DNA of 48,810 bases from Eubacteriales bacterium (GCA_028708525.1 JAQVYV010000001.1:1-48810); one strand, 5' to 3'; positions 1 through 48,810 are shown, numbered from the stretch's first letter. A program made the numbers and translations. Notes: generated by a model not told the origin, from the letters alone.

Positions 1-341
1 GGTACGGCAAAAACCAGTGCTGTTATCAGCCGCAATTTCATTCTTCGGAGTTCTTCCTCATGCCTTATAGCTTGCGCGTCAGGAAGATCATCAGCACTCT
101 CTTCTTCCGGAGAATAACCTTTATTCGTGACTGCATCCATTATTTCTGAGAGTTTGATCATTGACGGATCATATGAAAATGATGCTTTTTCTGTTGTGAG
201 ATTCACGGAAGCATCAGTTACGCCTTCGAGAGTACTAATTGCCTTTTCAACGGCGGCAGAACAGGAAGCACAGGACATCCCTTTAACAATGATTCGTTCA
301 CTTATCATCTCAATATTATTTTTCGTTTCATCATTTGCCAT
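1..341 (-). CDS. heavy-metal (Cu-type) translocating P-type ATPase, N-terminal fragment (gene continues past left edge)
   Basis: Absent from the ORF track because it is open at the window edge. Hand translation of the minus strand from ATG 341-339 gives MANDETKNNIEMISERIIVKGMSCASCSAAVEKAISTLEGVTDASVNLTTEKASFSYDPSMIKLSEIMDAVT... This is a classic HMA domain with the GMxCxxC metal-binding motif. AGGAGA RBS (complement of 351-356) lies 9 nt upstream. The listed + ORF 127..372 is its antisense shadow. Confidence 0.8.
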   Translation of the reverse strand, partial: MANDETKNNIEMISERIIVKGMSCASCSAAVEKAISTLEGVTDASVNLTTEKASFSYDPSMIKLSEIMDAVTNKGYSPEEESADDLPDAQAIRHEEELRRMKLRLITALVFAV

Positions 342-419
342 TAATGCTGATCTCCTGATATCTAATTCATAGTATATTAGTATAGTATAGCATTAACAAA
401 GATAAAACCGGAACAGAGG

Positions 420-1193
420 TTACACTTCTGTCTTATTTAGATTCAAAACTCTGGCTACTAAATGCATAACAAGAAATAAAATATAGTAGCTGACGAAAGC
501 GGCAGTGGTATATAAAAAGCTGTGTTTTTCATAAAGCCATGAATAAACAGGGAAATCAAAAGGGGGATGGTCAAGATAAAAGTAATTCATCTGAACGACT
601 CCACCTGCGGGATCACTGAATATGTTGTTGAACAAAATTGAAATAGAAAGAACAGGTAAAAGGATCAGACCGGATGTGAAGAGCGCTTTTCTGTCTGTTC
701 GAATACCGCGTACCAGAACAAGGTAAGTAGAATTAAAGAATATAAGACCATGTATTACAAAATAGGCATAGAACCTAAACCTGTCATAACCGAATGATTG
801 CTGAGGAAGAAGAAATGAAAAAAATGCCCCATACGAATAGTAATATATAACAGAACCGATAGTTCTATTTCCTGTGATCATGGCATAACTGCTAAGATAT
901 ATCGTCAAACCACACAGAGTCGTTGGATAGATATTCCTCCAGTCGGTCTGCCCTCCGATATAATGCCAGTAGTATTGGACAAACTCGAAAGTCATGCCCA
1001 CGATCCCCGCACTTATCGCTATAGCTTTGTCGAATCTCGACGATGCGATTCTTTTCCTGAAAAAAATTATAACGGTTACAGGTATCACAGCAAAAACGAT
1101 CGTTGCGATCAGATGCTGTAAAGAGAACTCATAGAACTGATGACCAAAATCCTCGTAATTGAAAAATAATCTAAATGAATCCACTATGGTCAT
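420..1193 (-). CDS. polytopic integral membrane protein (YwaF/TIGR02206-like)
   Basis: 257-aa ORF with about 7 hydrophobic, aromatic-rich helices (YYWHY, FRFYAYFVIHG). Its ATG overlaps the stop of the upstream Rrf2 gene (ATGA at 1190-1193), implying co-transcription and translational coupling. The family name is from memory of the sequence pattern only. Confidence 0.6.
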   Translation of the reverse strand: MTIVDSFRLFFNYEDFGHQFYEFSLQHLIATIVFAVIPVTVIIFFRKRIASSRFDKAIAISAGIVGMTFEFVQYYWHYIGGQTDWRNIYPTTLCGLTIYLSSYAMITGNRTIGSVIYYYSYGAFFSFLLPQQSFGYDRFRFYAYFVIHGLIFFNSTYLVLVRGIRTDRKALFTSGLILLPVLSISILFNNIFSDPAGGVVQMNYFYLDHPPFDFPVYSWLYEKHSFLYTTAAFVSYYILFLVMHLVARVLNLNKTEV

Positions 1194-1627
1194 ATATTAT
1201 AGTCCGGAGGGTTGATCGATTTCTGTTTATCAAGAAGATCCTGAAGCGTTGTATCGTTGATATATTCATTTATGACATTATAAAGACCTTGCCAGAAATC
1301 AATCGTTGGGCATGTACCGTATCTTTTACATGATACTGAACCTTCATCGACACAGTCTACAGGAGACAGAGCACCTTCTGTAGCCCTAATTATATCTCCG
1401 GCTGTGTATTCATCAGGCCGTCTGGACAACATGTATCCTCCTGCAGGACCTCTAAGGCTTCTTATCAATCCGGCTTTGCCCAGAAGTGTTACTATCTGTT
1501 CCAGATATTTTAGAGATATTTCCTGCCTTATTGAAATATCTTTAAGGGCTACATAGTTGCCATTGCTGTTTTCCGCTAAATCTATCATCATTCTCAAAGC
1601 ATATCTGCCTTTTGTTGAGATTTTCAT
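1190..1627 (-). CDS. Rrf2-family transcriptional regulator (IscR/CymR-like)
   Basis: MKISTKGRYALRMMIDLA...ISLKYLEQIVTLLGKAGLIRSLRGPAGGYML is the Rrf2 winged-HTH signature. A Cys triad C-x7-C-x5-C (VDCVDEGSVSCKRYGTCP) suggests an Fe-S ligand set. I chose ATG at 1627, with GGTGA about 6 nt upstream, over the track start at 1648. Confidence 0.85.
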   Translation of the reverse strand: MKISTKGRYALRMMIDLAENSNGNYVALKDISIRQEISLKYLEQIVTLLGKAGLIRSLRGPAGGYMLSRRPDEYTAGDIIRATEGALSPVDCVDEGSVSCKRYGTCPTIDFWQGLYNVINEYINDTTLQDLLDKQKSINPPDYNI

Positions 1628-1741
1628 TTTATTCACCTGCCTTAACATTATTATACTATAGGAATACTATGAAATCAAATCTAAAAAATCTGAAAAAATT
1701 GTATATGTAAACTTATCTTAACTTCAAAGAATGTTTACTAT

Positions 1742-2692
1742 ATGGTAAAATCATTTCGTTACAGCGAACATGATCATGAGGAGAGAATGAACAGACATCA
1801 AAGGATATTCACAATTATCAGAGATTATGTTTTGATAGTTGCAGGCAGTGCGCTTGTAGCTATTGCCATGGATATTTTTCTTGTCCCGAATAAGATCGCA
1901 AGCGGAGGAGCTACAGGACTTGCAACTGTACTGTTTCATGTTTCCAATGGTTTTCTTCCTGTAGGGGCTGTTATACTTGCTGTTAATGTACCATTGTTTA
2001 TACTTGGCATGAAAGTCATGGGCAGGTTGTTTCTTATCAAATCTGCTGTAAGCACTGTTTTATTGTCGGTTATGATAGATTTGTTTGAGCCATTCGCAGC
2101 TGATTTTACGAGAAAGTATCTTTCAGATTTTAAGTCGACCGGTATCGAGACCGATCTGTTGCTTTTATGTATATTTGGAGGAGTGCTTATGGGAACAGGC
2201 ATAGGACTGGTTTTCAGAGCGGGTGGTACAACAGGAGGTACAGATATCGCAGCGACGCTTCTGAGCAGGATATTCCAGAATGCAACGATAGGTCAGATAC
2301 TTCTGGTGATCGACGGTATAGTTGTGCTTTTTGCCGCAATAGCATTCAAGAGTTTTCTTCTGGCATTATACGCTATAGTTGTTATATACATCTCAACTAA
2401 AATAATTGATACTATCCTGGAAGGAGTCAATTTTGCCAAAGCGGTTTATATTATAACGGACTATCCTGAAGAAATTGCGGATATAATATTAAAGCAGCTT
2501 GACAGAGGGGTTACTGCTTTTGATGGAACGGGTATGTATACACGCAAAGATAAGAAAGTGCTTTTCTGTGTACTTGAGCGAACTCAGATACCGAAACTTA
2601 AGAATATAGTTAAAGCACATGATCCGAAAGCATTTATCGTCATGAATGATATTCGGGAAGTTCTTGGCGAATTCAATCGGGGGAAAAGATGA
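1742..2692 (+). CDS. YitT-family membrane protein (DUF2179 C-terminal domain)
   Basis: Repeated GG(A/T)TG motifs (ASGGATGLA, GGTTGGTDIA) in a multi-TM core. The soluble C-terminal domain (AVYIITDYPEEIADIILKQLDRGVT...VMNDIREVLG) is typical of the YitT family. Confidence 0.8.
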   Translation: MVKSFRYSEHDHEERMNRHQRIFTIIRDYVLIVAGSALVAIAMDIFLVPNKIASGGATGLATVLFHVSNGFLPVGAVILAVNVPLFILGMKVMGRLFLIKSAVSTVLLSVMIDLFEPFAADFTRKYLSDFKSTGIETDLLLLCIFGGVLMGTGIGLVFRAGGTTGGTDIAATLLSRIFQNATIGQILLVIDGIVVLFAAIAFKSFLLALYAIVVIYISTKIIDTILEGVNFAKAVYIITDYPEEIADIILKQLDRGVTAFDGTGMYTRKDKKVLFCVLERTQIPKLKNIVKAHDPKAFIVMNDIREVLGEFNRGKR

Positions 2693-3576
2693 TGAATGAC
2701 AGATCTAAAGGGTTTGCATATATCGCTGTTGTTTATGTTGTGGCTTTGTTAGCCGGATCGTTTATTTATCGTAATTGTATCAGCTTGGGGTATCTTATAG
2801 CTATAGCTGCTGCGGATTTTGGTGCGACAGTCATAATATGGGCATCCGGTGTTATGATCAGGAATTCATCTGTTTATGATCCATATTGGAGCGTTGCACC
2901 ATTTGTTGTACTGATTCTGTTTTCTTGTGATAGAGGCTCTGTTTCATCTGCCGGGATGATCATGCTTGTTGCTGTTACTTTATGGAGTTTCAGACTGACT
3001 GCAAACTGGGCTTATACTTTTCAAAGTATTAAATACCAGGACTGGAGGTACGACAAGTACAGGAATGATTTTCCTAAGTTATGGCCTTTAGTGAACTTTT
3101 TCGGAATAAATTTCATGCCGACGGTCATTGTCTACTTTGCCATGGTGCCGGGACTTATTTTAGTGAACGGAGATCACGCAGCCGGTCCTGTGACTTATTT
3201 GGCATTTCTGATATGCCTTGCGGCTGTTATGATACAGTTTGTATCCGATTCTAAGCTTCACAGATTCAGAAAGGTGAGCAGCAACAGTGAAGTTTGTTGT
3301 GAGGGGCTTTGGCGATACAGCAGACATCCGAATTACTTTGGCGAGATACTTATGTGGTGGGGCGTGTTTCTGATGCTTTTATCTGTCGACAGAAGCATGT
3401 GGGTTACAGGAGCAGGTGCTTTGATGAACACTTTGCTGTTTGTTTTCATAAGTATACCCCTCATGGAGAAGAGGCAACTTCTTAATAAGAAAGGTTACGA
3501 TGAGTATATGCTCAGGACCAACAAACTGATACCATTAAGCAGAGAGCTATTTACAAGAGGTATAAATGAGCACTAG
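2689..3576 (+). CDS. DUF1295 / steroid-5-alpha-reductase-like membrane protein
   Basis: Multi-TM protein with the C-terminal signature GLWRYSRHPNYFGEILMWWG. The start overlaps the yitT stop (ATGA 2689-2692). Confidence 0.75.
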   Translation: MMNDRSKGFAYIAVVYVVALLAGSFIYRNCISLGYLIAIAAADFGATVIIWASGVMIRNSSVYDPYWSVAPFVVLILFSCDRGSVSSAGMIMLVAVTLWSFRLTANWAYTFQSIKYQDWRYDKYRNDFPKLWPLVNFFGINFMPTVIVYFAMVPGLILVNGDHAAGPVTYLAFLICLAAVMIQFVSDSKLHRFRKVSSNSEVCCEGLWRYSRHPNYFGEILMWWGVFLMLLSVDRSMWVTGAGALMNTLLFVFISIPLMEKRQLLNKKGYDEYMLRTNKLIPLSRELFTRGINEH

Positions 3577-4852
3577 GAGAAGAAAACGGCGCAAGCGCAA
3601 TTATTTGCCGTACATCATAATGTTTCCGGCAGTTGTTATAGTTTGTGTTGCTGCTATTGTTATCATTCAAAATACACTTATAAACAACCGGATCCTTGCT
3701 GAAGTTATCATTGAAGCAGGCGATGAGTTACCTGATGCAGGAGTGTTCTGTAAAGATGACTCACTACAGGCATCTTTTAATGGTGACATCGCTATCTCTG
3801 ATACTTCAGTGCCGGGAAAATACCCGTTGGAAGTTACTGTTGATGGTAAAATATATAAAGTCAGCTTAATAGTTGAGGATACTGTTCCTCCGAGCGGTAC
3901 AGTTAAATCATGTGAAATATGGATGGGTGAGGAGATAGGTGCTGATCTTTTCGTGACCTCTGTTACTGATGTTTCTGAAGTTGCTGCAACTTTTGCTGTA
4001 AGACCGGACTTTGATCTTCCCGGAACACAGGATATAAATATTCTGCTTGAGGATTCATCAGGTAATAAAACAGAGCTTAACACTTCTCTTACGATAAAGG
4101 AGGATAAAGAGCCGCCGGTCATAAGCGGAACATCTGACAAAACGGTTTTCATCGGAGAAAATGTTTCATATCGTAAAAATGTTACAGTGACTGACAATAA
4201 GGATGTTGATGTACAGATCGAAATAGATAACAGCTCGGTTGATCCTGCAAAGGCCGGACGCTATCCTGTTAAGTATTCGGCTGCAGATTCAGCCGGTAAC
4301 AGAACCGAGATCACTGTTTACTATACTTTTCAAATCAAACCTGAAGGATATGTCTCGGAAGAAGAGCTCTATGAACTTGTCGATCAGGTGCTCGATGAAA
4401 TAATCGATCCCGGAATGAGCGATCTGGAGAAAATGTCAGAGATATTCTATTGGATAGCCGATCATATAAACTATATCGGAACATCGGATAAGTCGGATTG
4501 GATCAAAGGTGCCTATTTGGGAATGACTAGAGGGACAGGCGACTGTTTTAATTATTTTGCCGCAGCTAAAGCATTTCTGACACGCGCGGGTTATGAAACG
4601 ATCCCGATCGAAAGAGTTAAAGACGCTAAGACCAGGCATTACTGGAATCTTGTAAAATATGAAGGTGAATGGTATCATTTCGATCCGCTGCCGAATCTTG
4701 CAAAGTATCACTATGTGTGTTTACTCAGGACCGATGCAGAAGTCGCGGAGTATTCTAAGAAAAACACGCGATTCTATGAATTTGATAAAACGGGAATACC
4801 CGCTACGGCAACGAAGCCGCTGGATATCGAAAGAAAGGTCATCAATGGCTGA
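3566..4852 (+). CDS. membrane-anchored transglutaminase-like (Cys-His-Asp) protein with Ig-like repeats
   Basis: N-terminal basic stretch plus TM anchor (RRRKRRKRNYLPYIIMFPAVVIVCVAAIVII). Two Ig/DUF5011-like repeats (PPSGTV..., PPVISGTSDKTV...AGRYPVKYSAADSAGN). C-terminal transglutaminase core GDCFNYFAAAKAFLTRAGY...HYWNLVKYEGEWYHFDP. Confidence 0.75.
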   Translation: MSTRRRKRRKRNYLPYIIMFPAVVIVCVAAIVIIQNTLINNRILAEVIIEAGDELPDAGVFCKDDSLQASFNGDIAISDTSVPGKYPLEVTVDGKIYKVSLIVEDTVPPSGTVKSCEIWMGEEIGADLFVTSVTDVSEVAATFAVRPDFDLPGTQDINILLEDSSGNKTELNTSLTIKEDKEPPVISGTSDKTVFIGENVSYRKNVTVTDNKDVDVQIEIDNSSVDPAKAGRYPVKYSAADSAGNRTEITVYYTFQIKPEGYVSEEELYELVDQVLDEIIDPGMSDLEKMSEIFYWIADHINYIGTSDKSDWIKGAYLGMTRGTGDCFNYFAAAKAFLTRAGYETIPIERVKDAKTRHYWNLVKYEGEWYHFDPLPNLAKYHYVCLLRTDAEVAEYSKKNTRFYEFDKTGIPATATKPLDIERKVING

Positions 4853-5633
4853 ATGTTTTAGCATAAGTAAATCTGAACGGAAGTGCCTTGGTGTGATCGG
4901 CGGACTCGGACCGCTTGCTACTGTATATTTTATGGAACAGGTTATCGGGATGACTGAAGCTTTAACAGATCAGGAACATCTGGATATGATCGTTATCAAT
5001 TCTCCCGGCATACCTGACAGAACGGGTTTCATTCTTGACAGGAGCAAAGAGGATCCGCTTCCGGAAATGATATCGATAGCACGAAAACTTGAGATGCTTG
5101 GTGCGGATAACATTGCTGTTCCGTGTATAACCGCACATTATTTCTATGATATGTTGAACGCTTCTGTTGACATCCCTGTCATAAATGCTGTGACGGAGAC
5201 AGTTGATCATTTAGCTAAAGCCGGTTTCATTAAATTTGGGCTAGCCGCTACTGACGGGACGATTTCCAGCGGGTTATTCCAGAAGGAGGCATCAGCTAAA
5301 GGGATGGAGTGTATATTGCCCGATGAGATCTGTCAGAAAGATTTGATGAAGCTTATATATGATGATATCAAAGCGGGGAAAGAGCCGGATATGAAGCTTT
5401 TTCATGCAGTTGTCAGTGATTTGAGAAATAAAGGAGCACAGATGATCGTTCTGGGATGCACTGAATTGTCGCTTCTTAAGAAGGAAGAACTTATCGGACC
5501 GGGGTTCATTGATGTCACGGATGTTCTTGCCCGCGTTTCTGTGGTCACTTCAGGTGGACAACTGAAAAAGGAATACTTTGACTTGACGGGCGGCATAAGA
5601 AAATTTAGACAAGGAGAAAACGATGCAGTATAA
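4845..5633 (+). CDS. PLP-independent amino-acid racemase, Asp/Glu/hydantoin racemase family (aspartate racemase-like)
   Basis: GVIGGLGPLATVYFMEQVI N-terminal motif and two catalytic-Cys motifs (AVPCITAH and VLGCTELSLL). I chose ATG 4845 (MAECFS...), which overlaps the previous stop by 8 nt. The track start at 4659 would add 62 residues lying inside the transglutaminase gene. Confidence 0.85.
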   Translation: MAECFSISKSERKCLGVIGGLGPLATVYFMEQVIGMTEALTDQEHLDMIVINSPGIPDRTGFILDRSKEDPLPEMISIARKLEMLGADNIAVPCITAHYFYDMLNASVDIPVINAVTETVDHLAKAGFIKFGLAATDGTISSGLFQKEASAKGMECILPDEICQKDLMKLIYDDIKAGKEPDMKLFHAVVSDLRNKGAQMIVLGCTELSLLKKEELIGPGFIDVTDVLARVSVVTSGGQLKKEYFDLTGGIRKFRQGENDAV

Positions 5634-7140
5634 CGTACTCGAATACCTTGAAGATACAGTCAACAGAGTGCCCGGAAAGATGGCTTTCAGTGATGGAAAT
5701 TTCTCTGTGACGTTTGCTGAGGTATATCGTCAGAGCAGGGCTGTAGGCACCTGGTTGTCAGTTCGGCAATACTATAACGAACCGGTAGTTGTTTTCATGA
5801 ATAAACATCCTAAAACAATTACGGCTTTTCTCGGAGTTATTTACAGCGGAAATCATTATGTTCCTTTGGATGAAGAAATGCCTCTTTTCAGAGTTGGTCT
5901 GATACTTGAAACGCTTAAGCCCCGTATAGTTATCTGTGACAGTGTTGGTGCAAATAAGCTTGCTGGTTTCGGATATACCGGTATGATTGTCGAATATGAT
6001 GACATTGCTGACTCAAAGTCCGATGATGAGGTTTTAAGACTGATCAGAGACAGACAGATCGACACAGATGCGATCTATGTAGTTTTTACATCAGGCTCTA
6101 CAGGTGTTCCTAAAGGCATTGTTGCCTGCCATCGCTCGGTAATAGATTATATGGAGGCATTTACTGCAGCACTTGAATTGAATGAGACTGCGATTTTCGG
6201 TATGCAGGTACCTCTTTACTTTGATGCTTGTCTTAAGGAAGTTTTCTCTACGCTGAAATTTGGAGCGTCTACATATCTGATACCCCGAAGTCTATTCATG
6301 TTTCCTGTAAAACTCGTGGAATTTATGAATGAGAATAAGATCAACACTGTATGCTGGGTCGTTTCTGCGTTGACGATGATCTCGGCTTTTGGTGCACTTG
6401 AGAAATCTGTGCCGGTTCATTTGAAAACGATAGCATTCGGAAGCGAAGTAATGCCGGTAAAACAGCTTGATTTGTGGCGTAAAGCACTTCCGGGAGCGCA
6501 TTTCTATAATCTGTATGGGCCCACAGAAGCTACGGGCATGAGCTGTTTCTACAAAGTGTCAAGGGAGTTTTCGGAGGGTGAGGTCATTCCGATCGGAAAG
6601 CCCTTCAGAAACACGTCGGTATTTTTGCTGAAAGAAAATAACGAAGTTGCCGGATTTAATGAAACAGGGGAGATATGTATCAGAGGGACAGCACTTACTA
6701 TGGGATACTATCGTTCCTTTGATAAGACCGCGGAGGTCTTCGTTCAGAACCCGCTGAACAAAGTATACCCTGAACTGATATACCGTACAGGTGATCTCGC
6801 ACGGATGACCGAAGACGGTGACTTGATCTTTGTATCAAGAAAAGATGACCAGATAAAGCATATGGGTCACAGGATCGAGCTTGGTGAGATCGAATCGCAG
6901 GTCAGTCTTATTGAGGGAATAGGTCATTCGTGCTGTCTCTATGATAAGTCGACTGACAGGATCGTTCTGTTCTATTCAGGGGATACAGATGAAGGAGTAC
7001 TGATCAAACAGTTGCGCGGGAAACTTCCCAGATATATGTTACCTAATACTGTAGAGAGAATGAATAAGATCCCGTTGATGGCTAATTCTAAAATAGACCG
7101 TTCAGAATTGAAGCGGCGATTAAATAGTAATATTAAATAG
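5623..7140 (+). CDS. DltA-like carrier-protein ligase (stand-alone adenylation domain, ANL superfamily)
   Basis: Core A-domain motifs are present: VVFTSGSTGVPKGI (A3), FDACLKE (A4), NLYGPTEAT (A5), GEICIRG..LTMGY (A6), YRTGDLA (A7), GHRIELGEIE (A8), NSKIDR (A10 Lys). The 505-aa size and a following 75-aa carrier gene match DltA architecture. The start overlaps the racemase stop. Confidence 0.85.
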   Translation: MQYNVLEYLEDTVNRVPGKMAFSDGNFSVTFAEVYRQSRAVGTWLSVRQYYNEPVVVFMNKHPKTITAFLGVIYSGNHYVPLDEEMPLFRVGLILETLKPRIVICDSVGANKLAGFGYTGMIVEYDDIADSKSDDEVLRLIRDRQIDTDAIYVVFTSGSTGVPKGIVACHRSVIDYMEAFTAALELNETAIFGMQVPLYFDACLKEVFSTLKFGASTYLIPRSLFMFPVKLVEFMNENKINTVCWVVSALTMISAFGALEKSVPVHLKTIAFGSEVMPVKQLDLWRKALPGAHFYNLYGPTEATGMSCFYKVSREFSEGEVIPIGKPFRNTSVFLLKENNEVAGFNETGEICIRGTALTMGYYRSFDKTAEVFVQNPLNKVYPELIYRTGDLARMTEDGDLIFVSRKDDQIKHMGHRIELGEIESQVSLIEGIGHSCCLYDKSTDRIVLFYSGDTDEGVLIKQLRGKLPRYMLPNTVERMNKIPLMANSKIDRSELKRRLNSNIK

Positions 7141-7158
7141 ATACAGGAGACCGGAATA

Positions 7159-7386
7159 ATGAATGAATTAATAAGTATACTTAACGGATTGCATCCGGAT
7201 GTTGATTTTGCCGAAGCAGAAGGACTCGTAGACAACGGAGTGCTTGATTCGTTTGACATAATTAGTCTCGTCGCAGAAATCGACAGCGAATTCGATGTAC
7301 GTATACCGGCTGAAGAGATCCTGCCTGAAAATTTCAATTCAGCTAAAGCACTTTATGAACTTATAACACGGCTTGGCGATAACTGA
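7159..7386 (+). CDS. DltC-like aminoacyl/acyl carrier protein
   Basis: 75 aa and acidic, with phosphopantetheine-attachment motif GVLDSFDIISLVAEIDSEF. GGAGA RBS lies upstream. Confidence 0.8.
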   Translation: MNELISILNGLHPDVDFAEAEGLVDNGVLDSFDIISLVAEIDSEFDVRIPAEEILPENFNSAKALYELITRLGDN

Positions 7387-7400
7387 GGAGCAGTCAGCAG

Positions 7401-8993
7401 ATGCTTTTTACATCATACGAATTTTGGGGATTCATAGCATGTCTGTTCCTGCTATACTATTTAATACCCCGAAAATATCAATGGGTCATGCTTCTTGCCG
7501 CAAGCTATATTTTCTATTTTCTTGCGCATCCTACATATCTGATATATATCTCTGTAACGACCATGACAACATTTTACGCAGCGATGCGCATAGGTCAGCT
7601 GCTTAATGTTCAGAAAGCACATCTGGAGATTAACAAGGAGACTTTCAGTAAGGAAGAGAAGCAGGGGTATAAATCTTCTGTGCGGAAGAAGCAAAGAAAG
7701 TGGTTTATCGCTTGCCTGCTCATCAATTTTGGTATCCTTGCTTTTCTGAAATATACAAATTTTACGATAGCGAACATCAATTCTCTGTTATCGGTTCTGG
7801 GAACCGGAGAGCGACTGACATTCATGAATGTCATTCTTCCGATGGGGATCTCGTTCTATACATTTCAGGCAATGGGATATCTTATCGATGTTTATCAGGG
7901 AAAGATCAAACCGGAAAAGAGCATCTTCAGATTCGCGCTGTTTGTGTCGTTTTTCCCTCAGCTCGTGCAGGGGCCAATCAGCAGGTTCAACGATCTTTCA
8001 GCAACATTGTATGAGGAACACAGATTTGACTTTAAAGAAGTAAGTTATGGATTTCAGAGGATATTATGGGGTCTGTTTAAGAAACTTGTGATCGCTGACA
8101 GGATCCTTGTCGCAGTTAACACGATCATAAAGGAACCGGATGAGTACAACGGTGTCTTTGTCTTTGTCGGAATGATGTTTTATGCAATTCAGTTGTACGC
8201 TGATTTTACCGGCGGGATAGATATAACCATAGGTATAGCGGAAGTTTTGGGAATCAGGATCAAGGAAAATTTCAATGCTCCTTTTCTGGCGAAAAACATC
8301 ACAGACTACTGGAGACGCTGGCATATCACAATGGGTACATGGTTCCGTGATTATCTGTTCTATCCGCTTTCGGTGTCCGGCCCGATATTAAATCTTTCAC
8401 GGTGGTCCAGGCGCAGACTGGGTGATGGGTTAGGCAGGAAGATCCCCGTGTATCTGACAACTCTTATCGTGTGGTTTGCAACAGGTCTCTGGCATGGAAG
8501 CAGCTGGAATTTCATCGCATGGGGATTGACCAATGGTATAGTGATAATCATATCACAAGCGTTTGAACCGCTTTACGCACGCTTCCATAATAAGTTTCCT
8601 GTTAAAGGGAAGCCGTTATACTCGGCTTTCGAAGTGATAAGGACAGTTTTACTGATGAGTGCGATCAGGATGTTTGACTGCTACAGAGATGTTCCGCTGA
8701 CTTTTAGAATGTTCGGATCGATGTTTACTACCGGGAATTTTTCAGCTCTTTTCGACAGAGAGGTTATGAAACTTGGTCTTAGTGGTGCTGATTACATCGT
8801 TCTCGCAGCAGCGACCGTGATCCTCATAGCAAGTGGGATCCGAAGGAAAGAAGGCAGTATGCGTGACCGACTGGAAAAGATCCCTGCAAGGCGAAGATAT
8901 CTTATGATATATCTTCTGGGTGTGATAATACTTTTATTTGGAGCATACGGGGTCGGTTATGACGCTACACAATTTATTTACAATCAGTTCTGA
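7401..8993 (+). CDS. MBOAT-family membrane O-acyltransferase (DltB/AlgI-like)
   Basis: 530 aa, polytopic. MBOAT motifs FYTFQAMGYLIDVY, FWRRWHITMGTWFRDYLFYPL, and the conserved His in ATGLWHGSSWNF. Confidence 0.85.
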   Translation: MLFTSYEFWGFIACLFLLYYLIPRKYQWVMLLAASYIFYFLAHPTYLIYISVTTMTTFYAAMRIGQLLNVQKAHLEINKETFSKEEKQGYKSSVRKKQRKWFIACLLINFGILAFLKYTNFTIANINSLLSVLGTGERLTFMNVILPMGISFYTFQAMGYLIDVYQGKIKPEKSIFRFALFVSFFPQLVQGPISRFNDLSATLYEEHRFDFKEVSYGFQRILWGLFKKLVIADRILVAVNTIIKEPDEYNGVFVFVGMMFYAIQLYADFTGGIDITIGIAEVLGIRIKENFNAPFLAKNITDYWRRWHITMGTWFRDYLFYPLSVSGPILNLSRWSRRRLGDGLGRKIPVYLTTLIVWFATGLWHGSSWNFIAWGLTNGIVIIISQAFEPLYARFHNKFPVKGKPLYSAFEVIRTVLLMSAIRMFDCYRDVPLTFRMFGSMFTTGNFSALFDREVMKLGLSGADYIVLAAATVILIASGIRRKEGSMRDRLEKIPARRRYLMIYLLGVIILLFGAYGVGYDATQFIYNQF

Positions 8994-9015
8994 GTAGGAT
9001 GGTAACGGGTGATAT

Positions 9016-10053
9016 ATGAAATGGGTCAAAGTGACATTACGAATAGGAGTTGTTTCTCTGGTCATTGCAAGTTTTTTCTTTCTTCAGAGACTTGTGATGC
9101 CAAAATATGTGAACGGGATAGTCGAAGGGTCTCTGATAGAAACATACTACGAAGAAGAGGGGAATCACGATGTTATCTTTGTGGGAGACTGCGAGGTTTA
9201 TGAGTGCTTTTCACCGGTTGCTCTCTGGGAAGAGTACGGGATCCCCAGCTTTATCCGGGGAAGTGCTCAACAACTTATTTGGCAGTCATATTATCTGATG
9301 GAAGAAACGCTCAGGTATGAGAAACCGGAGGTTTTTATTTTCAATGTATTGGCAATGAAATACAATGAGCCTCAGAAAGAGGCATATAATCGTCTTACTT
9401 TGGACGGAATGCGTTTGTCTTCAGCCAAAATCAAGTCGATAAAGGCTTCGATGATGGAAGATGAGAACATGATTGACTATATCATCCCGTTGTTCAGGTA
9501 CCACTCAAGATGGAGTGAACTCTCCTTTGATGATTTTAGGTATTTTTTCAATAAAAAGAAACTTTTCCACAACGGTTATTATATGAGGGTAGATGTCAGA
9601 CCGGTAACGACATTTCCACAGGGGAAGAAACTGCCTGATTATAGTTTTGGGGATAACGCGTGGGGTTATCTTGAGAAAATGAAAAAGTTGTGTGATAATA
9701 ACGACATCGATCTGATGCTTATAAAGGCTCCGGCGATATACCCTTACTGGTATGATGAATGGGATGAGCAGATAAGGGAATATGCTGATTCGAATGATCT
9801 TATATATTTGAATTTTCTTGATCTGATCGAGGAGACCGGAATCGATTATAATACAGATACCTATGACACAGGACTGCATATGAATCTGTCCGGAGCTGAG
9901 AAATTGTCTCGCTACCTTGGTCCTATATTGCGGGAGAAATATGGTGTCCCGGATAGAAGAAATGATGCAGAACTCAGTCGTATATGGGAAGATAAAACAA
10001 CATTTTATTATGAGATGAAAGCCGCGCAGGAAACTGAGCTGGCGGGAAAATGA
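9016..10053 (+). CDS. membrane-anchored SGNH-hydrolase-like protein (DltD/AlgX-like partner of the MBOAT)
   Basis: N-terminal TM anchor. Block-I-like VIFVGDCEV, with Cys where SGNH enzymes have Ser. Block-V-like DTGLHMN (DxxH). Its position directly after an MBOAT mirrors dltB-dltD and algI-algJ/X. The family call is by motif and context only. Confidence 0.55.
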   Translation: MKWVKVTLRIGVVSLVIASFFFLQRLVMPKYVNGIVEGSLIETYYEEEGNHDVIFVGDCEVYECFSPVALWEEYGIPSFIRGSAQQLIWQSYYLMEETLRYEKPEVFIFNVLAMKYNEPQKEAYNRLTLDGMRLSSAKIKSIKASMMEDENMIDYIIPLFRYHSRWSELSFDDFRYFFNKKKLFHNGYYMRVDVRPVTTFPQGKKLPDYSFGDNAWGYLEKMKKLCDNNDIDLMLIKAPAIYPYWYDEWDEQIREYADSNDLIYLNFLDLIEETGIDYNTDTYDTGLHMNLSGAEKLSRYLGPILREKYGVPDRRNDAELSRIWEDKTTFYYEMKAAQETELAGK

Positions 10054-10604
10054 TTTTATTGGGGGATTTGATGTTGAGAATGAAAAAAACATGTGTTTTA
10101 TCGGTGGCTTTTATCATGGTTCTGACTTTATTCAGCGGTTGCGCTGATCCGACAGGTTCGTTAAGCAACAGCGATTCGGAAACTTCAGGTGCACAAGATA
10201 ATGAAGGGTATTCATTTAAAACTTCCGGGATTGCGATCAGCATGCATGATGATATGGCACCGATCCTCGATAAACTCGGTGAAGCTAAGAGTTATTTTGA
10301 AGCTGAAAGCTGTGCGTTTCCGGGTCTTGAGAAAACTTATACATACTCAAGTTTTAGCCTGTATACGTATGAAGATGGAGATATTGACCGTCTGGCAGCT
10401 CTGGTCATACTTGATGACAGCGTGGGGACTGCTGAAGGAATCTATCTGAATGACAGCCTCGATAAAATCATTGCAGCGTACGGAAGTGACTACACACATT
10501 CACTGAATCTCTATTCGTTTGAGAAGGACAGGATGAAGCTTTCTTTTATTGTTGAGGATGATATCGTGACTTCAATAGAATATGTTGCTTTGGCAGGGGA
10601 GTAA
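10050..10604 (+). CDS. small secreted lipoprotein, unknown function
   Basis: Signal peptide with lipobox MKKTCVLSVAFIMVLTLFSG|C. ATG 10050 overlaps the previous stop (ATGA). Alternative starts are at 10071 and 10080. Confidence 0.7.
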   Translation: MILLGDLMLRMKKTCVLSVAFIMVLTLFSGCADPTGSLSNSDSETSGAQDNEGYSFKTSGIAISMHDDMAPILDKLGEAKSYFEAESCAFPGLEKTYTYSSFSLYTYEDGDIDRLAALVILDDSVGTAEGIYLNDSLDKIIAAYGSDYTHSLNLYSFEKDRMKLSFIVEDDIVTSIEYVALAGE

Positions 10605-10708
10605 TGGAAGCGATGGAAGCGATCCCTTCGTCGATTTGACCCATACACCTTTCCGGTGTTACAATAAATTCAAATTTCATATGTACTGATGCTGAATTTC
10701 CTGCGACA

Positions 10709-10850
10709 CTCTTATCGCGGGAATACGGGGGAACCAATTTGTGGGGTGAATCGAAGGCTGCGACGATCAAGTCGTTTGTGCTGACGTAGGGCTTATCCTT
10801 AGTCCGAATCCGGCAGCTAACCTCGGAAGCTTATAAGGATCTGATCAAAG
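10709..10850 (+). promoter_or_regulatory. c-di-AMP riboswitch (ydaO-yuaA/kimA motif) in the leader of the aminomutase gene
   Basis: The conserved ydaO blocks are present in order: ACGGGGGAACCAAU (10725-), GGGGUGAAUC (10742-10752), GUAGGGC (10786-), GUCCGAAUCCGGCAGCUAACCUCGGAAGC (10802-10830). Compare the B. subtilis ydaO leader as I recall it: GGGGGACCCAAU, GGGGUGAAUC, GUAGGGC, CCCGAAUCCGUCAGCUAACCUCGUAAGC. It is followed by an intrinsic terminator and then the RBS. Confidence 0.75.
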
Positions 10851-10860
10851 TTTCTTTTAA

Positions 10861-10897
10861 GCGGTTACTGACCTTTGGCATCAGTGTCCGCTTTTTT
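10861..10897 (+). terminator. intrinsic terminator, riboswitch expression platform
   Basis: GCGGTTACTGA (10861-) pairs with TCAGTGTCCGC (-10891), with one wobble and one mismatch, followed by TTTTTT (10892-10897). It lies 25 nt before the ATG at 10923 and 257 nt after the previous stop, so it is leader-internal rather than an operon-end terminator. Confidence 0.75.
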
Positions 10898-10922
10898 AAT
10901 GTTTTGAATCGGAGGTAAGTAA

Positions 10923-12161
10923 ATGCAGGAGAAGAAAAGAGAAGCAAAACAGATCAGGGTAAGTAGATTTGAAGGTTTGAAATCAGAGATATCCGATTAT
11001 GAGAAGGTCAGAAAATCAATAAAAACGGGTATCGATGAAGCCGAAAGGATAGCTGCTCAGAAGAAAAAGATAATGAAAATTCTGCGTGCAAATGAAGAAA
11101 TGTGGGAAGATTATAAATGGCAGCTGAAAAATCGTTTTACTGATGCTGAAAAAATAGCAAAGATCATCGGGTTAAGCAAGGAAGAGGCGCAAGCCGTCCT
11201 TGAAGTAGGCAAAATTTATAGATATGCAATATCACCTTACTACCTTTCGCTCATCGATCCGAAAGACCCAATGTGTCCCATCAGGATCCAGTCACTCCCG
11301 GACTCCAAAGAGCTCGATAACTACGGCACTTTGGATCCTATGGATGAAAAGGGCTGGACACCTGAAGAACTGATAACGCGCAGATATCCTGACAGACTCA
11401 TCATAAAGGTCACTAACCAGTGCGGTATGTACTGTCGATTTTGCCAGAGAAGAAGAATGATAGGTGAACGTGATACTCATTCCGGAGAGAAAAGACTTCA
11501 GAAGGCGGTCGATTATGTGAAGAACAATCCCGAGATCAGAGACGTGCTAATAACAGGCGGAGATGCGTTCATGCTTTCCGACGGTATGATCGACTGGTTA
11601 TTGAGCGAACTAAGGAAAATAGATCATGTTGAGATCATAAGGCTTGGAAGCCGCACGCCTGTAACGCTGCCGCAGAGGATAACGCCCGAACTGGTTTCCA
11701 TACTCAGGAAGTATCACCCGATCTATGTCAATACTCACTTCAACAGTCCGGCTGAGATCACAGAAGACTCCGCCAAGGCTTGTGCTATGCTGGCAGATGC
11801 AGGAATACCGCTCGGAAACCAGATGGTCCTGCTCAATAATGTGAATAACGATCCGTTTATAGTAAGAAGACTCAACCAGGAGCTTCTGAAAATAAGAGTG
11901 AAGCCATATTATATATTCCATCCCAAAACAGTAAAAGGAACCCGACATTTCTGGGTCAGGATCGAAGAAGGGCTGGAGATAGTAGAATCACTACGAGGCA
12001 GGACATCAGGAATGGCCATTCCCACCTACATAGTTAACGGCAGCGGAGGATTAGGAAAGACACCGATACTTCCGAATTATCTGCTTTACATTGGAAAGAA
12101 TAAAGCAAAATTCAGAAATTGGAGAGGTGAAATATTCGAGGTGAAAAACTCTGCGGAGTGA
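10923..12161 (+). CDS. eam: KamA-family radical SAM/PLP aminomutase; residue signature of glutamate 2,3-aminomutase
   Basis: CGMYCRFCQRR (CxxxCxxC) cluster motif, with strong colinearity to Clostridium subterminale lysine 2,3-aminomutase (ISPYYLSLIDP, HRYPDR-like RRYPDRL, RDVLITGGDA, GSRTPVTLPQRITPEL, NTHFN, GNQMVLL, KTP). At the lysine epsilon-amine binding positions, Asp293 is Lys (YYIFHPK) and Asp330 is Asn (PTYIVNGSGGLGK). That is the substitution pair reported for glutamate 2,3-aminomutase. Confidence 0.8.
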   Translation: MQEKKREAKQIRVSRFEGLKSEISDYEKVRKSIKTGIDEAERIAAQKKKIMKILRANEEMWEDYKWQLKNRFTDAEKIAKIIGLSKEEAQAVLEVGKIYRYAISPYYLSLIDPKDPMCPIRIQSLPDSKELDNYGTLDPMDEKGWTPEELITRRYPDRLIIKVTNQCGMYCRFCQRRRMIGERDTHSGEKRLQKAVDYVKNNPEIRDVLITGGDAFMLSDGMIDWLLSELRKIDHVEIIRLGSRTPVTLPQRITPELVSILRKYHPIYVNTHFNSPAEITEDSAKACAMLADAGIPLGNQMVLLNNVNNDPFIVRRLNQELLKIRVKPYYIFHPKTVKGTRHFWVRIEEGLEIVESLRGRTSGMAIPTYIVNGSGGLGKTPILPNYLLYIGKNKAKFRNWRGEIFEVKNSAE

Positions 12162-12235
12162 ACTTAGGAACATGCGGGAAAATCATCATATTTCTTAATA
12201 TAGTGGAGTATTAAGAAATAAAAATATATAATTAT

Positions 12236-12274
12236 ATCGGAGAGAACTTTAAGTTAGTTTTCTCCGATATTTTT
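12236..12274 (+). terminator. intrinsic terminator after the aminomutase gene
   Basis: TCGGAGAGAA (12237-12246) pairs with TTTCTCCGA (12259-12267), followed by TATTTTT. Confidence 0.7.
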
Positions 12275-12295
12275 ACATCGAACGGAGAAAATATA

Positions 12296-13327
12296 ATGAT
12301 CAGATTTGATTCGGATTATCTTGAAGGAGCACACCCCGATCTTTTGAAGAAAATTTTGGAGACCAATTATGAACAGACACCCGGATATGGTGAAGATATA
12401 TACTGTGATAATGCCAGAGCGCTTATCAGAGAGAAATGCGGACGGGAAGATATCGATGTCCATTTTCTGGTAGGCGGCACCCAAGCCAATCTTACGCTTA
12501 TAGGCGCGGCCCTTCGTCCCCATCAGGGAGTGATCTCCGCTGACACCGGACATATAAATGTCCATGAAACAGGTGCTATCGAAGCAGGTGGACACAAGAT
12601 ACTCTCGGTCCATTCGGAGGACGGTAAGATCCGTGTGAGAAGTATCAAGGAATTATATGATGAACATTATAACGATCCATCACGGGAGCACAGTGTTCAG
12701 CCAGGTATGGTATATATATCAGATACGACAGAGCTCGGAACGATCTATACAAGAAATGAACTTCGAGAAATCAGCGATTATTGTAAAGAGAAGGGGATGT
12801 ATCTTTTCCTCGATGGTGCAAGACTCGGGTATGCACTTAAAGCAGAAGATAACGATGTTTCGTTAAATGATCTGACAAATTTCTGTGACGCATTTTATAT
12901 TGGAGGAACTAAGGTAGGAGCCCTTTTCGGAGAAGCAATGGTCATATCACACCCGCAGCTGAAGAAAGATTTCAGATATATAATGAAACAGAAAGGCGGA
13001 CTGTTGGCTAAGGGGAGGCTTATTGGTCTTCAGTTCACTGCTCTGTTCGAAGACGATCTCTATTTTAAAATAGCCGGGCGTGCCAATTCCATAGCGCTGG
13101 AGATAAGGAAGGCTTGTGAGGAGAAGGGCTTGAATATGCTTTCTGACAGTAAAACAAATCAGCAGTTCCCCATAATACCGGATGAACTGCTGAAATCGCT
13201 CAGTAAACATTATTCTTTCTCTGTGTGGCGTAAACTCCCCGGAGGGAAGACCGCTGTAAGATTCTGCATCAGCTGGGCTACGTCAGGAGAATCAGTAAGA
13301 GAGCTGATAAGGGATATCAAGTCCTGA
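12296..13327 (+). CDS. ltaE: low-specificity L-threonine aldolase / beta-eliminating lyase family PLP enzyme
   Basis: MIRFDSDYLEGAHPDLL..., YGEDIYCDNARALI, FLVGGTQANL, SDTTELGT.Y, LFLDGARL, and the PLP Lys in FYIGGTKVGA are typical of the LtaE family. GGAGAA RBS. Confidence 0.8.
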   Translation: MIRFDSDYLEGAHPDLLKKILETNYEQTPGYGEDIYCDNARALIREKCGREDIDVHFLVGGTQANLTLIGAALRPHQGVISADTGHINVHETGAIEAGGHKILSVHSEDGKIRVRSIKELYDEHYNDPSREHSVQPGMVYISDTTELGTIYTRNELREISDYCKEKGMYLFLDGARLGYALKAEDNDVSLNDLTNFCDAFYIGGTKVGALFGEAMVISHPQLKKDFRYIMKQKGGLLAKGRLIGLQFTALFEDDLYFKIAGRANSIALEIRKACEEKGLNMLSDSKTNQQFPIIPDELLKSLSKHYSFSVWRKLPGGKTAVRFCISWATSGESVRELIRDIKS

Positions 13328-13329
13328 TA

Positions 13330-14547
13330 TCACAATAACCCGTTTTTCTTCTTCATCTGTGCGACGACTTTCATCGGAAGGCCGAAGCAGTTGATGAATC
13401 CGCCCGCATCTTTCTGGTCATAGACCTCGTCTTCGCCAAAAGTCGACAATTCTTCCTGGTACAGAGAAAAGGGAGATGTTGCGCCTGCGGACATACAGTT
13501 GCCCTTGTATAGTTTCAGTCTGACTTTTCCCGTAACAGTTTTCTGTGTCTCATCTACAAAAGCACTCAGGGCTTCTCTCAAAGGATGGAACCACTGACCA
13601 TTATAAACAAGCTCGGCGAATTTGTGTGCGACTGTATCCTTATAATGCAGAGTATCTCTGTCCAGACAAAGGAGTTCTAGTTCTCTGTGTGCATAGTAAA
13701 GAACAGTGCCTCCGGGAGTCTCATAAACACCACGGGATTTCATACCGACCAGTCTGTTTTCTACCATGTCTGCGATCCCGACTCCGTTTTCACCTGCGAC
13801 TTTGTTAAGGTATTCAAGTATCTCGGTGTTTCCGATTACTTTGCCGTCTACACGAACGGGGATACCCTGCTCGAACTCGATCTCGACATATGAGGGAACA
13901 TCAGGTGCTTTCTCAGGTGATACCATCAGTTTCAGGATCGAATCATACATTGGTTCGTTAGCCGGGTCCTCAAGGTCCATGCCTTCGTGACTTAAGTGCC
14001 ACAGATTCTGGTCCATTGAATAATTGTCCTTCTTCGTTACAGGAACAGGAATACCTCGGGCGTTGGCATAATCGATTTCTTCATCCCTTGAACGGATATC
14101 CCAGATGCGCCATGGTGCGATGATCTTAAGCTCAGGAGCAAGAGCTTTAATAGTCAGTTCAAAACGGACCTGATCGTTTCCTTTACCCGTACAGCCGTGC
14201 GCGATAGCTGTGCAGCCTTCACGCTTAGCTATTTCGACCATTCTCTTAGCTATGACTGGCCGTGCAAATGATGTCCCGAGTAAATACTTATTCTCGTATA
14301 CGGCATTAGCCTTGAGCGTGGGATATATGAAATCCGTTATGAACTCTTCGGTTATATCTTCGACAAAAACCTTGCTTGCCCCGCACTTCATCGCTTTGGA
14401 AACAAGCAGCTCGCGATCGACTCCGATACCGACCTCACCTGCCATAGCTATAACTTCGCAGTCATAATGCTCTAACAGCCAGGGTATGATTATCGATGTA
14501 TCGAGCCCGCCTGAATAAGCCAGTAATATTTTCTCTTTTTTACTCAT
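13330..14547 (-). CDS. argG: argininosuccinate synthase
   Basis: [18 protein letters not shown] (PP-loop), [54 protein letters not shown]. Its stop is 2 nt from the ltaE stop (convergent genes). Confidence 0.95.
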
Positions 14548-14562
14548 CTCTTACCTCCTCGA

Positions 14563-14600
14563 TTATGCAAAAAAATGTATATTTAGAATATTTATGCAAA
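14563..14600 (-). promoter_or_regulatory. candidate ArgR/AhrC operator (ARG boxes) upstream of argG
   Basis: On the argG strand, TTTGCATAAATATTCTAA (complement of 14583-14600) matches TNTGAATWWWWATTCANW at 14 of 16 defined positions. A weaker second box (complement of 14563-14580) follows 2 nt later. TTATGCAAA occurs twice, at 14563 and 14592. Confidence 0.45.
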
Positions 14601-14687
14601 GAAGTATAGCATCACCTCATAATGATGTCAAAGAAATACTCTTATGCTATAATAACAAATTGATCATTAAAAAAGGAGCTGGAACTG

Positions 14688-15542
14688 ATGGCACATTCGG
14701 TTTTTGAAGGAAATATCGGAAGAAACGCGGTAAGTGATCATATCGTTACTGAACTTACTGAAGCCTTTCTACTTGAAACTGACAGATACGCATCTATGCC
14801 CAGAATATATGAAGTCATCAGATGCATAGGGGGCGTCCCGCTTTTTGCCGAAGACCACATTGAAAGATTAAGTGAAAGCTTTCGAGCTAAATTTGGCAGT
14901 GATGATCTTGAACAGAACCGGATCATGTCAGACATAAGGGCACTTATACTATCTGAAGGGATAATTGACGGCAATGTGAAAGTTGTTGTTACAGAAGAAG
15001 CGTCATTTGTTTTTCCTTCCGCATTCTACTATCCCCCTGAAACAACATACGCCCGCGGTGTATTTGTCGGCATAACTGAGTGGGAAAGGTCACGCCCGAA
15101 TGTTAAGATGATAGTGGATCAGTATAAGAAGACCATTGCGGATAAACTTTCTTCGGTAGGTCCGATGGGAAGCTATTTTGAGACTTTACTCAAGACGGAA
15201 GACGGAAGGATCACGGAAGGAAGCAGGTCGAATGTGTTTTTTGTAATGGATGGTGAGCTTTATACCTCGCCTGATGACATGATCCTGAAAGGAATAACCA
15301 GAAGGTATGTTCTTGAAGCTTTAGAAACAGCGGGATACAAGGTGAGATTTGAATGTGTCAGAAATACTGATATCGGAAGGTCTGTGTTTGCCGGTTTTCT
15401 TTCGGGTACATCTATAGGAGTTTTGCCTGTTGCAGCAGTTGAAGATGTGGAAATGGATTCTGCAAGTAATGAAATGATTTTAGCGATCCGTAATGAATAC
15501 AATAAATTGGTCAGTAAATATCTGGATCAACATAATATATAA
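14688..15542 (+). CDS. class IV (fold type IV) aminotransferase, D-amino-acid/branched-chain/ADC-lyase family
   Basis: [22 protein letters not shown] and [34 protein letters not shown] closely parallel Bacillus D-amino-acid aminotransferase segments ([45 protein letters not shown]). Substrate class was not resolved. Confidence 0.8.
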   Translation: [284 protein letters not shown]

Positions 15543-15572
15543 TAACATAAATATACGAGGAGGTTTGACACT

Positions 15573-17528
15573 ATGACACACGAGAAAGGTAATGTATCAG
15601 TAAATACGGAAAATATTTTCCCTATAATCAGAAAATGGCTTTATTCTGATCGGGATATTTTCTTGAGAGAGCTTGTATCTAATGCTGCTGACGCTATTTC
15701 TAAAATGAAGAAACTGACGAACTTGGGCGAGGCAAAGATTGGAGAAGGTGAAGAGTATAAGATAAAGGTCACGCTTGATCCCAAGAAAAAGGTCCTGAAA
15801 GTTGAGGACAATGGCATCGGAATGTCGTTCGATGAGATCAAGAAGTACATTAATCAGATAGCATTTTCCGGAGCGATGGATTTTGTCGAAAAATATAAAG
15901 ACAAAACTTCAGACACTGCGGGCATAATCGGACATTTCGGACTCGGTTTCTATTCAGCTTTCATGGTCTCCGATAAAGTGCGCATCGACACACTTTCATA
16001 TGACGGAACAAGCCCTGCCGCTTCGTGGGAGAGTGAAGACGGAATGGCTTATGAAATGGGTGAGTCGGATAAAGAAAGCAGAGGTACTTCCATAACTCTT
16101 GAACTATCCGATGAAGGGGGAAAATTCCTGACCGCTGATAAAAGCAGGGAGATCCTAAGAAAATACTGTGCTTTTATGCCTTACCCGATATATTTCACTG
16201 ATCTTGAAGAAGAGAAAAACAGGGTAAAAGAGGAAGAGAAGCGTAGAAAAGAAAAGGAAAAGGAAAAGAAAGAAAAACTGGAAAGCAAAGAGGCTGAAGA
16301 CTCTGAAGATACTTCAGATGTTTCAGATTTCGAAGAAAAGCCTTACACTCCAAGACCGATCAATGATACTCATCCGCTTTGGCTGAAAAACCCGAAAGAC
16401 TGTACGGATGAGGAGTATAAGGAGTTTTATACAAAGGCTTTTAATGATTACCGCGAACCGCTTTTCTGGATCCATCTCAATATGGATTATCCGTTCGATC
16501 TCAAAGGTATTTTGTATTTCCCGCAGATGGACAATACCTATGAAACACTGGACGGAAGGATCAAACTTTTCTACAATCAGGTATTTGTCGCGGATAATAT
16601 CAAAGAGGTCATTCCTGACTTCCTGTTCCTTCTGAAGGGCTGTCTGGACTGCCCGGACCTGCCGCTCAATGTTTCGAGGAGTTTTCTGCAAAACGACGGT
16701 TATGTTCAGAAACTTTCTTCGCACATAATTAAGAAAGTAGCGGACAAACTGACGGGACTGTTCAAGAAATCAAGAGATGATTTCGATAAGTACTGGACGG
16801 ATATAGGTGTTTTCGTTAAGTACGGTTGTATGCGTGAAGAGAAGTTTTATGACAAGGTCAAGGATATACTCCTGGCAAGAAATGTAACAGGTGGAATGTC
16901 AGCATTACAGGACCTTGGAGAAAAGATATACTACACAAATGATGAAAAGAAACAAGTTGCGTATATCGAGATGGCTAAAGACAAAGGAAATACTGTAGTA
17001 GTGTTGGATCATGAACTCGATCCCAACTTTATGTCGTTTTTAGAATATAAGAACAATAAGGTCAAATTCGTGCGTGTCGACTCTGAAATCGCTGGGGAAG
17101 AGGGGATGCAGGAACGTAAAGAGTCTCTTGAAAGTCTTTTCCGTAAAGCGTCCGGAGATGAGAAGCTTGAAGTTCAGGTAAAGTCTCTAGGTGAATCGGC
17201 TCTTGCCGCAGTTCTTACTGAGACTGAGGAATCAAGGCGTATGCAGGAAATGCAGAAACTTTATATGAGACAACTCGGAGGGAAGTCAGATATGGATATA
17301 GCTTCACTTTTCCCCGTGAAGCAGATCCTTGTAGTTAATACCGACAGCAGTCTTGTCAGCAAACTAAGTGCGCTCGCGGATATTCCCGGTAAAGAAGATA
17401 AGACTGAAAATTTCGCAAAACACATTTACGATCTGGCAAGATTGAGCCACGGGTCGCTTGATGCTTCAGGAATGAACGATTTTCTTAAGAGGAGTACTGA
17501 TCTCATTTCAGAATTAGTCGAAAGCTGA
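15573..17528 (+). CDS. htpG: molecular chaperone HtpG (Hsp90)
   Basis: FLRELVSNAADAI, EDNGIGM, GHFGLGFYSAFMV (GHKL ATPase) and NVSRSFLQ middle-domain motif. Confidence 0.95.
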   Translation: MTHEKGNVSVNTENIFPIIRKWLYSDRDIFLRELVSNAADAISKMKKLTNLGEAKIGEGEEYKIKVTLDPKKKVLKVEDNGIGMSFDEIKKYINQIAFSGAMDFVEKYKDKTSDTAGIIGHFGLGFYSAFMVSDKVRIDTLSYDGTSPAASWESEDGMAYEMGESDKESRGTSITLELSDEGGKFLTADKSREILRKYCAFMPYPIYFTDLEEEKNRVKEEEKRRKEKEKEKKEKLESKEAEDSEDTSDVSDFEEKPYTPRPINDTHPLWLKNPKDCTDEEYKEFYTKAFNDYREPLFWIHLNMDYPFDLKGILYFPQMDNTYETLDGRIKLFYNQVFVADNIKEVIPDFLFLLKGCLDCPDLPLNVSRSFLQNDGYVQKLSSHIIKKVADKLTGLFKKSRDDFDKYWTDIGVFVKYGCMREEKFYDKVKDILLARNVTGGMSALQDLGEKIYYTNDEKKQVAYIEMAKDKGNTVVVLDHELDPNFMSFLEYKNNKVKFVRVDSEIAGEEGMQERKESLESLFRKASGDEKLEVQVKSLGESALAAVLTETEESRRMQEMQKLYMRQLGGKSDMDIASLFPVKQILVVNTDSSLVSKLSALADIPGKEDKTENFAKHIYDLARLSHGSLDASGMNDFLKRSTDLISELVES

Positions 17529-17542
17529 CGAACGGGGGATCC

Positions 17543-18304
17543 ATGAAACTTGTAACCTGGAATGTAAACGGAATGAGAGCCATTCTTAAGAAAGGCTTCA
17601 ATGAAATATTCCTTGATCTTGATGCTGATGTGTTTTGTGTTCAGGAAACCAAGATGCAGGAAGGACAGGCTGATGTAGCTTTTGAAGGGTATACCTCATA
17701 TTGGAACAGCGCAGTTAAGAAAGGTTATTCAGGAACCGCGGTTTTAACAAGGATAGCACCTCTTAGTGTTACTTATGGTATAGGTAACCAAGAACATGAT
17801 AACGAGGGAAGAGTCATCAACGTTGAGTTTGATGACTTTTTCCTTGTGAATGTCTATACGCCTAATTCACAGCGCGAACTCGCAAGACTTGATTACAGAA
17901 TGAAATGGGAGAACGCGTTCAGAAACCATCTGCTCAAATTAAACAGAAATAAGAACGTCATAGTATGCGGTGATCTAAATGTTGCGCATAACGAGATCGA
18001 CCTTGCTAATCCTTCCTCTAACAGGAAAAATGCAGGCTTTTCTGATGAAGAACGATCTAAAATGACGGAATTGCTGGGTGCAGGGTTTACCGATACATTC
18101 AGATACCTATATCCGGATAAAACTGATGCTTACACATGGTGGTCGTACATGTTCAACGCAAGAGCTAACAATGTTGGATGGCGTATAGACTATTTCATTG
18201 TTTCCGATGCTTTAAAGGATTTGGTTGAGGATTGCATCCTGAGACCGGATATATTTGGAAGCGATCACTGTCCTGTGGAACTTATCCTTAAAAATGTAGT
18301 ATAA
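17543..18304 (+). CDS. xth: exodeoxyribonuclease III (AP endonuclease)
   Basis: MKLVTWNVNG, FCVQETK, YSGTAVL, NVYTPN, GDLNVAHNEIDL, WWSY, GWRIDYF, GSDHCPV. Confidence 0.9.
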   Translation: MKLVTWNVNGMRAILKKGFNEIFLDLDADVFCVQETKMQEGQADVAFEGYTSYWNSAVKKGYSGTAVLTRIAPLSVTYGIGNQEHDNEGRVINVEFDDFFLVNVYTPNSQRELARLDYRMKWENAFRNHLLKLNRNKNVIVCGDLNVAHNEIDLANPSSNRKNAGFSDEERSKMTELLGAGFTDTFRYLYPDKTDAYTWWSYMFNARANNVGWRIDYFIVSDALKDLVEDCILRPDIFGSDHCPVELILKNVV

Positions 18305-18364
18305 TAATTAAGTTTAGTGTCATCGGCGAATTTTGCCGGATCAGGCTGAGAGGAGACTTACCGG

Positions 18365-18958
18365 ATGAAATGGTTTTCTAAGATCAACAGAGGCGCGATA
18401 CTGACTGCCGCTGTTTTACTTTGTGTTGTGATCTATCTTGTAGTGCTTTCAATTACACAGAAAGCAAGTGTGCCTGAATTGAAGAAGATATGCGAGGAGT
18501 ACATCGAGCTTGATGTTAAGTACAGCATGTTACCTTCTGAACAGAGAAAATCAACACCTGATATTACAGATGATCAACTTGATGAGTATATCAACGAAAT
18601 GGAGAATGAACTTTCTGTCTTTTATCCTTCAGGTGAACAATACTCAGAATTTGCATTAAATGCTAAATCTGCTTTGTTAAAGAAACAGGCTGCAGGACAA
18701 TCGGTCACAACGGAATATGCGAAAGAGATCATTCGTTATCAGAATTTTGTTTTTAAAGATGATACAGTAACAGTCACACTTCTTACAGAAACTTCGATCG
18801 AACGAGCCGGTCAAAGTGAGAAGGACATTTACGCTGCCGGTAAGATGGAAATGACTGACAGCATAATACTGATGAAATTCAACGGACAGTGGAAAATCAT
18901 ACATGCTGAAATCAACCAACCGGGTGACAATTACTCGGAGTACCCGTACTATAAGTGA
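18365..18958 (+). CDS. hypothetical membrane-anchored protein
   Basis: 197 aa with a single N-terminal TM (AILTAAVLLCVVIYLVVLSI). I recognised no motif. It sits directly upstream of the ABC pair. Confidence 0.5.
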   Translation: MKWFSKINRGAILTAAVLLCVVIYLVVLSITQKASVPELKKICEEYIELDVKYSMLPSEQRKSTPDITDDQLDEYINEMENELSVFYPSGEQYSEFALNAKSALLKKQAAGQSVTTEYAKEIIRYQNFVFKDDTVTVTLLTETSIERAGQSEKDIYAAGKMEMTDSIILMKFNGQWKIIHAEINQPGDNYSEYPYYK

Positions 18959-18992
18959 ATTTGTATCTTGGTTGATTGGCGAAAAGGAGATT

Positions 18993-19925
18993 ATGATGAG
19001 TGAAGCAGTGCTTGAAGTTAAGAATCTGGTTAAATATTTCGGTAAACGGAAAATAATAGACAACGTGTCATTTGAAGTTTTCCCGGGTGAGATATTTGGA
19101 TTTCTGGGGCCTAACGGAGCAGGTAAAACTACCACGATCAAGATGATAATGGGATTTCTTGCTGTTGATGAAGGAGAGATAATGATCAACGGGATCAATA
19201 TCAGATCGGATTATGAGAGTGCGATGAGCTCCATAGGAGGGATAGTTGAGAACCCTGAGATGTACAAGGATCTGAGCGGACAACTGAATCTTGAAATGTA
19301 CGCGAGGCTTCATGATGGAGTCACTCCCGAACGCATCAAAGAGGTCGTTGAACTGGTTGGCATGCAGAACCGTATCAAAGATAAAGTAAAGAAATATTCT
19401 CTGGGAATGAAGCAGAGGATAGGTGTTGCTCAATCCATCCTTCATAAGCCAAAGGTGCTCATCTTGGATGAGCCGACCAATGGTCTTGACCCTTCAGGTA
19501 TAAAAGAGCTCAGAGATATTTTCAAGAAACTTGCTCACGAAGAAGGTGTAGCTGTATTCGTTTCAAGCCATCTGCTTTCTGAGATGCAGCTGATGTGTGA
19601 CAGAGTAGGTATTATCCATAACGGTAAACTTCTGGGAGTCAAGCCGATAAAGAAATTGATGGATGAAGCGACAGGCGGAGTTTTCTACAGATTCATGACG
19701 AAGCAGGCGCAGCAAGCTGCTGAGATCCTAAAGGTCGACTACCCGGAAAAAGTCAGAAATTTTACTGCGGATTATATAGAACTGGAGATCGAAGAACAGG
19801 AAGTGCCTGAAGTTAATAGAAAGCTTGCTTTAGCAGGTATACCGATATTTGGAGTGAACAAACTCGAATCTTCGCTGGAAGATGCGTTCATCTCTATCAC
19901 GGGAGGGGGGAATTCAATTGCGTAA
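18993..19925 (+). CDS. ABC transporter ATP-binding protein (ABC-2/NatA-YhaQ-like)
   Basis: Walker A GPNGAGKTT, signature YSLGMKQR, Walker B VLILDEPTNGLD, H-loop SSH. I chose ATG 18993 (AAGGAG RBS 5 nt upstream) over the track start at 18903. Confidence 0.9.
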   Translation: MMSEAVLEVKNLVKYFGKRKIIDNVSFEVFPGEIFGFLGPNGAGKTTTIKMIMGFLAVDEGEIMINGINIRSDYESAMSSIGGIVENPEMYKDLSGQLNLEMYARLHDGVTPERIKEVVELVGMQNRIKDKVKKYSLGMKQRIGVAQSILHKPKVLILDEPTNGLDPSGIKELRDIFKKLAHEEGVAVFVSSHLLSEMQLMCDRVGIIHNGKLLGVKPIKKLMDEATGGVFYRFMTKQAQQAAEILKVDYPEKVRNFTADYIELEIEEQEVPEVNRKLALAGIPIFGVNKLESSLEDAFISITGGGNSIA

Positions 19926-21486
19926 GTTTAAGGCGTTATATATCAATGAAATGATCAAGATATCCCGCAAACTGGTCGTGATAATAGTTATGGGCGTCAT
20001 GGTACTGGGACTTTTCGGATATGGCGGTATCATCAAACTCACTGAATTAGCTCAGAAAAGATATGACCAAGTCGACATGTCCGGATCTGAACAGGACTGG
20101 CGTAAAGATGAAATGCGCAATATGCTCGATAACTTTAAGTCGGAGAAGGCTAACCTTCAGGACGAGATGGATAAAGCTGATGAAGAAATGAAGAAACAAT
20201 ATGAATTTCAAATCAAATCGCTTGATGTTCAAATCGAGATCTATGAGTATGCTGTGGAGAAAGATATATACCTTTATTCAGGAGGATATACTGCTGTCTC
20301 GCTTAGAAACATGATGGATCTGAAGTTCAGCCTTATAAACTATGAAGGGATCCCGGTTGAAGAAATGAATGACATCCAGAGGGCTGAGAAGAAAAGGACC
20401 GAGGATGAGATTTCTAAATATGAGGAAATAATCGAAAAGTCAGATTACAGGATGTATATCGATTTTCAGAACGAAATAATAGATTCTGATACTTCGATGA
20501 CAGAAGAAGAAAAGCAGATAATGAGAGAGTCAAATGATTTGCGCGTCAAGATCGATCCTACAGGGGAGATATCTGCATCAAGCGATTATGACCCTCTATC
20601 CTCATATATTACCGGCATTGAGAATATTAAGAAATCACTGCTTCACAATATCGACTATACAGGTTATGGTTCGATAAAACCTCTTACTCCTTCCGGACGT
20701 CAGGAACTTGAAAATTCTCTTGCAGTACAGATATATAAATTGGAAAAGGGTGATTTCGAACGATCCAATAATTACATGCAGGTCGAATTGAGCGATGTCG
20801 CAATGACAGGAATGCTCGGATTCGGGACATTTATGATGATCTGTATGGTGCTGATACTTGCAGGAGGAGCCATTTCACAGGAGATATCCACCGGTTCGAT
20901 CAAATCCCTCATTATATCGCCGGTGAAACGTTATAAGATATTCTTTGCCAAACTGACCTCTATAATAACAGCAGGTGTTGCCACAGCCGTGGTCTTGTAT
21001 ATAGTTTCGATCCTTGTGCACGGTATACTTTTCGGATTCGCTAATGGTTCGGATTATATCTATGCCATAAATGGCAAAGCTCATGAACTTAGTTTTTACA
21101 TTTACAGAATGGCTTATATCGGTCTTGAATTTGTCGATGTACTGGTTTACCTTGTGTTCGCCTATATGCTTTCTATCATAACAAGGAATACGGCAGTTTC
21201 TGTCGGAGTATCGATAGCGATATACTTTGGCGGGAATCTTGTGAATCTTTTCCTGTCTGCAACAGAAATTTTTTCCGGTGAATGGCTCAAGTTTATACCA
21301 TTCAATAATATGTCACTGGCTGACAGGATCTTTAAGGTTCAAATGAACAATATTGGTATTTCAGGTTTGTTCGGTCTTAATCTGAACGCTCCGTCATCTA
21401 TGTTCTCAGTTGTGTACCTGGTAGTGATGCTGATTTGTTTCGGTTATATTGCACTGGATTCGTTCAACAGAAGGGATATAAAGTGA
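19882..21486 (+). CDS. ABC-2 type permease with a ~280-aa charged/coiled insert after TM1
   Basis: TM1 (VVIIVMGVMVLGLFGYGGII), then a long E/K/D-rich segment, then about 5 C-terminal TMs. The alternative start TTG 19918 (GGGAGGGGGG RBS) is at least as likely as ATG 19882. Confidence 0.7.
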   Translation: MRSSLSREGGIQLRKFKALYINEMIKISRKLVVIIVMGVMVLGLFGYGGIIKLTELAQKRYDQVDMSGSEQDWRKDEMRNMLDNFKSEKANLQDEMDKADEEMKKQYEFQIKSLDVQIEIYEYAVEKDIYLYSGGYTAVSLRNMMDLKFSLINYEGIPVEEMNDIQRAEKKRTEDEISKYEEIIEKSDYRMYIDFQNEIIDSDTSMTEEEKQIMRESNDLRVKIDPTGEISASSDYDPLSSYITGIENIKKSLLHNIDYTGYGSIKPLTPSGRQELENSLAVQIYKLEKGDFERSNNYMQVELSDVAMTGMLGFGTFMMICMVLILAGGAISQEISTGSIKSLIISPVKRYKIFFAKLTSIITAGVATAVVLYIVSILVHGILFGFANGSDYIYAINGKAHELSFYIYRMAYIGLEFVDVLVYLVFAYMLSIITRNTAVSVGVSIAIYFGGNLVNLFLSATEIFSGEWLKFIPFNNMSLADRIFKVQMNNIGISGLFGLNLNAPSSMFSVVYLVVMLICFGYIALDSFNRRDIK

Positions 21487-21487
21487 G

Positions 21488-22621
21488 ATGCGGATCAAAT
21501 CTGTTAAGATACTGCATTGTGCTGATCTTCACATAGGAGATCATGAGGGGATCCGGACTTTTGAGACCATTATATCTTTGTGTAATGATGAGAAACCGGC
21601 GATTTTGCTGATCGCAGGAGATTTTTTCGACAGAATAAATGTATCTGCGAATATATTCGGTACGGTTATTTCTTTGATTTCTCAGCTCCCGGACACTGTT
21701 GTGGCTATCGCTCCGGGGAATCATGACCCTTTCAGTGCGGATTCAGTATATAACATAAGAGAATGGCCTGAAAATGTAATCATATTCAGAGATAAACTGT
21801 CTTCCGTTATACTTGAAGATATCGGGGTACGTTTGTGGGGCTGCGGATTTACAAGTTATTATGCAGATGAGCTTTGGCAGACTGAAAGTTCAGAGAATAT
21901 TGAGAGCGGGGATGGATACATTGAGATATGCGTAATGCATGGAGACCTTGCTCCGCAAGTTTCGTCGAGTCCTTATAACCTTATTCCGCAAGAAATTCTA
22001 AAAGATTTCGGGTTTGATTACGTCGCTTTAGGGCACGTTCATAAAAGGACCCCTGTAATGAAGGCCGGCAGAACTTTCTATTCATACAGCGGATGCCCAT
22101 ACGCTCGCGGGTTCGACGAGCCCGGTGATCTGGGTGTCTATATTGGTGAAGTCGGTAAATCATCTTGTGAACTGAGATTTGTTAAAACGAATAGCAGAAG
22201 ATATATTACGGAAGAAATCGTGATTGATTCATTCGGTTCCAATCTGTCAGTTTCAGAACGTATCATAGATTTGATCAGAGATAAATATCCTTCTTCATAT
22301 GCAGTTGACAGATTTAAGATCATCGTTAAAGGTGAGCTTCCGGACGGCAACATGCCCGACCCGTTCAGCGTTACTGACCACCTGAGCAAAGTGCTTTCTG
22401 ATCCGAGGGTAGAAGTTAAGACGATCGTCAGACCGGATTACGAGAAACTTGCAGGGGAAGGCTCTTTGAAAGGACTTTTCCTTGGCAAAATGAAAGCGCG
22501 TGTCGAGTCAGCCGGATCTGAGGAGGAACGTGAACTTGCGCTCAGAGCTTTGGAATATGGATTGAAAGCTTTCGAAGGTGAGGTGAAGATCGATGAAGAT
22601 AACGTCTGTCTCGATCGATAA
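21488..22621 (+). CDS. SbcD/Mre11-like metallophosphoesterase nuclease (YhaO/SbcF-type)
   Basis: Calcineurin-like motifs are in order: HCADLHIGD, IAGDFFD, GNHD, VMHG, LGHVH. The start is 2 nt after the permease stop. Confidence 0.8.
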   Translation: MRIKSVKILHCADLHIGDHEGIRTFETIISLCNDEKPAILLIAGDFFDRINVSANIFGTVISLISQLPDTVVAIAPGNHDPFSADSVYNIREWPENVIIFRDKLSSVILEDIGVRLWGCGFTSYYADELWQTESSENIESGDGYIEICVMHGDLAPQVSSSPYNLIPQEILKDFGFDYVALGHVHKRTPVMKAGRTFYSYSGCPYARGFDEPGDLGVYIGEVGKSSCELRFVKTNSRRYITEEIVIDSFGSNLSVSERIIDLIRDKYPSSYAVDRFKIIVKGELPDGNMPDPFSVTDHLSKVLSDPRVEVKTIVRPDYEKLAGEGSLKGLFLGKMKARVESAGSEEERELALRALEYGLKAFEGEVKIDEDNVCLDR

Positions 22622-25118
22622 TTTCGGTAAGTTCAGAAACTTTCACATTAACACGGATGATGGTGTCAACGTTATTTTCGGCGGCAATGAGCAGGGAAAG
22701 ACAACTTTAATGACATTTATCCGGATGATGTTCTACGGAGCAGGGTCAGGCGGAAACGATATCATTAAATATCCAAGAAAGAAATACGCACCTTGGGATG
22801 GAGCTGTTATGGCCGGTGTAATTGAATTTACTCATAAGGACAAGCAGTACAGGCTGGAAAAGGTTTTTGCAAATTCGGTCAAGACAGATAAGACCAGACT
22901 TATCAACAAAGTCACCGGTGAGACAATAAAAGTTTCCGACAGCAGAGAAATCGGAAGGATGTTTTTCGGTATGGGCGAAGACGCCTTTGAAAGAAGCCTT
23001 TTCATAGGTCAGGCAGGTACTCTGATAGACAGCGGTGCAAGCGGAAGCAGCGAGATCATCAACCGCCTTCAGAACCTTGTTTCTTCAGGAAATGAGAAAG
23101 AATCTTATACAGATATCTACGCCAGACTGAGTAAAGCATATGAGGTGTTTCGATCTAAAAGCGGAAGAGTCGGTATTGTTGACCGGAGAAAGACAAGGAT
23201 TTCTGAACTCGAAGATATTAGAAGTGAAGCACTTCAAACTGAAACAGAGAAAAATATTTTGTTGGAAAAATATTACGATGCAGAAAGAGAGTTGAAGTTT
23301 CTTAAAGAAAGATCCAAAGAACTGGATAAGAGAAAAAAAGATCTGCAGAAAGCAGTCGATGCTTTTGAAATCAGGAACATACTTCGACTCAGAGACGAAG
23401 AAGAGCGATTAACAGCGGAGAAGAATAAACTCGAACAAAACCTTTGTAAAGATAGTGTTGTCGCAGATCAGAGATTTCTTGAGGAGACAGCACAAGAACT
23501 CAATGACCTTATGCGGAAAGAAGTAATTCTGTCTGAAAGAAGAGATGAACTTGAACTGCTGAAAGGGAAACTCGAGGAACTGAATAGAAGACGAACTGTA
23601 ATGATAGATGAAGAATCTATCGGGAAAATCATTGACTTGCAGAAAGAAACAGAGCGATTACAGGATCGTTTCAGTGCAGCCAGGATGGAGATCTCTGATA
23701 CACGACTGATTATAGAACAGGAGCGCAGCAGGTATGAAGCTGTTGTAAGAGCTGCTTCAAAGATCAGGAAACTTAAGGTATATGTGATCATAGCAATTGC
23801 TGTTGCCTTAGCTTTTACGATCGCAGGGGGATTGTCAAACCCGTATTTCTTTATCGGAACAGCTGTATGCGTAATGTCGATAATTTTTCTTGCCTTTGAT
23901 GTGACCAAAACCCGGAAAAATCTACCGTCATATGACGGCACAATTGATACAGCAGACGCATCAATACAGAGGGTGAAAGAGGTAGAAGCTAAACTCAATG
24001 ATCTGGCAGAAGAATCAGATACTATAAACGATCAGAGAACAGATATTGAAAGAGAGCTTTCTGTTTTTCTTGCAGATAACGGATTGAAAGAACCGGATGA
24101 AGCGTATAAAGCATATGCATCACTGAAAAGCTTACGTGATAGTATCTTTGCTTTGGTATCTGAAGTTGAAGATAAGGAAAAGCGTTCAGCTGAAGATAAT
24201 AAACTTTTCGAAGAACAGATGGCTCGATTTTTCGACAGGAAAAAGGCATTCTTTGACATAAGAGATATCCATGCTGCTTTCTTGAAACTTGAGGAATTGC
24301 GCAATGATCATGTAATGGTGTCGTCTGTGAGGAGTCAGCTTACGGATAAATCGAAAGAAATCAGACTTGCACTTAACGGAAGAACTTTTTCCGAGTTGGA
24401 AAATGAGCTTGCTTTGACTGAAGGGTTGACCGGTATCGAACATTCAGACAGAGACACTCTCCTGGCTGCTCTTTCAGATACCGACACAGAGATATATGGT
24501 CTGAGAGAAAGGCAAACCGGACTTGAATCATCACTTGTGAAGTACAGAACAGAGATGGAAAAGTCGTTTTCGGGCAGACCTGAGCTTTCTGAAATTGACG
24601 ATGAAAGTGACAGACTTAAAGCAGAGATCAGTGCCTTGACGGTCAGGGCAAATGCTCTTGATCTCGCCAGAAATGTTTTGAAGGATGCTTTCGAGGAAAT
24701 GCAGTTATCATTCGGGCCAATAGTCAACGAAAAGACTGCGAAGATATTTACTGAACTGACATGCGGTAAGTATTCCGAATTGTCAGTGTCTAAAGAACTG
24801 AGTATAAGTGTTAAAGATCCCGGCGGGAATAAGACGATAGATTGGAAATATCTCAGCAGCGGGACAACTGATCAGCTCTATTTTGCGTTGAGATTAGCCA
24901 TAGCGGAGTTTTTCGCGGAAGAAAACGACGGTATCACTTTGTTTCTTGACGATCCTTTCATGCAGTATGATGATGAGAGGGCGAAAAGTGCTGCAGAATT
25001 CATTCTCGGTTATTCAAAGGAAAGAAATTACCAGATACTGCTTTTTACTTGCCACAGGTCAACTCTGGGATATTTTGACAGGTTTGATGGGTGTAAAGTA
25101 AAAGTGCTTGACAGGTAG
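22593..25118 (+). CDS. SbcC/Rad50-like SMC-type ATPase (YhaN/SbcE-type) with a central TM hairpin
   Basis: N-terminal Walker A GGNEQGKTTL. C-terminal signature LSSGTTDQ and Walker B LFLDDPF. Long heptad-like E/K/L/R-rich arms. Mid-protein hydrophobic pair VYVIIAIAVALAFTIAGGL-SNPY-FFIGTAVCVMSIIFLAF. Overlaps the nuclease gene by 29 nt. Confidence 0.8.
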   Translation: MKITSVSIDNFGKFRNFHINTDDGVNVIFGGNEQGKTTLMTFIRMMFYGAGSGGNDIIKYPRKKYAPWDGAVMAGVIEFTHKDKQYRLEKVFANSVKTDKTRLINKVTGETIKVSDSREIGRMFFGMGEDAFERSLFIGQAGTLIDSGASGSSEIINRLQNLVSSGNEKESYTDIYARLSKAYEVFRSKSGRVGIVDRRKTRISELEDIRSEALQTETEKNILLEKYYDAERELKFLKERSKELDKRKKDLQKAVDAFEIRNILRLRDEEERLTAEKNKLEQNLCKDSVVADQRFLEETAQELNDLMRKEVILSERRDELELLKGKLEELNRRRTVMIDEESIGKIIDLQKETERLQDRFSAARMEISDTRLIIEQERSRYEAVVRAASKIRKLKVYVIIAIAVALAFTIAGGLSNPYFFIGTAVCVMSIIFLAFDVTKTRKNLPSYDGTIDTADASIQRVKEVEAKLNDLAEESDTINDQRTDIERELSVFLADNGLKEPDEAYKAYASLKSLRDSIFALVSEVEDKEKRSAEDNKLFEEQMARFFDRKKAFFDIRDIHAAFLKLEELRNDHVMVSSVRSQLTDKSKEIRLALNGRTFSELENELALTEGLTGIEHSDRDTLLAALSDTDTEIYGLRERQTGLESSLVKYRTEMEKSFSGRPELSEIDDESDRLKAEISALTVRANALDLARNVLKDAFEEMQLSFGPIVNEKTAKIFTELTCGKYSELSVSKELSISVKDPGGNKTIDWKYLSSGTTDQLYFALRLAIAEFFAEENDGITLFLDDPFMQYDDERAKSAAEFILGYSKERNYQILLFTCHRSTLGYFDRFDGCKVKVLDR

Positions 25119-25143
25119 TCGGTGATGGAATAAAATACCTTCT

Positions 25144-25485
25144 ATGGCAAGTGAAGTGAAATCGTCATCCGATATAAGTAAAGTATTGCTTTTAGATTTT
25201 TATGGTCAATTATTGACAGATAAAGCATATGGGATCGCTGATCTTTATCTTAATGAGGATATGTCTCTTTCTGAAATATCAGAAGAACTGGGGATAAGCA
25301 GACAAGCTGTTCATGACACGCTTCGCAGAGCAGTTAAAGCTTTGGAGAATTATGAACAGAAATTATGTCTTGTCGACAGATTTCTTGAGTTGAGAGGGGT
25401 CGCAGCTAAGGCTTTGAAGGAAATAGATTCGGGTAGATCATCATCTGCAAGAACCGAACTGCTGAAACTGATAGAGAAGATTTGA
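25144..25485 (+). CDS. ylxM: YlxM/p13-like HTH protein (UPF0122) preceding ffh
   Basis: 113 aa with a sigma-70 region-4-like HTH (DMSLSEISEELGISRQAVHDTLRRA), at the conserved position immediately upstream of ffh. Confidence 0.8.
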   Translation: MASEVKSSSDISKVLLLDFYGQLLTDKAYGIADLYLNEDMSLSEISEELGISRQAVHDTLRRAVKALENYEQKLCLVDRFLELRGVAAKALKEIDSGRSSSARTELLKLIEKI

Positions 25486-25505
25486 TATAGATTAACAGGA
25501 GAAAT

Positions 25506-26846
25506 ATGGCTATTTTAGGATCATTAACATCCAGATTATCATCGATCGCAGGAAGGATGCGCGGTAAGAGCCGTGTTACCGAATCAGATATCAAGGAAAT
25601 GATGCGGGAGATAAGGCTCGCACTGCTTGAGGCTGATGTTAATCTTGAAGTGGTGAAGGGCTTTGTTGATGAGGTATCAGCTAAATGCAGCGGTGCAGAG
25701 GTAACTGCAAGCCTAACCCCCGGTCAGCAAGTTGTTAAGATAGTAAATGAGACACTGACTTCTATGTTAGGAGCTACGGCCGGTAAGATCGCAGTTTCAC
25801 CAAGCGGGTTCACAGTAATTCTTTTATGTGGCCTTCAGGGCTCAGGTAAAACAACTGTAGCTGCGAAACTTGGGTTATCTTTGAAGAATAAGGGCAAGAA
25901 GCCTATGGTAGTTTCTGTAGATGTTCACAGACCGGCTGCGGCAAGACAGCTTGAGATACTTGCGATCAAAGCCGGCGTCCAGAGCTTCATCAAACCGGAA
26001 GAAACAGATGCAGTAGAAATCGCACGGCTCGGGATCGACAGGGCGAGATACATGCTTTGTGATACGGTCATCATCGATACTGCAGGGCGTGCTACGATAG
26101 ACCGTTCAATGATGCGTGAACTTAGAGAAATCAACAACACCGTATATCCTGCGGAGAAACTCCTGGTCGTTGATGCCATGATAGGACAGGAAGCTGTAAA
26201 TGTTGCTAAGGCTTTTGACGAATCGATCGGCATAAGCGGATTCATTATGACCAAACTGGATGGTGACGCAAGAGGTGGTGCGGCTTTATCTATATTTAAG
26301 ATGACAGGCAAACCGATCAAGATGATCGGCGTCGGAGAGAAACTTGAAGATATTGAGGAATTCCATCCAGACAGAATGGCTTCCAGAATACTGGGCATGG
26401 GTGATGTCCTGACTCTTATTGAAAAGACCGTCGAAAGATACGATTCTTCCAAGGCTAAAGATGCTATGGATCGGGTCAATCTAAATAAGTTTACGCTTGA
26501 CGATATGCTGACTCAGTTCGAAGAAGTAAGCAAGATGGGACCTTTGGAAAACCTTCTCGGAATGATTCCCGGGATGGGGGCTAAACAGATGAAGAACGCT
26601 TCAGTTGATGAAAAGGCAATACCAAGAAGTATGGCCATTATACGGTCAATGACGGCCAAGGAGAGAAAGAATCCTTCTTTGCTGAATGCTTCAAGGCGTA
26701 AGAGGATCGCAGCCGGCTCCGGCACTTCTGTTCAGGATGTGAACAGATTGATGAACCAATTTGAACAGACACAGAAGATGATGAAACAGTTCGGGAAAAT
26801 GTCTAAAGGAAGAATGCCGGGATTCGGTAAGGGCTTCGGACTTTAG
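25506..26846 (+). CDS. ffh: signal recognition particle protein Ffh
   Basis: GLQGSGKTT, DTAGR, TKLDGDARGGAALS, and the Met-rich M domain (GMIPGMG..., MMKQFGKM). Confidence 0.97.
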   Translation: MAILGSLTSRLSSIAGRMRGKSRVTESDIKEMMREIRLALLEADVNLEVVKGFVDEVSAKCSGAEVTASLTPGQQVVKIVNETLTSMLGATAGKIAVSPSGFTVILLCGLQGSGKTTVAAKLGLSLKNKGKKPMVVSVDVHRPAAARQLEILAIKAGVQSFIKPEETDAVEIARLGIDRARYMLCDTVIIDTAGRATIDRSMMRELREINNTVYPAEKLLVVDAMIGQEAVNVAKAFDESIGISGFIMTKLDGDARGGAALSIFKMTGKPIKMIGVGEKLEDIEEFHPDRMASRILGMGDVLTLIEKTVERYDSSKAKDAMDRVNLNKFTLDDMLTQFEEVSKMGPLENLLGMIPGMGAKQMKNASVDEKAIPRSMAIIRSMTAKERKNPSLLNASRRKRIAAGSGTSVQDVNRLMNQFEQTQKMMKQFGKMSKGRMPGFGKGFGL

Positions 26847-26879
26847 AGTTTTATATATTTAATTTATGGAGGAATCAAA

Positions 26880-27125
26880 ATGGCAGTTAAAATCAGATTA
26901 AAGAGAATCGGAGCGAAGAAAACACCTTTTTACAGAGTGGTCGTTGCTGATTCGAGGTCACCAAGAGACGGAAGGTTTATTGAAGAAATCGGAACTTATA
27001 ATCCTCTCACTGATCCGGTTGAAGTTAAAATCGATGCAGACGCAGCGAAGAAATGGCTTTCTAATGGAGCTCAGCCTACAGAAACTGTTCGTGCTCTGCT
27101 CAAGAAGCAGGGTGTGATCGTTTAA
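26880..27125 (+). CDS. rpsP: 30S ribosomal protein S16
   Basis: [42 protein letters not shown]. Confidence 0.97.
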
Positions 27126-27143
27126 TCACGGAGGGAATGGTCA

Positions 27144-27374
27144 ATGAAAGAATTACTGAAGACTATAGCTTCAGAACTTGTTAACGATCCTGAAAAGGTG
27201 TCTGTGAAACAGATCGATCAGGGTAACACTACAGTGTTGGAGTTATCAGTTGCACCCGAGGATATGGGTAAAGTGATCGGTAAAGGCGGAAGAAGAGCCC
27301 AGGCTATCAGATCTGTAATTAAAGCTAAGGCTACCAGAGACGGGAAGAGAGTAATAGTCGACATAGTCGACTGA
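27144..27374 (+). CDS. KH-domain RNA-binding protein (YlqC-like)
   Basis: 76 aa with GKVIGKGGRRAQAIRSV (the GxxG KH motif), at the conserved position between rpsP and rimM. Confidence 0.85.
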   Translation: MKELLKTIASELVNDPEKVSVKQIDQGNTTVLELSVAPEDMGKVIGKGGRRAQAIRSVIKAKATRDGKRVIVDIVD

Positions 27375-27390
27375 TCTTCCGGGAGTTGAA

Positions 27391-27912
27391 ATGAAACCGG
27401 GATATCTGAAGATCGGTCTTATCACAAGTACTCACGGGGTCAGGGGCGAAGTTAATATTCTGCCTCTGACCGATGATCCTTCAAGATTTGTGAGTGCATC
27501 GGATGTACTGCTTGTTTCTTCGGAAAGCAGTGATCAGATACCCGGGAAACTGCAGTTTTCCAGAGTGTCAGGAACCAAAGTGATTGGAAAACTTGAAGGT
27601 GTCGATACACCCGAGAGAGCTGCAGTTTATAAGTCTTATTACATAGCCGTAACAAGAGAGAACGCAGTTTCTTTACCTTCAGATACTTATTTTGTGTGCG
27701 ATATCATCGGATGTGAAGTCAGAAAAGAAGACGGGTCTATCATAGGTCTCATAAAGGATGTTATAGAGACAGGCGCGAGCGACCTCTATTCAGTCAGCCG
27801 CGAAGGGGAGAAGGATCTTCTTATTCCGGCTGTGAAAGAATTTGTTCTTGGTATCGATACAAAGTCGGGACATATAACAGTTCGGCTTCCTGAAGGGCTG
27901 GAAGAATTGTAG
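27391..27912 (+). CDS. rimM: 16S rRNA processing protein RimM
   Basis: GLITSTHGVRGEV N-terminal motif and a PRC-barrel C-terminus (LIPAVKEFVLGIDTKSGHITV), in rpsP-rimM-trmD synteny. Confidence 0.9.
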   Translation: MKPGYLKIGLITSTHGVRGEVNILPLTDDPSRFVSASDVLLVSSESSDQIPGKLQFSRVSGTKVIGKLEGVDTPERAAVYKSYYIAVTRENAVSLPSDTYFVCDIIGCEVRKEDGSIIGLIKDVIETGASDLYSVSREGEKDLLIPAVKEFVLGIDTKSGHITVRLPEGLEEL

Positions 27913-27923
27913 AAGGGGCGGCA

Positions 27924-28661
27924 ATGGAGATTCGTGTGCTTACTCTTTTCCCTGATCTTATGGATGCAGTAGTGCTTTCCAGTATAACGGGAAGAGCTGT
28001 AAACGAAGGACTGATAGGCTATAGAGCTGTTGATATCAGAGACTATGCAGGAAACAGGTACGGCAAGGTCGATGATTCGGTTTATGGTGGCGGGAAGGGG
28101 ATGCTCATGATGTGCGACCCTGTTTATGATGCCTGGCAATCAGCCGTATGCTCATTTGATTCTGAAAGCAATCCGATAACGATTTACATGTCACCTAAGG
28201 GAAAGGTATTCGATCAGAAGAAAGCGATTGAACTTTCGCAGAAAGAGAATATAATTTTCCTTTGCGGGCATTATGAAGGCATAGATCAAAGGGTCCTTGA
28301 TGTTATCGTTGATGAAGAGATATCAATAGGTGATTATGTCCTTACAGGCGGCGAGATTGCTGCCTGTGCAGTTATAGACGCAACAGCAAGGCTTGTACCC
28401 GGAGTTCTTCCGGGTGAAGAGGCCTATTCTGATGAATCGCATATGAAGTATGCGCTGGAACATCCGCAGTATACCAAACCTGCTTTGTGGCATGGGACAG
28501 GGGTCCCCGAAGTGCTGACTTCCGGACACCATAAGAATATTGAAGAATGGAAGTATTTGGCTTCTTTGTATGAAACGATGATCAGAAGGCCGGATCTTTT
28601 CGAGAAAATGGAAATAAGTCAAGAAGACCTTAATAGACTTATAAACGACTACATGAAGTAG
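27924..28661 (+). CDS. trmD: tRNA (guanine37-N1)-methyltransferase
   Basis: VLTLFPDLM, DDSVYGGGKGMLM, LCGHYEGIDQRV, SIGDYVLTGGE, GHH..IEEWK. Confidence 0.95.
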   Translation: MEIRVLTLFPDLMDAVVLSSITGRAVNEGLIGYRAVDIRDYAGNRYGKVDDSVYGGGKGMLMMCDPVYDAWQSAVCSFDSESNPITIYMSPKGKVFDQKKAIELSQKENIIFLCGHYEGIDQRVLDVIVDEEISIGDYVLTGGEIAACAVIDATARLVPGVLPGEEAYSDESHMKYALEHPQYTKPALWHGTGVPEVLTSGHHKNIEEWKYLASLYETMIRRPDLFEKMEISQEDLNRLINDYMK

Positions 28662-28775
28662 ATAATATCAAGATAGAGCACATATCTGTTAATCCAGAGC
28701 AAGTATTGAATCAGTTAACAATATATAATTTCTCATATCACCCTGTAACGATCTGCAAAATGCGACGGAGGAAAT

Positions 28776-30725
28776 ATGAGAAAATCATTTGTATGGTTCA
28801 TTGCTGTGCTTACTACAGTTACAATTTTGTCTGCGAATCTTAGTAATGATCATAAACATGAAGTACGTGCCGATCAGGTTACACTTCAAATTGACGCTTC
28901 CAATGTCATTAATGCAATGGATCCTCAGATGAGAGGTTCTACGATCGGTATCTGGACAAATCAACATTATTATCCAACAGCAAATCCCAAGCTTGTCAAC
29001 ATGCTTAAAGAAGCCGGTATGAAACTGCTAAGATATCCTGCAGGATCAGAGGCAGACGACACGATGTTTGAGAGAAGCAACACCGGGGAATGGTACAAAG
29101 GCACTTCACCGTATACAAGAAGAATGAGAGCGGACCATCTTGATGCGTTCATTTCTCTGTGCAGACAAGTCGGAGCTGAGCCTCTTATAGTTGTTAACGC
29201 GAAAATAGATAATCCGGCAATGGCAGCCGATATCGTAAAATACTGCAATGTCGAACATGATTATAACGTTCGGAAATTTGAAATAGGGAATGAACCAATT
29301 TACTGGCAAAACACTACGGTCAGTCAATATGCTGATCGGGTAAAAAGGTATGCTGACGCCATGAAAGCAATCGATCCGTCGATTTCTATCCTTAGTTCAG
29401 CAGCACCTCAGCCAACGACAATTAACTCGTGGCTCACTCCTGTTATGAAAACCGCAGGCAGCAAGATCGACGCTGTAACTATTCACTGGTATCCGTTATG
29501 GGATGGAGCAACCAGTCCGTCGCATCCACAGTATCCAAGTATCCCGCATCTTCTGTATTATGATTACGGTCCTTCGGGAAACCAACAGGGAGCCATAATG
29601 TTTTCGAAGAGGTTCGTGTTAACAAACTCCGACAGTCTGACAAACCTTCGCGATCAATACTCACCCGGTGCTTCGATTGGAATAACAGAATTGTCACCGG
29701 TTGCCGGGGGTAACAGTGTAAGCGGTGTTTCTGACACTTTGGGGAATGCTTTGTGGTATGGAGACATTTTGGGACGGCTTGCATATTATGGTGTGGATTT
29801 TGCCAACCAATTTCTGGCGATATCTGAACCTCAGAAGTATGCGATGTCAGATTATAAGTATAATATCAGACCTTCCTGGTATACCTATATCATGTATAAC
29901 AGATATTTCGGAGATATTCTTGTAGAGTCGGAATCAAGTCTGGATTCTGAACTAACAGTTTGGGCAAGCAAAAAGAACAATATCAATAATAAGCTTTATC
30001 TTATGGTCATAAATAAAAATCTTTCATCATCCCATAGCGCAACTATTGATATTTCGGGATTTGGTCAGGTATCATCTGCCCGAAAATGGACAATGACTTC
30101 GACTGCATATAATTCATTGAATGCGTCTATCAATGGTGTTTCATACTCAAGTGATGCGACGTTGGCTTCGATCGACCCGGTCACGATAAATGTCTCCGGA
30201 AGCACTTTTACTCATAATTTTCCGGCTTACTCAGTTACAGCGATCGAACTGACCGCGTCAGGCGACCCTGTTCCGACATCAATGCCATCTCCGACAAATC
30301 TTCCGACTCCGCAAGCTACTGCAGTTCCTACAGTTACTACAGTTCCTTCAGTTACTACAGTTCCTTCAGTTACTGCAGTTCCTTCAGTTGCTGCAGTTCC
30401 TTCAGTAACTCCGCAGTTAACTCCGCCAACATCAACATCGTCACTGCTTTTGTCTTCAGCATCAGTATCAGAATCAGAATCAGATTCAGAATCAGAAGTA
30501 TCCGCTACATCGTCAGAAGTATTTTCAACTCCGGGAGTAATATCAGAGACAGAATCAGGCTTAGTCTCAGACGAAGTTATATCTGATAGTTCAAATATCG
30601 AAGAAGGTAACAAGCAGACCCAAGGTAAAATACCAGACTGGATAATATGGCCGGCGTTATTGGTTTTGTTATCATCATTGTTAACTATACTGTGGTCTGT
30701 CGGGATATTTCGGAGAAAACAGTAA
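28776..30725 (+). CDS. secreted, C-terminally membrane-anchored clan GH-A-like glycoside hydrolase with Pro/Thr/Val and Ser/Glu linkers
   Basis: Signal peptide (MRKSFVWFIAVLTTVTILSA). TIM-barrel-like motifs LLRYPAGSEADD, FEIGNEPIYW (candidate acid/base Glu), IHWYP, GITELS (candidate nucleophile Glu), and a beta-sandwich tail. Repeat linker (T[AT]VP[ST]V)x5 plus SESESDSESE. Terminal TM plus RRKQ. The GH family was not resolved (GH30/39/51/79-like). Confidence 0.65.
   Translation: MRKSFVWFIAVLTTVTILSANLSNDHKHEVRADQVTLQIDASNVINAMDPQMRGSTIGIWTNQHYYPTANPKLVNMLKEAGMKLLRYPAGSEADDTMFERSNTGEWYKGTSPYTRRMRADHLDAFISLCRQVGAEPLIVVNAKIDNPAMAADIVKYCNVEHDYNVRKFEIGNEPIYWQNTTVSQYADRVKRYADAMKAIDPSISILSSAAPQPTTINSWLTPVMKTAGSKIDAVTIHWYPLWDGATSPSHPQYPSIPHLLYYDYGPSGNQQGAIMFSKRFVLTNSDSLTNLRDQYSPGASIGITELSPVAGGNSVSGVSDTLGNALWYGDILGRLAYYGVDFANQFLAISEPQKYAMSDYKYNIRPSWYTYIMYNRYFGDILVESESSLDSELTVWASKKNNINNKLYLMVINKNLSSSHSATIDISGFGQVSSARKWTMTSTAYNSLNASINGVSYSSDATLASIDPVTINVSGSTFTHNFPAYSVTAIELTASGDPVPTSMPSPTNLPTPQATAVPTVTTVPSVTTVPSVTAVPSVAAVPSVTPQLTPPTSTSSLLLSSASVSESESDSESEVSATSSEVFSTPGVISETESGLVSDEVISDSSNIEEGNKQTQGKIPDWIIWPALLVLLSSLLTILWSVGIFRRKQ
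30318..30407 (+). repeat. in-frame 18-nt tandem repeat x5 (hexapeptide T-[A/T]-V-P-[S/T]-V) inside the GH gene
   Basis: ACTGCAGTTCCTACAGTT / ACTACAGTTCCTTCAGTT / ACTACAGTTCCTTCAGTT / ACTGCAGTTCCTTCAGTT / GCTGCAGTTCCTTCAGTA. Units 2 and 3 are identical. Confidence 0.9.
30468..30497 (+). repeat. in-frame 6-nt microsatellite (TCAGAA-like x5; Ser-Glu/Ser-Asp) inside the GH gene
   Basis: TCAGAATCAGAATCAGATTCAGAATCAGAA. Confidence 0.8.
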
Positions 30726-30763
30726 GATTACAGGTGTGGGCTGAAAGGCTTCTGAAATCGACC

Positions 30764-30792
30764 TTGACAAGCATCAGAGCATGTGATACCAT
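30764..30792 (+). promoter_or_regulatory. candidate sigma-A promoter of the rplU-prp-rpmA operon
   Basis: TTGACA (30764-30769), 17-nt spacer, TACCAT (30787-30792). Confidence 0.4.
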
Positions 30793-30794
30793 TC

Positions 30795-30860
30795 AACAGT
30801 TACCGCGTGTAGAAGGCTTTAAAGCGTAAGCTGCCTTCCGCAGCGAGTCTGAATACAGGA
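30795..30860 (+). promoter_or_regulatory. candidate L21 ribosomal-protein leader (structured 5' UTR)
   Basis: Mutually exclusive helices: GAAGGC (30812-17) with GCCTTC (30833-38), versus GCTGC (30830-34) with GCAGC (30840-44). They lie directly upstream of the rplU RBS, where Firmicutes carry an L21 leader. There was no covariance-model check. Confidence 0.4.
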
Positions 30861-30871
30861 GGAAGCAAGGA

Positions 30872-31183
30872 ATGTACGCAGTTATTAAGACCGGAGGAAA
30901 GCAGTACAGAGTTCAGGTCGGTGATGAGATCTTTGTTGAGAAGCTTGACGGAGAGAACACAGATAAATTGACTTTTGACGAAGTATTAGCTGTTTCTGAT
31001 GATACCGGATTTAAGGCAGGTACACCTCTTATCGATGGAGCTACAGTAGAAGGCGAGATCGTTAAGCAGGGGAAACAGAAGAAGATAATCGTCTTCAAGT
31101 ACAAAGCCAAGAAAGGCTACAGGCGCAAGCAAGGCCACAGACAACCTTATACAAGAGTTCGTATCAGCAGTATCAATGTGTGA
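30872..31183 (+). CDS. rplU: 50S ribosomal protein L21
   Basis: [18 protein letters not shown]...[20 protein letters not shown]. Confidence 0.97.
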
Positions 31184-31207
31184 TTCGAAACCAGGTAGTA
31201 AGCAACG

Positions 31208-31567
31208 ATGATCACGGTTGTTTTAAGCAGAGATGATAAGAAATCGGCCAGAGGTTTTAAAATATCAGGACATTCGAGTTATGATGTAAGTGGCAGAGAT
31301 ATTATATGCGCAGCTATATCGGTTCTTGGACAGACAGCTATTGCATCACTTCTTGAGTTGACAGAGCTTAAAGTGGATCATAGGATCGATGAGAAGAACG
31401 CTGTGCTCGAATGTAAAGTAATTATGCCGGGTGACCTTGAGAAATCGGAGTATATCAAAGCATCAGCCATTCTTGACTCTTTTGAGATAGGATGCAGGAA
31501 CACGGCTGACAGTTACGGAAGAAAGTACATCAATATCATAGAACACCATGGATTAGGAGGTGTGTGA
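31208..31567 (+). CDS. prp: ribosomal-processing cysteine protease Prp (YsxB family)
   Basis: 119 aa between rplU and rpmA, with GHS...[10 protein letters not shown] (catalytic His/Cys dyad context). Confidence 0.85.
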
Positions 31568-31568
31568 A

Positions 31569-31853
31569 ATGTTTAAATTCAATCTTCAGCTTTTCGCTCA
31601 CAAGAAGGGCGTAGGAAGCACAAGAAACGGCAGAGACTCACAGTCTAAGAGACTGGGAACAAAGAAAGGTGACGGTCAGTTTGTTCTGGCAGGCAATATA
31701 CTGGTAAGACAGCGCGGAACGAAACTCCATCCCGGAAACAATGTAGGCATTGGGTCAGACGATACTTTGTTTTCTCTTGTTGAGGGCAAAGTAAAATTTG
31801 AGAGAAAAGGCAGAGACAAGAAACAGGTCAGTGTATATCCTATAGCCGAATGA
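31569..31853 (+). CDS. rpmA: 50S ribosomal protein L27 with cleavable N-terminal extension
   Basis: [10 protein letters not shown]|[20 protein letters not shown]... I chose ATG 31569 (GGAGG 8 nt upstream) rather than the track's GTG at 31560. Confidence 0.95.
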
Positions 31854-31876
31854 CCGATGGTTTTGCAGGCAGTCAA

Positions 31877-31907
31877 GGGCCAGGCGAACAGCCCGGCTCT
31901 TTTTTTA
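31877..31907 (+). terminator. probable intrinsic terminator/attenuator between rpmA and obg
   Basis: GGGCCAGG (31877-84) pairs with CCCGGCTC (31892-99), with 1 mismatch and 1 G-U, a 7-nt loop, then TTTTTTT. Confidence 0.55.
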
Positions 31908-31932
31908 TCAGAAAAAATAACGAGGTCGTAAA

Positions 31933-33201
31933 TTGTTTATTGATACAGCAACGATATATGTTAAAGCCGGAAACGGTGGAAATGGTATGGTTTCTTTCCA
32001 TACCGCTAAGTACGTTCCCAACGGGGGACCTGACGGAGGTGACGGAGGAAGAGGAGGCGATGTAGTTTTAATTGCTGACTCGAGCATCAGGACTCTTAAA
32101 GACTTCAGGTATAAACGTAAATACAACGCAGAGGACGGAGAGAAGGGCGGAAGAAAGAAATGTAATGGTGCCTACGGTGAGCCGCTTGTTATAAAACTGC
32201 CGGTCGGGACGATCGTTAAAGACTCTGAAACAGGCAGGATACTGGTCGACCTTAATGTTGAAGGACAGAAATATGTTGTAGCCAAAGGTGGTCATGGAGG
32301 AAGGGGCAACACCAGATTCGCAAATTCAGTGAGACAAGCTCCGAATTTTGCGCGGGCAGGTGAACCCGGAGAAGAAATCGAGCTTAAAATAGAGATAAAG
32401 CTTATAGCTGATGTAGGATTGATAGGATTTCCTAATGTTGGAAAGTCAACGCTGTTATCAGTCATATCAGCTGCGAAACCTAAGATAGCAGATTATCATT
32501 TTACAACGATTGAACCGAATCTTGGAGTAGTTGAACATAAGGAGACCAGTTTTATCGTTGCGGATATACCCGGACTAATTGAGGGAGCCAGCGAAGGATC
32601 AGGGCTTGGACATGAATTTCTTCGACATATCGAAAGAACGAGAATGTTTATACATGTTATTGATGTGTCCGGAAGCGAGGGAAGAGATCCGGTGGAAGAT
32701 TTCAGGATTATAAACCGCGAATTAGAATCTTATCTGGAAGGTCTTTCCGGCAGACCGCAGGTCATAGCAGCCAATAAGACAGATCTGGCTGATGCGGTCA
32801 TGCTTGAAACCCTTCGGGAGGAAGCTGTGAGCAGAAATATCAAGTTGTTTCCGATCTGTGCGCCTATTGCCATGGGGATCGATGATTTGTTGGATGAGAC
32901 TGTCGAAATGATAAATTCTCTTCCTGCTCCGGTAATCTTTGATCAGACCGTTGACAGAAAGCTTTACACTTTTGAAGATGAGGAACTTTTTACCGTAGAA
33001 GAAGATAATGGAACTTATATTGTAAAAGGAAAGTGGATCGAAAATCTTGTGGATTCTACTAATTTTGACGACATTGAATCTTTGCAGTATTTCCAGAGAT
33101 TGCTGCGAAAGAAAGGTGTTATCGATGCTCTTGAGTCTGCAGGAGTAAAGGATGATGACCCTGTAGTAATGCACACATTGGAATTCGAATACATTAGTTG
33201 A
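31933..33201 (+). CDS. obg: GTPase ObgE/CgtA
   Basis: FIDTATIYVKAGNGGNG, Gly-rich GGPDGGDGGRGG, G1 GFPNVGKST, DIPGLIEGA, NKTD, and the C-terminal OCT domain. TTG start at 31933. Confidence 0.95.
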   Translation: MFIDTATIYVKAGNGGNGMVSFHTAKYVPNGGPDGGDGGRGGDVVLIADSSIRTLKDFRYKRKYNAEDGEKGGRKKCNGAYGEPLVIKLPVGTIVKDSETGRILVDLNVEGQKYVVAKGGHGGRGNTRFANSVRQAPNFARAGEPGEEIELKIEIKLIADVGLIGFPNVGKSTLLSVISAAKPKIADYHFTTIEPNLGVVEHKETSFIVADIPGLIEGASEGSGLGHEFLRHIERTRMFIHVIDVSGSEGRDPVEDFRIINRELESYLEGLSGRPQVIAANKTDLADAVMLETLREEAVSRNIKLFPICAPIAMGIDDLLDETVEMINSLPAPVIFDQTVDRKLYTFEDEELFTVEEDNGTYIVKGKWIENLVDSTNFDDIESLQYFQRLLRKKGVIDALESAGVKDDDPVVMHTLEFEYIS

Positions 33202-33227
33202 TTATTTCATGAAAGAAGGAATAAAGA

Positions 33228-33536
33228 ATGCTTAACAGCAAACAAAGAGCTTTTCTGCGCAGTATGTCTAACGGGTTGGATACTGTTTTTCAAATAGGGA
33301 AAAATGGGATATCTGACAATACTATTGCACAGTTCAATGATTATCTTACCGCGAAAGAGCTCGTTAAGGTCAATGTACTCAAATCTGAAGATCAGACACC
33401 TGCAATGACTGCACAGATAATAGCTGAGAAAACAGGTGCGGATGTTGTAAGTGTTACCGGAAGGCGGTTTGTGCTTTACAGAAAATCATCCAAGCTGGAG
33501 AAGGAAGGTAAGTCACTGCTATTGCCTGAGCGTTGA
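33228..33536 (+). CDS. yhbY: ribosome-assembly RNA-binding protein YhbY (CRM domain)
   Basis: MLNSKQRAFLRSMSNGLDTVFQIGKNGISDN...ELVKV...GRRFVLYR. Confidence 0.85.
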   Translation: MLNSKQRAFLRSMSNGLDTVFQIGKNGISDNTIAQFNDYLTAKELVKVNVLKSEDQTPAMTAQIIAEKTGADVVSVTGRRFVLYRKSSKLEKEGKSLLLPER

Positions 33537-33596
33537 TTATACGTTAAGATATCAATAAGTGTCTTCGGACTAAAGATTATTAATAGGAGGTGGCTA

Positions 33597-33755
33597 ATGG
33601 ATAAGTATGAATGTCTTCTTTGCGGTTATGTATATGACCCTGAAACAGGTGATGCCGATAGCGGCATAGAGCCGGGAGTTTCATTCGAAGATCTTCCGGA
33701 AGACTGGGTATGTCCGCTTTGCGGAGCCGGCAAGGATCAGTTCAAGAAACTCTGA
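33597..33755 (+). CDS. rubredoxin (52 aa; below the ORF-track length cutoff)
   Basis: Hand translation: [52 protein letters not shown]. Two CxxCG knuckles and the conserved FEDLPDDW-type core. AGGAGG RBS at 33585-33590. Confidence 0.85.
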
Positions 33756-33788
33756 TCGAACGATCGGGAAATGTATGGTGCGGCACTC

Positions 33789-34376
33789 TTAATTAGGGGT
33801 GCCGTATTCACATTCACCGGAAAGCATCGATAGAGCTGAAAGATAAACACTTTGAGTGTTCGTGTTCCAATTGTTGCATATTCTGATTGCCGTTTCCTTT
33901 GTGGGTACGGATATTCTTATCCGGATGAGTTCGCGGCTTCCGTCTGACAGCACGAGATCGACTGTATAACCACCATAAAGATCAGGATCATAGGTCGCGC
34001 GGATCTCGATGTTCTTCTTGATATCCTTCTCCCAGTCGATAAAGGCTTTATTCAGAAAAGTATGTATATGAGCGGGTATAAGATGCAAAAGACGGTTCAT
34101 TGTTTCGAGACCTACAGGAGTTATGTCACATCTGGACACCGGTTTTCCCTCAGAGTCAAGTCTGGACTCGCCCTTCCTTGTGGAAATCGAAAGAAATCTG
34201 CTTGACACTAAATCGTCAAATGCAGTAGCGAAACTAAAATAATTCATGTAACATGTGTCCATTGACATAGCTGTGAGTTCTCCCAAAGTTATACCGGGAA
34301 GTCTGTTGATTATATAGAGGATCATTATTTTGTTCCTTACGTTTTCACTCTTTTCCACTTCGTTGCTCCGTTTCAT
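33789..34376 (-). CDS. DUF4364-like protein (winged-helix-like N-terminus), divergent from the radical SAM gene
   Basis: 195 aa. NKIMILYIINRLPGITLGELTAMSM...YMNYFSFATAFDDLVSSRF resembles the DUF4364 pattern common in Clostridia. The assignment is from memory only. Confidence 0.55.
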   Translation of the reverse strand: MKRSNEVEKSENVRNKIMILYIINRLPGITLGELTAMSMDTCYMNYFSFATAFDDLVSSRFLSISTRKGESRLDSEGKPVSRCDITPVGLETMNRLLHLIPAHIHTFLNKAFIDWEKDIKKNIEIRATYDPDLYGGYTVDLVLSDGSRELIRIRISVPTKETAIRICNNWNTNTQSVYLSALSMLSGECEYGTPN

Positions 34377-34452
34377 GTGATCTTTCGATTATATCATATT
34401 TGTAGGTCGTAACAGATGATGTATAATAACTTGAAAGAATGGGTTAGTTAAA

Positions 34453-36150
34453 ATGAAGACGATACTTGTTGCACTGAATGCTACATATAATCACACAAAT
34501 CCGGCTGTCAGATATCTTGAAAGATATTTCAATGACAAGCACGGGTCCAAAGCGACTTGTTCGCTTTATGTCAGAGAGTTTTCAATAAATGATGATGAAG
34601 AAAGTGTGCTGGATACTCTTATAAGGGACAAGGGCGACATATATGCTTTTTCATGCTATGTATGGAACATAAGATATATTCTTGATATTACTTCCGATCT
34701 GAAGAAGGTCATGCCGGATATTAGAATAATTCTCGGAGGCCCTGAAGTAATGTATGAAGACCATTTGTTTTATGAAATCAACAAACAGATAGATGTCATC
34801 GTAAGGGGACAAGGCGAAAAGGTTTTGGCCAAACTGATATGCGGCGATATACCCATGAGTAGATTTATTGAAGGTGAGACACTGAGTATTTCATCCCGAC
34901 CTTTTATTTACGACGGAATATCTGTTTTCGATGATAATAAACAATATTATTATGAAACAGCTTCCGGTTGTCCATTTAGTTGTACTTACTGCCTTTCGGG
35001 AGCTTACACCAAAGTTGATCCTCTTCCTGCTGAAAGAGTTATAAGAGAAGTCGATGCTTTTATTTCAGGGAAAGCACGGATAATCAAGCTTGTTGACCGA
35101 ACTTTCAATTTCGACGACAGAAGAGCATATGAAATATGGAGTCATATCATCAAAAGGTACAATGAGAAACCATTCAATACGGTGTTTCATTTTGAAATAT
35201 CTGCCGATCTCCTTTCTGATAAAACACTGAAACTGCTGGAAAGCGCTCCTGCCGGTATTTTCAGATTTGAGTGCGGGGTCCAGTCAGTTAATGGATCAGT
35301 CCTGGAAAATGTTCGCAGACGTTCTGACATATCAAGGATATTGGAAAATGTAAAGAAACTTGTTTCCTCAGGTAATATTGAGATCCATGTTGATCTGATC
35401 GCCGGTCTTCCGGAAGAAAATATTGTTTCGATCGCGAATTCTTACAATGCTGTATATGATTCAGGTGTCAGCATGGTCCAGCTTGGATTCCTGAAAGTGC
35501 TCAAAGGAAGTGTCATAAGAGATGAGGCTGAGCGATTTGGACTGGTTTATTCAGATATGGCACCTTATAAGATACTTTCAACTTCGCATCTCAGTTTCGA
35601 GGAATTAGGATTACTGCGCAGGATAGCACGTATGACAGAAATCTATCATAACTCGGGGAATTACATTGGATCGTTGAGGTATATTTCGAAAGAAGCTTTT
35701 GATAACGATCATTTCGGGATGTTCAGAGCTTTGGCAGATGAGTATGAGACCAGAGGCGGATTTAAGAGAGCATTTTCTGCTAAAGAAAACTTACTTGTGC
35801 TACTCGAAGCAGGAAGAAACACACTTAAGCAAAATGCAAGATCTTCTGACCATGTGTTTCTGATGTTCCGTGATTTGTTGAAGTTTGATAAATACAGATA
35901 TGACGCACGTTCTGAGATATCTGAACTTAAAATGAATATGTCCTCACGGCATCCGGATCTGTCAGAAGATATCACATCAGAGATCCGCCGGAAATTTAAT
36001 AAGGTAAAGACAGGAAGGATGAGGTGTGAGAGATATATTTTCGATGTTGAATATTATATGGAAACCGGGGTGATCCGTTCCGGTGATCATTTCGTGTTTT
36101 ACGATGTATCTTTGCCGAAGCCCAGAATATTAGGAAGTGCAAAAATCTAA
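34453..36150 (+). CDS. B12-binding-domain radical SAM protein with DUF4080-type C-terminus
   Basis: N-terminal Rossmann-like B12-binding module (MKTILVALNATYNHTNPAVRYL...ILGGPEV). Radical SAM motif ASGCPFSCTYCLS. Long C-terminal extension. Confidence 0.8.
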   Translation: MKTILVALNATYNHTNPAVRYLERYFNDKHGSKATCSLYVREFSINDDEESVLDTLIRDKGDIYAFSCYVWNIRYILDITSDLKKVMPDIRIILGGPEVMYEDHLFYEINKQIDVIVRGQGEKVLAKLICGDIPMSRFIEGETLSISSRPFIYDGISVFDDNKQYYYETASGCPFSCTYCLSGAYTKVDPLPAERVIREVDAFISGKARIIKLVDRTFNFDDRRAYEIWSHIIKRYNEKPFNTVFHFEISADLLSDKTLKLLESAPAGIFRFECGVQSVNGSVLENVRRRSDISRILENVKKLVSSGNIEIHVDLIAGLPEENIVSIANSYNAVYDSGVSMVQLGFLKVLKGSVIRDEAERFGLVYSDMAPYKILSTSHLSFEELGLLRRIARMTEIYHNSGNYIGSLRYISKEAFDNDHFGMFRALADEYETRGGFKRAFSAKENLLVLLEAGRNTLKQNARSSDHVFLMFRDLLKFDKYRYDARSEISELKMNMSSRHPDLSEDITSEIRRKFNKVKTGRMRCERYIFDVEYYMETGVIRSGDHFVFYDVSLPKPRILGSAKI

Positions 36151-36225
36151 AAGGTATATTATAATTATTCAGATATTTGCACCAGCAGCAGAATCGAAAA
36201 GAACAGATGATAATTGGAGGTAATA

Positions 36226-37569
36226 ATGATCAGATTTGACTATTCAAACGCAGCCGGCTTTCTGAGTTCTCAGGAGATAACAAATATATCTAAATTCACA
36301 AAAGTGGCTCATGAAATGTTACATAAGAGAAACGGAGCAGGAAGTGATTTTACAGGTTGGGTCGACCACCCTGCCAAATATAACAGAGAAGAAGTTCGCA
36401 GGATCCGCAAAGCAGCTTCTGCTATACGCAAGAATTCTGATGTGTTGGTTGTGATAGGTATCGGAGGCTCATATCTTGGTGCCAGAGCAGCAGTTGAAAT
36501 GCTGACCCATAACTTCTCCCAGATGGCATCAAAGCGCATAAGGAAAGCACCGCAGATAATTTTCGCCGGAAACAATCTAAGCTCGGTATACATGGCCGAC
36601 TTACTTGAGGTCATCGAGGGAAAGGAAGTTTCTGTTAATGTTATCTCTAAATCAGGTACAACAACAGAGCCTGCCATAGCTTTCAGAATTCTTAAAGAAT
36701 ATATGGAGAAGAGATACGGGCCGGATGGAGCAAAGAAAAGGATCTTTGCTACTACGGACAGCAGTAAAGGTGCTTTAAAGAAACTGGCTGATGCAAAGGG
36801 GTATGAAACTTTTGTTATACCTGACGATATCGGCGGCCGGTTCTCTGTTCTTACGGCAGTCGGACTTCTCCCGATCGCAGTTGCCGGTATTGATATCCAA
36901 AGCATGCTTAAAGGTGCTAAGGATGCAATGCTGCTTTACAGAAATCCGATTCCTGATCAGAATGATTGTTATATGTATGCAATGATTAGAAATATATTAC
37001 TCAGAAAAGGGTATGAGATAGAGATAATGGCCAATTATGAACCCGGACTTCATTTTATGACAGAGTGGTGGAAACAGCTTTTCGGAGAAAGCGAAGGAAA
37101 GGACGGCCGCGGCATATTTCCTGCAGGTGTGGATTACACTACGGATCTGCACTCCATGGGACAATACGTTCAGGACGGGCGCAGAATGGTTTTCGAAACT
37201 GTTATCAATGTCGAAAGGCCTGCAGCGAAAATCGAAATACCATATGATTCCGAAGATCAGGACGGATTGAATTTCCTTGCCGGGATGGATATGGATGAAG
37301 TCAATAAGAACGCGATGCATGGCACTATTCTTGCTCATGTCGACGGTAAAGTGCCTAACCTTATGATAAGTATTCCCGAAATGACTCCGTACTGGTTCGG
37401 CCAGCTGGTTTATTTCTTTGAAAAAGCATGTGGTATAAGCGGATATCTGCTGACGGTAAATCCTTTCGATCAGCCGGGTGTGGAGGCTTATAAGAAGAAT
37501 ATGTTCGCGCTTCTTGGTAAGCCCGGGTATGAGAAAGAGAAAGCAGCACTTGAAAAAAGGCTGAAGTGA
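36226..37569 (+). CDS. pgi: glucose-6-phosphate isomerase
   Basis: [47 protein letters not shown], and [15 protein letters not shown] 36226 follows GGAGG. The track start is a TTG at 36214. Confidence 0.93.
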
Positions 37570-37584
37570 TCCTCAGCCTTTCTT
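37558..37584. terminator. intrinsic terminator shared by convergent pgi and the ilvE/small-membrane-protein unit
   Basis: AGGCTGA (37558-64) pairs with TCAGCCT (37573-79), flanked by an A-run upstream and TTCTT downstream. The stem includes the pgi stop codon. Confidence 0.7.
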
Positions 37585-37608
37585 GCATCGTTCGATATAT
37601 TATGTGAT

Positions 37609-37824
37609 CTATCTGTTTATCAGGTACATGTAGAAAAATACAGCTCCGACTGTGAATATCAGAAGAAAAATGATCAGAAGTGACAGCATCATCATTATGA
37701 AACCGTTGTGTCTGAGTTTCTTCTTATTCTTTACTCTGCCATAGATCCATACTCCCATTCCGATGAATACAGGTGCTACGGTGAAAAATAACAATGCTAT
37801 AAGTAATAATGTATCAGGCATCAT
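37609..37824 (-). CDS. small two-TM membrane protein, unknown function
   Basis: 71 aa with two hydrophobic helices around a KKKLRH loop. Its ATG overlaps the ilvE stop (ATGA), suggesting real co-translation. Confidence 0.5.
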   Translation of the reverse strand: MMPDTLLLIALLFFTVAPVFIGMGVWIYGRVKNKKKLRHNGFIMMMLSLLIIFLLIFTVGAVFFYMYLINR

Positions 37825-38894
37825 ACCACCTTTTCGATCCAGTTGAACTCATCAGGGATAAGTCCGTATTGTATCCCTGTGATAGTTGAATACAGTTTCT
37901 GACTTAGGTTTCCTATCTTATTATCGTTAAATATGACCTTCTTGCTATTCCAAAACAATTCACCTACGGGAGAAATAACTGCTGCAGTACCGGAACCGAA
38001 AACCTCTGATACACGCCCATCGAGTGCTTTAGTGAATACTTCATCGATAGATATCCTGCGTTCCTCAACATCGATGCCCCAACTTCGCGCAAGTTCGATG
38101 ACAGTCTTACGGGTTATGCCCGGCAGAGTGCTTCCGTCAAGAGAAGGTGTGACCAGTTTACCGTCTATAACGAAGAAAACATTCATTGATCCGACTTCTT
38201 CTATGTATTTTCGCTCAACACCATCCAACCATAAAACCTGAACATATCCGGACTCATATGCTTTAGCCTGAGATGCGAGACTTGCAGCGTAATTTCCCGG
38301 TGTTTTGGCAAATCCTGTTCCGCCTACTACTGCGCGTACGTATTCCTGTTCCACATAGATCTTGACCGGATCGAGACCTTGCGGATAGTAAGGTCCTGAA
38401 GGAGAAAGAATTACCATGAATTTATAAGTCTTAGATGGTCTTACACCGAGGAAAGTGTCTGTGGCAAAAATAAACGGTCTTATATATAGTGATGTTCCCG
38501 TTGATGACGGTACCCAGTCTTTCTCTAACTCAACCAGTGCTTTCACACATTTGACCATGTATTCCGGATCGATCTGCGGAATAACCATCCTGTTGTTGGA
38601 AACATTGATCCTGCGCATATTCTCGATAGGGCGGAAAAGAACAACTGAGCCATCAGTGGTACGATAGGCTTTCATTCCTTCGAAAATTGCCTGGCCATAA
38701 TGAAGTATCATTGAAGAGGGATCTATTGAGATAGGAGAATATGGTTCTATTCTTGGATCATACCATCCTTTATCCTCTGCATAATCCATTACAAACATGT
38801 GATCGGTGAATATCCTGCCGAATCCAAGACTTGATTCATCTGCCGGTTTGGGTTTTAGATTCTCTGACATCGTTATTGTGATTTTCTGATCCAT
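37821..38894 (-). CDS. ilvE: branched-chain amino acid aminotransferase
   Basis: 357-aa class IV enzyme of the long IlvE type: FGRIFTDHMF, YGQAIFEGMKAY, YIRPF, GFAKTPGNYAASL, GITR. Confidence 0.93.
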   Translation of the reverse strand: MDQKITITMSENLKPKPADESSLGFGRIFTDHMFVMDYAEDKGWYDPRIEPYSPISIDPSSMILHYGQAIFEGMKAYRTTDGSVVLFRPIENMRRINVSNNRMVIPQIDPEYMVKCVKALVELEKDWVPSSTGTSLYIRPFIFATDTFLGVRPSKTYKFMVILSPSGPYYPQGLDPVKIYVEQEYVRAVVGGTGFAKTPGNYAASLASQAKAYESGYVQVLWLDGVERKYIEEVGSMNVFFVIDGKLVTPSLDGSTLPGITRKTVIELARSWGIDVEERRISIDEVFTKALDGRVSEVFGSGTAAVISPVGELFWNSKKVIFNDNKIGNLSQKLYSTITGIQYGLIPDEFNWIEKVV

Positions 38895-38978
38895 TTCCGA
38901 GCCTCCTGAGACATAAATGTAAATATATATGGAACATTATAAGCATACCTTTATAAAACAACAAGTACAATCGTCATA

Positions 38979-38987
38979 TGATATAAT
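38979..38987 (+). promoter_or_regulatory. candidate extended -10 promoter element for uvrB
   Basis: TGATATAAT (TGnTATAAT) lies 27 nt upstream of the uvrB ATG. There is no convincing -35. Confidence 0.3.
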
Positions 38988-39013
38988 TTATACTATACAT
39001 TCCGGAGGTGAAA

Positions 39014-41020
39014 ATGCCCGATTTTAAACTTGTTACAGACATGATGCCTGCCGGTGACCAGCCTGCAGCTATTGATAAACTTTTGCGGGGAATAGGTCAC
39101 GGATACCCGTTTCAGACTCTTATGGGTGTCACCGGTTCCGGCAAAACATATACTATGGCTAATATGATCGCCAGACTCAACCGCCCTGCGCTGGTAATCG
39201 CACATAATAAAACTCTTGCAGGACAACTTTGTGAAGAATTCCGTACTTTTTTCCCGGAGAACGCAGTCGAATATTTTGTTTCATACTACGACTACTATCA
39301 GCCTGAAGCTTATATCCCATCCTCAGATACTTATATTGAGAAAGATTCAGCAATAAATGAAGAAATAGATCGTCTTCGACATTCGGCTACGGCTTCACTT
39401 CTTGAAAGAAGAGACGTTATCGTTGTTGCCAGTGTCTCTTGTATTTATGGATTAGGTGATCCTGAAGATTACAGAAGTCTGATGCTTTCTATCCGCCCCG
39501 GCATGCAGATCGGAAGAGATAAACTGATCAAAGCACTGATCGCGCAACAGTATGACAGAAATGATTATGAACTGAAAAGAGCTACGTTCAGAGTTAGAGG
39601 TGATAGCCTGGATATAATTCCTGCAGAAGCGAATAATGTGATCATACGTGTTTCTTTCTTCGGGGATGAGGTAGAGAAGATATATGAAGTCGACCCTGTC
39701 ACAGGGAAAAGCAAAGGGACCAGGAATCATGTTGCTGTTTTCCCGGCTTCTCATTACATAACCACTCCTGAGAAAATGAGTTCAGCTGTTGTGGCAATAG
39801 AGAAAGAACTTGACGAAAGACTCGAGGAACTAAAGTCGGAAGGTAAACTGCTTGAAGCTTACAGGCTTGAACAGAGGACGATGTATGACCTTGACATGCT
39901 TAAAGAAACCGGATTCTGTAAAGGGATAGAAAATTATTCGCGTCATATTTCAGGTAGGCAGAAAGGTTCGGCTCCGTTTACGCTGATCGATTTTTTCCCG
40001 GAAGACTACCTTTTATTCATAGATGAATCTCATGTGACTGTTCCTCAGATAGGGGCAATGTTCAACGGAGACCATTCAAGGAAAAGCTCATTGATCGATT
40101 TTGGATTCAGACTTCCTTCTGCATTCGACAACAGACCTTTAAACTTCGCAGAGTTCGAAATGAGGATGGGGCAGACCGTTTTCGTTAGTGCAACTCCTTC
40201 AACATACGAAAAGGAACATTCGCAGCAGACAGTTGAACAGATAATCAGACCGACAGGGCTTCTTGACCCTGAAATCTCCATCCGCCCTGTACAAGGTCAG
40301 ATAGATGATCTGATGGAAGAGATCAAAGATACTGTATCTAAAGGTGAACGTTCACTTGTACTGACGCTTACCAAACGAATGGCGGAAGATCTTTCCGAGT
40401 TTCTCGGAAGAGAGGGACTGAAAGTCAAATACCTTCATTCTGATATTGATACAGTTGAAAGAATGAAGATATTGAGAGAACTAAGACAAGGAAAATTTGA
40501 TGTCCTCGTAGGTATCAACCTGTTACGCGAAGGTCTGGATCTTCCGGAAGTATCACTTATTGCGATCCTGGATGCGGATAAAGAAGGATTTCTGAGATCG
40601 GTCACATCACTTATCCAAATCATCGGACGTGCCGCAAGAAATTTGAACGGCAAGGTAATAATGTATGCGGACAAAATCACCGATTCGATGATGAACGCTG
40701 TCGCTGAGACGAACAGACGAAGAGAAATACAGAAGAAGTATAATGAGGATAATGGTATCACACCGAGATCTATCAGAAAGGAAATACGTGAAGCGATCGA
40801 TACATTTGAGGAAATAGCTTCCGATGATGAAATACATACTACAGTTGAAGGTTTGCTTAAAGGTACAGCTTTGTCTGAGATGACTTATGCCGGGAAACAG
40901 AAACTTAAAGCTAAGGTCGAAAAGGAAATGAGAGAAGCTGCGAAACGCCTTGATTTTGAGCAGGCTGCTATTTTGAGAGATTTTCTGATGTCACTTAAAA
41001 TCGATGATAGATTGAATTAA
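39014..41020 (+). CDS. uvrB: excinuclease ABC subunit B
   Basis: [17 protein letters not shown] (Walker A), DESH, the helicase motifs, and the C-terminal UVR domain (FEQAAILRD). Confidence 0.97.
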
Positions 41021-41069
41021 GCTTTATGCAATGTTATTATTTTGGTAAAAGCATCGGGGGGAACAGACT

Positions 41070-42809
41070 ATGTCAACTCAATCAGATAAACTATTTAAAC
41101 TTTGGTCGGAAGACCCGTTTTTTTCAGAAGATACGCGAAGAGAATTAATAGAAATAGCTGATGACAGTCAGGAAATAACGGAAAGATTTTATAAGTATCT
41201 TGAATTTGGGACCGGCGGATTAAGAGGGATAATCGGTGCGGGAACAAACAGAATGAATATCTATACTGTTGCGCATGCGACTGAAGGATTTGCCAGGTAT
41301 CTGGACCGTCCTGAATACGCTGACAGGGAACGACGCGTTGTAGTTTCGTATGATTCGCGAAGATTCTCAAGAGAATTTGCAATGGTAACCTCCCTTGTTT
41401 TCGCATCGCACGGGATCAAAGTGTTGCTTTCGGATGAACTGAGACCTACTCCGATGCTTTCATATGCTGTAAGGCATTTTGACGCACTCGGAGGTGTTAT
41501 GATAACGGCAAGCCATAATCCGGCAAAATACAACGGTTATAAGGCATATGGTGAAGATGGCGGGCAGATGCCGCCTGAAGCCGCTTCTAATATACTCGAA
41601 TCTATGCACTCGATAGATGATATCAGGACACTCAGATGGATTAGTGAAGAAGAGGCGTTTGCAAAGGGACTGATCGAATACTTCGGAAGCGAGTTTGACG
41701 AAGTATATATAGACATGCTGAAGAGTCTTGTAATAGATCAAAGGGCAATTGAAGACAACAGAGATATGAAAATAGTATACACTCCTCTGCACGGAGCCGG
41801 ACTGAAACCTGTGACCACTATCCTGTCTGAGCTTGGTTTCAGAAATGTTTATGTTGTAAAGGAACAGAGCAAACCTGACCCTGATTTTTCCACAGTCAGA
41901 TCGCCTAATCCGGAGGAAAGATCAGCATTGAAAATGGCCATGGATCTTGCAACTGAAGTTAATGCCGACCTTGTCGTAGCAACTGATCCTGATGGAGACA
42001 GGACCGGACTTGTTGTCAGAGAACCGGACGGAGATTTTTCTGTATTAAGCGGAAATCAAATAGGGTTATTGCTTATGGATCACATCCTTTCAGCGAAGGA
42101 AGAAGCCGGTACTCTCACACCATTATCTTTTACTGTTACTACTATTGTTTCATCCAAGCTTACAAGAAGAATAGCCAAGAGATATGGAGTAAGATTGTTT
42201 GAGGTCCTGACAGGGTTTAAATTCATTGCAGAGATCATCAAAGAATATGATGAGAATGGTGACATGTCTTTTGAATTTGGTTTTGAAGAGAGCTATGGAT
42301 TTCTTGCCGGGAAAGATGTCAGAGATAAAGATGCCGTGGTGGCTATAATGCTGATTGCTGAAATGGCTGCGTCTGCAAGGAGCAGAGGGAAGTCACTTTA
42401 TGATGTTTTACAGGAACTGTATGAAAAGTACGGCTATGCTGCTGAAAAGACTATATCGATAACTTTTGAGGGGAAAGAAGGGATCGAGAAAATCAGAGAT
42501 GCAATGACCGCTATGAGACAAGCAAAACACAGCTCGATAGGGGATGTCAGTATAGCGAGCATATCTGATTACCTTGGATCGGAGATAACCGACCATGTTA
42601 CGGGTAAGACTGTCCCTCTCGATTTTGAGAAATCAAATGTATTACTTTACTCTCTTGGTGATGATGACTGGTTTTGCATACGTCCGTCCGGTACGGAACC
42701 TAAAATCAAAATCTATTTCGGTATATACGGAAAAGATAGAATCATATGCGAGAAACGTCTGGATGACGTTTCTAAGGTGATTGAAAAGCATATAAGAGAA
42801 CTGCTATGA
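41070..42809 (+). CDS. pgcA: phosphoglucomutase/phosphomannomutase-family phospho-sugar mutase (PgcA-type)
   Basis: Active-site TASHNPAKYNGYK, Mg loop ATDPDGDR, sugar loop GFEESYG, and phosphate loop RPSGTEPKIK. Confidence 0.9.
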   Translation: MSTQSDKLFKLWSEDPFFSEDTRRELIEIADDSQEITERFYKYLEFGTGGLRGIIGAGTNRMNIYTVAHATEGFARYLDRPEYADRERRVVVSYDSRRFSREFAMVTSLVFASHGIKVLLSDELRPTPMLSYAVRHFDALGGVMITASHNPAKYNGYKAYGEDGGQMPPEAASNILESMHSIDDIRTLRWISEEEAFAKGLIEYFGSEFDEVYIDMLKSLVIDQRAIEDNRDMKIVYTPLHGAGLKPVTTILSELGFRNVYVVKEQSKPDPDFSTVRSPNPEERSALKMAMDLATEVNADLVVATDPDGDRTGLVVREPDGDFSVLSGNQIGLLLMDHILSAKEEAGTLTPLSFTVTTIVSSKLTRRIAKRYGVRLFEVLTGFKFIAEIIKEYDENGDMSFEFGFEESYGFLAGKDVRDKDAVVAIMLIAEMAASARSRGKSLYDVLQELYEKYGYAAEKTISITFEGKEGIEKIRDAMTAMRQAKHSSIGDVSIASISDYLGSEITDHVTGKTVPLDFEKSNVLLYSLGDDDWFCIRPSGTEPKIKIYFGIYGKDRIICEKRLDDVSKVIEKHIRELL

Positions 42810-45800
42810 GTTTTGTCCATTTACACCTTCATACAGAGTACAGCCTTCTTGATGGTGCTATAAGAATAAAGTCCCTTCCATCTGCTTTGAAAGAAATGGG
42901 AATGAATGCTTGTGCCATAACTGATCATGGAGCGATGTACGGAGTCGTTGATTTCTATAACGCATGTATCAAAGAAAAGATCAAGCCGATCATCGGTTGT
43001 GAGATATATGTTGCCAGAAGATCAAGATTTGATAAAGATGCTGCTTTGGATAGTCATCCTTATCATCTGATACTTCTTGCGAAAACCAATGAAGGCTTGA
43101 AAAATTTGATGAAACTTGACTCGCTTGCATTTGTAGAAGGTTTTTACAATAAACCAAGAGTTGACAGAGAAAGTCTTGAGATGTATTCATCGGGATTGAT
43201 AGCATTAAGTGCTTGTCTTGGCGGTGAGGTTCCCGGACGTGTGCTTGAAGGCGACCCCGCCGGTGCCCGCGAAGTTGCGAAATATTATGACCGGATCTTC
43301 GGAAGAGGAAATTTCTATATAGAACTTCAGAGTAACGGGATACCTGAACAGACACAGGTCAATGCAGCGCTTATAAGTATTTCTAATGAAACAGGAATTC
43401 CGGTTGTCGCAACTAACGACTGTCATTATTTACGGAAAACAGATGCAAGAGCTCATGACATACTTCTTTGTATGCAGACTGCTTCTAAGGTCAGCGATCC
43501 TAAACGAATGCGTATGAGTTCGGAAGAGTTTTATGTGAAATCACCCGAAGAAATGGCTGAAAGCTTTAAAGGTATACCGGGAGCCATAGAAAACTCTCTC
43601 CTGATTGCAGATAAATGCAATGTTACGATGGAGTTTGGCAAAATCCATCTTCCTGAATTTAAAGCTCCCGATGATTATGAAACCAACAGGGAGTATTTAC
43701 AAGCTCTTGCAGAAAAGGGTCTGGCTGAAAGACTTTCTGTTTCTTCTTATGCATCACAGAAAGAATACAGCGAACGCCTGAAATATGAGCTTGATATAAT
43801 CTCTAAAATGGGATTTACTGACTACTATCTTATAGTTTGGGATTTTATAGATTTTGCCAGAAAATCCGGGATAACTGTTGGCCCGGGAAGAGGTTCAGGT
43901 GCAGGTTCTCTGGCTGCTTATTGTTTGAAGATCACTGATATCGACCCTTTAAGGTTTGGGTTGATTTTCGAAAGATTCCTGAACGTCGACAGGGTCAGCA
44001 TGCCTGATTTCGATATAGATTTCTGCTATGTAAGACGTCCGGAAGTAATCGATTATGTTACTTCGAAATACGGTAAGGAAAGAGTCGCACAAGTAATTGC
44101 ATTTGGAACGCTTGCTGCCCGTGCAGCAGTGAAAGATGTTGCGCGAGCTTTAGATATACCTTTTGCCGAATCGGACAGAATAGCCAAGATGATCCCAAGA
44201 GCTGTCGACATGACTCTGAAGAAAGCTTTGGAGATATCTGCTGAACTTAAAGCAGATTATGAAAGTAACCCCCAAACTCGTGAAGTTCTTGATACTGCGA
44301 TGCTGTTTGAAGGGATCCCCAAGAACCCTACGACTCATGCCGCGGGAGTTATCATATCAGGCGTTCCTATAACTGATATAGCACCATTGTCGCGTAACGA
44401 GGACAATATAGTAGTTCAGTATGCTAAAGGCAATATAGAATTGGCAGGACTGCTGAAATTTGATTTCTTAGGTCTTCGCACACTAACAGTCATGAAGGAT
44501 GCAACTGACCTGATCAAAACCAGATATGGTGAAGATGTAGATTTTGAACGTATGACGATGGATGATCCTGAGATTTTCAAGATGATCACAGAAGGCAGCA
44601 CTGACGGAGTTTTTCAACTTGAAAGTTCAGGGATGACCAATTTTATGAAGGAATTGAAACCTGAGAACATAGAGGATATCATAGCGGGAATATCTCTTTT
44701 CAGGCCGGGACCTATGGATGGGATCCCGAGATATGTTGCCGCAAAGCACGACAGGAGTAAAATAACTTTTTCTCATCCGCTTCTTGAACCGATCCTGGAT
44801 GTTACGTACGGTTGTATAGTGTATCAGGAACAGGTAATGCGTATAGTCCGTGACCTGGCAGGATTTTCAATGGGACAGTCAGATATCGTCAGAAGAGCCA
44901 TGTCCAAGAAGAAACCTGCTGAGCTTGCTAAGTACAGAACAATGTTCATTGACGGGGGAGTTGATGAAAAAGGTAATGTGGTGGAGGGGGCGCTTAAAAG
45001 AGGTGTGTCTGAGAAAATAGCTGAATCTATTTTCGATGATGTGCTGAAATTCGGTGGATATGCTTTTAACAAGTCACATGCTGCGGCATATGCAGTGATC
45101 GCATATAATACTGCATGGCTGAAATATCATTATCCTGTGGAGTTCATGTCATCCATGCTCAATAGTTTCATGGGGGATCTTGAGCAGGCTGCACGTTATA
45201 TCAACGCTTGTAAGAAAATGGGTATAGAGATACTGCCGCCCGATATAAATTTGAGTTGTGACAAATTTATTCCGGAAAATGGCAAGATAAGATTTGCGCT
45301 TTCTGCTGTGAAGAATGTCGGAAACGGACTTATATGCGAAGTTATTAAAGAAAGAGAGAGCTCCGGGAGATTTGAGTCATTCAGGGATTTTATCGAAAGA
45401 ATGATGGAGCATGACATCAACAAGAAGATGGTAGAAAGTCTGGTCAAAGCATCTGCTTTTGATTCTTTTGGTGATACCAGATCTACACTGATGGCATTGA
45501 TCGAACCGTTTATAAATAATCTTACCGCTGAAAGAAAGTCGAAGATGGAAGGTCAGCTATCCCTTTTTGAATTAAATCAGGAGGAGATGGAGGGATCAGA
45601 CAAGAGTGTTCTTGATATAATACTTCCGGAGTATACTGAGAGTGAACTTCTTGCGATGGAGAAGGAAGTGCTGGGAATATATGTCTCCGGACACCCTATG
45701 AATGCTTTTGCTTCTTTGCTGGAGGGCCGAGTAACCTGTGACAGTCTGGCTTTCAGTCCTGCAACTCCTGAAGAGGAGGATGCAGGCATTATCGAGCAAA

Positions 45801-46447
45801 GGGTCTGTGACGGTCAGAGGATCGTAGTTGCGGGGGTTTGTGTCAGCAGAAGGACAAGACCGACAAGAAATGGTGAACTGATGGCGAATATAATTATTGA
45901 GGATCTGAACGGTCAGTTCGGTTGCGTTGTCTTTCCCAGAACTCTCCTTGAATACAGCTCTGTTATCCGAGAGGGAAATGCTTTGATAATATCCGGTAAG
46001 GTAAGTGCTAAAGAGGACGAAAACCCTGAACTGATAGCTATGAATTTTGCTTTGCTTAATGAAAATACAACTAAATTGCCCGGATTCCCTGTCCTTAAGC
46101 GATCCAATATAACGGCAAACGGAGCCTATGTGCCAGGGGGTGGGGAAGGATTAAACGATTATTTCTGCAATACCGGATCGGAAGATATCCATCTTCTTTC
46201 AGATGACACTTCCGCGGATGACATAGGGAAGCGATTGCTTATCAGCTATCCGGGTTCGGCAGAAGACAAAGGCTATAGCAGACTTCTGGCGACATTGGAG
46301 TATTTCAGCGGTGATATGCCCGTGAGTATAGAATTTTCTGACGGCAAAATAAAATTACTCGAAGGAAAATACCGGGTCACATTTGATGATGCAACTATGG
46401 CTGTTTTAATGAAAAGATATGGATTTTCATCTGTAAGACTCATATGA
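42806..46447 (+). CDS. dnaE: DNA polymerase III alpha subunit (DnaE type)
   Basis: PHP domain FVHLHLHTEYSLLDG, polymerase core GPGRGSGAGSL, PDFDIDF, FNKSHAAAY, and an OB fold. The start overlaps the pgcA stop (ATGA). Confidence 0.97.
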   Translation: MSFVHLHLHTEYSLLDGAIRIKSLPSALKEMGMNACAITDHGAMYGVVDFYNACIKEKIKPIIGCEIYVARRSRFDKDAALDSHPYHLILLAKTNEGLKNLMKLDSLAFVEGFYNKPRVDRESLEMYSSGLIALSACLGGEVPGRVLEGDPAGAREVAKYYDRIFGRGNFYIELQSNGIPEQTQVNAALISISNETGIPVVATNDCHYLRKTDARAHDILLCMQTASKVSDPKRMRMSSEEFYVKSPEEMAESFKGIPGAIENSLLIADKCNVTMEFGKIHLPEFKAPDDYETNREYLQALAEKGLAERLSVSSYASQKEYSERLKYELDIISKMGFTDYYLIVWDFIDFARKSGITVGPGRGSGAGSLAAYCLKITDIDPLRFGLIFERFLNVDRVSMPDFDIDFCYVRRPEVIDYVTSKYGKERVAQVIAFGTLAARAAVKDVARALDIPFAESDRIAKMIPRAVDMTLKKALEISAELKADYESNPQTREVLDTAMLFEGIPKNPTTHAAGVIISGVPITDIAPLSRNEDNIVVQYAKGNIELAGLLKFDFLGLRTLTVMKDATDLIKTRYGEDVDFERMTMDDPEIFKMITEGSTDGVFQLESSGMTNFMKELKPENIEDIIAGISLFRPGPMDGIPRYVAAKHDRSKITFSHPLLEPILDVTYGCIVYQEQVMRIVRDLAGFSMGQSDIVRRAMSKKKPAELAKYRTMFIDGGVDEKGNVVEGALKRGVSEKIAESIFDDVLKFGGYAFNKSHAAAYAVIAYNTAWLKYHYPVEFMSSMLNSFMGDLEQAARYINACKKMGIEILPPDINLSCDKFIPENGKIRFALSAVKNVGNGLICEVIKERESSGRFESFRDFIERMMEHDINKKMVESLVKASAFDSFGDTRSTLMALIEPFINNLTAERKSKMEGQLSLFELNQEEMEGSDKSVLDIILPEYTESELLAMEKEVLGIYVSGHPMNAFASLLEGRVTCDSLAFSPATPEEEDAGIIEQRVCDGQRIVVAGVCVSRRTRPTRNGELMANIIIEDLNGQFGCVVFPRTLLEYSSVIREGNALIISGKVSAKEDENPELIAMNFALLNENTTKLPGFPVLKRSNITANGAYVPGGGEGLNDYFCNTGSEDIHLLSDDTSADDIGKRLLISYPGSAEDKGYSRLLATLEYFSGDMPVSIEFSDGKIKLLEGKYRVTFDDATMAVLMKRYGFSSVRLI

Positions 46448-46517
46448 CAGTAATAATTTGCAGAATATCTGATATAATTATTTTTTGGCGGAGTTGATAA
46501 GCTCCCGGGAGGTGTTA

Positions 46518-47501
46518 ATGGATAGCAGACAGAAAGTCGTGAAGAATATAGGAGTGCTGACAAGTGGTGGTGACGCACCGGGTATGAATGCTGCTATACG
46601 TGCAGTTGTCAGGGCAGGAAGTTATTATGGATTCAGAATATTCGGTATAAGAAGAGGTTTTCACGGCTTCCTGAAAGGTGAAATTGCTGAACTGAATAAC
46701 CGTGATGTATCAGAGAAACTTCAGCGCGGAGGGACTTTTCTTCAAACTGCACGCAGTGAGTCTTTCAATACAGAAGAAGGAGTTCGGAAAGCTGTGCAGA
46801 TGGCTAAGACTTTTGAACTTGATGCTGTAATCGTCATTGGAGGTGATGGGTCATTCAGAGGTGCGCGTGATCTTTCAAGACTAGGTCTTCCGGTCATAGG
46901 TATACCGGGAACAATTGATAATGACATACAATGCTCAGGCTATACCATTGGTTATGACACGGCTATGAACACTGCTATGGAAGCCATAGATAAACTCCGG
47001 GATACAGCATCATCTCATGAAAGATGCAGCATAATCGAGGTAATGGGCCGTCATGCCGGTTATATAGCACTCAATGTTGCTATTTCCTGCGGTGCTGAAG
47101 TCGTTCTTATACCTGAAATACCGTTCAATATCGATAAGGATCTTATTAAACCATTGTTTGAAGCTAAGAATCGCGGAAAGAAGCACTATATAGTTATAGT
47201 TGCCGAAGGCGTAGGCGACACTATGAAACTTGCTGAATTGATACAGGAAAGGACCGGTATCGATTCAAGAGCTACGATACTTGGTCATCTTCAACGTGGA
47301 GGAAGTCCTTCAACAAGAGATCGCCAGATGGCAAGCTATATGGCGATACATGCAATTGAATGTCTGAGAGACGGAAGATTGAACAGGATAGTCGCATATA
47401 AGGGCGGTAAAGTGCTTGACCTGGACATTGAAGAAGCACTGACTGCTACTAAGACTATAACCAGAGAAGAACTCGACAGAGCAATGATACTGTCTCTGTA
47501 A
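46518..47501 (+). CDS. pfkA: ATP-dependent 6-phosphofructokinase
   Basis: IGVLTSGGDAPGMNAAIR, IGGDGS, GIPGTIDND, EVMGR, and GHLQRGG. ATG 46518 follows GGGAGGTG. Confidence 0.95.
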   Translation: MDSRQKVVKNIGVLTSGGDAPGMNAAIRAVVRAGSYYGFRIFGIRRGFHGFLKGEIAELNNRDVSEKLQRGGTFLQTARSESFNTEEGVRKAVQMAKTFELDAVIVIGGDGSFRGARDLSRLGLPVIGIPGTIDNDIQCSGYTIGYDTAMNTAMEAIDKLRDTASSHERCSIIEVMGRHAGYIALNVAISCGAEVVLIPEIPFNIDKDLIKPLFEAKNRGKKHYIVIVAEGVGDTMKLAELIQERTGIDSRATILGHLQRGGSPSTRDRQMASYMAIHAIECLRDGRLNRIVAYKGGKVLDLDIEEALTATKTITREELDRAMILSL

Positions 47502-47517
47502 CTATTTGAGGATGATC

Positions 47518-48165
47518 ATGAAGATAGGCCTTCCTAACATTATTACATCTGTTCGTTTTGCTGCAATTCCTGTAATGGCCTATTTTATTTATGCAAGTGC
47601 GATGATCGACAGTAAGTATAATGTAATAGCTTTTGTCTTGTTTGTGCTTATATGGGCTACCGATGTTCTTGACGGATTTATCGCACGTAAATATGACCAG
47701 GTTACGAATTTCGGAAAGCTTTTCGATCCTTTTGTTGATAAATTGTTTCAATTCGTTACCGCTTTGATGATGATGATAGTCGGCCGTTTGCCTCTTTGGG
47801 TGCCTTGTGTGATTTTCGTTAAAGAATTGCTAATGCTTATCGGGGGAACTTTGCTTTTGACGAAGTACAAGCTTGTTGTATATTCAAAGTGGTACGGTAA
47901 AGCTGCGACTGTTCTTTTTGTCTTTGCATTTTGTATTCTTTTCTTCATACCGCAGGATTCAACACACCTTACCGGTTATCTTTTCATTTTACCTTTGTTA
48001 ATGTCTCTTATCGCATATGGGAAATATTTCGCAGATAATGTCGTTCCTGTTGTATTCAGAAAAAGTGCAGGTAAACCGGCGGACCCGGCCAAAGTCTCAG
48101 GAGTTGAGATAGTTAGGAAGAAGAGAACAGGTGACGGACTCAGCAAGAAATCTGAAAATACTTGA
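47518..48165 (+). CDS. pgsA: CDP-alcohol phosphatidyltransferase (PgsA-like) with a basic C-terminal tail
   Basis: Motif DVLDGFIARKYDQVTNFGKLFDPFVDK matches D-x2-DG-x2-AR-x8-G-x3-D-x3-D. About 5 TMs. The last ~35 aa are a Lys/Arg-rich soluble tail. Confidence 0.85.
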   Translation: MKIGLPNIITSVRFAAIPVMAYFIYASAMIDSKYNVIAFVLFVLIWATDVLDGFIARKYDQVTNFGKLFDPFVDKLFQFVTALMMMIVGRLPLWVPCVIFVKELLMLIGGTLLLTKYKLVVYSKWYGKAATVLFVFAFCILFFIPQDSTHLTGYLFILPLLMSLIAYGKYFADNVVPVVFRKSAGKPADPAKVSGVEIVRKKRTGDGLSKKSENT

Positions 48166-48810
48166 GTTTGATAAAATAGCAGAGAAGTTGTCTTCGCTGG
48201 CACATACTGCACCCGGCAGGCAGATGTGTCTGTCGTTGGAACCTTCATCCTCTGAATCTGTTGTTAAAGCACGGCTGAATGAGACCGACGATGCACTTAA
48301 AGTTATTTTGTCAAGATCTGAACCTCCTCTTTCAGGATTTGATGATATATCCGCGGCTGTTATAAGAAGCAGGTCAGGAGCTTTACTTTCATGTGGAGAA
48401 CTTCTGCAGATTGGGCGATTTCTGCGCGCGGTGTCAAGACTGATAGGGTTTTTGCCGGAAAATGATTTTAATCATCAAAATGATGAAAATATTATTTATT
48501 TGTCGATTAGAGAGTTGATCCCGTTTACGCGTATCGAGAAAAGGATCAGCGAGGCAATAGCAGGCGAAGATGAACTTTATGATACCGCATCACAGGAACT
48601 GGCTGTTATAAGACGTAAGATCCGTGAAGCACAGAGCGAAGTAAGGGCTCAGCTTGACAGGATCCTCAGAAGTTTCAAGGAGTCGTTGCAGGATCAGATC
48701 GTAACGATGAGAGGGAACAGGTATGTGATCCCTGTAAGGGCCGATCGAAGAGGTGGTATAAAGGGAATAGTACATGACACATCATCATCCGGTGCGACGC
48801 TCTTCATTGA
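48131..48810 (+). CDS. mutS2: endonuclease MutS2, N-terminal fragment (continues past right edge)
   Basis: Absent from the ORF track because it is open at the window edge. Hand translation from GTG 48131 gives (M)TDSARNLKILEFDKIAEKLSSLAHTAPGRQM...MRGNRYVIPVRADRRGGIKGIVHDTSSSGATLFI. This is colinear with B. subtilis MutS2 (LEFHKV..., RNDRFVIPVK..., GIVHDTSSSGATLFIEP). An in-frame stop at 48110-12 bounds the start. Confidence 0.85.
   Translation, partial: MTDSARNLKILEFDKIAEKLSSLAHTAPGRQMCLSLEPSSSESVVKARLNETDDALKVILSRSEPPLSGFDDISAAVIRSRSGALLSCGELLQIGRFLRAVSRLIGFLPENDFNHQNDENIIYLSIRELIPFTRIEKRISEAIAGEDELYDTASQELAVIRRKIREAQSEVRAQLDRILRSFKESLQDQIVTMRGNRYVIPVRADRRGGIKGIVHDTSSSGATLFI

Follow-up and report, generated by a model that had tools for sequence, protein, structure and literature searches.

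A conserved clostridial cassette, apparently related to the D-alanine cell-wall decoration pathway, that carries its own aspartate-type racemase

What is the function of a gene cassette that resembles the Dlt system of D-alanine esterification, yet encodes its own cofactor-independent racemase? This question was raised by a 48,810-nucleotide stretch of DNA from a Eubacteriales bacterium (GCA_028708525.1 JAQVYV010000001.1:1-48810; hereafter the window), in which a sequence-only reading had pointed to six tightly linked genes: an Asp/Glu-family racemase, a DltA-like ligase, a carrier protein, an MBOAT, an SGNH/DltD-like protein and a lipoprotein. All six open reading frames were recovered at the same positions on the plus strand, and the junctions proved as compact as had been described. 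The racemase stop overlaps the ligase start by 11 nucleotides (5623-5633), the ligase-carrier, carrier-MBOAT and MBOAT-SGNH spacers measure 18, 14 and 22 nucleotides, and the SGNH and lipoprotein genes overlap by 4. Profile searches agreed with the families proposed for the racemase, ligase, carrier and MBOAT, and the lipoprotein gene was corroborated by its lipobox. The six-gene count was too low: upstream lies the gene of a transglutaminase-like protein, whose end runs 8 nucleotides into the racemase gene, which brings the unit to seven (Table 1). For the racemase, the mechanical open reading frame opens at 4659; the ATG at 4845 was chosen, consistent with homologues.

Table 1. Genes of the cassette, with their positions in the window and the evidence for each assignment.
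Position	Strand	Product	Evidence and key residues
3566..4852	+	Membrane-anchored extracytoplasmic Ig-like/transglutaminase-like protein	Pfam domains, TM helix, synteny
4845..5633	+	PLP-independent two-Cys racemase, aspartate-racemase subfamily	PF01177, TIGR00035, 1JFL, conserved residues
5623..7140	+	Stand-alone NRPS-type adenylation enzyme	PF00501, TIGR01733, LgrA A domains in PDB
7159..7386	+	75-aa carrier protein	PF00550; phosphopantetheine-attachment Ser31 (LDSFD)
7401..8993	+	MBOAT with DltB-like core, catalytic His in WHG, C-terminal FIYNQF	PF03062; FIYNQF codons 8973-8990
9016..10053	+	N-terminally membrane-anchored SGNH-fold putative acyltransferase	AlphaFold, Foldseek; Cys59 (GDCEV, codon 9190-9192)
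10050..10604	+	Lipoprotein, lipobox Cys31, two-repeat α/β fold of BLIP/DUF4309 type	AlphaFold, Foldseek

The gene order was found again at 80 loci, each from a different species-level genome, and is thus not a chance arrangement. The racemase gene lies directly 5' of the ligase gene in 69 of 79 related loci of different Clostridia (87%), the stop of the one often overlapping the start of the other, so that the adjacency is not unique to one genome; in 7 of the 79, the available sequence (up to 10 kb upstream) contains no racemase gene. Ligase and carrier genes are conserved across loci in their place between racemase and MBOAT, and synteny extends to the transglutaminase-like gene (68/71 loci, at most 1.3 kb upstream of the ligase), the MBOAT gene (65/69), the SGNH gene (58/63) and the downstream lipoprotein gene (51/57). 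This seven-gene cassette is conserved in gut and rumen Clostridia. Since all-against-all clustering of open reading frames revealed no further gene family recurring at the 80 loci, we consider the cassette autonomous. Pseudobutyrivibrio ruminis CF1b (L064) is a cassette-carrying strain. The sequence-only reading knew of no characterised system of this composition, and our full-text literature search likewise found no description of one.

We hold with moderate confidence that the cassette combines the Dlt and PatA/PatB schemes to attach an acidic D-amino acid (D-Asp being the best candidate) to an extracytoplasmic acceptor. Gene content, protein families, conserved motifs and synteny are direct observations; the substrate, the acceptor and all chemical steps are inferred, without biochemical evidence.

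In the first step, the racemase would convert an acidic amino acid to its D-isomer, D-Asp being the likeliest product and D-Glu or D-cysteate not being excluded. The racemase scored 136.8 bits against PF01177 and 210.8 bits against TIGR00035 (asp_race; cut-off 93.1), and its best PDB match was the aspartate racemase 1JFL (180 bits). Both cysteine motifs previously noted, PCITAH (Cys94) and LGCTEL (Cys205), are present. Arg59 and Lys176 are the counterparts of Arg48 and Lys164 of the Pyrococcus horikoshii enzyme, which we take to bind the side-chain (β-) carboxylate, and these two residues and both cysteines are conserved in 73 racemase sequences. By its score, its two catalytic cysteines and the Arg48/Lys164 equivalents, the protein meets the criteria for the TIGR00035 subfamily; these features place it nearest to aspartate racemase and outside the alanine racemases.

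The D-amino acid would then be activated by the adenylation enzyme and loaded as a thioester on the 75-residue carrier. The ligase had been termed DltA-like. It does belong to the adenylating enzymes (PF00501, 192.3 bits) but falls far short of a DltA equivalog, with 232.2 bits on TIGR01734 (cut-off 559.85) and 239.2 bits on NF003417 (cut-off 476). It scored 311.2 bits on TIGR01733, slightly below the cut-off of 317.4, and in the PDB it matched LgrA A domains at 311 bits as against about 150-156 bits for DltA chains. On the strength of these comparisons, the ligase does not count as a DltA equivalog; NRPS adenylation domains are its closer relatives. Its specificity positions, mapped onto residues 231-452 of PheA (whose sequence was verified against 1AMU), are D201, A202, K205, C244, A271, G273, L297, G305, M306 and K490 (DAKCAGLGMK). 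Each is identical in 79-81 of 81 sequences, D201 being invariant, and K490, the Lys517 equivalent, falls in an invariant lysine column of a 16-sequence alignment. The protein thus meets the criteria for an NRPS A domain, i.e. an AMP-binding fold and equivalents of Asp235 (α-amine) and Lys517 (carboxylate), and additionally has a lysine at position 239. Because the α-amino-binding Asp is kept, a fatty or aryl acid is an unlikely substrate and an amino acid, as first supposed, is favoured, as far as sequence alone can tell. Asp201 would grip the α-amine, with the invariant Lys205 turned towards the side chain. In the codes published for Glu- and methyl-Asp-activating domains, position 239 can be occupied by a basic residue. 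We know of no exact match to the present code, and the link between Lys239 and an acidic substrate is by analogy only.

An internal control for the acidic-cargo reading is provided by the pockets of sister cassettes. In some of these, a glutamate-2,3-aminomutase-like gene replaces the racemase gene, and the ligase pocket contains an arginine (DAIR[VI]GIGVK). One sister cassette has no supply enzyme, and its ligase pocket contains neither Asp235 nor a basic residue.

An alternative keeps the scheme but changes the cargo, with D-glutamate, D-cysteate or another D-amino acid of the RacX/YgeA type in place of D-aspartate. The specificity code for Glu, DAKDLGVVDK, has the DAK at positions 235, 236 and 239 in common with the ligase, and small residues at 299, 301 and 330 would leave space for a side chain longer than that of Asp (the assignment of 299 and 301 is alignment-dependent, BLAST giving I270/F272, MAFFT and HMMER A271/G273). 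Furthermore, the racemase exceeds the cut-off of the cysteate racemase model CuyB (NF052483; 204.1 bits, cut-off 190), CuyB itself belonging to the aspartate-racemase family (PMC11193023). Yet the glutamate-racemase model TIGR00067 gave only 31 bits, compared with 211 bits for asp_race, and among solved structures the best match is an aspartate racemase, whose Arg48 and Lys164 are conserved. No CuyA-like gene recurs at the 80 loci or lies beside the cassette in the window, nor does any other gene recur near it. Another cargo thus remains possible, though doubtful, and D-Asp is the one that we retain.

The carrier had been recognised by its length and its LDSFD serine, both of which were confirmed, the DSfDI motif with Ser31 being conserved in 77 sequences. 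It matched PF00550 (PP-binding) at 22.6 bits (cut-off 20.8). The closest NCBIfam model was DltC NF003464, at 33.9 bits for a cut-off of 68, and another DltC equivalog model gave 22.9 bits (cut-off 52.35).

From the carrier, the aminoacyl group would be taken across the membrane by the MBOAT. This protein scored 64.5 bits against PF03062 and 156.4 bits against the DltB model TIGR04091, over residues 96-416 only and far from the cut-off of 375; its only sequence homologues in the PDB were DltB structures (6BUG/8JEM, 93 bits, residues 146-388). Beyond the DltB-homologous core it has N- and C-terminal extensions, the latter with two additional TM helices (hydrophobic segments 458-481 and 499-523), and FIY..F forms the C-terminus in 72 orthologues. 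It had been remarked that the cassette has no dltX. A separate gene is indeed missing, the MBOAT being the sole TM-associated open reading frame of the window that ends in F.Y..F, and Pfam DltX matched the MBOAT tail only insignificantly (E = 0.71). The function, in contrast, is not missing, to judge from the motif: the FxYxxF hexapeptide is the acyl shuttle in DltX and, fused to the MBOAT, in PatA (PMC12148441), and here it is fused to the MBOAT C-terminus as FIYNQF. With this motif and the two additional helices, the protein meets the criterion for a PatA-type MBOAT. The tyrosine of FIYNQF would accept the aminoacyl group, doing the job of DltX in Dlt or of the fused motif in PatA.

The next enzyme, described earlier as SGNH/DltD-like, has the SGNH fold but no likeness to DltD in sequence. 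Sequence searches gave only a sub-threshold match to Lipase_GDSL_2, and no DltD-family Pfam match was obtained even at E ≤ 10. Its AlphaFold model (pLDDT 84, pTM 0.83) retrieved GDSL/SGNH acylhydrolases and TesA as best Foldseek matches, PatB and DltD (3BMA) ranking 32 and 45. Block I of DltD reads GSSEL (PMC10792757). In the cassette protein, Cys59 occupies the position of the SGNH nucleophile (Ser), GDCE being shared by 98% or more of 68 orthologues, whereas 87 more distant relatives have Ser there. Block V reads DTYDTGLHMN, with conserved Asp and His; in PatA/PatB-type SGNH partners the triad is Ser-His-Asp. On these grounds the protein is not a member of the DltD family. It would receive the aminoacyl group on a cysteine instead of a serine and pass it to the final acceptor, although Cys59 need not be the nucleophile and could act in some other way.

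We suppose that this acceptor is most likely teichoic acid, peptidoglycan or another glycopolymer. This is a guess, since the racemase-type cassette is found in unrelated genomic contexts, never beside polysaccharide or teichoic-acid genes. The two remaining proteins would be extracytoplasmic accessories, which might present the acceptor, transfer the group to an amine or remove it. The transglutaminase-like protein has one hydrophobic segment (residues 11-41, an N-terminal TM helix) and Pfam matches to Bact_surface_Ig-like (39.6 bits) and Transglut_core (34.5 bits), with Cys327/His358/Asp373 in the core; its GDC, H.W and WYH.D motifs are conserved in 50 orthologues. The lipoprotein matched no Pfam or NCBIfam family and has no recognisable catalytic motif. 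Its AlphaFold model (pLDDT 84) matched the N-terminal domains of 4IFA/4H0A, YjgB 4YGT, BLIP-like 3D4E and YfeY 2QZB in Foldseek.

These accessories, which the cassette always brings along, and the lack of neighbouring glycopolymer genes could also mean that the acceptor is a protein (e.g. the lipoprotein or the transglutaminase-like protein itself), a membrane lipid, or a peptidoglycan amine modified as an amide. A thioester relay to an amine is chemically plausible, and the Cys-type SGNH enzyme co-occurs with a Cys-His-Asp transglutaminase-like protein, while the Ser-type relatives examined lack both accessories; few of these relatives were sampled, however, and the co-occurrence is merely suggestive. 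The sister cassettes, moreover, do sit in glycosyltransferase and ABC-exporter loci (GT11, GT2 and ABC exporter genes adjoin them), and every bacterial MBOAT-SGNH pair characterised so far acylates a glycopolymer (PMC12148441). We consider an acceptor of another kind unlikely and keep to a glycopolymer.

That the cassette is merely a divergent Dlt system, with a ligase that loads D-Ala and a racemase that supplies D-Ala or is functionally unrelated, would agree with the dltABCD-like logic of ligase, carrier, MBOAT and SGNH protein, with DltC and DltB as the closest NCBIfam models of carrier and MBOAT, with DltB as the only solved MBOAT homologue, and with the label 'D-alanine--poly(phosphoribitol) ligase subunit 1' given to the ligase by JGI pipelines, but it is very improbable in view of equivalog scores far under the cut-offs (DltA 232/560, DltB 156/375, DltC 34/68), a ligase that resembles NRPS A domains more than DltA, a syntenic racemase of the Asp and not the alanine type in 87% of loci, and an SGNH protein without DltD-family match. 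The pocket code, an invariant Lys among small residues where that of DltA is hydrophobic, and the Asp-type racemase would together argue against D-Ala as cargo, though no enzyme assay supports this.

Among known systems, AlmEFG of Vibrio cholerae, which modifies lipid A with glycine, similarly pairs a DltA-like ligase with a DltC-like carrier, and an envelope component receives an amino acid that is not D-Ala. AlmG, however, is a lipid A acyltransferase-family enzyme and not an MBOAT-SGNH pair, the system does without a racemase, and V. cholerae is Gram-negative. The racemase of the cassette shares its two-Cys, PLP-independent type with the P. horikoshii aspartate racemase (1JFL) and CuyB, but its translation is coupled to that of an envelope-modification module, and it is tied neither to amino-acid catabolism (CuyA) nor to the making of peptidoglycan cross-bridges in the cytoplasm.

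PatA/PatB, which O-acetylates peptidoglycan, and the AlgI/AlgJ/AlgX-type systems have in common with the cassette an FxYxxF motif carried by the MBOAT on two additional C-terminal TM helices and an SGNH-fold partner that is a protein of its own outside the membrane; they also often include periplasmic accessory proteins. These systems use acetyl-CoA as donor, without a carrier protein (PMC12148441), whereas the cassette has a ligase and a carrier for an aminoacyl group, and a Cys at the SGNH nucleophile position.

The Dlt system (DltX-DltA-DltB-DltC-DltD), responsible for teichoic acid D-alanylation in Bacillota, likewise relies on an adenylating ligase that charges a small carrier, an MBOAT, with DltB-type core and catalytic His, that takes over the carrier-bound aminoacyl group, an FxYxxF tyrosine as acyl shuttle, and a membrane-anchored SGNH-fold enzyme for the last transfer of a D-amino acid (the steps and the cargo being inferred in the cassette). 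The cassette differs in that its four counterparts score far below the Dlt equivalog cut-offs, its ligase has a different pocket with an invariant Lys, its D-amino acid would come from an in-cluster, cofactor-independent Asp-type racemase, its shuttle motif is on the MBOAT and not on a DltX microprotein, its SGNH enzyme has Cys for Ser and no DltD-family match, and two conserved extracytoplasmic proteins, transglutaminase-like and lipoprotein, are added. Because an α-ester of D-Asp brings no net positive charge, the charge-reduction logic of Dlt would not be transferable. The cassette thus appears to be a relative of the D-alanine pathway that makes, activates and exports a different D-amino acid, inferred to be probably acidic.

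The cassette consists of seven plus-strand genes, running from a transglutaminase-like protein to a lipoprotein. The sequence-only reading had named six ORFs, beginning with the racemase, as a Dlt-like unit (Dlt, the D-alanylation pathway DltX-A-B-C-D) with an Asp/Glu-family racemase. All six were found at their assigned positions, on the plus strand, and they are conserved together, but the transglutaminase-like gene had been left out of the unit. Profile searches placed the racemase, ligase, carrier and MBOAT above the cut-offs of the families proposed for them; the fifth protein gave a sub-threshold GDSL match only. The genes are closely packed. The end of the transglutaminase-like gene shares 8 nt with the start of the racemase gene, and 11 nt are common to the racemase stop and the ligase start; gaps of 18, 14 and 22 nt follow, and the SGNH and lipoprotein genes have 4 nt in common.

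Features of the cassette and of the unit that follows it, with their supporting evidence
Feature	Position	Strand	Evidence
Transglutaminase-like protein	3566-4852	+	TM anchor, Ig-like domain, transglutaminase-like core
Racemase	4845-5633	+	PF01177 136.8 bits (cut-off 31); TIGR00035 210.8 bits (cut-off 93.1)
Ligase	5623-7140	+	PF00501 192.3 bits (cut-off 29.9)
Carrier	7159-7386	+	PF00550 22.6 bits (cut-off 20.8)
MBOAT	7401-8993	+	PF03062 64.5 bits (cut-off 27)
SGNH-like protein	9016-10053	+	Sub-threshold GDSL match only; SGNH fold from AlphaFold/Foldseek
Lipoprotein	10050-10604	+	Lipobox Cys; no family
c-di-AMP riboswitch	10680-10846	+	RF00379, 71 bits; starts new unit downstream of cassette
Glutamate-2,3-aminomutase-like radical SAM gene	10923-12161	+	TIGR04368 632.7 bits, just under 650 cut-off

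The ligase belongs to a very large family: a search for its homologues yielded at least 8,000 candidates, all with E ≤ 1e-20, the best 120 being mostly about 60-65% identical. At least 597 relatives came from a scan restricted to a single genome for each species, and of these the best 80 loci (57-64% identical) were analysed for synteny by tblastn with the window proteins, the denominators being the loci with enough sequence. Within these best 80 of at least 597, the racemase lies directly upstream of the ligase in 69/79 loci, a recurrence in Clostridia on which the six-gene proposal had been made to depend. The transglutaminase-like gene is found at most 1.3 kb upstream of the ligase in 68 of 71 loci and the carrier directly downstream of it in 71 of 79; the MBOAT (65/69), SGNH (58/63) and lipoprotein (51/57) genes also lie downstream. 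Ten loci have no adjacent racemase: three carry one elsewhere in the locus and seven have none in the locus sequence covered. No alternative supply enzyme, i.e. a linked gene predicted to make the amino-acid cargo, was seen among the neighbours of the racemase-less loci. All-against-all clustering of every ORF revealed no other recurrent gene family in the 80 loci, which argues that the cassette is an autonomous seven-gene unit in unrelated genomic contexts. Relatives were found in Lachnospiraceae, Oscillospiraceae, Agathobacter, Roseburia, Pseudobutyrivibrio and others, and the cassette is widespread in gut and rumen Clostridia. Their source annotations are generic ('amino acid adenylation domain-containing protein', 'SGNH/GDSL hydrolase family protein', 'hypothetical protein').

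The closest solved relative of the racemase is the aspartate racemase of Pyrococcus horikoshii (1JFL, 180 bits). The catalytic residues Cys94 and Cys205 are kept across 73 orthologues. The same holds for Arg59 and Lys176, which correspond to Arg48 and Lys164 in the P. horikoshii enzyme, where we take these two to bind the side-chain carboxylate. The glutamate-racemase model gave only 31 bits. The NCBI model of the cysteate racemase CuyB gave 204 bits, above its cut-off of 190; CuyB, too, belongs to the aspartate-racemase family (PMC11193023).

With 232 and 239 bits, the ligase stayed below the cut-offs of the two DltA equivalog models (560 and 476), and it fell just short of the NRPS adenylation-domain model (311 bits, cut-off 317); among PDB entries, LgrA adenylation domains are the closer match (311 bits), ahead of DltA (about 156 bits). 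Its ten specificity positions were mapped by MAFFT alignment on the PheA fragment, the sequence and numbering of which were checked against 1AMU. The pocket thus obtained is D201 A202 K205 C244 A271 G273 L297 G305 M306 K490. Each position except K490 is identical in 79-81 of 81 orthologues, and K490 lies within an invariant K column of a 16-sequence alignment. Pairwise BLAST moves positions 299 and 301 (PheA numbering) by one residue, showing that these two are alignment-dependent, and leaves the others unaffected. Retention of the Asp235 and Lys517 equivalents indicates, as far as a pocket code can, an α-amino acid substrate, and the invariant lysine at position 239 (Lys205) suggests that its side chain would be anionic. 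Position 239 is basic in Glu- and methyl-Asp-activating domains. We favour D-Asp as the cargo; the same scheme with D-Glu or D-cysteate is a rival, to be weighed with the weak glutamate-racemase match in the one case and the CuyB score above cut-off in the other.

The carrier conserves Ser31 in an LDSFD motif and scored below the cut-offs of the DltC equivalog models. The MBOAT core (146-388) is homologous to DltB, with 93 bits to 6BUG, and includes the WHG histidine. The protein comprises 530 aa, versus 425 aa for the solved DltB chain, with two additional C-terminal hydrophobic segments and FIYNQF at its very end; F-I-Y-x-x-F forms the C-terminus in 72/72 orthologues examined. FxYxxF is an acyl-shuttle motif, the Tyr of which picks up the acyl group at the MBOAT and brings it to the SGNH enzyme; Dlt has this motif on the microprotein DltX, and in PatA and other acetyl-CoA-using MBOATs, pathways without a carrier protein, a fusion places it on two additional TM helices (PMC12148441). 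Because the Pfam DltX match to the MBOAT tail was insignificant (E = 0.71), our assignment of the motif relies on its published definition. With both a fused FIYNQF and a carrier protein, the cassette therefore unites a Dlt-type carrier with a PatA-type fused shuttle.

An AlphaFold model of the SGNH-like protein, made from 32 homologues (pLDDT 84), was assigned an SGNH fold by Foldseek. Block I reads GDCEV (Cys59, codon 9190-9192), of which at least 98% of 68 orthologues share the GDCE. In DltD, block I is GSSEL, and surveyed SGNH structures are described with a default Ser-His-Asp triad and only Ser nucleophiles (PMC10792757). An exhaustive search of the wider family gave 6,415 representatives; among the best 150 of these, the nucleophile column holds Cys in 50 (mostly GDCE, close relatives of the window protein); 87 that are more distant have Ser there (G[SDN]S), and the rest show a gap or other residue. 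Taken together, the alignment column and the comparison with DltD and other SGNH enzymes place Cys59 in the nucleophile slot. The label DltD-like, given earlier to this protein, could not be upheld: besides the Cys in this slot, no DltD-family Pfam match appeared even at E ≤ 10. Some homologues carry the precomputed annotation PF27429 (LB_356), which has an uninformative name and was unmatched in a Pfam search.

In the cases examined, Cys-type SGNH proteins co-occur with the transglutaminase-like protein and the lipoprotein, and Ser-type relatives, a small set, are without both. The Ser-to-Cys swap is fixed in the co-occurring subfamily; distant relatives keep Ser. The transglutaminase-like protein keeps Cys327, His358 and Asp373 across 50 orthologues, and a PDB sequence search matched it only via the Ig-like domain. 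Two to four tandem paralogues precede the racemase in L003, L017, L019, L044, L055, L061 and L062 (loci with relatives of the cassette), which suggests diversification of this accessory protein. A PDB sequence search with the lipoprotein gave no useful match; its AlphaFold model (pLDDT 84) resembles BLIP/DUF4309-type two-repeat domains. A binding or accessory role is probable for this protein.

From the gene content, the motifs and their conservation, which are observed, we infer the following scheme. The racemase would produce an acidic D-amino acid, with D-Asp favoured, which the ligase would adenylate and load on the carrier as a thioester. The MBOAT would then move the aminoacyl group onto its own shuttle Tyr, the SGNH enzyme would receive it on Cys59, and it would finally be handed to an extracytoplasmic acceptor. 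Every chemical step is inferred, as are cargo and acceptor, and there is no biochemistry for any step.

Sister cassettes were found by tracing Ser-type SGNH relatives to their contigs. The recurrent one comprises a ligase, a carrier, an MBOAT with fused F.Y..F, an SGNH protein (GSS) and a glutamate-2,3-aminomutase-like gene, and occurs in seven loci on metagenome contigs (L083, L088, L090-L094; e.g. L088 1956-7523); L089 has the same core, its sequence ending within the SGNH gene. The ligases of this type have the pocket DAIR[VI]GIGVK, with Asp235 kept and Arg at position 278. Two other loci (L084 1671-6349 and L085) encode YitT, ligase, carrier, MBOAT and Ser-type SGNH proteins and no supply enzyme. 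Their MBOAT is split into ORFs of 67 and 466 aa, ending FIYGQF, and their ligase pocket, SMLYLALDIK, has neither Asp235 nor any basic residue. Because the α-amine-binding Asp is missing, something other than an α-amino acid may be their cargo. A basic pocket residue is thus found exactly where the linked supply enzyme is of an acidic-amino-acid family, which supports our reading of Lys205. A further variant (L071) has the window-type racemase and ligase with a Ser-type SGNH protein; the transglutaminase-like and lipoprotein genes are absent.

GT11, GT2 and ABC-exporter genes immediately precede the aminomutase-type cassette in L089 and L091, with an asparagine synthase also in L089. These surroundings are a glycopolymer context, and the aminomutase-type cassette may attach β-glutamate to a polysaccharide. 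For the racemase-type cassette, the acceptor could be something other than a glycopolymer, including through an amide-forming thioester relay via the transglutaminase-like protein; this rival has to be considered with Cys59 and the conserved Cys-His-Asp on one side, and the glycopolymer setting of the sister cassettes on the other.

A c-di-AMP riboswitch directly precedes the window's own aminomutase-like gene, right after the cassette, and β-glutamate synthesis would here be under c-di-AMP control, fitting osmolyte regulation. This gene was rejected as a cassette member, since the riboswitch intervenes and a gene of this kind lies within 10 kb in 0/80 orthologous loci. The YitT and DUF1295 genes (1742-3576), which overlap the first cassette gene, were likewise set aside, not being conserved with it; YitT-family genes occur both here, upstream of the cluster (1742-2692), and in the L084/L085-type relative. 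The other 38 kb of the window contain no canonical dlt operon and are housekeeping (ffh, rimM, trmD, obg, uvrB, dnaE, pfk, an SbcCD-like pair, an ABC-2 transporter). ORFs 28776-30725 (+, 649 aa) and 18365-18958 (+, 197 aa) match no Pfam family, the former showing no more than a faint arabinofuranosidase-like stretch. A divergent class-IV aminotransferase, below every equivalog cut-off and weakly similar to branched-chain and D-amino-acid transaminases alike, is encoded at 14688-15542 (+), some 4 kb beyond the cassette.

A broader reading, speculative and unlikely to hold in full, would join these cassettes into an unrecognised modular clostridial family. Its core would be the ligase, the carrier, the MBOAT with fused Tyr shuttle and the SGNH protein. 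Each cassette would bring its own supply enzyme, an Asp-type racemase in some and a glutamate-2,3-aminomutase-like one in others, so that acidic non-proteinogenic residues (D-Asp or D-Glu, or β-Glu) would be put on the Gram-positive envelope. Under the same doubt, the racemase branch would use its Cys-type SGNH protein, together with the transglutaminase-like Cys-His-Asp protein inherited alongside, as a thioester relay leading to an amide on a peptidoglycan or protein amine, for example, and not to an ester. If true, such a relay would be a new extracytoplasmic route for attaching amino acids.

Full-text literature searches found no description of a cassette combining a racemase, an adenylation enzyme, a carrier, an MBOAT and an SGNH protein. 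Dlt D-alanylation is the textbook case of carrier-protein-dependent envelope aminoacylation and a determinant of cationic-peptide resistance and host interaction. If a sibling pathway is widespread, the surfaces of major gut and rumen commensals bear an unsought modification with a different, probably acidic, D-amino acid. The cassette also provides a natural Cys variant of the SGNH nucleophile, and the predictions are directly testable with recombinant proteins and cultured carriers such as Pseudobutyrivibrio ruminis CF1b and Cuneatibacter sp. NSJ-177.

That the cassette is merely a divergent D-alanylation system is unlikely in view of the model scores, the ligase pocket and the type of racemase. 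It would work like Dlt, but by the criteria applied it has no DltA, DltB, DltX or DltD, and the score of its carrier stays under the cut-offs of the DltC equivalog models. It bridges two schemes kept apart in the recent literature, carrier protein with DltX and acyl-CoA with fused shuttle: with PatA/PatB, the MBOAT-SGNH pair of peptidoglycan O-acetylation, it has the fused shuttle in common, but not the acyl-CoA donor.
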